DNA of 63,921 nt, counting the filler, from Reticulomyxa filosa (Eukaryota; Protista; Foraminifera): assembly GCA_000512085.1 (NCBI GenBank). It is 13 parts of 13 records of this genome, joined end to end, with 100 filler letters (N's around TTAATTAATTAA, not from the genome) between each part and the next. Parts side by side here need not be neighbours in the genome. Positions count along the whole stretch, not along the records: positions 17,519 to 24,132 come from ASPP01024221.1; 12 more parts are not named here. One strand, given 5' to 3'. Below the pieces are notes generated by a model. The model saw nothing but the letters and a program-made list of their open reading frames with translations, did not search any database and was not told the origin of the DNA. Shown here in pieces: positions 1-63,921 of the stretch. How positions within the stretch are numbered: the stretch's first letter is position 1; every line of letters begins with the position of its first letter. The position numbers were made by a program, and so were the translations under genes.

Positions 1-462
1 TTTTTTTTTTTTTTTTTTCGTCACATAACAACACAAATTTAAATCATACGTACCGTTTCCAAATTGTTTGCAAAAAAAAAATTTGAAAACTGAAGAAAAA
101 AGGGGCTGCAAGTCTGCTGTCAATAAGTCTTTGGACATTTTTTGTGCGAGGGGTTGCCTTTCAAAACTTTCAAAGTCTTTTATACGATAACGCGTTTCTG
201 GTGATTTAGTTGCTACATTCACACGTACCATCCCAATATAGTGAAGCGTTTATTTCAATATTTTTTGTTATTTTCGTTTTTTTTTTTTTTTTTAATTCCC
301 TCCCTCTTGCGTTAGCCACATTGTGCACAATGTTAAAAAATTGTTTGAAAAAAAAAATCGTCGCATAGATACAATATTGTATAAACAAAACAACTATTGA
401 TGGGCCTTTTTTTTTTCTCCTTCCCCCCTTCCTAGGCCACCTTTGGAAAAAAAAACAATTGC

Positions 463-1392
463 TTAACTAGCAACTCTTCCACTAACGGCTGACGCATGGA
501 TACTGAACTTGACGCTACCGTCAACACAAAACTTTTTAAGTATGTCACTCAAGCGAGTAAAAGTGTCTTGCAGTCCCTCTTCAAGCCATATTTCGATACT
601 GTACACCGCCTTGTCATTGTGTACACGACGCATGAAGGTTGCACCATTCTTTTTTATCACAAGTCATAGTTGTAGATGCTAATAGATGTCATTATGTGCA
701 CTTTTTTTGTTTGTTTGTCCTATTTTGGCGGACATTTCAGGAGATAGGAACAATAAAACACAAAAGGAGACAGAAAAAAAATAGGCTTTTTTTTGGTAAA
801 ATTTACCATAATTCGTGACAACTGCTCTGAAGCAAACTGAACACAAATTTTAATAATTGAATCAACCATTTGAGTATCAGTTTCTGCTAATAATCTTGCT
901 GACCATGTTACGCCACAGTCTTTTTTTTTTATACGTACAAAAATATATTGCAGAAAAAATCATTATGAAAACGCTAAGGGAAAGGGCGTTATTGCCATAT
1001 TTGTAACACTTTTTTTTGTTATTAGTACTCAACATTGCCCTGGAGTAGGCGTTTCTTTTACTATATTGCGAAATACTCTTAGATTTACATCTTTTGGTAA
1101 CAGTTTTAAAAAATTCTTACGTTTAAATCCGTTCCAGAATTGCCAGAATGTCTATATAGTTTATTCTTTTTTTTCGATTGGGATTCCTTGTCTCTCTCCC
1201 CCTCCTTTGCTTCCTCAAAAGTATAATATACGCGTTAAGCAATATAAACAAGCAACACACCGTAATTGTGCCAAATTCTCCTAAGTTTATCATTGTCTTC
1301 TTTGCAGCCACTACCTCATTTATCCCATTTATGTCCGCCGTTGTTTTGTATGATGTATTCAAAGGAGGATCGTAGGTCGGAGAGCCAGACAT
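463..1392 (-). CDS. Divergent eIF4E-family protein (4-5 exons, about 190 aa)
   Basis: Manual splicing of 1392-1261, 1151-1034 and 919-807 (GT-AG, phases 0 and 1 match) gives DPPLNTSY...NLGEFGTIT|TFWQFWN...LPKDVNLRVFRN...QY|CGVTWSARL...VDSIIKICVQFASEQL. The last exon reads NGATFMRR...YSIEIWL...ILKKF...VKFSIH. This is collinear with the eIF4E pattern HPL..W / F.TVE.FW..YN / LFK / GG.W / IGE.F / CGA / I.IW / Y..H. The junction into the last exon is uncertain. Confidence 0.6.
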
Positions 1393-2728
1393 TTGTACAA
1401 TGCAGTGTCACTGAAAATAACAAAATGAATACTACTGTCCTCACACTGACAAGAAATGAATAGCAATTCCAAAGAGGAAAAATATTATGAAATAATAATG
1501 CCAGCCGATCTCACGGTACAGTTTTTTTAATAGAGTCCACTGACTTTTTCAAACGCTGGTGTTATCACTGGTGAAAAATAGTCCAAAAAAATAAAATAAT
1601 CAAATAAAGATTTCTAAAAATGAAATGCAAATGTTGAAAATATATCTACAAATTGCCAGCGCAAGGCCAAAAAAAGTTAAGAAATCCAAATAGAAATTAT
1701 TTGAGAACGCTCAACCAAGAACTTCAAATGGGCACTTTTTTTGAACAAATGTAAAAGCGTATATTTGATTCATCTTGCACTTGCAAACTCATTTCTCTTG
1801 TCATAAGCTGTAGATATGTACATTTATATGTTTAAAACAGTCAATAATTTTTTTCCTGTTAAAATGTATATGGACTGTCTACAATATGTCGAGTCATAAA
1901 TATTTCATTTGATGATAACAACCATTATTTAGTTTATACCACAAATAATCGTAAAATGTATTGAAAGGATTAAATGTCGAACTATTCCATATCATTCCAC
2001 TGTTGTTGAGGCCAAGACCTTGAGTATTTAAATATATTTTTAATTCATCTCAATGTGCCTAATAATAAAGATACTCGCTACAATAGGTTAAAAAACTAAA
2101 AAAAGAGGCCAGTACAAGATAAAGTTGATATAAAATATGCCACGTAAGTGTTGGCACAATTATTTTTGAACGTTTATTGTGTTTGTTACGAAACTATAGA
2201 CGAAGAAGTTTACAACCGGGTGTCAAGTAAAGTTATCTCGTTGTAACATTTGACAGACAACCCCATTTCAAAATTGCTAAATTTCAATTGGATCGGTCCT
2301 GTGCAGAGAGTAGTACAACATGATATTGTAATTTAGAAGCTTTTCTTTGGTAAAGGGGGTATTGAAACACCTAAAGCAAAAACAGTGAAAACTTAAATAA
2401 TTGATTGTTTTACAATTCGGGCTGAAACTACATTATTTAAAGATATTATTATTTTACTAGATAACTAAAGGAAATAATTGATAGTACGTTTATTTATTTT
2501 CAACAAAAAACCTCATATTGACATTTTAAGGACAGTTGGCTTTTTTTTTTTTTTGGCAGTCTGGGAACATTGGAAGTGAGCTAACAGTAACTGCTTTTCC
2601 TGGCTCACGCTATCGGAAAGAAGAAGGAGATCAAAAAAAGAAAAACAAACAACAAAAAACGTTTTGCACATGGCCCAAGCACAATGTAAGAAAGCTTGCA
2701 TATGGATAGTAAGCCACTTTGTATGTTG

Positions 2729-3565
2729 TCAACTACTGCAGCAACACCAGCATAGACACCAAGGAAAACCTTGTTCCGTCATTCTCCAACAACAAAACCG
2801 GCAGGGGAAACAGCACATCAGCCAACAAGATTGGAGAATGGCACAGCAAGCCAGGCACCGATCAGGTCTCTTTTCTGAGTGTTCTCCACCACTATGAGCC
2901 CCAAAAGCACAGATAGAAATTTGATTTACAATTTGAATATAAGATAGATCTTGAAACATGCAACATGTACATATTGTAAGCATAAAAATATATCTATACA
3001 TATATATGTATATGCACATAAAATATGATATCGACGTAACGGACAGCCATTAAAAACATTGGTTCGATTATAATGCCCCTTTTTGTAAGGCTTTCGACAA
3101 AGCCAACAAAACTCGTATTTGCAATACGAGCACTTCATATGATTGCATCCTTCCAACTTTTCAATTCGAGCATGGCACTTTGGCAAAATTGGACATCCCG
3201 TTGGAAGTCTTTGCACCACACGTCGAGTTGTTTGTCCAAGACGAAGTCGCAGGGTGTGTTATTGTGCCACGCATAGGCACAGTTAAAGCACACGGCAGCG
3301 TTGCACTTTTCACACATCAATTTCTTATCTTTTTTATTTTTTCGAAACAAAGGAGTGTCGCAGCCGGGAGTGATGCACCAACGTACATTTCCGTCTTTCG
3401 CCAATTCAATGTTGCGCAGGAACCGATGATACTTGGTTTGCGACGTGGAGTCGAGAAACTCTAGAATCTCATTCTCTTCAATTATACGATCACATCCGGT
3501 GGCCATGCACGTAAATGATACAATTCCGTTTGACACTTGTCCAGAAAAAAAGTTGCTAATGCATC
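2729..3565 (-). CDS. RBR (RING-IBR-RING) E3 ubiquitin ligase, 5'-truncated by contig end
   Basis: End of RING1 (CMATGC), IBR (WCITPGC...CEKC...CFNC...WH...C) and RING2 with the catalytic GCNHMKC motif (CPKC...[18 protein letters not shown]). A one-base frameshift near 3183 (TGC CA AAG, one C short) is a probable read error. Cys-rich final exon at about 2915-2729. Confidence 0.85.
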
Positions 3566-3607
3566 CTACCATTGATCATATACATATATATTTATATATA
3601 TATATAT

Positions 3608-3707
3608 NNNNNNNNNNNNNNNNNNNNNNNNNNNNNNNNNNNNNNNNNNNNTTAATTAATTAANNNNNNNNNNNNNNNNNNNNNNNNNNNNNNNNNNNNN
3701 NNNNNNN
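3608..3707. other. Artificial contig spacer N44-TTAATTAATTAA-N44
   Basis: 100-bp spacer; palindromic core with stops in all six frames; identical in all 12 copies. Confidence 0.98.
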
Positions 3708-3799
3708 ATATATATTTTTGATGTACTCGATTGTCTGTGTTTTTGATAACAGCCTCAACCCGTCAGCAAAAAATAAAAATAAAAAAAATTATACGTCTT

Positions 3800-6110
3800 C
3801 CGCATCCACTCCAAAGAAAAATTTAGGGGTTGAAGCCACTCCGGCGTTTAAAAAAAAATAAAAGAGTTGAATTTTTTTTAAATTTTTTTATTTTAGTATA
3901 AAATATTTGTTTTGTTTTTGTCAATAGGCATGCCCCCCTCAAACAAATTTGGTTGACCCCCCCCCTTTCATGTGACAAAAGAAAAAAAATATAGTGTGAT
4001 TGGAATTGGAGCTTCGCTACCAGAGTCAAAGTATTTTTTTATTTTTTTTTCTTTCAAAAATGAAAAAATTATTTGATATTGTTATATTAAAATTGAAAGA
4101 AAAAATGTGAGAATATCCCACAAAAGCGCAAATGAAACGCGCTCAATAATGTTTGGCCGACATTACGGAGACAGCAACCGTATCGACAGAAGAAGCGAAA
4201 GACAATGGAGAAGACGGTGACGACGTTTAGAAAATGATAACACTGGTGGCCGAAAATAATGAGTCCGAAGAATCTCTATATGTTAGTGGCTCAATTTGGT
4301 GGATGGATTGTGCAAAACTCAAGCCAAGATCACTGGCGAAAAGAACAAGAAAGAATATAAGAAATTGTGTTCCAAGAGTCCGGGTGGCTATACTGAATTT
4401 TATTTATTTTATTTTCTAAAAAAAAACAGTTTGTAGGCTTTGCGACGTTTGGTTATTGAATTACTCTTCACGCAATCAAGTGGCGACTTTGCGCGTTCTA
4501 AGATACGGAGGAACTCACATAGCGCACTCCAATAGAACTTCTGAACTAGTGTAGCAATGTCAAGTGCAGTGGCGACATGAAAAATTGGAAAAACTTGTCT
4601 ATGCCTACGTTGATGGCAAACAAGTACATACGTATGGTTCTAGGTACATCAGTTCAGATAACATTCAGTCTGACACTGCAGCACTACACAACGTTGCAAA
4701 GCAGCAAAGAGTTTTATAACTGCGATCTGTCAGCGTCGACGAACAAGAAAAACTCGATAGTTGTGGAAATTGGCGCTAGTTTATGAATTCTGCAAGAGTC
4801 GCGCCGGTTGCTTTTGCTGGACTGTCTCCGATATCGGTTATGAGCTGACGGACGACTTGTGGACGCTACGCAATACTTGTATTCGTTGCATTGTCCAGCA
4901 CTTGAAGAACAACAAATACGTCCAAGAAGAAGATAATAATTGTACTACCATTGTATCGCCAATTTAAACGTCGGACATGCCATAAGTGGAAATGCTCGCA
5001 ATCATGACCATGTGTCTCTCGTCACAATGACAACTAGAACGAATGGAATTCGTATTTGGAAAGCACCTATTGTGATATGGCATTGGAACAGTTGGACAAG
5101 ATTTTCTCAAATAAATTCCGAACAATATTGATTTCGTAGTTGGACAGTGCCAAGATCCAGTTTGCCAGGATAAAAGAAAAGGAAAGCGTAATGATATGAA
5201 CATTACAGTGTCGCAACGGCAGCAGCGATTGGATTTATCGAAGAAGTAAAAAAAGAGTGAGAAAAGGACGTGTACGTTGTTACATATGACGACCGAGCGA
5301 ACCGCTGCATCCGAAGAATCTTTCAATGTTCGCGTGGCTCAATTTGATGTAATAGTGATTAAAAACTCAATCCAAGATTACCAGCAAATAAGAAGTGAAG
5401 AGAATAATGAAAAAGAGAAGAAAGTAGCTCCAAGACTCCGGGAGGGGGGGGGGGGGGACCTATACCATTGAATTTGTTTTTTTTAAAAAAAATAATTGTC
5501 AGCTTTGCTACGTTTAGTTATGAATGGCCCTTTACACACGCAAGTGGCGATTTTGCGCATTATCGAGCATATCCTGGCTTCCCATAGCGTGTCGCAATGG
5601 AAGTTGCTGAAAGAGTGTGACAATTGCAGTGGCGATATCGACGAAACTCAGTTCATGTTCTTCATTGTCAATTATTGCAAGATATTGGACTGAATTGTTT
5701 CAAAGTGTTGGAGGCGTTGGGTTCTGCTGGATGGATATGTGGATAACATCAGTGTCAGCAGTCGAGCGATTACGCATCCACGCCTCTCCATCCCGAAGAC
5801 GTCGTTGCTATGGTTACAAATCGTTCGGCTACCAAAAACCGAATCATTCAGATTCGCGGAGCGGAGGATCTCTTATTGGCAAGACCGCTATTCAAGAAAT
5901 GGTAGCGCTAGAGATACTAGCCTTTCAATGTTACCAAGTCCGTTCAATGATCCAACATAATGAAACATTTGATGGGAGCTGATTGTTGTCATGGATTATA
6001 TACACAGCATATGTTCCAAGTTATAACGTTTTTTTTTGTAATGGAAATAAAAAAAAAAGTAAATTTGAAAAAAAATACGCCACAAATTGCCCATTTGCAA
6101 TGGCTCAAAC
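3800..6110 (+). pseudogene. Decayed copy of a multi-exon repetitive gene family, with an internal ~1.06-kb duplication
   Basis: Protein-like fragments broken by stops and frameshifts. 3821-4035 matches the reverse complements of 32000-32430 and 36570-37010 (TAGGGGTTGAAGCCAC; ATAGGxATxCCCCCT; GGAATTGGAG). 4370-4600 resembles 5425-5650. Confidence 0.55.
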
Positions 6111-6170
6111 ATTTGAATTGGAAATTAGAAATGAATACGTTGCTTCCGGATACAAAAGAAGAAGAAGAAG

Positions 6171-6270
6171 NNNNNNNNNNNNNNNNNNNNNNNNNNNNNN
6201 NNNNNNNNNNNNNNTTAATTAATTAANNNNNNNNNNNNNNNNNNNNNNNNNNNNNNNNNNNNNNNNNNNN
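6171..6270. other. Artificial contig spacer
   Basis: N44-TTAATTAATTAA-N44. Confidence 0.98.
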
Positions 6271-6334
6271 AAAAATGAAAAAGGGACTAATAAACTGGAG
6301 TAGAACAAAAAAAATTTTCTAGATATTAAGTAAC

Positions 6335-8283
6335 ATGTCTTTGCAAGCTTTTATCTTTTTTAAAAATATGCATACAGCAACACTTGCTTCCAGCACCTTA
6401 CAAAGTTTGAAAGAAAAAGTGATTGAGATAATCAACAAAACTACTACTTGTACTCCTACGCCCAGTTTTAAAATCACCGACAACAATGGTCAAGATATTG
6501 ACAATGATCAAAAAGTGCAAGCTACTTTTGGGATGCAACCTGTTTTCTTTTTGGTCCATCTAATTGACAGTTTTGTTTGAATATATATTAATTTAGAAAG
6601 TCAAACTAAAACAATTAATTAAATGAATAGATAGTGACAATGATGAAAAGAAAAATGTAGAAAATGAAAAAATTAATGATGGAAATTGCCACAAAATTGT
6701 GCAACCATTAATATTATTAACAGGTGCTGCAAAATATGAAAATTCAGATTATTTGCCAGGAGTGAAAGCTGATTTAATAAATTTCAAAGTTTTATTTGAA
6801 GCATATGGCTATCAAGTACATTCCACTTATGATCAAAATAAACCTGAAACAGAATTGTTGACACTTAAACAATTAAACCTATTTTTAATGAAACATTATA
6901 TTAAATTACTTAAAAATAAGAATAATTATGATGCATTAATATTTGTATGGTGTGGTCATGGTAGTATCGCAGCAGAAGGAGATACATTAGTTACAAGTGA
7001 TGATCATAACTGTAAATTATTTAAAAAAATACAGGAATTATTTACAGATGATACAGATATGTTTTTAAATAAACCAAAAATATTTATCAAAAATGCATGC
7101 CGAGTGAATGATGAAGTTCAACAACTGTATAATCGTGAATCAGATACTCTATGTATATTTTCAACAACTCCTGGAAAATTCATAATTGATTCACCAGATT
7201 CTGGTAAAGGAAAAGGAAGTTATTTTGCAGATGCTTTTGTAATGTTATGTCAGAAAATCTTAACTCATCCAAGCCATTACATGACAATATACAATCAATT
7301 ACTGGGTTAGTTAAAAACAAAAAATTATCATCAGAAATCATTCAAACAGCTTCAACTTGTGATCGACATATATTTCTTAATAATAATAAGTTTCAAAAAA
7401 AAGCTTTAAAAGAGAAAGTAAAAATGGAAAAATATGACCAAAGCACAAAAAATAAAGTAAACACTGAAGTTGTTTTGCTTTCTCATGAGAAATATTGCTT
7501 TAACAAGGATTGGATTTTACAATTACAAGAAGAAAAAGAAATTGCACACCTCATTTGTTTAGTCTGCAAACAAATTGCAAACAACGCTCTGCAGCTAACG
7601 TGTTCACAACATGAAAAGACAAAGGAAACATTGATCATTGGAGAGAATTGTTTAAAATTATTCCTTGAAAAAAATAAATATTGTCCAATTCTATCACATG
7701 AAGATTGTTCATATTCAAGCAACAGAGTTGCGCGACATTTGATTGATAACTTACAAGTGATGTGTATACGACAATTTGAACAAGATCTAAAGACACCTAA
7801 TAAAACTGAGAGCAATGACAGTGTAATTAAATGCAATTTTATAGGGCCATTAAAATATTTACATGGTCATTTAAACAATGAATGCACATGGAAATCAATT
7901 GATTGTTGCTTTAAATCATTTGGTTGTAATCATAGTTGCTTTATCCACAATTTAAAAGATCATTTGAATACGAATATGCAAAAACATATTTGTTTAGTTT
8001 GCAAGTATATGAAAGAAGATAGTCAATTGAAAACTGAAGAGAATATTGAAAAATATAACAATGTCAAAAAAGAATTCTCCAGCTATCAAGAACAAGTCGA
8101 AATGTTGAAAAACGAATTTAATAACAGCAAAAAACAAATGCAATTGGCTCAACAAGAAGTTATTAACTCGTTGAAACAACAAAATACCAAATTAAATGAA
8201 GATTACCAAAAATTACTTCAAAAAGTAAATTCTCAAGACAAAGAAGAAAAAGAAAAAGAAAAAGAAAAAGAAAAAGAAAAAGA
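6335..8283 (+). CDS. PB1-like domain + caspase-like (C14) protease + RING/TRAF-type Zn fingers + coiled coil; 3'-truncated
   Basis: Exon 6335-6569 splices in frame (phase 1) to 6631. Catalytic dyad motifs ALIFVWCGHG and KPKIFIKNACR. A one-T frameshift near 7236 joins ORF 7247-8283, which carries CLVC...C..H...C...C and KCNFIG...HL..EC...C.F...GC...L..H Zn fingers. Confidence 0.85.
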
Positions 8284-8383
8284 NNNNNNNNNNNNNNNNN
8301 NNNNNNNNNNNNNNNNNNNNNNNNNNNTTAATTAATTAANNNNNNNNNNNNNNNNNNNNNNNNNNNNNNNNNNNNNNNNNNNN
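8284..8383. other. Artificial contig spacer
   Basis: N44-TTAATTAATTAA-N44. Confidence 0.98.
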
Positions 8384-8429
8384 TGACAATATGTTTGTTT
8401 GGAATTTATTTAACAAAAAAAAAAAAAAG

Positions 8430-9925
8430 GCATTGGCTTGTGGGAAAGTGCAAAAAGACACGGAACTGTTCAGTAGATTGGTCTCAAATCTGACCACTCG
8501 CTTTGATTTTCGTTTGACGAATCGGTTTGATCATTGCGAGCACGCAAACAAAATGAAAGCAAACGCCCAGAAACGGCAGAAACTTGCGCGGATGCGCTTA
8601 GAAACGGAACAATCTGAAAACAGTGACGACCTTGACAAAGAAATTCGCAGAGAAATCGAAATACTGAAAAGCTTTCTAACCGATGCCGAGAATAATGAGG
8701 AAGAGGGCTTGCTTACAATTCTTGCTGAGTTGATCGATCCCAATCTCGATGAGGAGCAGAACGAAGAAGCCTTGCTTCAAGCACTTCGTGACATGGTGGA
8801 CGATCTCAGAGAAGCTCGTCTCTCTTCTCCCATCAAAGTTTCCAATACAAACTTACAACAAGAAGAAGAGGATGCCACGTTGCTACAATGTTCAGTTTTT
8901 TTTTGGCTTTTTTTTGCTGACTAATTAAAAAAAAAAAGAAAAGGGGGCGGGGGGAATAAATTTTTTTGAAAATGTACGTAAGCATTAAATGTGGTTGTTT
9001 GTTTGTTTGTTATTCGTTTGTATGGAATGGAACGGGGGAATTGATGTCATGCTACAGCGGACACGTTTCTAGCCGCGTCATGTAAAGCTATGAAGAGATT
9101 GCGTGAAATGGACGAAAAAGTCCGTGGTGTCGACATAGTGGCAGCCTTGACAACGATGCATGAGAACAAGGATGACAAGGATAGCAAAAAAGCAATGAAG
9201 GCTTTTCTTGAATTGGATCCGACGGAAGACATAAGTGAATCAAAAGAGGTAGCGAATGAAACCACCTTGTCGCCGTTATATTCGTCCAGCATGGAAATCG
9301 AGCTGCCAAAGGGGGTTGGGACGGTGATGTGGTACATCTGTCAATTGCATCGACGCTTTTCGGCCCGGGTGTCAGACTGTGAAGACAACAGTAGTGAATT
9401 TGACAGTGGCGCCAATAGCAGCAATCACACTGACAGTGGCGGTGACAGTGGACTACGATCGACCAATGCAAGCTCAATGAATTCGATCAGTTTGCAAATG
9501 CAGCACAACTGCAAAACATTGTTAGAAAAGATATTGAGTAAATGGATAGAATCAGGGATAACAGAATTGATAGACGGCATTACATCTTATTGGACGACAT
9601 TGTCGAAAGTCGGAGACGAAAGCGACGACAGGGATAATTTTGAGACGACACATTTGAAATACGAAAAAACCAAAAAAAAAAGGCAAAAAAAGCCAAACAA
9701 AAAGCATTGCAAAAGATCCAAAACCAAAAGAAACTGTTCCAAGGTCAAAACAAGAAATTGATTGATGACGACGCCCTTTGTGAGGAAGACGAAGAAAAGG
9801 GGGTGTCTTCGACGTGTAGCGTTGGCATTCACTATTCGTGCATTGTCTGTCGCAGCGCTGAAAGTCAAGACGAAATGAGTTTAATTGGATTGGCCACTGT
9901 TGAGAAAATAAAACAATACAAATAA
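8430..9925 (+). CDS. Internal fragment of a probable UBR1/UBR2-like (N-recognin) E3 ligase
   Basis: Two coding exons. Across the poly-A frameshift near 9675 the frame reads KKKAKKAKQKALQKIQNQKKLF...SCIVCRS...MSLIGLA, resembling the basic region and first RING-H2 cysteines of UBR1-type ligases. Confidence 0.5.
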
Positions 9926-10016
9926 TAACAACAAAACCAAATGCAAACAAATTTACCATTTTTTTTTTTTTTTTATTTTTTTTGACTTTATTCTATTTTA
10001 AAAAAAATTTTATTTA

Positions 10017-10116
10017 NNNNNNNNNNNNNNNNNNNNNNNNNNNNNNNNNNNNNNNNNNNNTTAATTAATTAANNNNNNNNNNNNNNNNNNNNNNNNNNNN
10101 NNNNNNNNNNNNNNNN
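10017..10116. other. Artificial contig spacer
   Basis: N44-TTAATTAATTAA-N44. Confidence 0.98.
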
Positions 10117-10739
10117 GCAAAGATTAAAATTGTAACTTCAATATGTCATATTTGTTTTTGTTACAAATTAGTTTGGCAGAATGTATCTCGGGTTCAACTT
10201 CTTTTTACAACCTGTTTTAATTTATTTGTTTGTTGAAAATCAGGTTCTTTCAGCAAAAAAAAAACCCCTTTCGTATTACATTTAGTGCAAACTTGAATAA
10301 GTAGAATATAAGCAACAACACCCATTTCAATAATGTGAATGTTGTTGTATTCCGTACTTACTATTTTGTGATCTCCAAAAAAATTTAAATCTTTAAAAAA
10401 CAAAATTTCATGGTATGTTTTTGATTTGTCTTAAAGAATTCTGTAATTCTAACTTTTGAAACAAATAAGAAAGAACAATTGAGCATTTGGTTCAATTGAT
10501 ATGCATACAGATAACAGAGTACTTTATTAAATATTTGCCTCGTTTTTTTCAATTACTTAATTTTTTGTGAAATCAATTGAAGGATTTAAACTTTAATTCA
10601 TTGCTTATTTGCAATAGTCACAATAAAAGCATATTTTTATTGAATGGCTTTTAAAAAACTTGAAGAGCAATGGAAAAATCACAAAGCTACACAGCCACAA
10701 CAAACACACCACAAAAACTTTTTCCCGTACAAAACCTCA

Positions 10740-11430
10740 TTGTTAGAGTTTTGCAATTGCTACTCTAAGAAATAAGTTATATTCAAGAGCGATCAGAGTT
10801 CGGTGTCACTCAACATCAGCTGTGACACTTGATGTGTGATCAAAAATTCATATCCAATTTTGTTGAAAAAGCGTTGTGTTACTGACTCTGTGGTCCATTG
10901 TATCGCCACTTTGGTATCCGCTTTGTTGTTAGGACCCATCCATAGGAACAAGGGCAGAACTCCTGCGAGAATCCCTGCGCCGAAGATAACCCATAATATT
11001 GTATATGGATGAAATGCTGGAAGATAACTTTTTTTGTTGTTTTGTGTTTTTTTGGAGAGTTTGTTTTGATTACTTGGGGGTTAGTCTGCACTGAATGGCT
11101 AGATGATATACTACTGCTTTCCTCTTCATCTTGATAATTCTTGTTCTCTTCAGGATCTTTTTTTTCCTGTAAGTGTGTCCGCTAATGCAAGCAAATAATG
11201 TTCTGCTTAAAAAAGAAAAAAGAAATAAAGCCTTTGCTTGCAAAAATGGCGGTCTTCTTTTAGATATACTTTTTTTACTTGAATTTCGATTGAAATTCTG
11301 CTGCTATACAATTTGTGTCACGTAAAGTAATAACAGTTGTGTCAGTAGAAAACGTGTCTTAACTTTTCGTCATTGTTGTTTTTTTCACTGGTACTAATGA
11401 ATTGATCTTGAATTAACTCCATTATAGTTT
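10740..11430 (-). pseudogene. Broken or degenerate gene for an unknown membrane protein
   Basis: Frameshifted protein-like segments, including a hydrophobic stretch TILWVIFGAGILAGVLPLFLW. Confidence 0.3.
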
Positions 11431-11889
11431 CCATTCTTGCCAAACGCTTATGCAACAAGCAAAAATTTAACAGTTTCTTACAGAAACGCAGCCCTTTTGC
11501 AACAAATTTTGTTACACTTTTTTGATATAAAAGCATATGTCTTCTTTTGTTTGTTTATTAAGAACCAGTTATCTCGTTGCTCTTCCTCAATTTTTTCTTT
11601 CCGCAAAAATTATTCAAATGAATGTAAAAATAATGTAAAATTGATTATAATAAAATTTTCAAAAAAATAAACTCTGATGGTATCTTGTTTTAATGATAAC
11701 ACCAGACTGATTATTGTTTTAGTCTTCATTTTTAACAATTGATATCTGTTTGTGATTTCATCTAGATCTTATTTGTTAATTAAATATAATTATTTAATTT
11801 GAAAGAAATAGGCGAATTTCTACATGGAGGGCAAAAAAATAATACAAAATGTATTTTGGATGTTATCATACAAGATATTTTTGAATAGT

Positions 11890-12100
11890 GTAGGAATAGT
11901 GAGACGACAAAGTGTAATACGAAAGGAACTTAGCTCCAAAAAGCAACTTCAGTAAAGGAAATTAAATTAACAAAAATAATTTCAATACAAGAAAGGAAAA
12001 CAAGTAAAGAAAACATAAAAGTGAGTTGTGTTGTGAAGAGGGTTTTAACCCACCATAATAGGGACTTATCCTACAATAGTTATTGCAGCAATTCTTTGAT
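11890..12100 (+). mobile_element. 3' end relic of a LINE-like retrotransposon
   Basis: AAGTGTAATACGA...TTCAGTAA...GTTGTGAAG...TTTAACCCA...TAATAGGGACTTATCCTACA, collinear with 40925-41150 and with the reverse complement of 59900-60110. Confidence 0.5.
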
Positions 12101-12852
12101 ATTCATGATCTCAATCTATTGTACTAAAATTGAGCATCAAACACATGCAAATCATGAACTTAAACAAACAAGTACTTTGTACTTTTTTGTGATGGAAAAA
12201 ATCTCCAAAAGATATATTTTTGAGACTTTTGTGTAATCCTTAAGCAACAAAGAAACAAATAAAAAGAGATTTTTGTTGTTGAAATTGTTTTGAAAGAAGA
12301 TATGAAAAATCCACTAAATGTTTTTTTAAATGAATAATGATCGAACTTGTTGTTTTCTGATATTCGCCGTATTATACAAATTATTGTTATACCTTTTTTC
12401 GAAAGAACAAAAAGAAAAATATATAGACGAAAAATGACAACCAGAGTTATATAATCATCAATTAACTTCATCAAAAGAAGATTTTCCATTAATTTTTGAA
12501 AATTATAATTTATAAATTTCAAACTGAAAAATATTAGTTATGAAGAAGTTCTTTTCAGTACATCTTTACAAAAATGAATATTTTGAGAATTTTGTGTGTA
12601 ATGTTTATTTGACACAAGAAGAAGCGAAGAAAATAACAGAAGCAAAGGAGAATCTCTGGTTTGCTTATTGCAAAATTGGTTTTACAAAACAAAGTATATA
12701 AAGCGTTGACAAATCTTTTGCTGTCAATAGCTCAGTTGAAGAAATAACTTTCCATCATAATTTCGACATTTATTTGTATTTGTTTTTTCCTCTTTCCCCC
12801 TCTCCCATTTTCCCTATTTGCCTCTTTGTCTACTTAATTGTTAAGTATGTGT

Positions 12853-13188
12853 TTAAACTATTTGTTGGCTATTATTAAATGAATTCTCATTGACGATTGT
12901 ATCTTCCAAAGAGAGCTGATACTCAACTCCACATCGGATAGTATTATTACCCTTACTATCTACAATGGGAATTCCAAACAAAGTGAGTTCTGATTCTTTT
13001 CTCCCACTCAACTGGTGAGAAAAGTCATCCCATTTAAACCCGAATACCGTCTGCGCTTCGACACCATCTTCAGTTTTCAGTTTCAGCACCAAGTGGATAT
13101 ACCCATCAAGAGATCTCTTTTCATTCCCAGTGCATTTCAGCGTCAATTTGGTTTTATGAGTTCGTAATTCGCCATACAGACGATACAG
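12853..13188 (-). CDS. Terminal exon of an unknown gene (5' part beyond the contig end)
   Basis: Open frame after a CAG acceptor near 13189; globular-looking sequence; stop at 12853. Confidence 0.45.
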   Translation of the reverse strand: MYRLYGELRTHKTKLTLKCTGNEKRSLDGYIHLVLKLKTEDGVEAQTVFGFKWDDFSHQLSGRKESELTLFGIPIVDSKGNNTIRCGVEYQLSLEDTIVNENSFNNSQQIV

Positions 13189-13244
13189 CTGTTTTGAATA
13201 ATATAAAAAAAAAAAAAAAAAAAAAAATTTTTTTTTTTTTTTTT

Positions 13245-13344
13245 NNNNNNNNNNNNNNNNNNNNNNNNNNNNNNNNNNNNNNNNNNNNTTAATTAATTAA
13301 NNNNNNNNNNNNNNNNNNNNNNNNNNNNNNNNNNNNNNNNNNNN
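13245..13344. other. Artificial contig spacer
   Basis: N44-TTAATTAATTAA-N44. Confidence 0.98.
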
Positions 13345-13589
13345 AAAGTAAGATGATATTAAACTTATTTGATTTGATTGAATGCAAGATTGAAAGATTT
13401 GTTCTCTTACTTTGTTGTTTAAAAAAATTTAAAAACAATATTTTTTAAAGAGTTCAAAAGTATAATAAATAAAAATTATATCTAAATATCAAAATAAATT
13501 GCAAAATATTTCAAGTATTGTGTTTTCTTCATTACAAATCACTATTAATTTATTAATTTTTTTTATGTCTATTTGCATATTATCAAACA

Positions 13590-13935
13590 ATCAAACAGTA
13601 CAATTGGGTGATTGTGATTGTCTGTGAAAGGAATCCATTGATTATTCTATTACTCCAAACACTTACATATTTCATCAACAATGTGTATTTATGTCCTCCA
13701 CCGATTTAATTACTATGTTTGTTATTATTTACCATTTTTACTACGCAATGTTCGTATAGTCCAACATCACTTGGATACTCACAAATAAACTTATAATCGT
13801 TTTTGAGTGTATGATAAGAATAACAAGCTCTTTGTTCATTACGTCCACAAATGAGGATTTTGTGTTTGTGTGGCACACATTGAGCTTGAGAAAGTGGATT
13901 AGACAATTCCTTCAAATTTTGAAAGATTTGCTCAT
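13590..13935 (-). pseudogene. Kelch-family gene relic
   Basis: KELSNPLSQAQCVPHKHKILICG...CYSYHTLKNDYKFICEYPSDV is paralogous to the Kelch exon at 29667-30872; premature stop and deletions. Confidence 0.75.
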
Positions 13936-16900
13936 GTTGTTAATATTGAGGAATTATGAAGTTTAGATTTTTTTAATAGATGGAAGGACGTCAAAAGTCC
14001 TCCTTTTAAAATTTTTGTAATGTAATGACTTATAAAACAAATATTATAATTTTTTATTAAAAAATTGCAAAATCGATCATCTATAAATTATTGTTTTTAT
14101 GTTGTTGGAAATCTTGAATGTGCTATAATAGTGATCTTAACGTCAGGTTCAAGCGAGAATGCAAATTCTTGCTATTCGTAACAAAGTTACTCATGGTTCT
14201 TTGGCCGTGCTCATTGGAAGTCTTTGTATATATTTAAAAAATATTAAAAACTTTCTACCTGGCTATTTACCTCAACATGAAATAGAAACATATTGTCTTA
14301 GATTCGAACGTTGTCTGGTTTTTCCAACCATTCAAGCAAAGGTTTGATCGACTCATGATCTTTGACAGCCCCTAACGATCTTGAGCTGTCAAATAATATT
14401 TTTTCAAAGCATGGAATTTATCTTTTCCTCCATATTTTACCACGACAGCATACACCAATCATTCCTTATCATATTGGCATGCATAAAAAACCAGTGTCAT
14501 ATGCATTTAAATGAATCCATCCAGTTTTTTTTTGCAGATTAAACAACGCAGTTGTTTCGTGTCCAATACGAAGTTTCATTGGAATTTCCAAACATCTTTC
14601 ACATGTTTTTTAAAAATGTAATATTTATTATCTTTTTTACTGCAAAAATAAAAAGGTATTTAATGTTAAAACACAAATCATAATCTTTTTTCAAATTCCA
14701 GAAAACTTTAAATTCTTTCTTCCATAGATGCGTATAATATTGAGACTAGTTTTGGTGGAAGAGCAATGCTTAAGTAATGTGTTTAGCTTTGACAAATGAG
14801 AAAGTTTACAACAAAAGTTAAAAAAGTGCACGATGTCAAAATAATACAATGTTGCAAAATTATGTCTTTTTGACAAAAAAGTAATATGTTGATTTTTTTG
14901 TTAGGAACAAGACGTCAAGTTCGATTATTTCAAGGTGTCCATTCACATTTTTATCTTAAAAATTTTCTTAGACAAATTTTGTTTGATAATCTCAACACTA
15001 GCCGAAAAAGAAAAAAAAACATCAATATCCAATCAAAATCATTACAATTTTATAAAAAGTAAACAATTATTGAAAAACAGAATTTTAATCATTACAATTA
15101 CCTTTTCGTTTTAATTACCTCCAATTTAACCTCTTCGCAAATGCGCAGCTCTAAAAATACAAAAAAATACATCATTTTCTTTTTTGATTCGACAATACAA
15201 TATCTTGTTTTAAGGTATTTTGATGTAGGTCAATTTAACTGACTGATATACTGCAAAAAAAAAAGACATAAAAAAGAAACATTTTCTTTTTAGTTGACCA
15301 TCACTTTAGGAACATTAAGAAGTAGTGTTGGTCAAGGTTAACACCATTCCAGAAAAATTATTACAAACAGATTTTCTTTTACACAAAAAAAGAAATGTAC
15401 TGACTTAGCAGTGTTAGCAAAAACGACTAAATTTCTCTATGGTTTAAAAAAGCAAAGAAACAAAAACAAACTTTTTTTTGTTGCAAGGTTCTCACAAAAA
15501 GTTATCCTAGTTTTTGACGGGAAAAAAAGTGTCAATGAAGTGCAGAAAAGAAATACTAATTGTTTTATTTTTTGATTAATTCTAAATTGTTATATTTTTG
15601 CGCTAAAATTATGTTATATTCACTCCAAAAAAATTAGAGTTTCTTAAAATTTTAACCAAAATCAGAGTGAAAAAGAACTTCAATAAAAAATTTTTGTTCA
15701 AGTACAATATGAATGGCTTGTTTCTGATTGATACAACAGTAAAATATGTCAAATAATACATATAAATTGAGATAATAACGAATTTCTTCTGTATATTTAT
15801 TTGCTTTATTTTGTTGATATGTTCATCTTTCAAAAGTTTTTATGACAATGATGAGTAAGTTGAATGTCAAAAACTTTTGGACCAGAGGCTACATTACTTG
15901 ATGATATTAACAAATATTATGTTTTTGTTGGTAAAACAACATTTAGTGATGAAAATTTCCATTCTCATGTATTTACGGAGTAACATTATCAGGAGGTGTG
16001 CAAAAACAATTGACAATTCCAAATATATCTGGTATTTTTATACCATTCAAGAGATCCACTCAAAAAAAAACATACAGATTCTCAAGTGGATCAAAAAAAA
16101 TCTTGCGCCACTCAAAATCGCCACTAAGGATAAAATGAATAAAATAAAGGAGTGCAAATTTCTTTTATTTTTTCATTCATTTGTATTTGCTTTAAGAGAC
16201 ATTATAATGAGTTGGTAATCTTGCAAGGTATCAAAGTTTAATTTAATGTCCTAATGATTTGGAAAACTTGAGTTAAAATAACTAAAATAACACTCAGCAT
16301 AAATTAACAAGAGTCAGCACAATAAATACATAAAAAAACAAAAATGCAACATTTTGCTGTTCATTACTATCATTTTTTCTTTTTGATCTTCAAAAGAGCC
16401 ATTGACGATAACATTTAATTTGTAACTATTTCTTGCAGTTATTCAAAAAAAAGCAAGTCTTAAGTTTTGATCAATAAAAATATCAAATGTTAAATATATC
16501 CCTTTGAAAAATTTGTTCAATAAAAATACAGCAAACAAAATAAACACTATTTCAAAAAAATAATTCACATGTTCGGAATTGTATCCTTTGATCATACATA
16601 TGAATAATTTCAACAAAGCATACCAGCATCTGATAAGTCAAGTGTTTTTCTCAGGTTGAGAAAAATCAACATCAATCAAAGTTGTACTCATGTTACACTT
16701 TGTTCTTTTCTAAAGAGAATTCTCACAACTAATAAAAAAAATATTTAAAAGAAAACAACGTCCTACGGATGATTTAAGAATAGACGTTGAGCTTTTGCGT
16801 CTCCTTCTTTTTAGTGACCTACCCAGCGTTTATTTTGTTTTGATAAGCATAAGTTTTTGAAAGTTGTTTGTAGTAATACAATGGATCATAATTAAGTAAG

Positions 16901-17418
16901 TCTTTGAGCATTTTATTTTTTCATTTGTTTTCTGTTGCATTTCCTTTATTCGATTGTTTTATCGATTGAATTACAATAAGAAATTTTACGTGTCGTATTT
17001 TTGTTGTTCTTCCTTGGAATAATTTTTTGGCTGAGGACATTTGTGGCAATTAAAGGTTTTTTAGATGAAAAGAAAAGTTAGTGTATTGGATATCGCTTGT
17101 CCTTGAACGTAGGATATTGTTTTCTCAACATTGAAAGAGTACATTTTTAAAAGCTGTATTATTTGTAATAAAACAAAACAATAAAACAACGACAAGAGGA
17201 GAGGGCACCAGATGAATATGTTTTCCAAAGTGAGTTTCTGTACTTGTATTTTCTATTGGAAGCAAAATACAGTACAAGAATCAAATATTTCGAGTCCCTC
17301 CTCCTCTACTTAATAGCTTGGTGTCTAAAAGGATATAAAAATATTTGCAAGAGTCGATATTGTTGTTACAAGCCAAGCAAAAACAAAAAAAATAAAAATA
17401 AAATAAAAACAAAAAGGG

Positions 17419-17518
17419 NNNNNNNNNNNNNNNNNNNNNNNNNNNNNNNNNNNNNNNNNNNNTTAATTAATTAANNNNNNNNNNNNNNNNNNNNNNNNNN
17501 NNNNNNNNNNNNNNNNNN
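17419..17518. other. Artificial contig spacer
   Basis: N44-TTAATTAATTAA-N44. Confidence 0.98.
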
Positions 17519-17594
17519 TGATTTTTCATGGAGAAAATCAATTATCATCATAAGATATGTTTTAGGACTTCAGTTTTCTTTGCAACCTACTGTA
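17519..17594 (-). mobile_element. Tc1/mariner-like terminal inverted repeat (element end, followed by TA)
   Basis: ATTTTTCATGGAGAAAATC...TTTAGG...CAGTTTTCTTTGCAACCTACTG|TA is the diverged reverse complement of the TIR starting at 23420. Confidence 0.65.
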
Positions 17595-17710
17595 TTAGAT
17601 TATAACTTAAAATAAGAACTAAGTTTAAAACAAAAATTACCTAACATTAAATAATATGATAATAATGAAGACCAAGTGTTTATTAAATCTAGAATAAGTT
17701 CTTGCTTTTG

Positions 17711-17790
17711 TACGGTAGAATGCAAAGCAAAGGTGACAATAAAATTGCACATTATATAGATTATTGATTTTCTTCATGAAAAAACAAATT
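17711..17790 (+). mobile_element. Tc1/mariner-like TIR copy
   Basis: TA|CGGTAGAATGCAAA...GCACATTATA...TTTTCTTCATGAAAAAA matches the copies at 30989 and 23420. Confidence 0.55.
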
Positions 17791-18099
17791 TTTCAAACAA
17801 TTAGTAAATATTTAATAAAAAACCAAATTATATTTAAAAACTACATTATTCGTATATATTTTTCAAAAAAAAAATTATGTCTGAATGTTGTTTTTTCAAT
17901 AATCTTTATAAGATGTCATTTTAGTTGTCAACTTTATTTTGCATTCTACTGTATATTCAACTGAAATCTTTTTTGCTTTATTTTAAGAGCAAATACATTT
18001 ATATATGTTCTTTTTTTGTGATAAAGCTATCGTTTTTATCAGCTTATTTCATGTATTGTCTTAAATTTTATTTGCTTACATTATTTTTCTCATAATATG

Positions 18100-18720
18100 A
18101 TTATCTTGGTATGCTTTGTTGTGTTTGCAGGCTTGCTAGCGTTGCAATTGTTATCATTGTCCTAGTCGTTGTCATTATCACTTTAGTGCGATTTGCTTAT
18201 TCTCAATCTTGTAGTCGTTCATGTATGGATGATATCAAATTGTTTATTACATGATTGTTCATCAGTAGTGTTCTATCAATGTCATTGAGTTCTCTTCGTC
18301 ATCTTCGTTATCTTTTCCAAATAATATTTTGTAACATTCTTTAATTTTTATGTGTAGTTCACGTTGCTGACTAACAACAATTGCCTCAGTAGTAACAGTA
18401 GTAGTTCTGTCAGAATAATTTAGACAGTGATCTTTTTTTTGCGTAACTAGATGTTTGATTTTTTAACTCGTACATACCTTTTTTGTCAAACATTCACATT
18501 GTGACAAGCACCAGGTCTTACAATACCGCGTGGCCTGCATCAAATATAGACACTATTATATCAATCACTCGAGTTCCAACTGTTGCACATGACGTCCATA
18601 GCCTTTATTCAACAAAAATCATAAAGCAACAACATTAAAAACAGCGTTGCCAATCACACGGTTCACAACTGCTTGATTGCTCATTTATCAAACGATTGCA
18701 CATAGAAATGATATAACATA
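18100..18720 (-). pseudogene. Decayed fragment, probably of the same repetitive gene family as 31380-38769
   Basis: Stop-ridden frames; IKAMDVMC resembles IKVLNMLC (about 32720, minus strand). Confidence 0.3.
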
Positions 18721-19624
18721 TTTTCATTGTTTTGTTTTCCCCTTTTTTTTATAAAAACTTGAACAAAAGATATAAATAAAAAAAATGATAACTTTAGTGA
18801 AAATCAAATAATAACTTTTTTCACTCTTTTTTCGTTTTCATCATATAACATTGAATTTCGAAAGTGACTGTTGCACATTTTTTATAATCTGATTACTGTA
18901 ACAACTTTTGGTAAGATTAATTTAAAGCCAACTTAAAGATATAAACATAGGCAAGTTGTGAATGTGAAGACAAAATGGTCACAAAACTTTCAAATTTCGG
19001 ATTACTCCCTTGTGTTGATTTATTCTTGCTAGTGTGCTACATCTATGTGAAATTAAAGGTTAGCAGGTGACATAAAAAAAACAAGCAATTTTCAATTGTT
19101 GGAATTATATCAAGTCTAAAATTTCATACTGACACAGTTAGCAATGCTGTCAATTTATTTGATTTGTGGCTCCTTATTTTCCTTTTGAATTTCTCCTTTT
19201 GAGCGTAAAGCAATCATGAAATGAATTTGATTATTACAACAAAAACAAGATAGACAAGTGTGTTGTTGAACAAGTCGTTTCCACGAAAAAAGATCGTAAG
19301 AAAATATGCATATATGCACAACAGAAAACATTTAAAATCTGATTTTAAATTATATAATAGAATGATATTTTGGTTTAGTTAATGAGAGCAATTGATTTTA
19401 CTTTTTGATGATTTATTGTTTTCATTATCATTATTTCATACACTAATATATATATGCTACTATCAATACACTTATTACTTCCGCCAAAAGATAACAAAGT
19501 TATTTCATTCGCTTTTTATTTTCCAATTACACAATGTCAAAATGAGTATCAATTTATTTGTTCATATCCATATGATATTGATTTGTATTAATTATATGAT
19601 AAGAATAACATTCTTTTTTTCATG

Positions 19625-19895
19625 ATAATCACAAATGAGGATTTCACCTTTGTATGGTCATTGAATAATTTTGAACTGAATCAGCAAAGGAACCAAACTA
19701 ATTCAGCATCACTTGGATACTCACAGATAAAATTGTATTTGTTTTTGAGTGTATGATAAGAATAACAGTCCCTTTTATGTGCACTCCCACAAATGAGGAT
19801 TTCATGTTTGTGTCTCACACATTGAGATAAAAAAAGTGAATTGAGCAACTACTTCAAATTTTGAAAGAGAATTGTGTTTTGGTTACCCATGTTGT
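19625..19895 (-). pseudogene. Kelch-family gene relic
   Basis: SQCVRHKHEILICG...CYSYHTQKQ / FICEYPSD motifs with frameshifts; a partial second copy near 19630-19660. Confidence 0.7.
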
Positions 19896-20029
19896 TAAGA
19901 TTGAGTGCTATTGAGCCTTGAACTTTTTTTGAAGGAACGCCCCTTTTAAGGAACTATTCATTAGTTACATTTTTGTTATGTACTTATGAATAAAATTATT
20001 TTTTAAATGCACTAAAAAAATGCAATATG

Positions 20030-21309
20030 GTTCAAAGTATTTAAGTTATATTGTGTCCGTGTTGCATCGACTTTCAGTGATTGGTGGTTGTTGATATACT
20101 ATTTGTTCTGGGTCAAGGAATAATACTATTCGTATATGCGATATTGAAATAACCAAAGATCGATCGTTTTCAAAGGACATAAAAGACTATTGAATAGTGC
20201 AAAATATGGATCAAATGAATTAGGAGATACAATATTATCTGGATCTGCTGATGAAAGTATTTGTTTGTGGGATATTCGATCAAATAAAAAAGAATTTTAT
20301 GTATTCAAAGGAGATGAAAAAAAAGACAATTGAATAAGACATCTTAAATTTAAACCATTGAAAAAGAAAGGAAATAAAAATGAAAAAATAATAATAGCTG
20401 TGATCGTACAGTCTATCAACAAAAACTCCAAAGTTTACTTCTGAAGAAACAAACGCACAGTAGCCGAACAAAGAAAAACGTATTAACGTTTCCATAAATT
20501 AAAAAATAAATTACTGTTTATTGTTGTAGGGTTCGTGCATGAGATGTAGACATTAATAAGCAAATTCAATCATTCGATGGACATTCAGATCGTGTAAGCT
20601 GTGTGAAATTTTCACCTTATCATTATCATAATAATCGTCAAAATGTCATTTGTTCTTCATCAGTTGAAACAATTCATTTTTGAAATATCAAAGATAATCA
20701 ACAATTACAAATATTTAATAAACACACTTATAGTGTTTGTGATATTGCATTTTCGCCACTTAATATTGATATTATTGTCAGTAGATCCAGAACACAAATA
20801 TCTATTCATGTATGTGATATTGAAACAACCAAACAATTCAATATATTCAATGGACATTAAAACGAAGTAATGATTGTAAGATATTACTCAAATGAGCTAG
20901 TGAGCAATGGTGCAAATACAATATTATCTGAATCAAGAGATAAAAGTGTTCGTTGTGGAATATTCGATCTGGTGAACAAATTCAATTGTTCAATGGACAT
21001 ACAAATTGGATTATGGATGTTGAATTTTTACCATTTGTAGTATATAATAGTGAAATTGGTAATATTTCAAATGTTATATGCTCTGGATCATTGGATAATA
21101 CAATTAGATTTTGGGATATTCGAGCAAATAAGAAGAAATTGTATATGATTAATGAACAAGACGTGGATGATGGAATATGTTGTCTTAAGTTTCTGTCATT
21201 GAAAACGAAAGAAAACTACAGTGAAAAAGCAAATTATGATCGTCATGTTACTATGTGTTACGATTTATCAAGTGGTCTTATTCATTTTTGGGGGAATACA
21301 TGTCAATGA
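20030..21309 (+). pseudogene. WD40-repeat family pseudogene fragments
   Basis: Repeated GH...VKYGSNE...ILSGS.D.S.RLWDIRSG units interrupted by stops and frameshifts; the 3' part (20953-21309) is still open. Confidence 0.8.
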
Positions 21310-21614
21310 AGTCTTTTGAATTTACATCAATTTTTTTCAGCGTAAAAATATGAACAAAGTTGTGTTGAATGGATTTCAATTAATTTTCCACTTATCATTC
21401 TATTTTGTTTATTTCATGGGATAAAATTAACATATTGTTAAAATAATCTAAAAATATTTTGAGTATTTTGTGAATACATTTGCTTTAAGAAATCATATTT
21501 GAATTCAGAATAAAATTATTCAAATCAAAAGTTTTTCTACTCTGTGAACGTTAATGATTTTTTGGGGTTAAAAAAGTAGATTCTAAAAAATTTTTATTGA
21601 GCAGGCCGAATTCA

Positions 21615-22709
21615 ATGACAAACTTTGGTTTTCTAACATTTTTTTTTTTCCAGTTTTTGTTTTATGGTTCAAAGTCTTCTTATGATCAGTGGATAAGAAT
21701 TATCATTGAAAACAAGTCAAACGAGCTTCTGGACGTAAAGAACAGTAAGTTGGAGTGGGGGAAATGGTATTGTAACAACGACAAGAGTGATGAAGGTTGC
21801 GGTCCTAGTAAATATTCACACATCGGATCTCGAACTGTTTTATCCTCTTGTGGTCGATCTGATGTAACTAGTGGAACTGAGGGATATTTTGAGCTTATTG
21901 CTACAGGAAACATGAGAGTTGCTTCGTTTAGATGGGACTGTCCTTATGGCAGAAAAAACAGCTATAGTGTTTCTGATACGTGCTCTGGTTGGAAGGTTAA
22001 CGCGTATGGTGGGAGTAAAGAGAACGGGCCAATCGGAGAAGTCATTATCATAGTAGAAAAAGACCCACCACCATCACCGCCACCACCGACACGCCCAAAA
22101 TGGCTTCTTTCTGATGCAATAAATGTAGCAGTTTGTGGGGGATCAGGGGTTGGAAAATCAAGTTTGGTCAACGCAATTAGAGGATTAAAACCAGGTGATC
22201 CAAAAGAAGCAAAAATTGATGTATGTGAAACAACAAACGTACATCAAGATTACCCTTTTTCCTTTGATGTTAATTCTATAAGTGTCAATTTTAGTATATG
22301 GGACTTACCTGGAGCTGGTACCGTTAATCATCCGTATGAAACATATATTGTTAATTTTGGAATTGGTTATATGAATTTGGTTATGGTTGTTGTTGGAGAG
22401 CGACTTACACCATTTGACTGTGAGATGATTAAATTTTTGGAGCAAAAAAATATCATTTATTATATTGTTCGTAACAAATTTGCTGATACAGCAAATAATA
22501 ATTTGTATGATAATAACATTACTCACAAACAAACATATAATAACGCCCGAAGTTATATAAATCGTAAATTGAAAAAAGTTGATATTAACGTGGCAAATTC
22601 TCGTATTTATCTTCTTTCGTCACGTGACAAAAATTTTGCAGATTGGGATAGCTTTATTCGTGAATTCAAATATGATCTCTCAAATCAAGTGTCTTCACAG
22701 GATACTTAG
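21615..22709 (+). CDS. Aegerolysin domain + polyproline linker + IRG/p47-like GTPase domain fusion
   Basis: Single open frame. About 21678-22061: YDQWIRIIIEN...VKN..LEWGK...DK..E...SCGRSD..SGTEG.FEL...F.WDCPYG.KN...W...G.....GPIG, the ostreolysin/pleurotolysin A pattern. Linker PPPSPPPP. About 22119-22682: INVAVCGGSGVGKSSLVNAIRG, VCETT, IWDLPGAGT, YYIVRNK, IYLLSS, the IRG G-domain pattern. Start is ATG 21615 or a splice acceptor at 21653. Confidence 0.9.
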   Translation: MTNFGFLTFFFFQFLFYGSKSSYDQWIRIIIENKSNELLDVKNSKLEWGKWYCNNDKSDEGCGPSKYSHIGSRTVLSSCGRSDVTSGTEGYFELIATGNMRVASFRWDCPYGRKNSYSVSDTCSGWKVNAYGGSKENGPIGEVIIIVEKDPPPSPPPPTRPKWLLSDAINVAVCGGSGVGKSSLVNAIRGLKPGDPKEAKIDVCETTNVHQDYPFSFDVNSISVNFSIWDLPGAGTVNHPYETYIVNFGIGYMNLVMVVVGERLTPFDCEMIKFLEQKNIIYYIVRNKFADTANNNLYDNNITHKQTYNNARSYINRKLKKVDINVANSRIYLLSSRDKNFADWDSFIREFKYDLSNQVSSQDT

Positions 22710-23417
22710 AGATGTCTTTTTAAATTTGTTTGATTTCAAAGTTCAAATCGAGTGCTAATCAGACTCCAAGTGAATTGTTATGTCACACATTCAAAAAATT
22801 TTTTTGTATAATTCTAAGTTATAAACCAAACTGTGTGACCTTTTAAAAACTTTGAAACATCAAATTCTTGCCACTCATTCAGAATTGAACAAATTCATTC
22901 ATTATTTGAAACTGGCATTACCAACCTATATTATTAATGAATTGTTTGCGTGCTTGTGCATTAACTTTAGCTCATTATACTTTTTCAAAAACGAATCAAA
23001 CAACAAATCAGCTATATGTTGAATATTTGTTTTTGCACAAAAACACACCAAACAAAAAAAACAGTTAGAGTAGAAAATTCTGTCCGATCTTCGTTAATTA
23101 AAAGATGTACTAACTATTTGATAAAATTATTGCAAAATATATTTACATATTTGTCTTGACATTTTTGTATTCAAGTGAAATTCTTCACTGTTAGTTATAA
23201 ATACATTTCAAAATCAAACCATTGAATTAACAAATTAATATAATATTGAATCAAAAAAAATTATTAGAAGAATTTGAATAATATCAAATTCACTATTCAC
23301 GTTAATTTCTCAAATAGTTTAGAAAACACAAATTATCATTAAGCTAAAAAGGTCAGCATCTAATCAGTTGTTTATACTTTTGACGCTGCAAAATTAAGTC
23401 AATTTTTTTTGATACAG

Positions 23418-23910
23418 TACAGTATATTGCAAAAAAAACTGCAATACCTAAATGGCACTATATGAAGAGAATCGATTTTCTCCATGAAAAATAAAGACTT
23501 AAACCTAATTTTTTTAAAAAATATCTACTAATCTTGTAGTTTTTAAATATTAAATTTTTTTTGTTGCTAATTTTCTTAATTGACATTTCAAAATTTTGAT
23601 ATTTAAAATAGTTAAACATTTGATTGCTTTTAAGAAAAGAGTTTCTGTTGGTATGCTGGTTGGTGGAGCTAGCATTCGATATGTAGCAAATAAATTTAAT
23701 ATAAATATATTTTCAATTTTGGCTGTCGTCATATAAGTGTAATGGAACCTTAAAAAGAAAAGCTGGATCTGGCAGGTCAGAGAAGATTCAGTATGTCACA
23801 AAATTAAAAAATAATGGATTGGTTTAAAGAAAATAATAGAACTGATAAATTTTCCTACTAATTCGCCAGACTTAAGTCCAATTGAGAACATTTGGTGGAC
23901 AATTATATAA
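23418..23910 (+). mobile_element. Internally deleted Tc1/mariner DNA transposon relic
   Basis: TA|CAGTATATTGCAAAAAAAACTGCAATACC TIR at 23420; frameshifted transposase remnant IMDWFKENN.ELINFPTNSPDLSPIENIW (SPDLNPIE motif) at about 23810-23900. Confidence 0.8.
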
Positions 23911-24132
23911 ATGCGAAAAAATTAAAATAATAAAAATATTTAAAAAAAATTTTGTTAAAAATTACGAAAGATATAAGACTAATCTTTTTTTAAAAGTATC
24001 TACGTGACTTGAAGATTCCTAAAATGAAAACAAAAATTTCTTATTTTCAATACAGGTTCAATTTATATGAACTCCTTCGAAATTTTTGAAAATCATTTCA
24101 AAAAATCATATTTTTGATCAACCTAGAAAAAA

Positions 24133-24232
24133 NNNNNNNNNNNNNNNNNNNNNNNNNNNNNNNNNNNNNNNNNNNNTTAATTAATTAANNNNNNNNNNNN
24201 NNNNNNNNNNNNNNNNNNNNNNNNNNNNNNNN
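24133..24232. other. Artificial contig spacer
   Basis: N44-TTAATTAATTAA-N44. Confidence 0.98.
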
Positions 24233-24879
24233 TTAATATTAATTATGAAGTAATTGACATTAATTTATTTTTTTTCAATATCACTTTTCATTGTTGTAAT
24301 TTCTTTGATATAACTCAACCCTTTGAAAATAATGATGTCGTATGATAAATACTCTACTCCAAGTCTTGTATTAATTTGCAACATCAATCTGCAAATGCAA
24401 TAATTGTATTTCATCTAATTATTTAAATATTTGTTCTCTAGTTGGCTCAGTCTATTTCCCAAATGGAGATTTGATTGTATGTTTAAGTCTTGCGATTTGA
24501 TTTAGTTCTTGTTTCGATCTAGCATTATCTGGCTCGGTATTTGGTATTCCAGCTTATGTTCAATGTATGTATGCACTTGATAATGTGTATTGCTTCACAT
24601 CTGACGCCGTTTTCACAATAAATGACATTGATCAATATTTGCTATGAAAACTTGTTACCATATTTAATACATAAAGAAAAATATAGCTGGCACTGAAAGA
24701 ACGCAACTGAGTAATAACACGATTTCTAGTTATGTATATAACACGGAATATCAATAAGAGCTCATATGAGTACGTGCCCTTGATCAAGGAAATTGAACCA
24801 AAAGTACTAAACCTAAAGAAGACAAGAAGAAAGAAAGAAACAGAAAAAATAAAGCCAAAACAATAGCATGAGACTTTTT

Positions 24880-26892
24880 TTACGAAGCAAGCTTTGACAA
24901 TGCCACTAAAAAATCGACTTTTTCAACAAAATTCAAACAGTCTAATTTCGACTGCATCTGATAATGATGGGTAACAATTTCTTCTTTGGAGCGATGAAAT
25001 GTCAATTTGCAATCTGTTGGTTCTTCAGATACCACTTGGATGGACAAAATATTTGAGATATCGATGGATGCATGCGCAATAGATCCCAATTTTTCCTTGA
25101 CATAGTCACTGAAAAGCCCAACGGAGTTCACACGCAAGGGATTCAAACCATCCAAAGTGGTGACAGCATACCGATTGATGCGATATCTGTCAACCCCGAG
25201 TATTCTTCTTTCTTCCATTCCAGATTTTTTTTTGTTGCAACGCCACTCGGTGTATTCATTTGCAAGCTTAACCAAAGGAAATTCAAGACCGTCTTGATAA
25301 TCAGAGTCACCCGAACGGAGGTGCTTTGGCAAAATTACCAGATCGGAATGCTCCAAATCCAACAATCTGGTGGTGATGCTGAGCGCTTTCCCATTTTGCG
25401 TCTCTCCTTGATAAAAAAATTCAAAATATTGTGGATGGAAGTAAGTTCCCTACGCATTTTTGTATCATTGAAAAAACTTTGTGAAGTCCACGGATACGTA
25501 TAGATTGATGATCATGCAAAAAAAAAAATTATGTGTAATATATTTTTCTGTAATAAGGATGTATTTTTGCCAAACTTGTTTCTTTTTGTTCAGCATATAA
25601 CATAAATCCCTCAAAGTTAAAGCGGTACGCTCGAAATCGATTGGTACCACATGGCTCTCAGTCAAAGGACCAGGAACATGAACTCGAAGCAATTTTTTCT
25701 CACCGCAGGTTGCTTCCAATTTTTTCAAACTTTGTGTTCGAAATTGAACCACGCCATGGTCACTACCACCTGTTTTATGAAATGAATGCTGTTGGGTGAG
25801 GACACTACTATAATCACTCAGACCGCCTTGCACTTGTCCTTGCTCTTTCTTTCGTTCGCGCAGACAAAGTGCAACGGTGTTGGTGCCAATATCAATGGCG
25901 TGTTGACTTTTACTGAACATTGGAACGTCTTTTTCAATCATATCGTCTTCCCATGGAAACATTTCGTAGTCGTCTTGGCTTTTGCCTTTCAATTTTTTGC
26001 GTGGATTATCACGTTGCCATTTTGCAATACACTTTTCCAAAAACACTCCGATCAAAATGTCACGGTTTTGTGATATATCAATTGTTATGGGATCTTCGTC
26101 GATAAATTCCTCAAAATGGACTTCAAATCGTGTCATGTGTGCATTTGTATGTTGTCTGTGGTTTCCAACTTGTAAGGGCTGCCATCGTATCCTTTCTTCA
26201 TCATATTCCTCCCCAAATCCACTTTCGCTACTGCCACTATCACCACTGTTCTTTGTCGCATGTCTCATTGTCTTCCTTTTGCCGTTTACAACTCCATTTG
26301 CATCGCCGTTAACATTCAATTCTGCAATGGACTCCAAATTTCTCTCTCTTCGACTACTTGTATTAGCTAGGGTGCGATTATGTGACGCTACTCTGTTCAA
26401 TCCACCAACTCTATTTTCATCGGACGTTTTCATCTCCCCGATCAATGAAGAAAGACCTGACTTTCGTCGTAGATTGGGTGGTGGACTCATCTCTTCTTTA
26501 TCAAATTGCAATGGAGTTATTCCTTTCTTTTTGCTATGAATGTAGTGTTCGCTTTTGTTTTGTATTTGCGTTTTCTTGCTTGTGTTCATTTGAGAGGGAT
26601 TACACGCTTGTTTTCTTTCACTGGATGAACTTTCTTCCACACCAAAGTTAGCTGAAAGGCCTTTATTGAGTTTTGTGTCTTGGCCACTTACTTGCTCATT
26701 ATCACTATTGTCACTGTTATATTCTAATTCCTCGGTTGACATTTTCTCAAATTTGTCCAGTCGTTGTGTGTGTTTACTTTCGTCGTTGTTATAATGATTC
26801 ATAGGATTATCTTCGTCACTTTCAACCATAGAAAGTGCTTCGCTTTTTTGAACTACAGAATGTTGAATTATTTCCTTCGATATTGCTATCAT
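24880..26892 (-). CDS. SIN1: TORC2 subunit SIN1/Avo1/MAPKAP1 homolog (CRIM, RBD, PH); 5' end uncertain
   Basis: CRIM-like (ILIGVFLEKCI...YEMFPWEDDMIEKDVPMF...VALC); ubiquitin-like RBD spanning a phase-0 intron 25575-25450; C-terminal PH (ERRILGVD...IDISNI...HHYQM...NFVEKVDFLV). Confidence 0.75.
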
Positions 26893-27044
26893 TTTAGCTA
26901 TTTTTTTAACTCTATCTAAAACGTTCCATGATTCACACTACCAAAATTTGAGGCCTCTGCCAATTTCACTATTTTGTTAATTTCGGATGAATTATATAGA
27001 TTATTGATTTTTTGGTACAATTTTAGTTAATTTACTTATCAATT

Positions 27045-27144
27045 NNNNNNNNNNNNNNNNNNNNNNNNNNNNNNNNNNNNNNNNNNNNTTAATTAATTAA
27101 NNNNNNNNNNNNNNNNNNNNNNNNNNNNNNNNNNNNNNNNNNNN
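27045..27144. other. Artificial contig spacer
   Basis: N44-TTAATTAATTAA-N44. Confidence 0.98.
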
Positions 27145-27630
27145 TCATGGGATAAAACCATTCGAATATGGGATATTGAAACAACCAAACAATTCAATGT
27201 ATTCAAAGGACATACAGATAATGTGATTAGTGTAAAATATGGATCAAATAAATTAGTGAATACAATATTATCTGGATCATGGGATACAAGTGTTCGTTTG
27301 TGGGATATTCGATCTGGTAAACAAACTCAAGTGTTTAATGGACATACAGATTATGTGTATGCTGTTGAATATTCACCATTCGTAATAAAGAATAGTAGTG
27401 ATAATTCACGTGTGATATGTTCTGGATCATGGGATAATACAATTCGTTTTTGGGACATTCGATCAAATAAAAATGAACTGTATGCGATAAAATTAGATGG
27501 ACGAGTAATCTGTCTTAAATTTATGGAATTGAAAAAGAAAGTAAATAACAATGAACAAAAATTAAACAGTAATATTTATGTGAATTTATGTTATGGTTTA
27601 AGCAGTGGTTTAATTTGTGTTTGGGGATAA
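27145..27630 (+). CDS. WD40-repeat protein, 3' portion (5'-truncated)
   Basis: Open from the contig start: SWDKTIRIWD...GHTD...SGSWDTSVRLWD...SGSWDNTIRFWD. Confidence 0.85.
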   Translation, partial: SWDKTIRIWDIETTKQFNVFKGHTDNVISVKYGSNKLVNTILSGSWDTSVRLWDIRSGKQTQVFNGHTDYVYAVEYSPFVIKNSSDNSRVICSGSWDNTIRFWDIRSNKNELYAIKLDGRVICLKFMELKKKVNNNEQKLNSNIYVNLCYGLSSGLICVWG

Positions 27631-27789
27631 ATACATTAATAAGAGGTTGTTTTCATTTACATCAAGTAAGTAAAAAGAGAAGTATTAAATTTGGATGAAT
27701 GGAAGACTTTACTTCAATTTTACACCAAAGAAAAAAAAATCAAAAGTTTTATAAAGAAATATTACATGTGGAAATTGCATTCAAATTCA

Positions 27790-28060
27790 TGATTCAATTC
27801 TTTTTGAAATAGTTTTGAAATGTCATCAATTTGTTTTCTCGAATTAAAGCAATTCGATAATTAGTATTCCATCCACCAAAGAACAAAATGACATCATTGA
27901 TATACGCATATATATCTAAATAATGGTGAAATATCATTACAAACAGAAATTTGATGAAATAGAAAAGTGTTGTTATTTTCATCATATTCAATTGATAATC
28001 TGTGCTATTTTTTTAAATAACGGCATTTGATAATTTATTTATTTATTTCTTGATTGGTTT
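27790..28060 (-). pseudogene. Kelch-family relic (C-terminal part)
   Basis: YAYINDVILFFGGW...ENKLMTFQN matches the Kelch paralog at 29810-29950. Confidence 0.6.
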
Positions 28061-28541
28061 TTATCATTTCTATCTATTTTTGGACTTTGACACAAAGCAA
28101 GCAAATTGAAAAAAAAATCTAAACTTCTATTTTATTGAATGAAAATAAAAAATTTTGGCTGAAAGGTGTGATAGATATTGAAGTAATATTATTTTAAAAA
28201 TTCGATTATGTCCATTCATTAAGTTATTGGAAACAAGACATTTTTAATAAAGACAAATGAGATATTCACAAAGTTCTTTACAAAATAAGGTTGTGGACTG
28301 TATTATTGTTTTGTTGTGACATATCTATTTAAAAAATTGGTAAAAATTGATTCAATAAGGGAATCAATGCTTTTATCCATAATCTTAAAACACTCAAACT
28401 TGTCATTTTTTTTTTTTTACAAAAAAAAGATGTGCAATTTTTCAAGAAAAAGGTGTTATGCGCACAATACAAGAAAAGAAAAAGAACAACATTTGGAACA
28501 CAATCATTTTTTTTAAAAAAATAATTTTATTACTTTTATGA

Positions 28542-30872
28542 TTATAATAATCCCCAGATTTGAATTTTACAATCACTAGAGCCTGATATAATTTTATTCC
28601 CATTTTGAGAAACATCCACACATTTCATATAACCAGAATTTCCGTTCAATGTTTGTATTCTCTTCCCTGATTCTACGTTCCACAATCGAATTGTTCCATC
28701 TCTTGAACATGATACAATTGTCTGACTATCTGGAAAATATTGTATATCATCCACAATATCTTCATGTTCTAATATTTTCAATATTATTCCTGTTTCAATA
28801 TCCCATATTTGAACCGTATTATCAAATGAACAGGATACAATACATTTGCTATCTGGAGAAAATCTTGCACGTGCTACAATATCAGAATGTCCTTTGAATT
28901 GTTTCAATATTTCACCAGATTCTACGTTCCACAGATTAATTGTTTTATCATATGATGAAGATACAATCGTTTTACCATCTGGTGAAAATTTTGTACTCAA
29001 TACACGTCCTGAATGTCCAAATAATTGATTGATTTCTGTTCCAGAATCTACATCCCATAATATTATTGTTTTATCTCTCAAACCTGATACAATATATCTT
29101 CCATCTGGAGAAAAATCCACATCAAATATATCACAATAATTTATTTCTAAGTTCATTATTTCAGTTCCTGTATTAACATCCCATAATCGAATTGTTCCGT
29201 CACTTGAACATGAAACTACAGTATTCCCATCTGGTGAAAATTTTGCAGTAAAGACATCACTAGTATGTCCTATGAAAATTTGAAGTTGTTTTCCCGATGA
29301 AACATCCCATATTCGAACAGTCTGATCACATGATGCTGAGACAATCTTGCGACAATCTGCAGAAAATCTTACACCGCTAACTTCTTGGTCATGTCCTTGT
29401 AAAACCATTAATACTTGATAACCTTTTACCTATTTTAAAATGTGAATTATATAATAACAATCATTTATATACAAAAAAAAATATTACTTAACATAATTGA
29501 TAACAATTTTGTTAAATTCATTGATCCATCCTAATTTTATCTTTAAAACTCGAATCCAATATTGAATAATAAATTTTATTTTATTTGTTGACTGTTCATT
29601 ATTTATTATTTAATTTAATATAATTTATTTCTACTTGATCATCAAAAAAAATAAACAAATCATTACCAACTGCGAAGCATCCCATACATACACTTTTGCA
29701 TTTATGTGAGTTGATACTGTTGTATTTTTATCATTATTTCCTCCAATGATGTGTATATTATTATCACTCAGTATTGCGACACAATTTAATAATGGATTAT
29801 GTAAAGTGTTTTGAAATGTCATCCATTTATCTTCTTTAATTAAATACTTGTGCACTGATTTTGAAAAAATCCATTTATCACCATTCCAACCATATCCACC
29901 AAAGAATAAGATAACACCATTGATACACACATATGCATATTTATGGAATGGTGCAATATCATTACAAATACGTAATGTATAAAATCGAAAAGTGTTTTGA
30001 TATTCACAATATTTAATTGATAATCCTGTATTTTTACAAAACAACAGCATTTCATAATTTTGTTCATTTGTTTCTATCATTTCTTGTCCTTGTATATTTT
30101 CTGAATTTAATATAAAGCAATGATGCCATATTTGATTACTAGCTGGTAAAATATCATGGTCAATAAATTGAAATTTATTTAAATCATATACACTAATATT
30201 CTTTGGTTGATAAGTGATAAATAATAAATGATTGTTTCTTCCACCAATTACTGCACGCACTCCTTCATAATTGTGATTTTGCTTTCTTCCAATGATAATT
30301 GGGCGATTGTAATTTTTTTTTCTTCCAAAGATAATTGAACGATTGTGATTCTTTGTGAAAGGAATCCATTTATTGTAATTGTTCAATTTATTTGATTCGT
30401 TTGATTTTATTTCATTGTCATTATCATTCCAAACACTTACATATGTCATCACCAATGTATGTCTTTTTGTATATTGAGATCCACCAAAAGACAATAAAGT
30501 TATTTCATTATTATAATTGTTATTGCTATTATCTTCTAGTTTTACTACGCAGTGTCCATTTAATGTAACATCACTTGGATACTTACAGATAAATTTATAT
30601 TCATTTTTAAGTTTATGATAAGAATAACAAGATCTTTTGTTCCAACCTCCACAAATGAGGAGTTCGTTTTTGTTTAGCACACATTGAGATAAGACAAGTG
30701 GAATAGGCAACTCCTTCAAATTTTGAAAGGAAGTCAAACGAGTGAGATATGGAATTTGTTCTTGTGAATAGTACCGTAAAATCCAATCTTTAGAGCAGGA
30801 CTGCTCAAATGAAAGCAAAGTTGATTCAGTTTTTACTTCAGCGTTTAAGTTTTCTTCAGTTGTTTGCTTCAT
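28542..30872 (-). CDS. Kelch-propeller + 7xWD40-propeller fusion protein (3 exons, about 730 aa)
   Basis: Exons 30872-29667, 29591-29493 (99 nt) and 29429-28542 join in phase 0 with GT-AG. Kelch GG motifs (ICGG, SFGG, VIGG, FFGG, IIGG), then seven GH...WD repeats. The N-terminus carries a remnant (SFEQSCSKDWIL) of the RING/TRAF leader seen near 7480. Confidence 0.8.
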
Positions 30873-30986
30873 TATCTTTTTTTTTGCTTTATTAATAACT
30901 TCGAAACAAGTTTTTTATCAAAAAAAACTTTTTTTAGTTTTTCAAAATTGGACACATATTCTTATCCTGACTTTATGTCCATATAA

Positions 30987-31130
30987 TACAGTAGAATGTA
31001 AAAGAAAGTTGATGCCTAAAATGGCACATTATAGAAATGATTAATTTTCTTCATGAAAAAACAACACCAGACATAATTTTTTTTTATTTAAAAAAAATAT
31101 CTTCGAATCGTGTAATTTTAAATATCATTT
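30987..31130 (+). mobile_element. Tc1/mariner-like TIR/left end copy
   Basis: TA|CAGTAGAATGTAAAAGAAAGTTGATGCCTAAAATGGCAC...TTTTCTTCATGAAAAA, collinear with 23420-23550. Confidence 0.6.
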
Positions 31131-31379
31131 TGAATTTAGTTTTTTATTAAATCTTTCATAATTGTTTAAGAAATTTGAATAAGTAAAATTTTTTTTACTG
31201 AAAATTACAATTTGATTACATCATCTTTTGCATTGTATACTGCTTGTGTTCGCTCTTGCATTGATTTTATTAAGTTTATGTATGTTTTTTTGTCAATTTT
31301 TTTCAATCTAATATCAACCACTATTTTATCCAAATGAATTATTTTTTTCTTTAAGAAAAAATAATGGAAATTTACGCAA

Positions 31380-33300
31380 ATCGACCAATGCCCATTGAAC
31401 GAAGGTTCAATTCTTTGACTGCATCACCATTCTTCTTGCTTTGGCTTTGCAAATACCACAAGCCACTATCTGTTTTTTCTCTTTTCCACCTATATGTAAT
31501 TATGTTATTGTTTTCAAGTATTTTTTTTTAACAAGTCAAAATGAAACAAACACAAATATCTTTTTACTTAACTAGTAATTATTTGAACAACTAGACAGCT
31601 CCAACTAAAATAAAAACACTTACATTTTATTATTTTTCTTCTTTTTTTTTTTTTATACTTCTTTTTACTTTTTTTTTCCATATTATTATTATCTTTTTTG
31701 TCATTTTTTTCTTCAATAATACAAATTTTTCTAATTTTTTTCTTTTTTACTATCTTTTTTTCATTTCACTTCTTTTTTTCTGTGACCCTATTTTTTCTCT
31801 TTTTTCAATTCCTTTCTTTTTTTCAATTCTCCTTTTTTTTCAGTTCCACCTTTTTTTTTCAATTCCTTCTTTTTTATCACTTATCCCTTACCATTTTTCC
31901 ATATCTCCCTTTCAACAAGTTCATTTTTTTTATAAAAAAATTTCTTTGGATCTCTTTTGCACCTACAAATCACACAAGCAAAATTATTTTTATATTATTA
32001 ATGACATCAAAAAGAATATACTTAACTTTATGACTGTAGTTCGATCTGCAAATTTTTTTCTATAGAAAAACACTAACACTATTTTTTGTTTATTTGTAAA
32101 GTGAATGGAAAAAAAATATAAATATAATTTTTTTTCTTTGACAGGGGGAATTCCTATTTATCACAAACACACATAATCACATTATTTTTACAACAGAAAA
32201 ATAATCAAATAAACATATCAAACCGTTATGAGTCCTTTCGGGTGCAGGGTTGGACTTCAACCCCATTTATTTTTCTTTTGTGTGTATAGTAGTAAAAAAA
32301 ATAACGGTGTTCTTGTTGGTAATTCCTATACACGATACATACAATATTTGAATATTTTTTAAAAATAAGACAAAACAAACAAATAATGTCTGCTCCTTTC
32401 GGAGACGGGGGGTGGCTTCAGCCTATTTATCTTTCGTCATCGTCTTGTCGTCATTGTTGCCTATTTTTTTTCATATAAATCACGTATACGAAATTAAAAT
32501 CATAAATTATTTTTGACAATTTTTTAAAACGAAAATTCTACAAAAAACATAAACATATACGTATATCAATAAAATTATTATACTTATATCAATTTGTTAT
32601 GTATGAGTTTGTTGTGCTTGTTGACCATTGTTTGTTGTCGCAGCTGCAGTCGTAGCTATTATCGGCCCTATCATCTACATGTGCTTGCCATTATGTGTGC
32701 CAATATAGCATAACATATTCAATACTTTAATTCAATGCCATCACCTGCAACCGGACTATCAATCATCTGAGGCATTAGTGTGCATGAATGTAGTGTTGCA
32801 TTCACACCTGGCGTTTGCCAACATGCCACATGACTCTTGATGGCCAGTTGAGGCTTTTGTCAATATTGTCTGTTGTATATATTTTTTTTTAATGTGTGTG
32901 GAATTAAAAACACATTATTGTTGTCAAGTTTTTTTCAATAAATCTACATCTATTCTAATTTATTTTTTTAGTTGAAAGAAAGACATAACGAAATTGACAA
33001 ACACCTTCATTTTTTTGCAATGCACTTGATTATGCTTGCACAAAGTTGGAGGGCCAATTTGTACGATGTTATGTGACCAGTATATGTGCCCATTCCATCT
33101 TTTTCTTGACACTTTTCCAACACTGATATGTTGTACACTGTGTTTTGCAACTTGTCTGCATTTATCCAATTTGCCACTTGTCCGTTTCTTTAAATAAACT
33201 CCAGTACACCAGTGTTTGACACACTTCACTTTTTTTTTGGACACTTGCGACCTTGTAGAACGAAAAACCTTGGATTATCTTCAAGGCAGTGGGGATTTGA
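31380..33300 (-). pseudogene. Decayed multi-exon gene-family copy
   Basis: Small exon-like blocks (EATPRLRKEQTL; GVEVQP; GIPP) between GT-AG-like boundaries; collinear with 36190-37140; stops and A-rich drift. Confidence 0.55.
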
Positions 33301-33772
33301 ATTTTTCATGTTGTGATTTTGGTTGGAACGCAATGAGCTGCACTATTTGAACTTTGTAAGATTTTGCAGGACAACAATTTTAAAAGGTACGATTATATAC
33401 CTTTGCATGCATGAGTTATGTACGCGTTTGCTGGTGTTTAATTCACCCAATAATTTGTGAAAGATAACGCAAATATATATATATTAATATTTAATTAAAA
33501 AAGAGTTAATAAAAAAACAGTCAACAAAATTATCTTCAATCCAAAAAAAAAATGAAAACTACAATTTATCAAAAAAATAGGACGATTATGATGACAAATC
33601 AATACAAGTGGGAGGTGCTTAAAAAGGGATTTGTTCTATTTTTATATATTTTTTGTTGTCAATTCTGTTCTAAAAACAAGAGGCTAATCTTTTGTTCCTT
33701 TGTGCTACTGCTTTCACAATTTACTTGTCTGTTTGTATAAGTAAATATGTAAGTTAGTTGTTTAAGTGTCAC

Positions 33773-33872
33773 NNNNNNNNNNNNNNNNNNNNNNNNNNNN
33801 NNNNNNNNNNNNNNNNTTAATTAATTAANNNNNNNNNNNNNNNNNNNNNNNNNNNNNNNNNNNNNNNNNNNN
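33773..33872. other. Artificial contig spacer
   Basis: N44-TTAATTAATTAA-N44. Confidence 0.98.
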
Positions 33873-33899
33873 TGAACATATGTGTATGTTATACCGCTT

Positions 33900-36800
33900 T
33901 GATGAATTAATTGTTATTAATTGTTGAGTTCATCTTGTTTGCCGGACGTTACTATTGATCACATTGTTAATTATATTCACACCCATTTTCCGTGGCGCCT
34001 TTATCGATGACATCAACGAATTGGAAGATGTGTTAATAATTTGCTTGGTAGAAACACGATTTGAAGAAGATATAATTTGACAAGTTCGAATGCGCACAAA
34101 TAGTTCTATTACCATCTGTTGTCGAGGATATATACACCCAATGCTCCCAGCAACCTGGCTTTTCCATCTGTGTTATGACCATTTTCTGTTATGTTGATAG
34201 ACAGACAAACTATGTGAACTGCGCTGCAATATCACACAACTCGCTATTTGTTCAAATGAAAAACATAGAGCCATAAAAATACCATTGACTTCAAAGTTTA
34301 ATTTCAAAATACCACAACTGTCATTGTTTCAGCCACCTTTACAGTGCAGTGTAAATATTGTGCTCAGCGAGATTGAGTTATATGAAATTTAGTCTTGTAT
34401 TATTTGTTTGTGTTGAATGAAATTGTCTTGTCTTCTTAACTATGACAAGAATTATCATCTCGTATTTTACATCATCGGAGAGAGCTTTGTTGAAGAAGAT
34501 ACATGTATGTGCATGCACATTTGAGTGTGTTGCTGCTGTAGCAGAATTACTCCTTGTTGATATACTGCAACTTCACATCTCAAATGCAAATGAACGTATT
34601 GACCATGGCGATTTTCAACTGTGTGTCAGCTGATGGTGCACTAGCTTTGTCCATTGTCTCACGAATTATGATGATATCTTGCTCGTTTTAATAAAACTTC
34701 TTTTTTTTTTTACTATACAATTTATTTATTCAAATGGCAGAATCAATCGCTTATCAGCAATTCGTTTGCGCTTTCGCATTCTTTGGATTGCTTGTCGTCA
34801 TTTGATGCTGCTGCTGCTCTTTTATTTTGCACTTTTGTTTTGATTTCGTTTTCTTGTTCTTGTTTTCTTTATCTTTCTTTTTGTTGGCTTCATTGATCCC
34901 ACCTTTTTGCTGGCTTGTCAGTCTTCTCTTTCAATAGTGATTATTTCTTTCTAATTATTCGAGTGATAGTGTTTGCAAACTTGCGTTGTTTTTGCTTTTG
35001 AAAAAGGGAAATGGATGAGTAAATTTTGTATTCATTCCTTGTGCCTTGATCCTCGTCGCTATTGTCTTTCTGTTGTTGCTGATGATACTGTCGGGCTTTT
35101 GTTTTCTTAGTTTTTTCCTCTTTGACTCAGCGCATTACATTCGTTGTTGGATGCGAATGCGAAAAGACGCTTGCACCAGCGGACGGAATACGTTCAAATG
35201 ATAAACAAACTAGTGGCCAGCTTGACGGCACAAACAAGTTGTTCACAAGCATGCCAATTTGCAGATACATGCTACTTTCTTCGCTTGATTTGTTCGTTCA
35301 CGTACATTTTGTCCACTTTTATATACATACATATACATATGCATACGTATATGTAAACATATATGTATGTCATACCACTTTGATTGTTGACGTCCATATT
35401 TACAACAAATTTATAAGTGCAACTGACAACTGCACCAGAATACTATAAAAATTGATTATTTACAGTTTCATGACGACTTGCTCAAGATTTAGATTGCCAA
35501 GTTATTGAATAAGCTCACAATCTATTTGTTCGCTGCGGATGCTTCTAACACACCATTCAAGTGGTTAAGTCAATGGAACACGTGCTTTGAATAAATCGTT
35601 AACAGCTGTCATCTGGCACAATATCCTTTGAATACAATATTATTTATTGATATCTTGGAATTATTGTCAAAGCCACACGAGGAAGACGTGGAGATATTTC
35701 AGCTTGGCTTTTCCACACGTGTTAAAGCTACTTTCTGTTGTGTCAATAGACAGACAAACCGCGTGAGTTGTATTGCAATATAACATCACTCGCTATTGGT
35801 TCAAATGAAAAACAAACAGTCGCAAAAATACCATTGACTTCAAAGTTTATTTTGAAAATACTACAACTAACAATTATGTTTGGCAGGACAAGATTGAACG
35901 ATACGTAATTGGTCTTGCATTATTTGTCCCCAACAATAACAACGATTGCACACTTATGTTTCAAGAATGATATCCTGATGTAACATAAACATATCCAGAA
36001 GCTGTAAATTTTTTATGTTATGTTGATCCTTCGCCCGAACTTGCTAAGTACGTTTCAACGTCGCTTGATTGCCATCGCATGACTCCAACTTCTTTCGCTG
36101 CGACTATTCTATTTATATGATGTTATACTTATGTTTTTAAGTTGATTTTTTTAAATAAACAAACATAAAAAAAAGGAATACAACTTAACTTTCCACTCTG
36201 GAGCATAACTCCAACAAAATAAAAATAAAAATAATTATAATAATTTTTTTTTTCTCATTATTCTTTTTTTTCTTCTATCATTATTTTTTTCTTTTTCAAC
36301 TTAATATTTTTATCTTTTTTTTTCCTTTTTATTTTTTCTTAATAAAATATTTCATTTTCTTTTTATCTCCTTTTTTTTCTTTTTCTTTTATTATCATCTT
36401 TTTTATTATTATTATTATATTTTTTTATTCAACCCTTTTCCTCCATCTTCCCCTTATTTTTTTTCAAATTATTTTTAAAAATATATATGTTCTGGACCCT
36501 GCACGATATCTATATGCACACATACACACAAAGTTATATTTAATTTTTCAAAAAACAAATTAAAAAATACATACCTGGACGATGGAGCTCGATCTCCAAT
36601 TCCCATTTTTTTCCTTTTAAAAAAACACTAACAATAACTTTTTTTTTGTTTTAGGGAGGGACAAATAAAAAAACCAAAAACAAATAAAAAATATATATTT
36701 CTTTTTCTTTGAAGGGGGAATTCCTATTTTATAACACACAATCAACCACATTATATAACAATAGAAAAATAAACATATAAACACAAACCTTTTTTTCATT

Positions 36801-38769
36801 TTTCGAATGCGGGTTAGAGTTCAACCCCAATTATCTTTTTAAATATGTGTTGGGAAAGTGGACCTGCATTGATTGACAGTATCTTGGTGCGATGGAATTT
36901 CTATATCACAAGACACACAACAAGTTAATATAGTTGTTTTTTTTTAAAAAAAGATAAACAAACTTATTTTTCTCCTTTCGGAGACGGGGTGGCCTTCTAC
37001 CCCTAATTTTCTTTTTTCTTTTGTATCTGTGTTGCCTGTGTGAAAAAAACATACACACAAACATCGTCATTTTTTGATCAAGATAAAAAGTAAATAAAAT
37101 AAACTTCGTTTGTTGTTGTCAGCATCGCGATCGTAATTGGGGTGTTGATGTTAGCACTAGGCCTTGTGCAGCTCCGATGATAATGCACTATAATTTTTTT
37201 TATAATACGTATCACATCATACAGACATAAACATCATAATGTCACTTTTTTTAAAATTTTTATAAGATCCACTAAAAAGAAAGTATGTACATATTTTTTT
37301 TTTTTTAAATACGTTACAATTTTAGATATGTATACATAAATAAATTATTTATACCTGTTGACTGTTGTCGTTGATATTCAAATCGACGACTCGTTTGTGG
37401 CATGAAGCAGTAAAGTAGTGTTTGCAGTAGTGGTATTTGGTAGTGGATTGCGCGATTGTAGTTTGTTGTGGCTGGCAGCATTGCTATTGTGCATTGTATG
37501 TGATGATACTGGAGCACCATATAAAGTATTGTTGATGATTGCCAATCAATAATCCAGTCATTGACAATGCTTAAGAGCATCCAACACATTATTCAATCAA
37601 GTTTCAATGACTTGTCGAACTTGTTTGTTGATGACGGAGCGAGATATTATCCAATTACGAAATTGAGCACGCACTCAAATCTTATTGGCGATAAACTCTC
37701 GTCCGCAATCCATTTCAAACAATGATCGACATTGCCATTACTGTTTTGCTGTACTGTGTTTGTTTAATGTTATGTGTTTTTGTTTTTTTTTAGGAAAAAA
37801 AAACGTATACATAGTGAATGAACAAAATGACAATTTTTAAAATTACCTGCAACAATCCAACATCACAATAATCAAAATTGGGCGAATCATCTTTGCAGTC
37901 AATTGATCTCCGTCCAAAGATTCAATGCAACTTGAAGTCATATAAAGACTTCATTTTGCAAGGCTTTGCCCAGAGATCTATAAAAAGAGATTTTATCCAT
38001 AAATTGCAAACACAACTTACTTATTTGCAAAAAAAATAAATTTGTATTTTCCCCCTCCATCAAAGAGAAAGTATGTTATGCGTAATACGAATAAATATAC
38101 ATCAACTGAAATTATATTGAAACTTACCTCTTTATCTGCTTGGAGCACAGCAATCCCAATTTTTCACTATAACGAGTTCACCGTTGTTCTTTTGCCACGA
38201 TCTCCAATTCTATTCAATTTCGTCAAATGATCCATATTGTTGAACAAATCCATTTGCAATCGAAGTGTTTTGGAACCATGGAAATTTTGAACAGCTCGAA
38301 TGGTCCCATTTGCAAAGTAGATGAGATATATCTGCTGGAATGATTTGTGGTGCTATCGTGAAATTGAAGTCAATATTGGAACTATTGGTCATATGACTAT
38401 TCATGTCATTGTCATGTGATTGTTGTCGTTGTTGCGGTTGCACATTGATGTTCGTGCTGTCGAATAGTTCGATTTGTCGCAACTGAGCTCTTTTAGTTTG
38501 ATATTTTTCGTCAGCTGTTCGTTATTGTCTTTCATCTTGTCCAGCTCGCTTGTCAGCATTTTGTATTTCAGGTCGCACGTGGTCATTTCATCGACCGTTT
38601 GTTCGGACCGTTGCAACTGCAACTTCAAAACGTGAATCCAACCACAAATTTGTTGTTGTTCCTGTCGCACCATAAACGTTTCCTTTTTTTCTCTTTAATT
38701 TCTGCAATTTGATTTTTCAATTGTTCGCGATAGCCATCCGCTGCCTCCATTTCTGGTCGAAGGCTACCT
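33900..38769 (-). pseudogene. Tandem decayed fragments of the same repetitive gene family, plus a broken coiled-coil coding region
   Basis: No long ORF but protein-like fragments; 36570-37010 is paralogous to 32000-32430; coiled-coil remnant at 38400-38769. Confidence 0.5.
34150..35870. repeat. Diverged direct repeat of about 170 bp (34150-34320 and 35700-35870)
   Basis: Shared ATAGACAGACAAAC...CTCGCTATT.GTTCAAATGAAAAACA...AAAAATACCATTGACTTCAAAGTTTA. Confidence 0.85.
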
Positions 38770-38869
38770 NNNNNNNNNNNNNNNNNNNNNNNNNNNNNNN
38801 NNNNNNNNNNNNNTTAATTAATTAANNNNNNNNNNNNNNNNNNNNNNNNNNNNNNNNNNNNNNNNNNNN
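38770..38869. other. Artificial contig spacer
   Basis: N44-TTAATTAATTAA-N44. Confidence 0.98.
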
Positions 38870-39084
38870 TCTTTCTCTTTGTGCAAAGGCTTTAAAGAAA
38901 AAAAATTAAAGATGATCTTGCGTTCGAATGCAATACAATCTTCTCAAAGGATTGCACATCAATCAGACAGGAAATATCGTGGCGTTGTATGTATTGAAAT
39001 ATCAGTCCATTCACAAATCAATGTCTGTTCCATTGCTCTGTAAAGAAGGAATTCATCCACTGTTATTCGTTAATGCCGCTGATC

Positions 39085-39420
39085 TATGCTAACTTGCAAT
39101 CAGTGATAATAATCACTCTTTCACAATGTGGGCTGTAATGATTACTCAAATATTCCAATGCAAGTCTCATTGCTTCAATATCTGATCCAATGTTTGTCGT
39201 GATTCCGTTGATTGGATATTCCAACTCCAGCCATTATGACAAATATGTGTCTTGAATGCAAGTCCTTCACCTGTAATTCCAGGATTTGTGAATGCAATTC
39301 CATCACAAAATATCACAATGCAACCAAAGTCCAACTATAACAAAATTTCATCTGATGTTGGCTCATTGAAGATCGCAAATGGTGATTTATTTGATTGTGG
39401 TATCATTGCAATTTGCATCG
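39085..39420 (-). mobile_element. RNase H relic of a non-LTR retrotransposon
   Basis: IVIFCDG...NPGITGEGL / LEYPINGITTNIGSDIEAMRLAL...VIIITDCK, with a stop and a frameshift. Confidence 0.7.
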
Positions 39421-40249
39421 GTGGAACATTTTGGATTTGATGTTAATATATTTTTTTTGAACATTGAATTTTTCAAACCCCTGATTAAAGAGAATGATTC
39501 AGAACTTTTCAAATAAATGCAATATATAATATAGTAAAACATATAGTAAATATAGTATGTTGTTTGTTCTATATATCACAAAATTATTTTTACTTTAGCT
39601 CTTTTCAATAAAGATGTACAAGTCAAATACTGAAAAAGCCCTTTTTTTGGGTACGGTTTTTTTTGCAAGCTACTGTATGCACCAACAAAAAATACATATT
39701 CGCAAGTGACAGAAACACAAGCTCCAAAGAAAGTAAATATGCGACAATGCGTAAATAGAAAATCATAAAAAGTCCCTATTTGATAAAAAAGGATATATTA
39801 AATTATGATCTCAAATAAAGAAGTTGCATATCTTCGAAGATAATTATTCGATCGATTTTAGAATATTGATGCTAGTTCTGGAATGGTGCAGCTGATACTC
39901 ATAAGAAAAAATTGTAGCTAATACAAAAAATTACAATGTGTAGAATATTTAGATTGATGAACAGCACCTCATATTACACAGTGAATATAATTGCACAAAT
40001 ACTTACATTGTAATTAAAAAGACAACAAGAAAAAATTAGTTATACCACAAATGCCTTCTATTATCAAAAAAATGTCCAGACCACAACTTGCCAAGAGCAT
40101 ATCAATTGGAATGAAAATCATATCATCACTAAAGACAAACCCTTCTGAAAAGTGAAATTGTCCACACTATCAAAATATGTGTTCATAAATATGCTACCGA
40201 TTACGCTGGATAAAGATCCATTCACCAATATACTTCTGTCACATCACCT

Positions 40250-41160
40250 CAAAATCTCATTCCCCAAAAAGGCTCCATTCCCACAATAGATAGAACCAAC
40301 AGCAAACAAAATTTTAACATCTTTTAATGGCTCTACTGTTATATTTGTAGATTGTGTCTTCCAAGTTTTTGTAAACTTACGGTGGTAACACAAGACTCCT
40401 CCTTTCCAGAATGGATTAATATCAAACATATACTAAATGGTATACTTACAAACATCAGATGCGAAACTGAAAGAATGAAAAAAGCTCTAAATTATGTAAC
40501 TACATGCTACAAACACAAGAAAGATGGATTATTTTAAGTGACTGCAAATTTGCAGTAAGTGCAATACTGAACAAAGTGCACTCAGAAACATATTATCATT
40601 AAATAAAAGAATGTCAGTACATTCTGCAATTACTTCGGAAAGATTACTATCCAAAAATATTGGATCAAGTGACACTCAAATATCCCAGGAAATGAAAAAA
40701 CAGACAAACTTGTAAAGCGGGCAGAAAAGAGCAAAAATATATTAACAATGATAATTTAAGATTTCAAAAAAGAACCCAATGTTACTGAACGTTTCTGGCA
40801 TGAATCCCTTTTTCAAAATAGACATTAGATAAATGAATGAACATATATACTACGAGTACATAAACTTGCTATTTAAGCATAGTGGTTGTCTTAAGTGTGG
40901 GGTGTCTACTGTGGAGAGCTACACTAAATGTAATACGAAAAGGTTTTGCCAAATTAAGAGTGGCTTTCAGTAAAACAAAGTAAACTAAATAACCAAAATG
41001 AATAACTCAATAAGTAAAAAGAAAGACCAAAAACAAGAAGTGAAGAAAGTTTGTGGAGAAGTTTAACCCAAAGGGAGCTCCTCAGTTCAATAAGAGTTCA
41101 GCCATGTGTAATAGGGGCTTGCCCTACATAAGTGTAGCGCAAATTAATAATATAGAAGTC
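40250..41160 (+). mobile_element. LINE-like relic: RNase H, Cys-motif remnant and 3' UTR
   Basis: TVIFVD...KHILNGILTNIRCETERMKKAL...ILSDCKFAV...WIK*HSNIPGNEKTDKLVKRA; later CLKCG, and a 3' region shared with 11890-12100 and 59890-60150. Confidence 0.75.
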
Positions 41161-42281
41161 AAACATACATACCCGCACGTTGCAAGTGAAAAAAAAAGGT
41201 CTTCATTAATTGACCACACTAAATCAGTCACTGACGTGCATAGTTCTTGCAAAATACTATTTTCTAATTTCATTTTCTGCTTAATATAGTATTACCATTT
41301 AATTCTTATTCTTTCTTCATTGATGTTTTTTTCATTTGTGATGAAGGCATATTTTGTTCAGAATGTAGCATCATTTTCTTGTTACGATTGTGCTTGTTCT
41401 TCAGCTACAACGTCTTTCTTAAAATTATATTGGAAGATTACACAAATAATTTGTCTTGTCACACAAAGTATAATTTAAACATAATTTTGATTTTTCATGA
41501 ATAAACTTATAAATGTTTAGTTGATCATTTTAGGAAACTTTTTTGCTGCCGATATGTCAGAAAAAGCAAAATACTTGTAATATTTAGCTTTTAACACCAG
41601 AACGAATTATTAAATTTCTTCAAAATGAAAAACATTAACATTTTTCATTATTTTTTACTTTTATTAAAAATCAAATATATCATTTGAAAAAAGATTTGTT
41701 CATGGAATAAATTTATAAATATCACAACAAATAACAATGTAATCTCCAAATTTCAAATGGAGGCATCTAAAAAAGAGTAAACTTAGATATTTTTTTTCTC
41801 GTGTTTCCTTATTAGTTTTTTGTCAATTTTCAAGCTACATTTTATTCTAAAACAAACGTAATATTTTGTCAATATTATGAAACGTGACAGAATTAAACAT
41901 CGAAGGTGTCATGGAGTTGATCGAAAAGACAGTATACGACAATAAAAGCTTATTTCAACAAAATTTGTTTTTTTGTCTTCATTGATCCGTAAAATGCTTT
42001 TTTTACCAAAAAACCGTTGAAATAAACAAAAAAAATAACACAATACAAATGCTTCATCTCTGAAATGTTAGAGCCATCTCTCTTCTCAGAAAAGTTTTGG
42101 ATTAACAAATAACATCAAAAAATGTGTTGAAATAAAAAGAATGAATGCAGTACATACTATTCATTTAGGAGAGAAAAAAAGAGAGCAAATTTTTTTGAGA
42201 CAGCATGTCTTAAAACGATTTTCTCTTAAAACTGATTTGCAATAAAAGTTCAAAAATGTAAGAAAGATTTCGCATGACTAG

Positions 42282-42821
42282 TTAATTGACAACAATGTGA
42301 GGTACAGGAGTATCGTTGGCCATAACTTTTGTATCACTTTTTGGGCCAATACCTCTCCAGGCCTTGTTTGTAAGTTTTGCATTTTCTTTAACACGGCAAA
42401 TCAAATGTGAATGTCGTAGTCTCATAACCATTGATCCTCCTTTCCCACGAATTCGAAGCACTTTGGGTTGATGAGCTCTCAATACACGAAGATTATCAAT
42501 GATTAATGTGTCTGGATTCATTCCATATTGATGAACTGCATTAGCTTGAGCATTTCGAAGGAGAGAAAAGAATTCATAAGATCTTCTTGATCGAGCAAAG
42601 CGCATTTGAATCAATGCTTCATCTACTGGCATTCCCTTTAAATGCCACGCAAACATATTATATTTGCGAACATACCCTCTTATGTTACGACGACAAGACT
42701 TTACCATTATGGGGCCTTCTTGTGACAATTGATGATGATGACGATAACGTTTTTGATTGAAATTACAAAACGCAGGAAATTCTGCGAGAGTTCTAGGCCT
42801 ACTGAAATGATTTACAAACAT
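42282..42821 (-). CDS. MRPL22: Mitochondrial ribosomal protein uL22m
   Basis: IRGYVRKYNMFAWHLKGMPVDEALIQMRF...LLRNAQANA...LII...RIRGKG...HSHLICRVKE L22 pattern; Arg-rich presequence-like N-terminus; possible upstream exon. Confidence 0.85.
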   Translation of the reverse strand: MFVNHFSRPRTLAEFPAFCNFNQKRYRHHHQLSQEGPIMVKSCRRNIRGYVRKYNMFAWHLKGMPVDEALIQMRFARSRRSYEFFSLLRNAQANAVHQYGMNPDTLIIDNLRVLRAHQPKVLRIRGKGGSMVMRLRHSHLICRVKENAKLTNKAWRGIGPKSDTKVMANDTPVPHIVVN

Positions 42822-43063
42822 GATCTTCAGCTATTGTTTCGTTCTAGAATTGTTAAAAATAATTTCGTTGATGATAAAATTGTTTTGGAAGAAGGATATT
42901 GCTTCACAATGTTGAAGTTTCTTTTTCTTAAACGAAGGAAAGTTCTTGCTCTTGACATTTTGACTAGATGTGGTCTTGTTGTAACAAAGAGTCTTTCATC
43001 TCTCATAAACTTTTTAAATTAGCCACAGTTAGAAAGTTTTTTCGATTCCTTCAATTTCTTGAT

Positions 43064-44890
43064 ATGAAAGCGTGTAAATATTTGCCTTCTTACAGCAACG
43101 GAACATTTGGAAGCTATCCCTTCTCGGTGTGTAATACAAAAAAATAGATATACAAAAGTTTAAATTTTACTCATTATAAATCTAGCAACAACCACAAATA
43201 ATTTTCGACCCCTGGCAATTGTTGCCTCAAAAGACCATTCACAGCGCAAAATGCGTTAAAGAATTGTGTTTCATGGAACAAGATATAGATATATTAAAAA
43301 ATTTTCAGTTTTTCGTTAATTTAAAACAATTAATCCTTAGTCGTAACAGATTATCCAAGATAGACGTTGTTTTAGAAAGGTTAAGTCTCGCAAGTGTAAT
43401 CATAAGGTCATACCGCTTATTTCTCCCTCGTGTGAAATAGATGTACTCGATTGGAACTATTAGATGTGTCACACAATCAATTGATATCATTAGCTGGGAT
43501 CGAAAAACTTAAGGAGCTCAATTGTCTTAATTGTTCCCATAATAAATTGCATGATCTGATTGAAACTCTGACAATTTTGAGTTTTCTAAACAGATTGGAA
43601 TATCTTGATATACAATACAATCCAATTTTCGAAAATCCAAAAGAAATTAGAAAACTAATCATTAGCCGTTGTCCCTCTTTGTTAATTGTCAATGAAAACA
43701 GTTTCCAACAATTTTTACCTTTGCCCTCTCCATATGTTAAGAAAAGTTAAACTTGATATTGATCACTAACGTTATTTCAAATGTTTCTTGAATAAAAGGA
43801 GTAGCTCCAAAAGAAAGAAAGCAACAAAAAGAGAACTGTTGTTCATCTCAAGTGTTCAAAAATGGGAAGATTGTCTCCTTTGGTAAAACTTTTGACCCAA
43901 AACTTAAAACTTGTACAAACGTCACAAGCCGTGTAAAAGACGAAAGAAAAAAATTGGAAAAGGGAAAAAGCAAACCCAAAATTAAAAACAAAGCCCTAAA
44001 AGAGTTGCCAGATCGATACTCGGTAATGATAACTACCTCCTTTCATTGTTTAATAATAAAGAGACTCCTTGTTTTAATCAACAGATTGAAGAAGAACGCA
44101 AGTTAGTACCAACACAATTTTTAGGAGAAAATGCTAATAATATGTTGGATGAATATCAATTAAATGAAGAATTACATAAAGTTACTTAAAAAACAAATGA
44201 TTTCTGATTTAGTACAAAATATGTCTCACATTACAGAAACTAGCAAGTTTTTGTCTGGAAAAATGGACTCTATCTAAGTTCATGGAACACTCGAAGCATT
44301 TTTCTGCAGTTTTTTTGTTGAGTGAGAGCTCACAAACTGAAATTAGTGCCAAAATTGAACAATCAAAAGATAAAACTTTAGATAACAAACAGTTATATGA
44401 ATTTTTAGTTGCAGCACAGGTAATATTAACAAATTTTATTTTTAATCTTTCTCAATCTAATATTTGTTTTCAATTGAAATAGTGGATTAAAAGGGAAAAT
44501 CAAGAAATTGCTGTAGAATCCAAAAAATTATTTGAAAAAGCTCAACAATTGGCGAAGCAATTACAGCACACTCAACAAAACTCTCAAGACAATGATCAAG
44601 TTAAAATATTTCAGCAATATTTCGAAGCACTCAGTTTGCAGAAGCAAATTGGCGAAAAACCTAGCCAAAATAATTTTAAACAAAAATTTGAACAAGAAGA
44701 GCAAGCTAAAATATTGAAAATATTAAAACGCACTAATAAAAAATATTCACATCATATCTCAACATTTACCAGGAAATACTCTCCTTCATCATAAAGATTT
44801 TTTTCAACGACCAGTGCTTAGCACTAATGAACAAAGCGACAACAGTACAAAATCAGATCAAAACTCAATCACTGTGTGCTGGGTTTAAAA
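43064..44890 (+). CDS. Multi-exon SDS22-like leucine-rich repeat protein with coiled-coil C-terminus
   Basis: LKQLILSRNRLSKI, LELLDVSHNQLISL, LNCLNCSHNKL, LEYLDIQYNP and LRR cap RKLIISRCPSL; several short introns; ends approximate. Confidence 0.7.
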
Positions 44891-46020
44891 ACTGACAGGA
44901 GTAACTTTGATCATATATACAGGTTCAAAATATCAATTAACCACTCCTTTAAAAAATTAATTTAAGCTCAATGTTACTATTGCTTCATTAATTCAAGCAA
45001 AGCATTTATTTAATAGATAATTGTTCTTTGGAATGTCTAGATAATATCAAATACACTTTTTGTGCCAAATTTGACATTGAAACATTATGAAGATGACCGA
45101 TTTATGTGTGAAAAATCAACATTTTTAAAAATATCTACGAATTTTCAATTGCTTCAAAATACACTTTATTTTTTTCCATAATTTTTTGTCAATCACAAAC
45201 ATTGTATTTTCAGACATTTTTTTGCACTATAACTAGAATAGAAGAATATCTTAGAACAATTTTTTTAAGCAAAAAGTTTTCTAGATTTTTAAAAAAAATA
45301 TCTAATTATTTTAGTTATGCTGTTATAATCTCCATTATAAATTCAATGTTAATCTTTTTCATTAGTCATCAATCAAAATTATATTTGTGAACAAATATAT
45401 TTTCTATATATTTAACAATTTTCAACTCCAACAAATGTTCACAATCTTTAAATTATCGATTTATTAACAAAATTTGTACGTAATCGTTAAATTATTATTA
45501 TCAATGTCATATAGTTCTGCAATAGCTTCAGTTATTTATGTTCTTTTTTAATTATATTATAATTGTCTTAATTACTGTTTTATTTTTGTTATTTGTTGTA
45601 TGTCTGTTTAACAAAATACAAAAATTAAATGAAAAAAAATTTTTAAATTGTTTATCATCAGGAGATATATTTTATACTTTTTTCCATTTTTTCAATTAAT
45701 ATTTGTTGTGACCAAAAGAGTTATAGCGTAATTAATCTGGTGACTCCATTTCATCAACAAAATCATCGCATGACAAAACTAAGAAATAATCATAATGACG
45801 ATCCAAACACAAGGAAGATGAAATCAATTAAGACATGTTTGTTTGATCTCTAATCCAATTTTATCAAAAACAAACACAAAAATACAAAACCTATAAGCAA
45901 AGTAACGTTGGAAACTTGCTTAGAAAAGGTTCTCATCAAATAATCACAAAAATGATAATCAAAAATACTACAACAAACTAATAATAAATACACAAGGTAT
46001 GTTCTTGGTTTGATGGAAGT

Positions 46021-49000
46021 TTATATGGTCGCTTGTGTTTTTGTTTCTGATTTCTGTCGAGATTTTGTAGAGCTTCCCATTAATTCCAAAGAATAAGCCA
46101 CGCTCTCTATATTTTCATAAAAGAGATTACTAACAAAAATGTAACGACACAAAAAACAGAGTAATAATGTATGAGCCCAAACCTCTCCAAATGCTTTTCG
46201 CTCGACCATTTTTCCAACAACTAATACTGATGGCAGCCATAAAACAGCAATCAATGGCAATTAGTCCACAACAAAGTAAATATATAGCCATACTGGAACT
46301 ACTGAACATACTGTCATTATGTATAGACAGAAGCATCCAAACAATTTGTTGAAAAAAAAATGGCACTGCCAAAATCCAAAATGGAAAAGCCGAAAATTGT
46401 TCGGAAAGTGTGTATCGTTTATCTTTGTAGAGTAAATACTGGTACGTGCAATAGTAAGAAAACAACGCCATTGCGGACAAAGGAATAACAAGTGGGCAAA
46501 ACAAACCTAGCAAAAATGTCAATTCCAAATTCGAATAGATATCCAATATTTCAATATGTATCTGATAAGAAGAAGGTTGATATATGTTGGCCCATGAAAC
46601 AAACTTTCGACAACCAACAAAGAGCCAAGGAGTTATCATATCGAACACCTTTTGAATGACAATGATGTTTCCCCATTTTTCAAGAATTTCACGAATGCAT
46701 TTACCTGGAATATTTTATGTATTGTGACAATTTTAAAAACAAACACATGACACGTATTCTCGCATCTTACCAGGTTGATATTGATGGTTGTGACAAATGT
46801 CATTCCATTTCATGCCCACGACTCTTCCTTTTGCGGTGACTTCACCCACAATGAGCCAAATAACGTTCCATTCATATCCCACCACTACATCTTCCGGATT
46901 TGATTGAGCACATGGAATCCAGTAATGTACCCACGCACGAGCACAGTTATCATAAAAGAATAGAGCAGTTACGATGGGAACGAAAACACATGCAAATGAT
47001 CTCAAGATTACCAGAAGTGCATTATGATATTTTCGAACCGATGACCGATGTTTTATACCGGCATGATAAAATACAATTTCAGTTGTGTAAAAAGCAAGGT
47101 CCTTTGCAATGAAGGAGTTGTGAATAGAAAATACCAATGACATGATTTGTTGAATCAAATATAAAAATGTTGTGGACAAGTTTAGCGTATTGTTTCCTGG
47201 CAATGCTGCAAATGCAAAATATAGAAATATACAAGTAATTGCAATCATCCATCCTATCAATGTCAGCAAAAACTTTACATATATTTTCCAATCAAATGTC
47301 AGCGATTGAGTTTGTGTTTGTTGCGTCGTTTGTGGCTGTGCCGTTTGTAGTGAGACGTTGGTCGATATATTTTCTTTCGCTTCCTCTTTATTTTCCTTTT
47401 GCAGCTCTGTCATCCGGAAAGAGGCAGTGTAAGGACGAGGATTTCGTAGACGATCAAACGCATACGCCGCAACGACTCCGTTTGAAAACAACACAGTCAA
47501 CAACATCACCACTGTCACCCCCACAGAAGAACTTTCAAAGTATGCTAGCGACAGATGTGACAATGGATAGCCTCGCGAATAGTATCCACTCCCAGCGAAA
47601 TAGATTGATGTCAACACAATCACTACTATAATTCCAAGCCAACTGTTCAACATTTCGAACGCGTCCTATTCTCCAAATTTTTTTTGTCAAATAAGCAAAA
47701 GGCAGGTCATTGAATGCACGCGAAGAAGGGGATGCATATACACACACAAAAAAAGGTAACCTTCATTTGTAGGAAATTCACATGATTTTGTAACAACTGT
47801 GGCCGAAATAAATCCCACTTTTCGCCAATGTATTGCTTGAAAAAAGGATATTGGAAAAGCCGAAATGCAAACAGAAACGAGGCCAAGGCCAAGGCAATAG
47901 CGACGACCATAATTTCTCCAAACTCTCTTTCTGTTCGAATGCAAAGATTTTGAGCGTTTTTTTCATCAGTAGATACATAATCAGGCAACTGACTATTGGA
48001 AACCAGATTGGGCCATTGTTTATTACGTGTCATGCGATTGCCAGTCAAATAAAGTCCGCCGCTTAATTTCTTGGAAATGTCAAAGTGCAATGACAAGACT
48101 GTTCCAAAAAAAAACAAAAAAAGGAAGGTCATTCTTCTCCTCCTCTCCAAATGGACAAATAAAAATGCGTGATCATGTTTACGCAACTGTATGGAAATCC
48201 AAGATAAGGGTCAGTGAGATTTAACATCAGAGTCGATTTTCGAATTTGATTGGTGTCGAACATGGAATGAGGTAGTGCACCAGAAAGGCGATTTTTGGAT
48301 ATCGTTGCAAATGTCGTATGTCCATAAGAGCCATTGCTCCAGGGCAGTTCTCCACTGATCCCACAACCATGTAGCAATAAAGCTCTCAAATTCGAGTTGT
48401 AAACAGAAGCGGGAAGACTTCCAGTCAATCCAGGATTATTGAACAATGCCAGTATTTGTAAATCTCCGGCTTTCGTAAACAGTTCATCCAACCTTTATTT
48501 TTAATATATTAGGCATCTTCAAAAACAAATATTATAGACATTGCACAAACATAGACAAAAAATGGACCATTGGGTGATGTTGTTGTCCGATAAATGATTG
48601 TTTTGAAATCCCAAAATAAGAGCGTCCGACATGTCAGTAGGTAAAAGAGGCAATTTATTGCGAAATTGATTGTTTCCAACGGAAAAGATGTTCAAATAAT
48701 TGTTATGTCGTAATGACGGTATAGCGCCTTCAAAGTGGTTATTATCTGCAACAAAAATAGTCAGCCATGTGAGATTGTCAAAGAGAGGCAAAGTGCCATG
48801 GAAACTATTATCGCTCAAATCGACAATTTGCAAACGCGTCCAATTCGAAAAGGCTGGTTCAATGGTTCCACTCAATTGATTGTCTCGCAGGGAGAGCAAA
48901 CTCAACGTTGGGAAATTGCTCTTCCAGGTAGTGATAGGCAGGCTTCCAACAAACTCGTTTTGAGACAAATCCAGCAATGCCAAATTGGGCCATTGCCAAT

Positions 49001-49952
49001 ATGGTGCAATTTGATCCAATGAATTGTTTAAGTGATTATTGGATAAATCAATATATTTGATATTGGACAATCCACCCAACTCTTTCGGGAGTTCACCGCT
49101 CAATTTATTGTTACTCAGAACCAACATTGTCAAATTCACCAAATCTCCAATTTCAAGCGGTACGGTCCCACTCAAAAGGTTCGCTGACACAATAAAAAAT
49201 ACCAATTGTGTCAATCGTCCCAATGTCGGTGGTATTGGTCCACTCAGTTGATTCGATTCCAAGTACAAATATACCAACTCAGACATGTTACCTACTTCTT
49301 CCGGTATACGTCCTGAAAAGTAGTTGTCTCGAAGGTCGAAATCAGATAAATGTGTCAAATTACCTACTGTCGATGGTATATTCCCAGTGAATTCATTGCC
49401 GTATAATACCAGCGTTTGCAATTGCCAAAGGTTACCTATTTCGTTTGGCAATGTACCGTTTAAATGATTGTCTGGTAAGTACAATTCTCTCAGATTCGAA
49501 AGCTCACTGGCCATGCGTATTATTCATACGAAAACCGCATAAAGTACACATATATTATTTACATTTTTTTTTTTTTTTTTTTTGCTTTCCAATTTTTTAT
49601 TTATTCTAAATTGCTTGATTTGAAGGGGAAGGGAGAACACAAAAAATGAGCAATACAAGCCACGTAACCAAAGTTCCACCGGAAATGGACCGTACAGATC
49701 ATTGTGTCCCAAATTCAAAATTTGTAAAGAGGTCAGATTTGACAAACATGCAGGTATGCTCCCATACAGCCCATAATATTTAAGATATAGCTTAGTAACT
49801 GTTGCATTCTCACATTGGACCCCATTATACGAGCAGCCGTCTTGAGATGTGATATTCCAAGGTTTACTCCATTGCTCACCCTTTGTAGCGTTGTAAAGGC
49901 AGTGCAACGCCCTAAGTTCGCTTGCAAGAAGAATATCCGAAGACATGTGCAC
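46021..49952 (-). CDS. LRR-ectodomain protein with a C-terminal 10-11 TM domain resembling TMC/OSCA channels
   Basis: N-cap (ALHCLYNAT.G..W...CSYNGVQC) and roughly 20 LxLxxNxLSGxIP repeats (49952-48000), then hydrophobic helices over 47900-46130; phase-1 intron about 46770-46705; some junctions or frameshifts unresolved. Confidence 0.75.
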
Positions 49953-50374
49953 AAATTATTCCTTCTTTTCTCAAATGCTCAAAATAAAACGTTTAAACCT
50001 GCGTTTATGTGGTAGCAAACGAGGGTTGTTGATTTAAAACTTCCTCTTGTGAGTGACTCTTAACAACTTAACGGCTTTCATATTTTGTTTTTATGGAGTG
50101 TATAGATATTCACAAAATAAGAGATTAGTCGAGTCTACAACTATGATTTTTTTATAGAAACAAAAGACCCAAAATTTAATTATCGAGTAGATCTTTGATT
50201 TTGTAATGTTCTTTTCAATGAAGACGACAACAAAAAAAAATTTTTGAAAGCTTATGTATTCCGCAGATGCAATCACAAACACAACATTGTACAAAAGAAA
50301 AAAAAGGACATGCCAAAAGTGGTGAGCATGATTACTCACCTTCCCAAAAACAGGGAAAAAAATAAAAAATAAGA

Positions 50375-52798
50375 CTACATGTTATCCACCTTCACTCCTA
50401 ACATCTTCCTCTTCCACCATTTGCACGTCACCTTCCTCATTTTGGAATTCTTCGTCGGAAGAGCCTTCGAAAGCATTTTCTTCAAATGTGAAAACTGCAG
50501 AAGATGTGAACACACATCAAAATATATGGCTTTGTATAGTAGAATTTGAACAAGAGTGTGCATGTACATTACACACATATACACAGACACAAAATCAAAT
50601 CCTAGCATAATTGATACATAACACGAAGGAGTAGCTTCTTCCTCTTCTTCTTCTTGTTCTTGTTCTTCATCATTTTTTTCTTCGTCCTCGTTGGCTTGTT
50701 CATCGTTTCCATCGGGATTGTCACCGTCGCTTCGGCTGGTTTTGCTTCGGGAAAAGCCTTTGGGTTCGACACTGACACCATAGACCATGAGATCGCTACT
50801 TCCATCACTACTCTCCTCTTGTGTATCTTCGGGGGCCTTGGGCAGGTACCAATCGGGCAGTAACTCGACGGAATGTTTGGATTGTTGGTCTTCGACGTGA
50901 ATGATAGGCGGGGGCAATAGTCCTTTGTGTTTTGAATTCCGATTGCCCGAAGTGGCTACGCTGTTTTTCTTTGGCTCTCGATTCTGTGGTTTTGGAATGG
51001 GGCGATTTGCACTCGGAGGCGCGCTTTTTTCGCGTTTGACAGAGATCTCATCACAATCCGCACTTTTGTTGGCAACGAGCCTATTCGGAATGGGATTGTC
51101 TTTGTTGACTTTGGATTTCATCATCGATGCACCGGTGAATGGAACCACCGATGGAATGCCCTTTTGATTGTTGTTTGTGATACTCGAAGTCTCGAGATTA
51201 GTCGTTTTGCTTTTGATCAACTTTTTGTCATTCATTCGAATCGTAAACGTCTTTGATTTGAATATGTGTTCCTTGCCTTTGTTGTACACCGTACTTTTTC
51301 CTTTCTCATAGCAGCGAATGCAAAGCACCAAATATGGAGCGTCTTCCTTCGTATTATTATTGTTGTTCGAGTTGTTCGAGGTGTTGTTATGCTTTTGAAA
51401 ATAACTCGACACTAAATTCTTTGGCAAAGTGATTTGCAGTTTATTGGTTGCCAAAATATTGTTCATATGCAATCCGTCGATCCACTTCTTGTGGCTCTTC
51501 ACCTCCATTACGTCAATTAGCGCTTTTTTATCAAAGAGCTCCGGATCATTCAATACATATTCGAATTCTAAATCGCATTTATTGCTGTAATTGCTATTGC
51601 TATTGCTATTGCCATTGCTCAACGTATCAGCACTATTGTTATTGTCATTTTCATTATCGTTATTGTTTGTACTCGTAATCGCGTTTGGGGTTGTGTTGCT
51701 ATGATTATTGCCGCTGTGATCACCAGAATTAATCATACGTCTTTGATCAAAATTGAACACATATTTGTCACGATTTGGTTTTTTAAATATTAACAACGGC
51801 TTTTTTTTTTTAGAATTCACATTGGCATTGCTACTGCTATTTGAATTGATTTGTAAACTGTTGGCAGGAGGCATACTATTGGCAATGTCATTTTTTTCGC
51901 TTTATCCAAACCGGCAGTCGATTTTGCGAGAGTGATTTTGGTATTGTTTGTTGCTTTTTTTGAGCTGCCCTTTTGTGTTTGCGTTTGCGTTTGTTGTGTA
52001 TTCTTTTTTGTTTTCGTTGCTTGTTTATTTGCACTCAAGTTCGCATTGCCATTATTTTTGCTTTGTCCTTTTTCTTTGATTTTCCCTTTTTCTTTTTCTT
52101 TTCCTTTTCCTTTTTCTTTTTCCTTGTCTTTATCTTTTCCTTTTTCTTTTGTGTTGTCTTTGTCTTTGTCCTTTCCTTTGCCTTTGCTTGCTTTGTCACC
52201 TCCCGCACCCGCACTTCCGCCGCGAACTTCATTTCCATCTCCACCTCCACCCCCACTTCCGCCTTCGTCCTTCACTTTCTTTTCTTTCTTCAACTGCTTC
52301 GCGATGCCCGGCTTTAGGATTATACTGTCAGTGTCAACATGTCGACCTTTTCGTCTGTGTGAAGTGAACACATCACAGACCCTAATTGCGAATTGCACAA
52401 AGTAACACAGGTCTCTGTTAGGACCAAACAAACACACTTGGCTCGAGTGGCTGTGTCCACTGTTTGGCTGCGCGGACGACTGACCAAAGGTGCGCCGGCC
52501 TCTTTTATATCATCGACTGTTGGATCTGATATTGATTTTGGATGGCCTTCGTCGATCGGGGGTGCACTGTTGTTGTTGACAGTATTGTTGATGTTATTGA
52601 TATCATTAATGTTGTTGTCATTGTTATTCGCATTGTCCTGCACTTGTTTATGATGCAAATCCACTAATTGGTAATACTGCTGTTTGTAACCATCGGCCAT
52701 TAGTTTATATTGCGCGACCTCCGCCCACCGTGGGTTTTTTTCTTCCAATATTTGTTGGAACGTTGATTCTGTTTGTTTTGTTGAATCATTTTTTTTTT
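50375..52798 (-). CDS. Hypothetical low-complexity protein (coiled coil, K/E/D- and N-rich tracts), 5'-truncated
   Basis: Three overlapping long ORFs (52748-52320, 52437-51817, 51874-50375) needing introns or frameshifts; no family recognised. Confidence 0.55.
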
Positions 52799-52898
52799 NN
52801 NNNNNNNNNNNNNNNNNNNNNNNNNNNNNNNNNNNNNNNNNNTTAATTAATTAANNNNNNNNNNNNNNNNNNNNNNNNNNNNNNNNNNNNNNNNNNNN
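52799..52898. other. Artificial contig spacer
   Basis: N44-TTAATTAATTAA-N44. Confidence 0.98.
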
Positions 52899-53252
52899 CC
52901 TAAACTATTTATCATTAACACCTGTCGTGGCGAATCGCGCTCAGACGGCAGAAAAAATGTCATAACCCGAGGACTGACATCCAAGCACAATGATACTAAC
53001 TTTGTCATGCTATGGTCGACAACGAATGGATATAAGGTCGACGATACTTCATATTTTAGTAAAGTTGTGAAAGATACTATTATTTCAAACTATAAGGATC
53101 ATTCTTTACAACATATGTTGCAAAAAATCCGAGCAGATCTTCAGGAGCATGTTGAATGTTTCTGCCCGGAATGCGAAACTATTACTTACGACATTTTCTT
53201 TGAAGCTAAAAAAATAGAAAAACCAAAATCATTTGCACCCTTTTCATCGTAA
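52899..53252 (+). CDS. Caspase-like (C14) protease, C-terminal fragment
   Basis: Open from the contig start: PKLFIINTCRG (catalytic Cys motif), then small-subunit-like FVMLWSTTNGY...SYFS; in frame with ORF 53007-53252. Confidence 0.8.
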   Translation, partial: PKLFIINTCRGESRSDGRKNVITRGLTSKHNDTNFVMLWSTTNGYKVDDTSYFSKVVKDTIISNYKDHSLQHMLQKIRADLQEHVECFCPECETITYDIFFEAKKIEKPKSFAPFSS

Positions 53253-53683
53253 TTTTGTTTGTTTTTCTTGTGGTCGTTTGGTTATTATATGTTATTTCAC
53301 TTCCAAATCTCCAACAGGTTGAATTGGAGATATGGACTTTGTTGTTAATTTGTTGCTGTTTCTCTTATTCTTTTTCGATAGGCAAGCAACTCTTAAACAT
53401 TAAACAAAATTGAGAGTTTAAAGGATACTTAAACATTTCTTAAATCCAAAAAATGCTGTGTTTATTTTATTTTTAATTTTTGCGGGATGAACTGACTAAA
53501 AAAAGTTTCGTAACAGTTGGCTGCTCAACATTCAAGATTGTGCTTGCATTCTCTTTGCTTGTAGAGAAAAAAAAGTTGAATCCAAAAACTGATCAAAATA
53601 CAACAAAATTGGGTCACAAACATTGAAGATGAGCTTCCACAAGTGCTCACACTTGTAACACACAGCAAAGAGCGCTATATTGT

Positions 53684-53898
53684 TTACAAACCAAAAAGAC
53701 CTTTTTTCTTTTTTTGGGTAGACTGATTTCCAGTAGTGTGAGCCGGATCGTCCAGCTTGATTTCTTTAACCCCAACCCAGATATTTTCAACTTCAATAGT
53801 AACCTGAATTTCTCCTTTTTTGTTTCCGAAAGTATTGTATTCTTTATCATACAACGGAAGCCATTTTTGGTGGATATTTTCCTGGTTTATGTCCACTT
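53684..53898 (-). CDS. C-terminal fragment of a C2-domain protein
   Basis: KWLPLYDK...KKGEIQVTIEV matches the final C2 strands; basic-hydrophobic tail KKKKGLFGL. Confidence 0.5.
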
Positions 53899-53998
53899 NN
53901 NNNNNNNNNNNNNNNNNNNNNNNNNNNNNNNNNNNNNNNNNNTTAATTAATTAANNNNNNNNNNNNNNNNNNNNNNNNNNNNNNNNNNNNNNNNNNNN
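53899..53998. other. Artificial contig spacer
   Basis: N44-TTAATTAATTAA-N44. Confidence 0.98.
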
Positions 53999-55013
53999 TA
54001 TTATTGGAGTGATAATTGGATTGATTGTAAATTTGGATTTGTTTGTGCCCATTGTGTGGCCTTAAATAATGAATTGCAAATTTGTAACGGCCAACTTCGA
54101 GATAAATGACTTGGGCAATCGGACAAACATTGAATGGCGTGATCATAGTCGTAACGCCAGCCCAAGACTCCAAACTTCTCCAATACAATTAAAAAAGGGG
54201 GTTTTGACTACCCAACCGCACAACTTTGAGAAAAAAGAAATTTGTAAATTTTTTAGAATGTCAATTGGTCAATTGGTCAATTGATGTTTTATTTTTGTGA
54301 ATATTTGCTATTTTTTTTTTAACATTGAGAAGAGATTTGACAATGAACCATTAAAGTTTTATCCTTTTATGAAGGACAACTTACTCTTTTTCTTTCTTCA
54401 ATGAGATTAAAGTGTCAAAACTTGGGGAAATAAAAATAGAGCCTTTTTAAATCACTCTAATGTCCTAACAGCCTTTTTTCTCTCTTTTTGATTAGTAACA
54501 TAGGTGCACCAGACAAAGCAAAACACTTTTTGAAAATGTTTTGCCAAAAAGTAAAAAGGAATTAGCCAATGCACCATGAAGCAGTCTTTGTGTTCATAAA
54601 AAAAAAAAAGAGTTTTAAGTTTACATATATGTGTACATGTTACGATATGCATCAACATAATGTACATAAATCAATATAATTACCAAAATAATCTAATCCA
54701 CATGCTTTTAGCAAAGCTTTTTTAAATAGTAGAAAGTTGGAAAAACTCAACTCATAAAAAAAAGATGAGTTGTACGAATTGACAAACACATATATTAATT
54801 TTGTAAATTCAAAGTGATGATGAATACTTTTGGAATATGATAACAATTTTGAGCTATGGGTATTTCAGAACAGTACTGAAATTTGAAGAAAAATTAAAAA
54901 ATCGGTTATTGAAAGTACGAACATAAAAAAATAATTTCTGAAAACGTGAACTGTGTGTAGTGTTATATCCTCCGAAGAGAGAAGGAGTGAGAAAGTTTCA
55001 TTTTCTTTTTAAA

Positions 55014-55643
55014 TCAAATATTGTTATTTTTCTCTTTTTCATCAGTAGTGATCACCTCATCAATGATCTCTCCACAATCTTGGATGACAACTCTGGCAGT
55101 TGGTGTGCCAACTTTCGACCCATATTGTTCAATTTGTTTAACAATATTCATTCCTTCAATAACCTTCCCGAAAACAACATGTTTTCCATTGAGGAACGGA
55201 CACGGTCCCAAAGTAATGAAAAATTGGGAACCATTTGTGTTTTCTCCTCGATTGCACATTGATACATATCCTTCATTACAATGACTAAGAGCAAAGTTTT
55301 CATCTGGAAATACCCTTGTTTTCATATCTTTTGCAAACACACACTCTCCTCCTTTTCCATCATTGCATATAAAATCACCTCCTTGCGCAACAAAATTTGG
55401 AACAATACGATGGAAAATTGACCCTTTGTAATGAAGTTTCACCTTACTTCCAGACTCACTTATTCCTTTTTCACCAGTACAAAGACATTTAAAGTTGTAC
55501 ACAGTCCGAGGAACTGTTTCTCCAAATAAACCTATGATGATACGTCCAATTGCTTTCGAGTCAATTGATACATCCAAATAAACTTTATGGGTTATCTTTT
55601 CAAGTTTGTTATGATTACGTCTGCTTTGTGGGCCTATCGTCAC
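55014..55643 (-). CDS. Cyclophilin-type peptidyl-prolyl isomerase
   Basis: ITHKVYLDV...GLFGETVPRTVYNF...YKGSIFHRIVPNFVAQGGDF...FPDENF...NGSQFFIT...LNGKHVVFGKV; hydrophobic leader probably from ATG 55763 (junction unresolved). Confidence 0.95.
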   Translation of the reverse strand: MTIGPQSRRNHNKLEKITHKVYLDVSIDSKAIGRIIIGLFGETVPRTVYNFKCLCTGEKGISESGSKVKLHYKGSIFHRIVPNFVAQGGDFICNDGKGGECVFAKDMKTRVFPDENFALSHCNEGYVSMCNRGENTNGSQFFITLGPCPFLNGKHVVFGKVIEGMNIVKQIEQYGSKVGTPTARVVIQDCGEIIDEVITTDEKEKNNNI

Positions 55644-56235
55644 CCGTTTTTCTTAAGTGTCTGTCTGACGGTTCACACATGTCGGACAGGTTACCTAGTA
55701 GTACAAATAGCACGGAGCTAAAATAAATGTTACTGCTCCAGATAAAAATAGAGTCTTGCTCATATGTTAACGTGAAATATTAAAGATCAAAGCCAATTGA
55801 ATTTTATATATTTCGAAAATCCTTGAGGACCCGAAAAACAAGACAGGAAAAAAGGAAGAAATCAACAACTTCTGTTAGCTGCATGCACTTTCCTTTCATT
55901 GTGTTGACATAGCGCAAACAAGTCCAGTTATTAATTTTTTTGGGTATTTATTTAAATTCGGTATTTGTCATTGAAATTAAAATTGATACAGAGCCACAAT
56001 CATTACTATTTATTCAGTAGCTTTTTTTGAATTCAAATTGTTGATTTATTATTCACTTTTTAAATTTTTAACAATTGTGTTTGTGAAACTTCTTCTTTCT
56101 TTTTAAGATTAAATGTGATCAATACATAAAATCAAAAGAGTGCAACATAAAATTTATAACATTTCAAAAGAGAAAGCGTAAGATACAATTATATTAATAA
56201 ATTACACAAAGTGTATTCTACTTGATACAATTGTA

Positions 56236-57546
56236 GCAAGGTATATAGAGGTTGCATGTTGCGACATACTTTGGATGAGTACACCAAGGGTGAGGAACTG
56301 AAGGGGCTCATACAGAAATGCGTTAAAAGCACTATTTTTTAGTTAAATTTGTTGTGGTATTTTAAGGAAAAATGTTCCGCGGAAAAAGTAAAGAAGAAGG
56401 AAACAAAAATAAAGAAGAAAGCAAAGAAAATGAGCCCCACAGAAAGGAAAGTGGTGGAACGTCATGGATGGGAACCTCGGGCATGCTATGACTGCGGTAG
56501 TGACAACAGTTGTGAATGAGGCAGACACAAAGATTTTGCCATACTGGACAACACTGGCACGTATAACTCACGGTGATCCCGAGGAATTCGAAAGATGTTG
56601 TCGTTTGTGTGATGGTATTGACAAGATATTGAAAGCCGATCCACACAAGGTTCAAGCCAAGCAACCTCAGACCACTTGGGAAGAGCTTTCTGCTGCTGCG
56701 GAACTATGTCAGCCAAAGCTCATCGAAAGCGCTGAATTATTGTGCAGTTTCGAGTGTGAGCTTGTTGTATGTGTGAGTGAACGTAGTATTATAAATTTTT
56801 TTTTTTGCAGCGCTTTTTTTTAAGTTACGAGGGGTTAAAAATATTTTTTTTTTTTTTGCAGAATTAATCCAGAAACATCGTCCAGAAGCGAATCCGGAAG
56901 TGATTAAACCCCCTACAAAAAAAAAATCGAGCTACGGAAAAATGCAACGTTGATTATGGTGGGGACTGGACACAGATGAAGGATGTTTCCCGAAGTGCCA
57001 TTATTCACGACCAATTTTCAGATTGTGCGGTGATATTGTCTGTTTTGTTTGAACAATTGAAACACGAGGTTAAGGATGCTCCTCAAATCCCATTCAATGT
57101 GGTTCGTATTAAAAACAGATATGACGAACTCACCAGTCATGGCTGGGGTGATATTCACTTGGTCAGTTATTTCATTCAAAAAAAAAAAATCAAAAAAAAA
57201 AAGAGAAACAAAAAAAACGTATAACATTAACGGTTGCTTTTGTTTGTAGTTACTTTGTGCAAAGATCCCAGTGGATGATAATAAACAGTTGGTCCACATT
57301 TGCGAGTTGCAAATAATTCATCGTAAAATGTGGGACAAACGTGACAGTGGCATGTTTGGACATAAATACTATGAAGTGGATCGCACTATACGTGCTAAAC
57401 TCCATGAAGGTAGTGATGTGATCGGACAAGCGAAAACAGTCGATACAATTCTTGATTCGACTGACCATGTAAAAACCGAAGTAGCCAAGGCGGTATTTGT
57501 TAAAAGAGTGAGCTTACACGAAAATGAAAAGAAGGAGGGAGCGTGA
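56236..57546 (+). CDS. RelA/SpoT-like nucleotidyltransferase-domain protein (multi-exon; 5' end uncertain)
   Basis: K...RATEKCNVDYGGDWTQMKDVSRS...VVRIKNRY...GWGDIHL|...HICELQIIH...GHKYYEVDR; introns at about 56760-56861 and 57162-57250; frameshift in the A-run near 56920. Confidence 0.7.
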
Positions 57547-58095
57547 TTTGTAAATTACCTTTTCGTCTTTTTCTCTTTTTGTTTTTGGCTTTACATTTTG
57601 TGTTGTATGTGTAAAAAAAGAATGTAGCGCATTTTGTGACCAAAAAACTTTGTCTGTGGACATGTGTTTGTGTCTTTTATTCTTATTGCTTTACTTATTG
57701 AAGACACTACGAATAAAGTTTTAAACATCAAATTCAATCACAATAATTCGTATCTGTCTTTTAACATGCACGAGCAAAATTTTTTTAAAGCGCTTTTTAC
57801 AATAGGCTGCCAAAATCACCGTGGATGCAGTATCAAAGTTTTTTTTGAATGAATTGGAGGGTGTTGTTCTTCCGAACTGTTGCTCAAGCTAAACATTTTT
57901 TGGAACGTTCTGAGAACAATGTTTTTTGATGGTGTGAAATTATCAAAAAATGTAAATGATTCCAAGAAGTTAAATGAACTGCAACAAAACAAAAACCCCA
58001 GAGAAAAACCATTTTCTTCTGATGAAAAATGTTCTTTCGCCCACAATTAATTTTTTAAAAAACAAAAAATGGAAAAACAACGCTTCTCTATCAAT

Positions 58096-59309
58096 TTAAT
58101 GTGTTGGTTTGAAATGTTCATCGTCAATGGTTGAATACAATTGACCATCTTCGGATAATCTTTGAATGGCTTCTTTGATTTCATTCAAATTATATTGTGA
58201 CAAAGCCTTGAACACATCATTGATATGACAACCCCCGTCACTCGCCAGAAATGTAGGGTTTTTCACAACAGTGATTATTCTCTTTTCTAAATCAGTCATT
58301 TCAGTATCTTCCTAAACAATTAACAAACAGGCAAAATAAAGAAACCGGATTTTTACATATTGTTTTGTTTAAAAAAACGAAACATCTACATCTCCAGTGT
58401 TGATATTTGATCCAGTCAAATGAGTACTTGCACTTGCATGAAGGACACTGGGCCCACTCGAGCCAATGCCATAGGAATCATTCAAAGGTCTTCCTGAAGG
58501 ATTAGCCAAACTTCTCATAGTGCTGCCACCATCACGCTTCAAAGGGGTGGTATTTGTGTTCGTCTTTGCAATGGAAGTTATCCGTTTGTTATTGTTGTTG
58601 ATATTCATCAAATGAGCATATAATGCTTCCACTAAATGCAGTGTTATTTCATTCGAGTCTTGGATTATATCCAAATGATAACATGTCACACTGCGAGTGC
58701 CGCGATATAACTGTGGTCGCCCAAATACTTTTATATATGTTCCTTTTCTTTATTTGTTTATTTTAAGCTAAAACGTTTCAAAGTTTTGATCACACAGCAA
58801 AAAAAAAATGTTGCTAACGCATTCATTTAACAAAACTGCAAATTCTTAAGTTTTTCCACGTCAGCAACACGGCCTTCTTCACTTGTCCAAATTTTCACAG
58901 CAATTTCATCGGTGCCATCGCTGAGAGTAACTGCTGTGTTTGTCGACTGCACTTCCACATGCGTGATTGCGCCTACAATTGTCACCTAAAGATCAGTCAA
59001 ATTTTTGAGACAAATTTAAACAAGTTAAAAAAAACAATGCAATTTGTCAACGAGTAAGTATAAGAGGTTGTGTATTCGTCTCTTAACATTAAACGAATCT
59101 CGTCCATCGATTGTGAAAGGTGCATCAGGTTCCTCATGAGCCGTTGTAATTTGTTTGATGGTGACCGGAATCAACGAGGATTCGCCGACTAAACGGCCGG
59201 GTTTTGTTGTTGAAGAATTATTGGTTTGACTGCCAATTCCAGGAGAGTTCAGGAAACCACCCATTTGACTTCCTGAAAAATCTCGTTGATCATAATTACC
59301 ACCTAACAT
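58096..59309 (-). CDS. RPA2: Replication protein A 32-kDa subunit
   Basis: GGF N-terminus, SLIPVTIKQI, VTIVG...LSDGT OB fold, NEITLHLVEALYAHL, winged-helix end LSEDGQLYSTIDDEHFK; 4 exons. Confidence 0.93.
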
Positions 59310-59889
59310 ACTTTTTCTCTGTGTAATCAAAAGGAAGAAATTTATGCAAAAAGGTTAAATCGTTGTTTTGTGAAGGAAATTACAATTAAAAAAGGAATTA
59401 CTCGGTTCCGTTCTTTTCACTTTTGGTAGAACCAGACAAAAACAGAAGCACAACCATTTTTATCTCTTTTGAGAACAAGTAAAAATCCTAAAAAACCATT
59501 TTCTGAACAGAGAAATACAATGTTTAATGTAGATTCTGGTGAATGTACACTTTATATTTCACGGTTTGTCCAAAATAAAAATTTTTTGAAAAGAAACCAG
59601 ATTACATCACCAATAAGAGCACAGCATCTTAAAAAAGCCATTAATACGTTTGTATGAAAAAGCCAACGAGCTGTAAAGGGATTTTCAAAAACTCCTTACT
59701 TCTTCTTTCAGCAACCTTTACTCCTTTTTCAGTACTACAGTGGCAGTACAAACGAACACCCAAAAATGAAAAAAAGAAGTTCAATATAAACTAGTCCCAA
59801 TGTGTTAATAAAACGTAAAAAACTCGGTTCTAGTACGAGAAGTGAAACATGTGTTTGTAAAAAGTTTTAGTGCGATACATAACAATAAA

Positions 59890-60150
59890 TTACCTCTTTT
59901 TAAACTATACTAATGCAATTAGTGTAGGCAAATCCTTACTGTAGATGACGGGACTCTAAAGGGCCTGAGCCCCCAATGGGTTAAACTCCTTCACAACCCT
60001 TTCCACTTCTTTTGTTGCTTTCTTTTCTTGTTGTTAATTATTCTCTATTTAACTCATTTTTGTTTTATTGGAAACTGCTCTCAATGAAAGCATCTGTCGT
60101 ATTACACTTACAACTTCTGTATCTGAAACAACCAATTTTCAACGAAAAAA
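59890..60150 (-). mobile_element. 3' end relic of the LINE-like family
   Basis: Reverse complement AAGTGTAATACGA...GAGAGCAGTTTCCAATAAAACAAA...GTTGTGAAGGAGTTTAACCCA...GATTTGCCTACA is collinear with 40925-41150. Confidence 0.6.
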
Positions 60151-60483
60151 TATTTAACATAATTTTTTTGCAAATTTTTTGTTTATTTTAATTTATTGCT
60201 TTTTTTCGTTGTGCTTGTGAGGCAAACAGGAAAAAAAAAGAAAAAGCAATAATAGTCGCACTTAATTCAATTTTATTGTATTACAATTATGTACAAAAAC
60301 AAAACTCAAGACAAAGCAAAAGAACGTCTTAATTACTTGTTCTCGATGTTTTATTTTACATAAATTATACAAAGCAGCCTGTTTTTTACTTCATTAGTCA
60401 AATGGATTGTGTTCACTTGTTTGTTCTCTTGTGGGGTTGCTTCTGTCAGAAAAAGTGTTCAATAACCTTAAAAAAAAGATAAT

Positions 60484-61098
60484 ATGGGGTCAAATTTTTT
60501 GGTATTATTATTTGGTGTTCCTGCGGTTTATTTAACGGGTTTTATTATTGCTGCGTTCCTCCATACGACGAGATTCGCAGATTATGGAATAAAAGAAACT
60601 TTAAAGTTACTGGCTGTTCCTTCGGACCGCTTTTGCGTACTGATCCTGTTGGTGGGCATGTTCATTTGGTGGAGTTCAGGTGCGCTGTCAGGCTTTGTGA
60701 TTGCCTTTACACGTAAGAACGGATTTGACAACGCTAACCCCCGTGCAATGGAAGAAAGAAAAAAAGGAGTATCTGGACGCCTATCAGCGGCTCACGAAAA
60801 TTCATTAGAGCAATTTGTATTTTTCTCAGTGGCAATCTTATTGTCCATCCAGTTCGGGGTGCCTTATGATATTATCAACTCGTATTGTGTCATTTGGATT
60901 ATCGCGCGTTTTCTATTTGTCTTTGTTTATGTTGTTAACATAGACATACTCCGATCAATTATCTTCGCCGTGTCCTTCGCTTGTTCGGCACTGTTACTTT
61001 TTTCTGCCCTAAAAGGAGGGGATGTGGCTGACGAAAATCTGAAGTTCATTATTTCATTAGGGGCTGGTCGGTTACCTCGTGATAAACCTGACTTATAG
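60484..61098 (+). CDS. MAPEG-family membrane protein
   Basis: DNANPR...RLSAAHENSLEQF.FF..AIL...WIIARFLF...LRSIIF; four core TM helices plus an N-terminal hydrophobic extension; intronless. Confidence 0.85.
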   Translation: MGSNFLVLLFGVPAVYLTGFIIAAFLHTTRFADYGIKETLKLLAVPSDRFCVLILLVGMFIWWSSGALSGFVIAFTRKNGFDNANPRAMEERKKGVSGRLSAAHENSLEQFVFFSVAILLSIQFGVPYDIINSYCVIWIIARFLFVFVYVVNIDILRSIIFAVSFACSALLLFSALKGGDVADENLKFIISLGAGRLPRDKPDL

Positions 61099-61418
61099 AG
61101 TAAAACTTGAATCTTTTGATTTTTCTTTTTTTAAAAAAAAGAGCGTATTGGATTTTTGTTAATAAGTAATTATTTATTTTTTGTAAAGACTTTAGAATTG
61201 CTGGATTTCTTTAAAAAGTTTAAAATTTAAAAAGCTTTTTTAAATTGGAATTGGCAAAGTTTTCAAACAAAAATAAGAGTTTGATGGTTACTTTATGATT
61301 TTGAATATGTTATACCTTGTGAATACCTCCATATGTTGCATTACGAGATCAAAATCGTTGTGTTTTTTTTATTTGGTGGATTTCAAAGACCAAAAAAAAA
61401 ATTTGACAAATTGGTTTT

Positions 61419-62083
61419 TTAATGTGAAACAGAACCCAAGGATTTTTCGATGATATCATAAGTTTCATATTCAATTTCAGCTTCGTATTTTTCTTTATCA
61501 TTTGTGGCTTGAGTCATTCTTTGCTGAGCCTTTGCCAACCCATCTTTAACGTTCTGGATACAATCAAGCAAAAATATATGCATATGTCAAGACGTTTTTT
61601 TTTTGATTTTTTTTTTGGTAATAAAAAAGTTCAGTCCAAACAAACATTTATGTCAATATCACTCAATAAAACAGCTTCGGTGGCAGCGATTTCACATGAA
61701 GCATTGGAATGAATGACACAAAATCCACCAGCGACAAACCAATGATCTTGCTTTCCAGACGCTTCTGTCCTTTCGTGATACACACTAACAATGCCAGGCT
61801 GCATTTCGCAAACCACAGGTATATGGCCAGGACTCACTGCAAATCTGCCGTCACTTCCTGGTATTGCCACAGTTCTTACTGGGGCATCTTGGTATAACTC
61901 TTTGTGAGGACACGCAAATGTGAACCGGAAAAACTCGGGGGTTTCCCCTTCTGCCTGTGGTAATTCCTTCACTTTCAGATCGGAAGTGGCACCTGCTTCT
62001 CCTGCAAAACCACGCTTATTGAAACGAGCAACATTTAACAATGCTCTGCGGCTTCCATTCAGACCCAATCTACACAACATCAT
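61419..62083 (-). CDS. ATP5F1D: Mitochondrial ATP synthase F1 subunit delta
   Basis: Presequence, then FTFACPH...VAIPGSDGRFAVSPGHIP...MQPGIV...WFVAGGF...EAVLLSDID; second exon 61553-61419 gives the helical hairpin. Confidence 0.93.
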
Positions 62084-62755
62084 CCTTCTTCAAGATGGAA
62101 CTCTGTCCGTTTTCCTCTTTTAGAATTAAACTTTGAAAAAATTCCCGAACTTTTCCCAGAGGTGGTCCCTTGTTGTCCTTCAAAAACACTTAAAAGAAAG
62201 CAGCATTTTCGATTTTCTTCGCCATTAAGACAATTTTCATTTACATCTTTTGTCTGAAAAAGCTTTTGAACTGCTCGACAACTACGTTCTTGTAAATTAA
62301 AAGATTGGACCATTTACAAGACAGCACAATAATCCAAATTTTAAATACAGCTGATTTTGTGTACTTTTATCTTTGGCTATTTTGTGTGAAAAAGATGAAA
62401 TATGTGTTATTTACTTCTTTTATTACACTTTAAAAATACTAAATCAAGAAAATATAGTATAAGTTGACAAATTAACATTTGAAAGTTGCCGTTTGCTCAA
62501 TTTGTTTGGCAACAGTGACAATCTTTTTTCTTAGTGCCATCCGTTTCAGTGTTAAGAGTAACAATAATTTTGTTAAACGTGAGAAGGAAGAAAAAAAATG
62601 TTTTGGGGCAGAGTTTTTGAATGGATCAAAAAATTTTTTGTTCGAGATTGGCGTTTTACTTTAATGTTTAAAGCAAATATATTCAAATATCAAATCAACT
62701 ATTTTCGATTGGATAACCCCATTTCCCCAAAGTAATGATGTAATTTTTATTTACA

Positions 62756-63835
62756 TTATCCCCACAAACGAATTGTCTTATCATTAGAAGAAGACACAAT
62801 TGTGCTACCGTCTGAAGAAAAATCAAGTCCAGTTACTTTTCTGGAATGTCCTTTCAATGCCTGTACTTCAACTCCTAATTTTGTATCCCACAGACGAATA
62901 GTTTTGTCAAATGAACATGATGCAATAATATGACCATCAGGTGAAAAGAGTACATCGGTTACATCACTTAAATGCCCTTCCAATCTTTTTGTCTCTTCCC
63001 CAGATTTCACATTCCATAGCCGAACAGTGTAATCTGTTGAACAGGACACGACAGAGAGACCGTCAGGAGAAAGTTGTGACCCTGTCACAAAATGTATATG
63101 CCCTGTAAGCTCCTTCATTTTTTTTCCTGATATCACATCCCATAGTGCAATTGTTTCGTCATAAGAAGATGATACAATAGTTTGACCATCTGGTGAAAAT
63201 TGTGCATTAGTTACTTCATCTAAATGTCCGTTTAGTCGTTTTATTTCTTTTCCTGATTCAACATCCCATAATCGAATGGTTGAATCGGATGAACATGACA
63301 CAATTGTTTTACCATCTGGTGAAAAATTAGCTTTCAGCACATGGTCCAAATGGCCTTTCAAAGTTTTCAATAATAATCCTGATTTCGCATCCCACAACCC
63401 AATTGTTTCATCCGATGAGCACGATAGGATCATATTGTTGTCCGGAGAAAATTGAGAATAGTTAATCCAATATGAATGTCCTTTCAAAATTTGGATTTGT
63501 TTTCCAGATTTTATATCCCATATTCGGATTGTATTATCAAAGGAAGAGGAAACAATTTTGGTACCATCTCGTGAAAACTTTGCATTTTCCACATGATGTG
63601 AATGACCTCGGAATACTTTTAATAATTTAAAATATTTAGCCTATGGAATATTGATTGTCAAAATCATGATTATATATATGCATATATATAACATGAATGA
63701 TTGTAATCATTCCACACAAAGTCTTTAGCACTAAACATATCGGGCAATGATTGCTGATAAATCATCAAACCATCCAAAATCAACAGATACCAACCGGAGC
63801 CAATGGTCTAGAATTAGTTTAGTCTCTTTTTCACT
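62756..63835 (-). CDS. 7xWD40-repeat protein, 5' part outside the window
   Basis: Highly regular GH...FSPDG.TIVS.S.D.TIRLWD repeats (exon 63640-62756), preceded by a 99-nt phase-0 exon 63835-63737. Confidence 0.9.
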
Positions 63836-63921
63836 CTGTTATTTGTTCATTCAATATGTTCGTAGATTTGGAATTGCTTTTTTTTTTTAATCTGTTGTGT
63901 ACTTTATTTATTTATTTATTT

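Follow-up and report, generated by a model that had tools for sequence, protein, structure and literature searches.

A foraminiferal gene joins an aegerolysin to an IRG-like GTPase domain in a single chain

A single gene in the foraminifer Reticulomyxa filosa raises the question of whether two separate, well-studied membrane-acting families, the aegerolysins and the IRG GTPases, have been joined in one chain and, if so, what such a protein could do. The window, by which we mean the whole stretch of 63,921 nucleotides analyzed here, consists of small contigs from this AT-rich eukaryote strung together with N spacers, and the fusion gene lies on a contig of 6614 bp (17519-24132). Its features, in window positions, are:

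21309..21536, minus strand: decayed inverted copy of the gene's 3′ end and of the DNA downstream of it (blastn and a wider alignment)
21615..22709, plus strand: open reading frame P0001, 364 aa, encoding an aegerolysin and an IRG-like G domain (translation and Pfam)
21615..21677, plus strand: signal-peptide-like leader, residues 1-21 (homology to the L001 leader; -3/-1 pattern)
21633..21653, plus strand: CTAAC, a T-run and CAG, a look-alike of a branch point and 3′ splice acceptor (sequence)
21678..22061, plus strand: aegerolysin beta-sandwich, residues 22-149 (Pfam, PDB alignment, Atlas model)
22062..22106, plus strand: proline-rich linker ending P-T-R-P-K-W-L (the relative P0010 has P-T-R-P-E-W-L)
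22107..22706, plus strand: IRG-type G domain and final helix, residues 165-364, equivalent to Irga6 67-258 (AlphaFold model and structural match)
22137..22160, plus strand: G1 P-loop GGSGVGKS, GKS type (Lys in 141 of 141 relatives)
22221..22235, plus strand: switch I VCETT, with E205 (Irga6 E106) and T207 (T108) (alignment)
22302..22313, plus strand: G3 DLPG (Asp in 141 of 141 relatives)
22473..22484, plus strand: G4 NKFA, with Ala290 at the position of Irga6 D186 (alignment)

The initial annotation had described one uninterrupted frame carrying a series of motifs from both families, and translation confirmed it: the 364 codons at 21615-22709 (+) are open, with no internal stop, and encode YDQW, WGK, CGRSD, GTEG, WDCPYG, PPPSPPPP, GGSGVGKS, VCETT and WDLPG. 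The gene is small and intronless. In a profile check set beforehand, each half matched its family: Pfam Aegerolysin (PF06355) at residues 25-147 (E 6.5e-27, 94.6 bits with a cut-off of 22, profile positions 2-128 of 131) and Pfam IIGP (PF05049) at residues 167-357 (E 7.5e-24, 84.9 bits with a cut-off of 24, profile positions 34-219 of 375). The fusion of an aegerolysin and an IRG-like GTPase in one gene is real. The 21-residue signal-like leader, the alanine in G4 and the inverted copy of the 3′ end had not been part of the initial annotation.

The best PDB sequence match to the first half was pleurotolysin A (5e-20), and ostreolysin A6, RahU and AfIP-1A were also found. An Atlas model of this half matched an Aegerolysin cluster with a TM score of 0.90 over 129 residues, predicted models standing on both sides of the comparison; the predicted fold is the actinoporin-like beta-sandwich, in keeping with the structure that had been expected of this half. 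By alignment, two residues of the OlyA6 lipid channel whose roles are described in PMC10975569, W28 and K99, are retained as W48 and K114, and Ser86 occupies the position of ostreolysin E69. Glu69 sets sphingomyelin/cholesterol recognition in OlyA/PlyA-type sensors. VerA, which has Ser at this position, failed to bind sphingolipids; phosphatidic acid was the one lipid that it bound, at pH 6, and the authors of that study offer the serine as no more than a possible cause of the lost sphingolipid binding (PMC10975569, in the part consulted). Ser or Thr stands at the E69 position in 18 of 20 relatives among those listed. Because the E69 position holds Ser, as in VerA, the specificity for sterol/sphingomyelin or CPE membranes first suggested for this protein is doubtful. 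By profile, predicted fold and two of the three lipid-site residues, then, the first half is an aegerolysin, though judged by E69 not a sphingolipid sensor of the OlyA type. It likely binds a membrane lipid, and that lipid is probably not sphingomyelin or sterol.

Compared with pleurotolysin A and ostreolysin A6 (PF06355; PDB 4oeb, 6myj), the product shares the complete beta-sandwich, the equivalents of W28 and K99 and a predicted mature x-Y-x-Q-W start, but it adds a GTPase and a signal-like leader, has Ser at E69 and shows no partner gene on its short contig. As a 364-aa fusion it also departs from the 15-20 kDa reported for stand-alone members of the family (PMC9505663). Its nearest counterparts in the first half are stand-alone aegerolysins, namely L001/P0159, P0145, P0165, P0170, P0125 and, at 43% identity, P0069 from another foraminifer, Bolivina argentea. 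They share the domain (30-43% identity), Ser/Thr at the E69 position and, in the signal-bearing ones, a homologous leader, but they stop after the domain or a short tail. A 19-row aegerolysin tree did not single out a donor and spread the signal-bearing proteins over more than one branch.

Does the protein leave the cytosol? The leader aligns from its first Met with that of L001, which has the same first three residues, and FQ and an S-x-S pattern before Y-x-Q-W are common to both. One shuffle in 5000 attained the global alignment score, in a comparison chosen after the likeness had been seen. Small residues at -3/-1, one residue before Y-x-Q, occur in P0159, P0145, P0165, P0170 and P0125, and P0001 fits this arrangement; cleavage is predicted before Ser22 and would yield a mature start, S-Y-D-Q-W, equal to the A-Y-A-Q-W of pleurotolysin. 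Set against the n, h and c regions of a signal peptide, the leader has homology and the -3/-1 fit, together with a weak h-region (best 12-residue mean 1.88, versus 2.53 and 2.84 in relatives) and an n-region without a basic residue. N-glycosylation sequons lie at residues 33, 225 and 301. Given the homology of residues 1-21 to signal-like leaders of aegerolysins that stand alone, export of the GTPase is probable. The initial annotation had envisaged an attack on prey, parasite or vacuole membranes, which is not supported in that form: the leader probably sends the protein to the secretory side and not to the cytosolic face where IRGs attack vacuoles.

A cytosolic effector, the reading closest to that earlier proposal, is in our judgement rather improbable. 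It would require the leader to be spliced out or inefficient, so that the aegerolysin brings the GTPase to the cytosolic face of prey or parasite vacuoles, where GTP-driven oligomers damage the membrane. The CTAAC-polyT-CAG at 21633-21653 is in phase 0 with the frame, and such a pattern occurs three times on the plus strand and never on the minus strand of the whole window; but an intron would not align with another aegerolysin's leader from the first Met. The closest upstream phase-0 donor with an open ATG would give an intron of 247 nt, and no convincing upstream coding exon was found, the candidates needing introns of at least 247 nt and coming from a WD40 relic or junk frames. The weak hydrophobicity of the leader does favor a cytosolic protein, as do the relatives of the GTPase with Gly2 (9 of 14), which are presumably cytosolic. 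Aegerolysins can work intracellularly, as EryA made inside E. coli binds the cardiolipin-rich membrane; against a cytosolic attack, however, P0001 has no helical bundle of the kind that Irgb6 uses to deform membranes.

The second half matched IRG proteins in PDB sequences (Irgb6, 1e-14; Irga6, 3e-13; also Irgb10). An AlphaFold model of residues 155-364, built with 60 sequences (pLDDT 95.4), consists of a bare G domain and its last helix. In the structural comparison with Irga6 that had been foreseen for this half, Irga6 itself was the closest match to the predicted model (5fph; Z 21.7, rmsd 3.0, 189 aligned). The 15 best structural matches were all IRG entries (Z 21.7-18.4), and the first non-IRG entry was YsxC (Z 18.4). 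As in IRG proteins, the lysine of G1 (GKS, K181) and the aspartate of G3 (DxxG, D230) are present. Irga6 needs E106, T108, R159 and D164 for oligomerisation and hydrolysis (PMC3042988, in the part consulted), and the alignment places E205, T207, R263 and D268 at these positions. The Irga6 interface residues E77, T102 and G103 are replaced by Gly, Ile and Asp; relatives also vary there, and Asp is found at the G103 position in 16 of 141.

G4 departs from the family. Where vertebrate IRGs have (N/T)KxD, P0001 has NKFA; among the 141 relatives, 121 carry Asp and 10 carry Asn in the last column of the motif and none carries Ala, which makes P0001 the only one of 142 rows with Ala. The Irga6 mutant D186N lost guanine affinity and retained GTP oligomerisation, though inefficiently (PMC3042988, again in part). 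The alanine may indicate that nucleotide is bound more weakly or less selectively or that decay has begun, or it may be an error of sequencing, and a relaxed guanine specificity resulting from it could suit a GTP-poor compartment. The annotated stop directly after the G domain, without the helical domains of vertebrate IRGs, was borne out, in that the model covers Irga6 67-258 only and the IIGP match ends at profile position 219 of 375; the myristoylated Gly2 of vertebrate IRGs is likewise missing. Relative to mouse Irga6, Irgb6 and Irgb10 (PF05049; PDB 5fph, 7vex, 7c3k), P0001 thus has the same G-domain fold, GKS P-loop and equivalents of E106/T108/R159/D164, but it is without the N- and C-terminal helical domains, Gly2 and the G4 Asp, is probably exported, and comes from a non-animal host. 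The second half would work as an IRG G domain does, yet G4 and the helical domains place it outside the vertebrate IRGs.

Could the fusion perforate a membrane by itself? We saw no membrane-piercing element in P0001, neither MACPF hairpins nor a helical bundle, and membrane deformation by Irgb6 depends on K275/R371, which lie on its helical bundle (PMC9504060, in the part consulted). With neither hairpins nor a bundle of this type, a pore is unlikely. The suggestion that the GTPase takes the place of the MACPF partner accordingly finds no structural basis in the predicted model, a bare G domain and last helix. The observation that no MACPF gene is visible on the contig was correct, and inspection of the window's ORFs of at least 110 aa revealed no MACPF partner; it carries no weight as evidence, since a contig of only 6614 bp makes the absence of such a neighbor uninformative. 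A two-part pore, in which the aegerolysin still brings in a MACPF or other partner whose gene lies elsewhere, with the G domain confined to regulating assembly, is nevertheless very unlikely. The contig is too short to exclude a partner, and several aegerolysins use partners whose genes are not nearby or that belong to another species (PMC9505663, section 4); but the same section describes many aegerolysins without an adjacent partner, none was seen on the 6.6-kb contig or on the 2.7 kb of L001, and a C-terminal domain of 200 residues might obstruct partner docking.

Where the missing helices and the linker belong became clearer from the relatives of the GTPase. A quick tree was built from 142 of 158 proteins, leaving out 6 aegerolysins and 10 proteins without a clean G1-G3 pair, and it separated 48 long, mostly helical-tailed proteins from 94 others. 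In a careful tree of 39 of these 142 rows, the query grouped with 14 short proteins with support of 97/96, the bootstrap being not fully settled. The query branch, at 0.96, lies inside the clade's range of 0.46-1.26, which argues against run-away decay. Among the 14 nearest rows, which include two isoforms of one species, 9 start with Met-Gly and 12 have a hydrophobic N-terminal stretch, every one of the 14 having one or the other. Eleven of them end 160-215 residues after G1, and none has a long tail, compared with 35 of the 48 long-group rows. Across 86 selected non-animal-like proteins, the IIGP match never extended beyond profile position 231. A P-x-P motif precedes G1 in 62 of 93 short-group rows and in 2 of 48 long-group rows. 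The aegerolysin-GTPase junction coincides with the P-x-P-x-W-L motif of the clade: P0010 reads PPAPTRPEWL before its G domain and the query PPPPTRPKWL. The linker is thus part of the GTPase module and the absent helical domain a trait of the clade, and the aegerolysin occupies the place where relatives keep a likely membrane anchor. The proposal that the aegerolysin serves the GTPase as a membrane-targeting module is supported, but what it replaces is the N-terminal anchor of the short clade and not the IRG helices. The short anchored non-animal proteins (for example P0010 and P0014) share with P0001 the 97/96 clade, P-x-P-x-W-L before beta1 and a stop right after the G domain; they differ in that their N-terminal Gly2 or hydrophobic helix gives way in P0001 to a leader and an aegerolysin, and in the G4 Ala. 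The only named members of the clade are Siedleckia nematoides P0029 and Ploeotia vitrea P0151, and we found no family name for it. A 2005 survey, in the part consulted, reported no unambiguous IRG homologue outside vertebrates (PMC1297648).

The DNA around the gene bears on whether the join is genuine. A core at 21462-21535, 79 nt upstream of the ATG, matches 22629-22706 in inverted orientation (blastn, 62/78, 79% identity, E 5e-12). The wider alignment of 21309-21536 with 22629-22852 has 152 identities in 237 columns and a score of 98; the highest scores for comparison were 54 among 300 shuffles and 56 among 304 real windows. Counted by eye, 10 of the 12 substitutions in the upstream copy go towards A/T. 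The right arm codes for the final helix of the G domain, which is conserved, so the left arm is what remains of the end of an IRG-like gene. The aegerolysin side thus contains DNA related to the GTPase side, which argues against a false join at the linker. We had also considered a terminal-inverted-repeat transposon around the gene and did not adopt it: the right arm consists of conserved sequence coding for the G domain, and a search for target-site duplications yielded none above 6 nt.

An assembly artefact, with unrelated loci joined at the proline-rich linker, is extremely unlikely. The assembly is fragmented, and synonymous GC3 falls at the junction from 0.34 (42/122) to 0.18 (35/196; Fisher p 0.0012), as such an artefact might produce; but upstream of the aegerolysin half stands an inverted copy, 79% identical, of the end of the GTPase half, and this places the two halves at the same locus without any appeal to the linker. 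The reading frame also runs on through the join, which falls at a natural module boundary. The drop in GC3 indicates that the halves have different histories. The inverted copy shows that the locus was rearranged and gives no date for the fusion.

These same observations feed a further alternative, a young passenger chimera, in which local rearrangement put the start of an aegerolysin gene into an IRG-like gene. The aegerolysin would perhaps still be a secreted lipid binder, and the G domain would be idle or decaying, or the gene unexpressed. We regard this as unlikely, though well worth weighing. Only one copy of the fusion was found, its codon composition steps at the junction, a rearrangement scar lies beside the ATG, a Tc1-like remnant lies 1.1 kb downstream and dead WD40 copies lie upstream, Ala in G4 occurs in 0 of 141 relatives, and export would part the GTPase from cytosolic GTP. 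However, the 364 codons have stayed open while the WD40 copies and the inverted relic have decayed, with stops and indels in both; the other catalytic residues are kept, the predicted model is clean and the branch is not long. These facts do not date the fusion, so they weaken the passenger reading only in part.

How rare is the architecture? The exact P0001 sequence is already deposited, in a cluster of one member, so automated domain indexes hold the architecture. A phmmer search of 1.84 billion representatives gave 1882 matches at E 1e-3, of which the best 150 reach down to 78.6 bits. Among the 155 other proteins retrieved, including these best 150 of 1882, none had both domains, and 6 matched the aegerolysin half, all of them short and stand-alone. 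A second fusion would sum two domain scores and should therefore rank among the best 150 unless both its halves were very distant. In the 90% collection, a word-based comparison with 1137 candidates of 200-637 aa gave 4 other proteins, all with a G domain only, and an aegerolysin profile search returned 18 proteins of 72-321 aa, of which 15 were new and had Aegerolysin only. Three candidates for second fusions, P0009, P0019 and P0057, turned out to be tandem or single G-domain proteins. Viral contigs scanned with P0001 and with the aegerolysin alignment gave no match, and a viral fold library yielded generic GTPases only. Prokaryote genomes gave no aegerolysin match and, with P0001, one weak 76-residue match (L002); plasmids gave one weak GTPase match. 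In metagenomes, 1 of 136 pattern matches was a confirmed locus, L001, which is without an IRG domain.

We found no description of an aegerolysin-GTPase fusion in the open text of the literature on aegerolysins or protist IRGs, and the word GTPase is absent from the accessible portion of an aegerolysin review (PMC9505663). The claim that this architecture was undescribed thus agrees with the databases and literature searched. Aegerolysins fused to other domains do have precedents: one is a metallophosphoesterase cluster, and in apicomplexan aegerolysin-HEPN proteins of the MAL13P1.321 type the N-terminal aegerolysin has been proposed as a membrane-targeting module for C-terminal cargo (PMC3710099, in the part consulted). 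Those proteins, as far as that source describes them, have two aegerolysin domains and an inactive HEPN and are conserved across apicomplexa, whereas P0001 has one domain, a GTPase as cargo and a single occurrence. Aegerolysin-cargo fusions are known, then, and what is new in anything searched is a GTPase as the cargo.

Taken as a whole, our preferred reading, held tentatively and at slightly short of even chances, is a chimeric gene in which an aegerolysin and its predicted signal leader occupy the N-terminal slot of a short non-animal IRG-like GTPase. The product would be an exported lipid-sensing coat clustered by its G domain, and not a pore-former on its own, a mechanism in which we place the same guarded trust. 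The leader would take it to the cell surface or the food-vacuole lumen, where the aegerolysin would bind a membrane lipid. Nucleotide-dependent pairing of G domains would then cluster it on the membrane, and it might act as a lipid-gated coat or sensor that builds avidity on the membranes of prey, of microbes or of the cell itself. As P0001 has no piercing element, any membrane damage would have to be done by a separate partner or by crowding, much as concentrated OlyA6 vesiculates membranes (PMC9505663, section 2.1.1). Several findings count against the exported coat. The fusion is a singleton: none of 155 other proteins has both domains, and comparison therefore offers no sign of selection on the fusion as such; the leader is less hydrophobic than those of relatives, lacks a basic residue in its n-region and includes a motif resembling a splice acceptor; the G4 Ala, unique among 142 rows, could be a loss of function or a sequencing error; and the GC3 step at the junction is what a young join would show. 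A GTPase in the secretory path also has no obvious GTP supply.

A bolder version of export, in which the G domain with its relaxed G4 uses luminal or prey ATP or GTP to polymerise aegerolysins until the membrane vesiculates, would make P0001 a single-chain membrane attack protein; this we think rather improbable. If true, an IRG-type GTPase would be at work outside the cytosol and an aegerolysin would do without a MACPF partner, in a protein from a broad protist IRG-like family that shuffles domains. For the preferred coat or sensor, if the gene is expressed, an IRG G domain would have been re-aimed by exchanging its anchor for a lipid-sensing domain, and an immunity-type GTPase would possibly work on the exported side of a membrane. 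In either case P0001 is a testable construct for the action of an IRG G domain without a helical bundle. The search also brought to light, outside animals, a large group of IRG-like GTPases that are short and anchored and that later work may cover. In this wider group, PARP (1), RING (4) and lipase (1) domains are fused to the GTPase among the 86 proteins scanned, and P0005 carries a U-box.

The aegerolysin half of the query, the 364-residue fusion protein P0001, carries two cysteines that have no counterpart in the aligned relatives. They lie at residues 53 and 62 (window 21771-21800), nine residues apart in the same loop, and might pair as a disulfide in an exported protein. Signal-like leaders were present on stand-alone aegerolysins: the one encoded at L001:997-1566, a metagenome locus (L001/P0159), and the retrieved relatives P0145, P0165, P0170, and P0125. 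The 2.7-kb contig of L001 is AT-rich and eukaryote-like, and no IRG domain was found on it. Among the other relatives were an aegerolysin of the foraminifer Bolivina argentea (P0069) and seven records from the fern Ceratopteris richardii (P0161, P0164, P0166-P0169, and P0172). In a bacterial cluster of ~450-residue metallophosphoesterase-domain proteins, 22% of the members (ESM Atlas rows) also contain Aegerolysin; this cluster is another aegerolysin-enzyme fusion.

On the GTPase side, the vertebrate helical domain was absent from a large group of IRG-like proteins among P0002-P0156, which made up 94 of the 142 rows (query included) in the quick G-domain tree. A glycine at position 2 or a hydrophobic N-terminus is frequent in these proteins, and named members come from Siedleckia and Ploeotia. 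Some of them have a fusion partner: RING (P0079, P0113, P0139, and P0156), U-box (P0005), PARP (P0077), or lipase 3 (P0114). We found no description of this group in the literature searched. Separately, L002:3001-3174, in a Candidatus Atribacteria genome, weakly matched query residues 221-296 (34%, E 6e-4).

The contig that carries the fusion gene also harbors repeats and gene relics:

17521-17581 / 23432-23492, inverted repeat pair, 72-74%
17798-17871 / 23509-23582, inverted repeat pair, 72-74%
20078-21309, + strand, two defunct WD40 gene copies, interrupted by stops and frameshifts, immediately upstream of the fusion gene
23800-23910, + strand, remnant of a Tc1/mariner-like transposase, frameshifted (match to Pfam DDE_3 at E 4e-4, under the curated cut-off)

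Both repeat pairs lie close to the contig's two ends, next to the relic of the transposase, and lack the nesting of terminal repeats.

The contigs of the window are unrelated and linked by twelve spacers, each consisting of 44 N, TTAATTAATTAA, and 44 N, and neighbors across a spacer are not genomic neighbors. Three other loci were annotated:

6627-8283, + strand, caspase-domain frame (Peptidase_C14 E 4e-16), then a Cys/His-rich region in a second frame
24880-26937, - strand, Sin1-like gene (TORC2 subunit; CRIM E 0.018, SIN1_PH E 0.0018)
46130-49955, - strand, leucine-rich-repeat region, then hydrophobic multi-pass frames

The Cys/His-rich region presumably resembles a TRAF-type zinc finger. 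The third locus is, as predicted from its frames, a receptor-like gene with several exons. The Sin1-like gene is not on the contig of the fusion gene; its two matches are both under cut-off and follow the expected order, CRIM then SIN1_PH.
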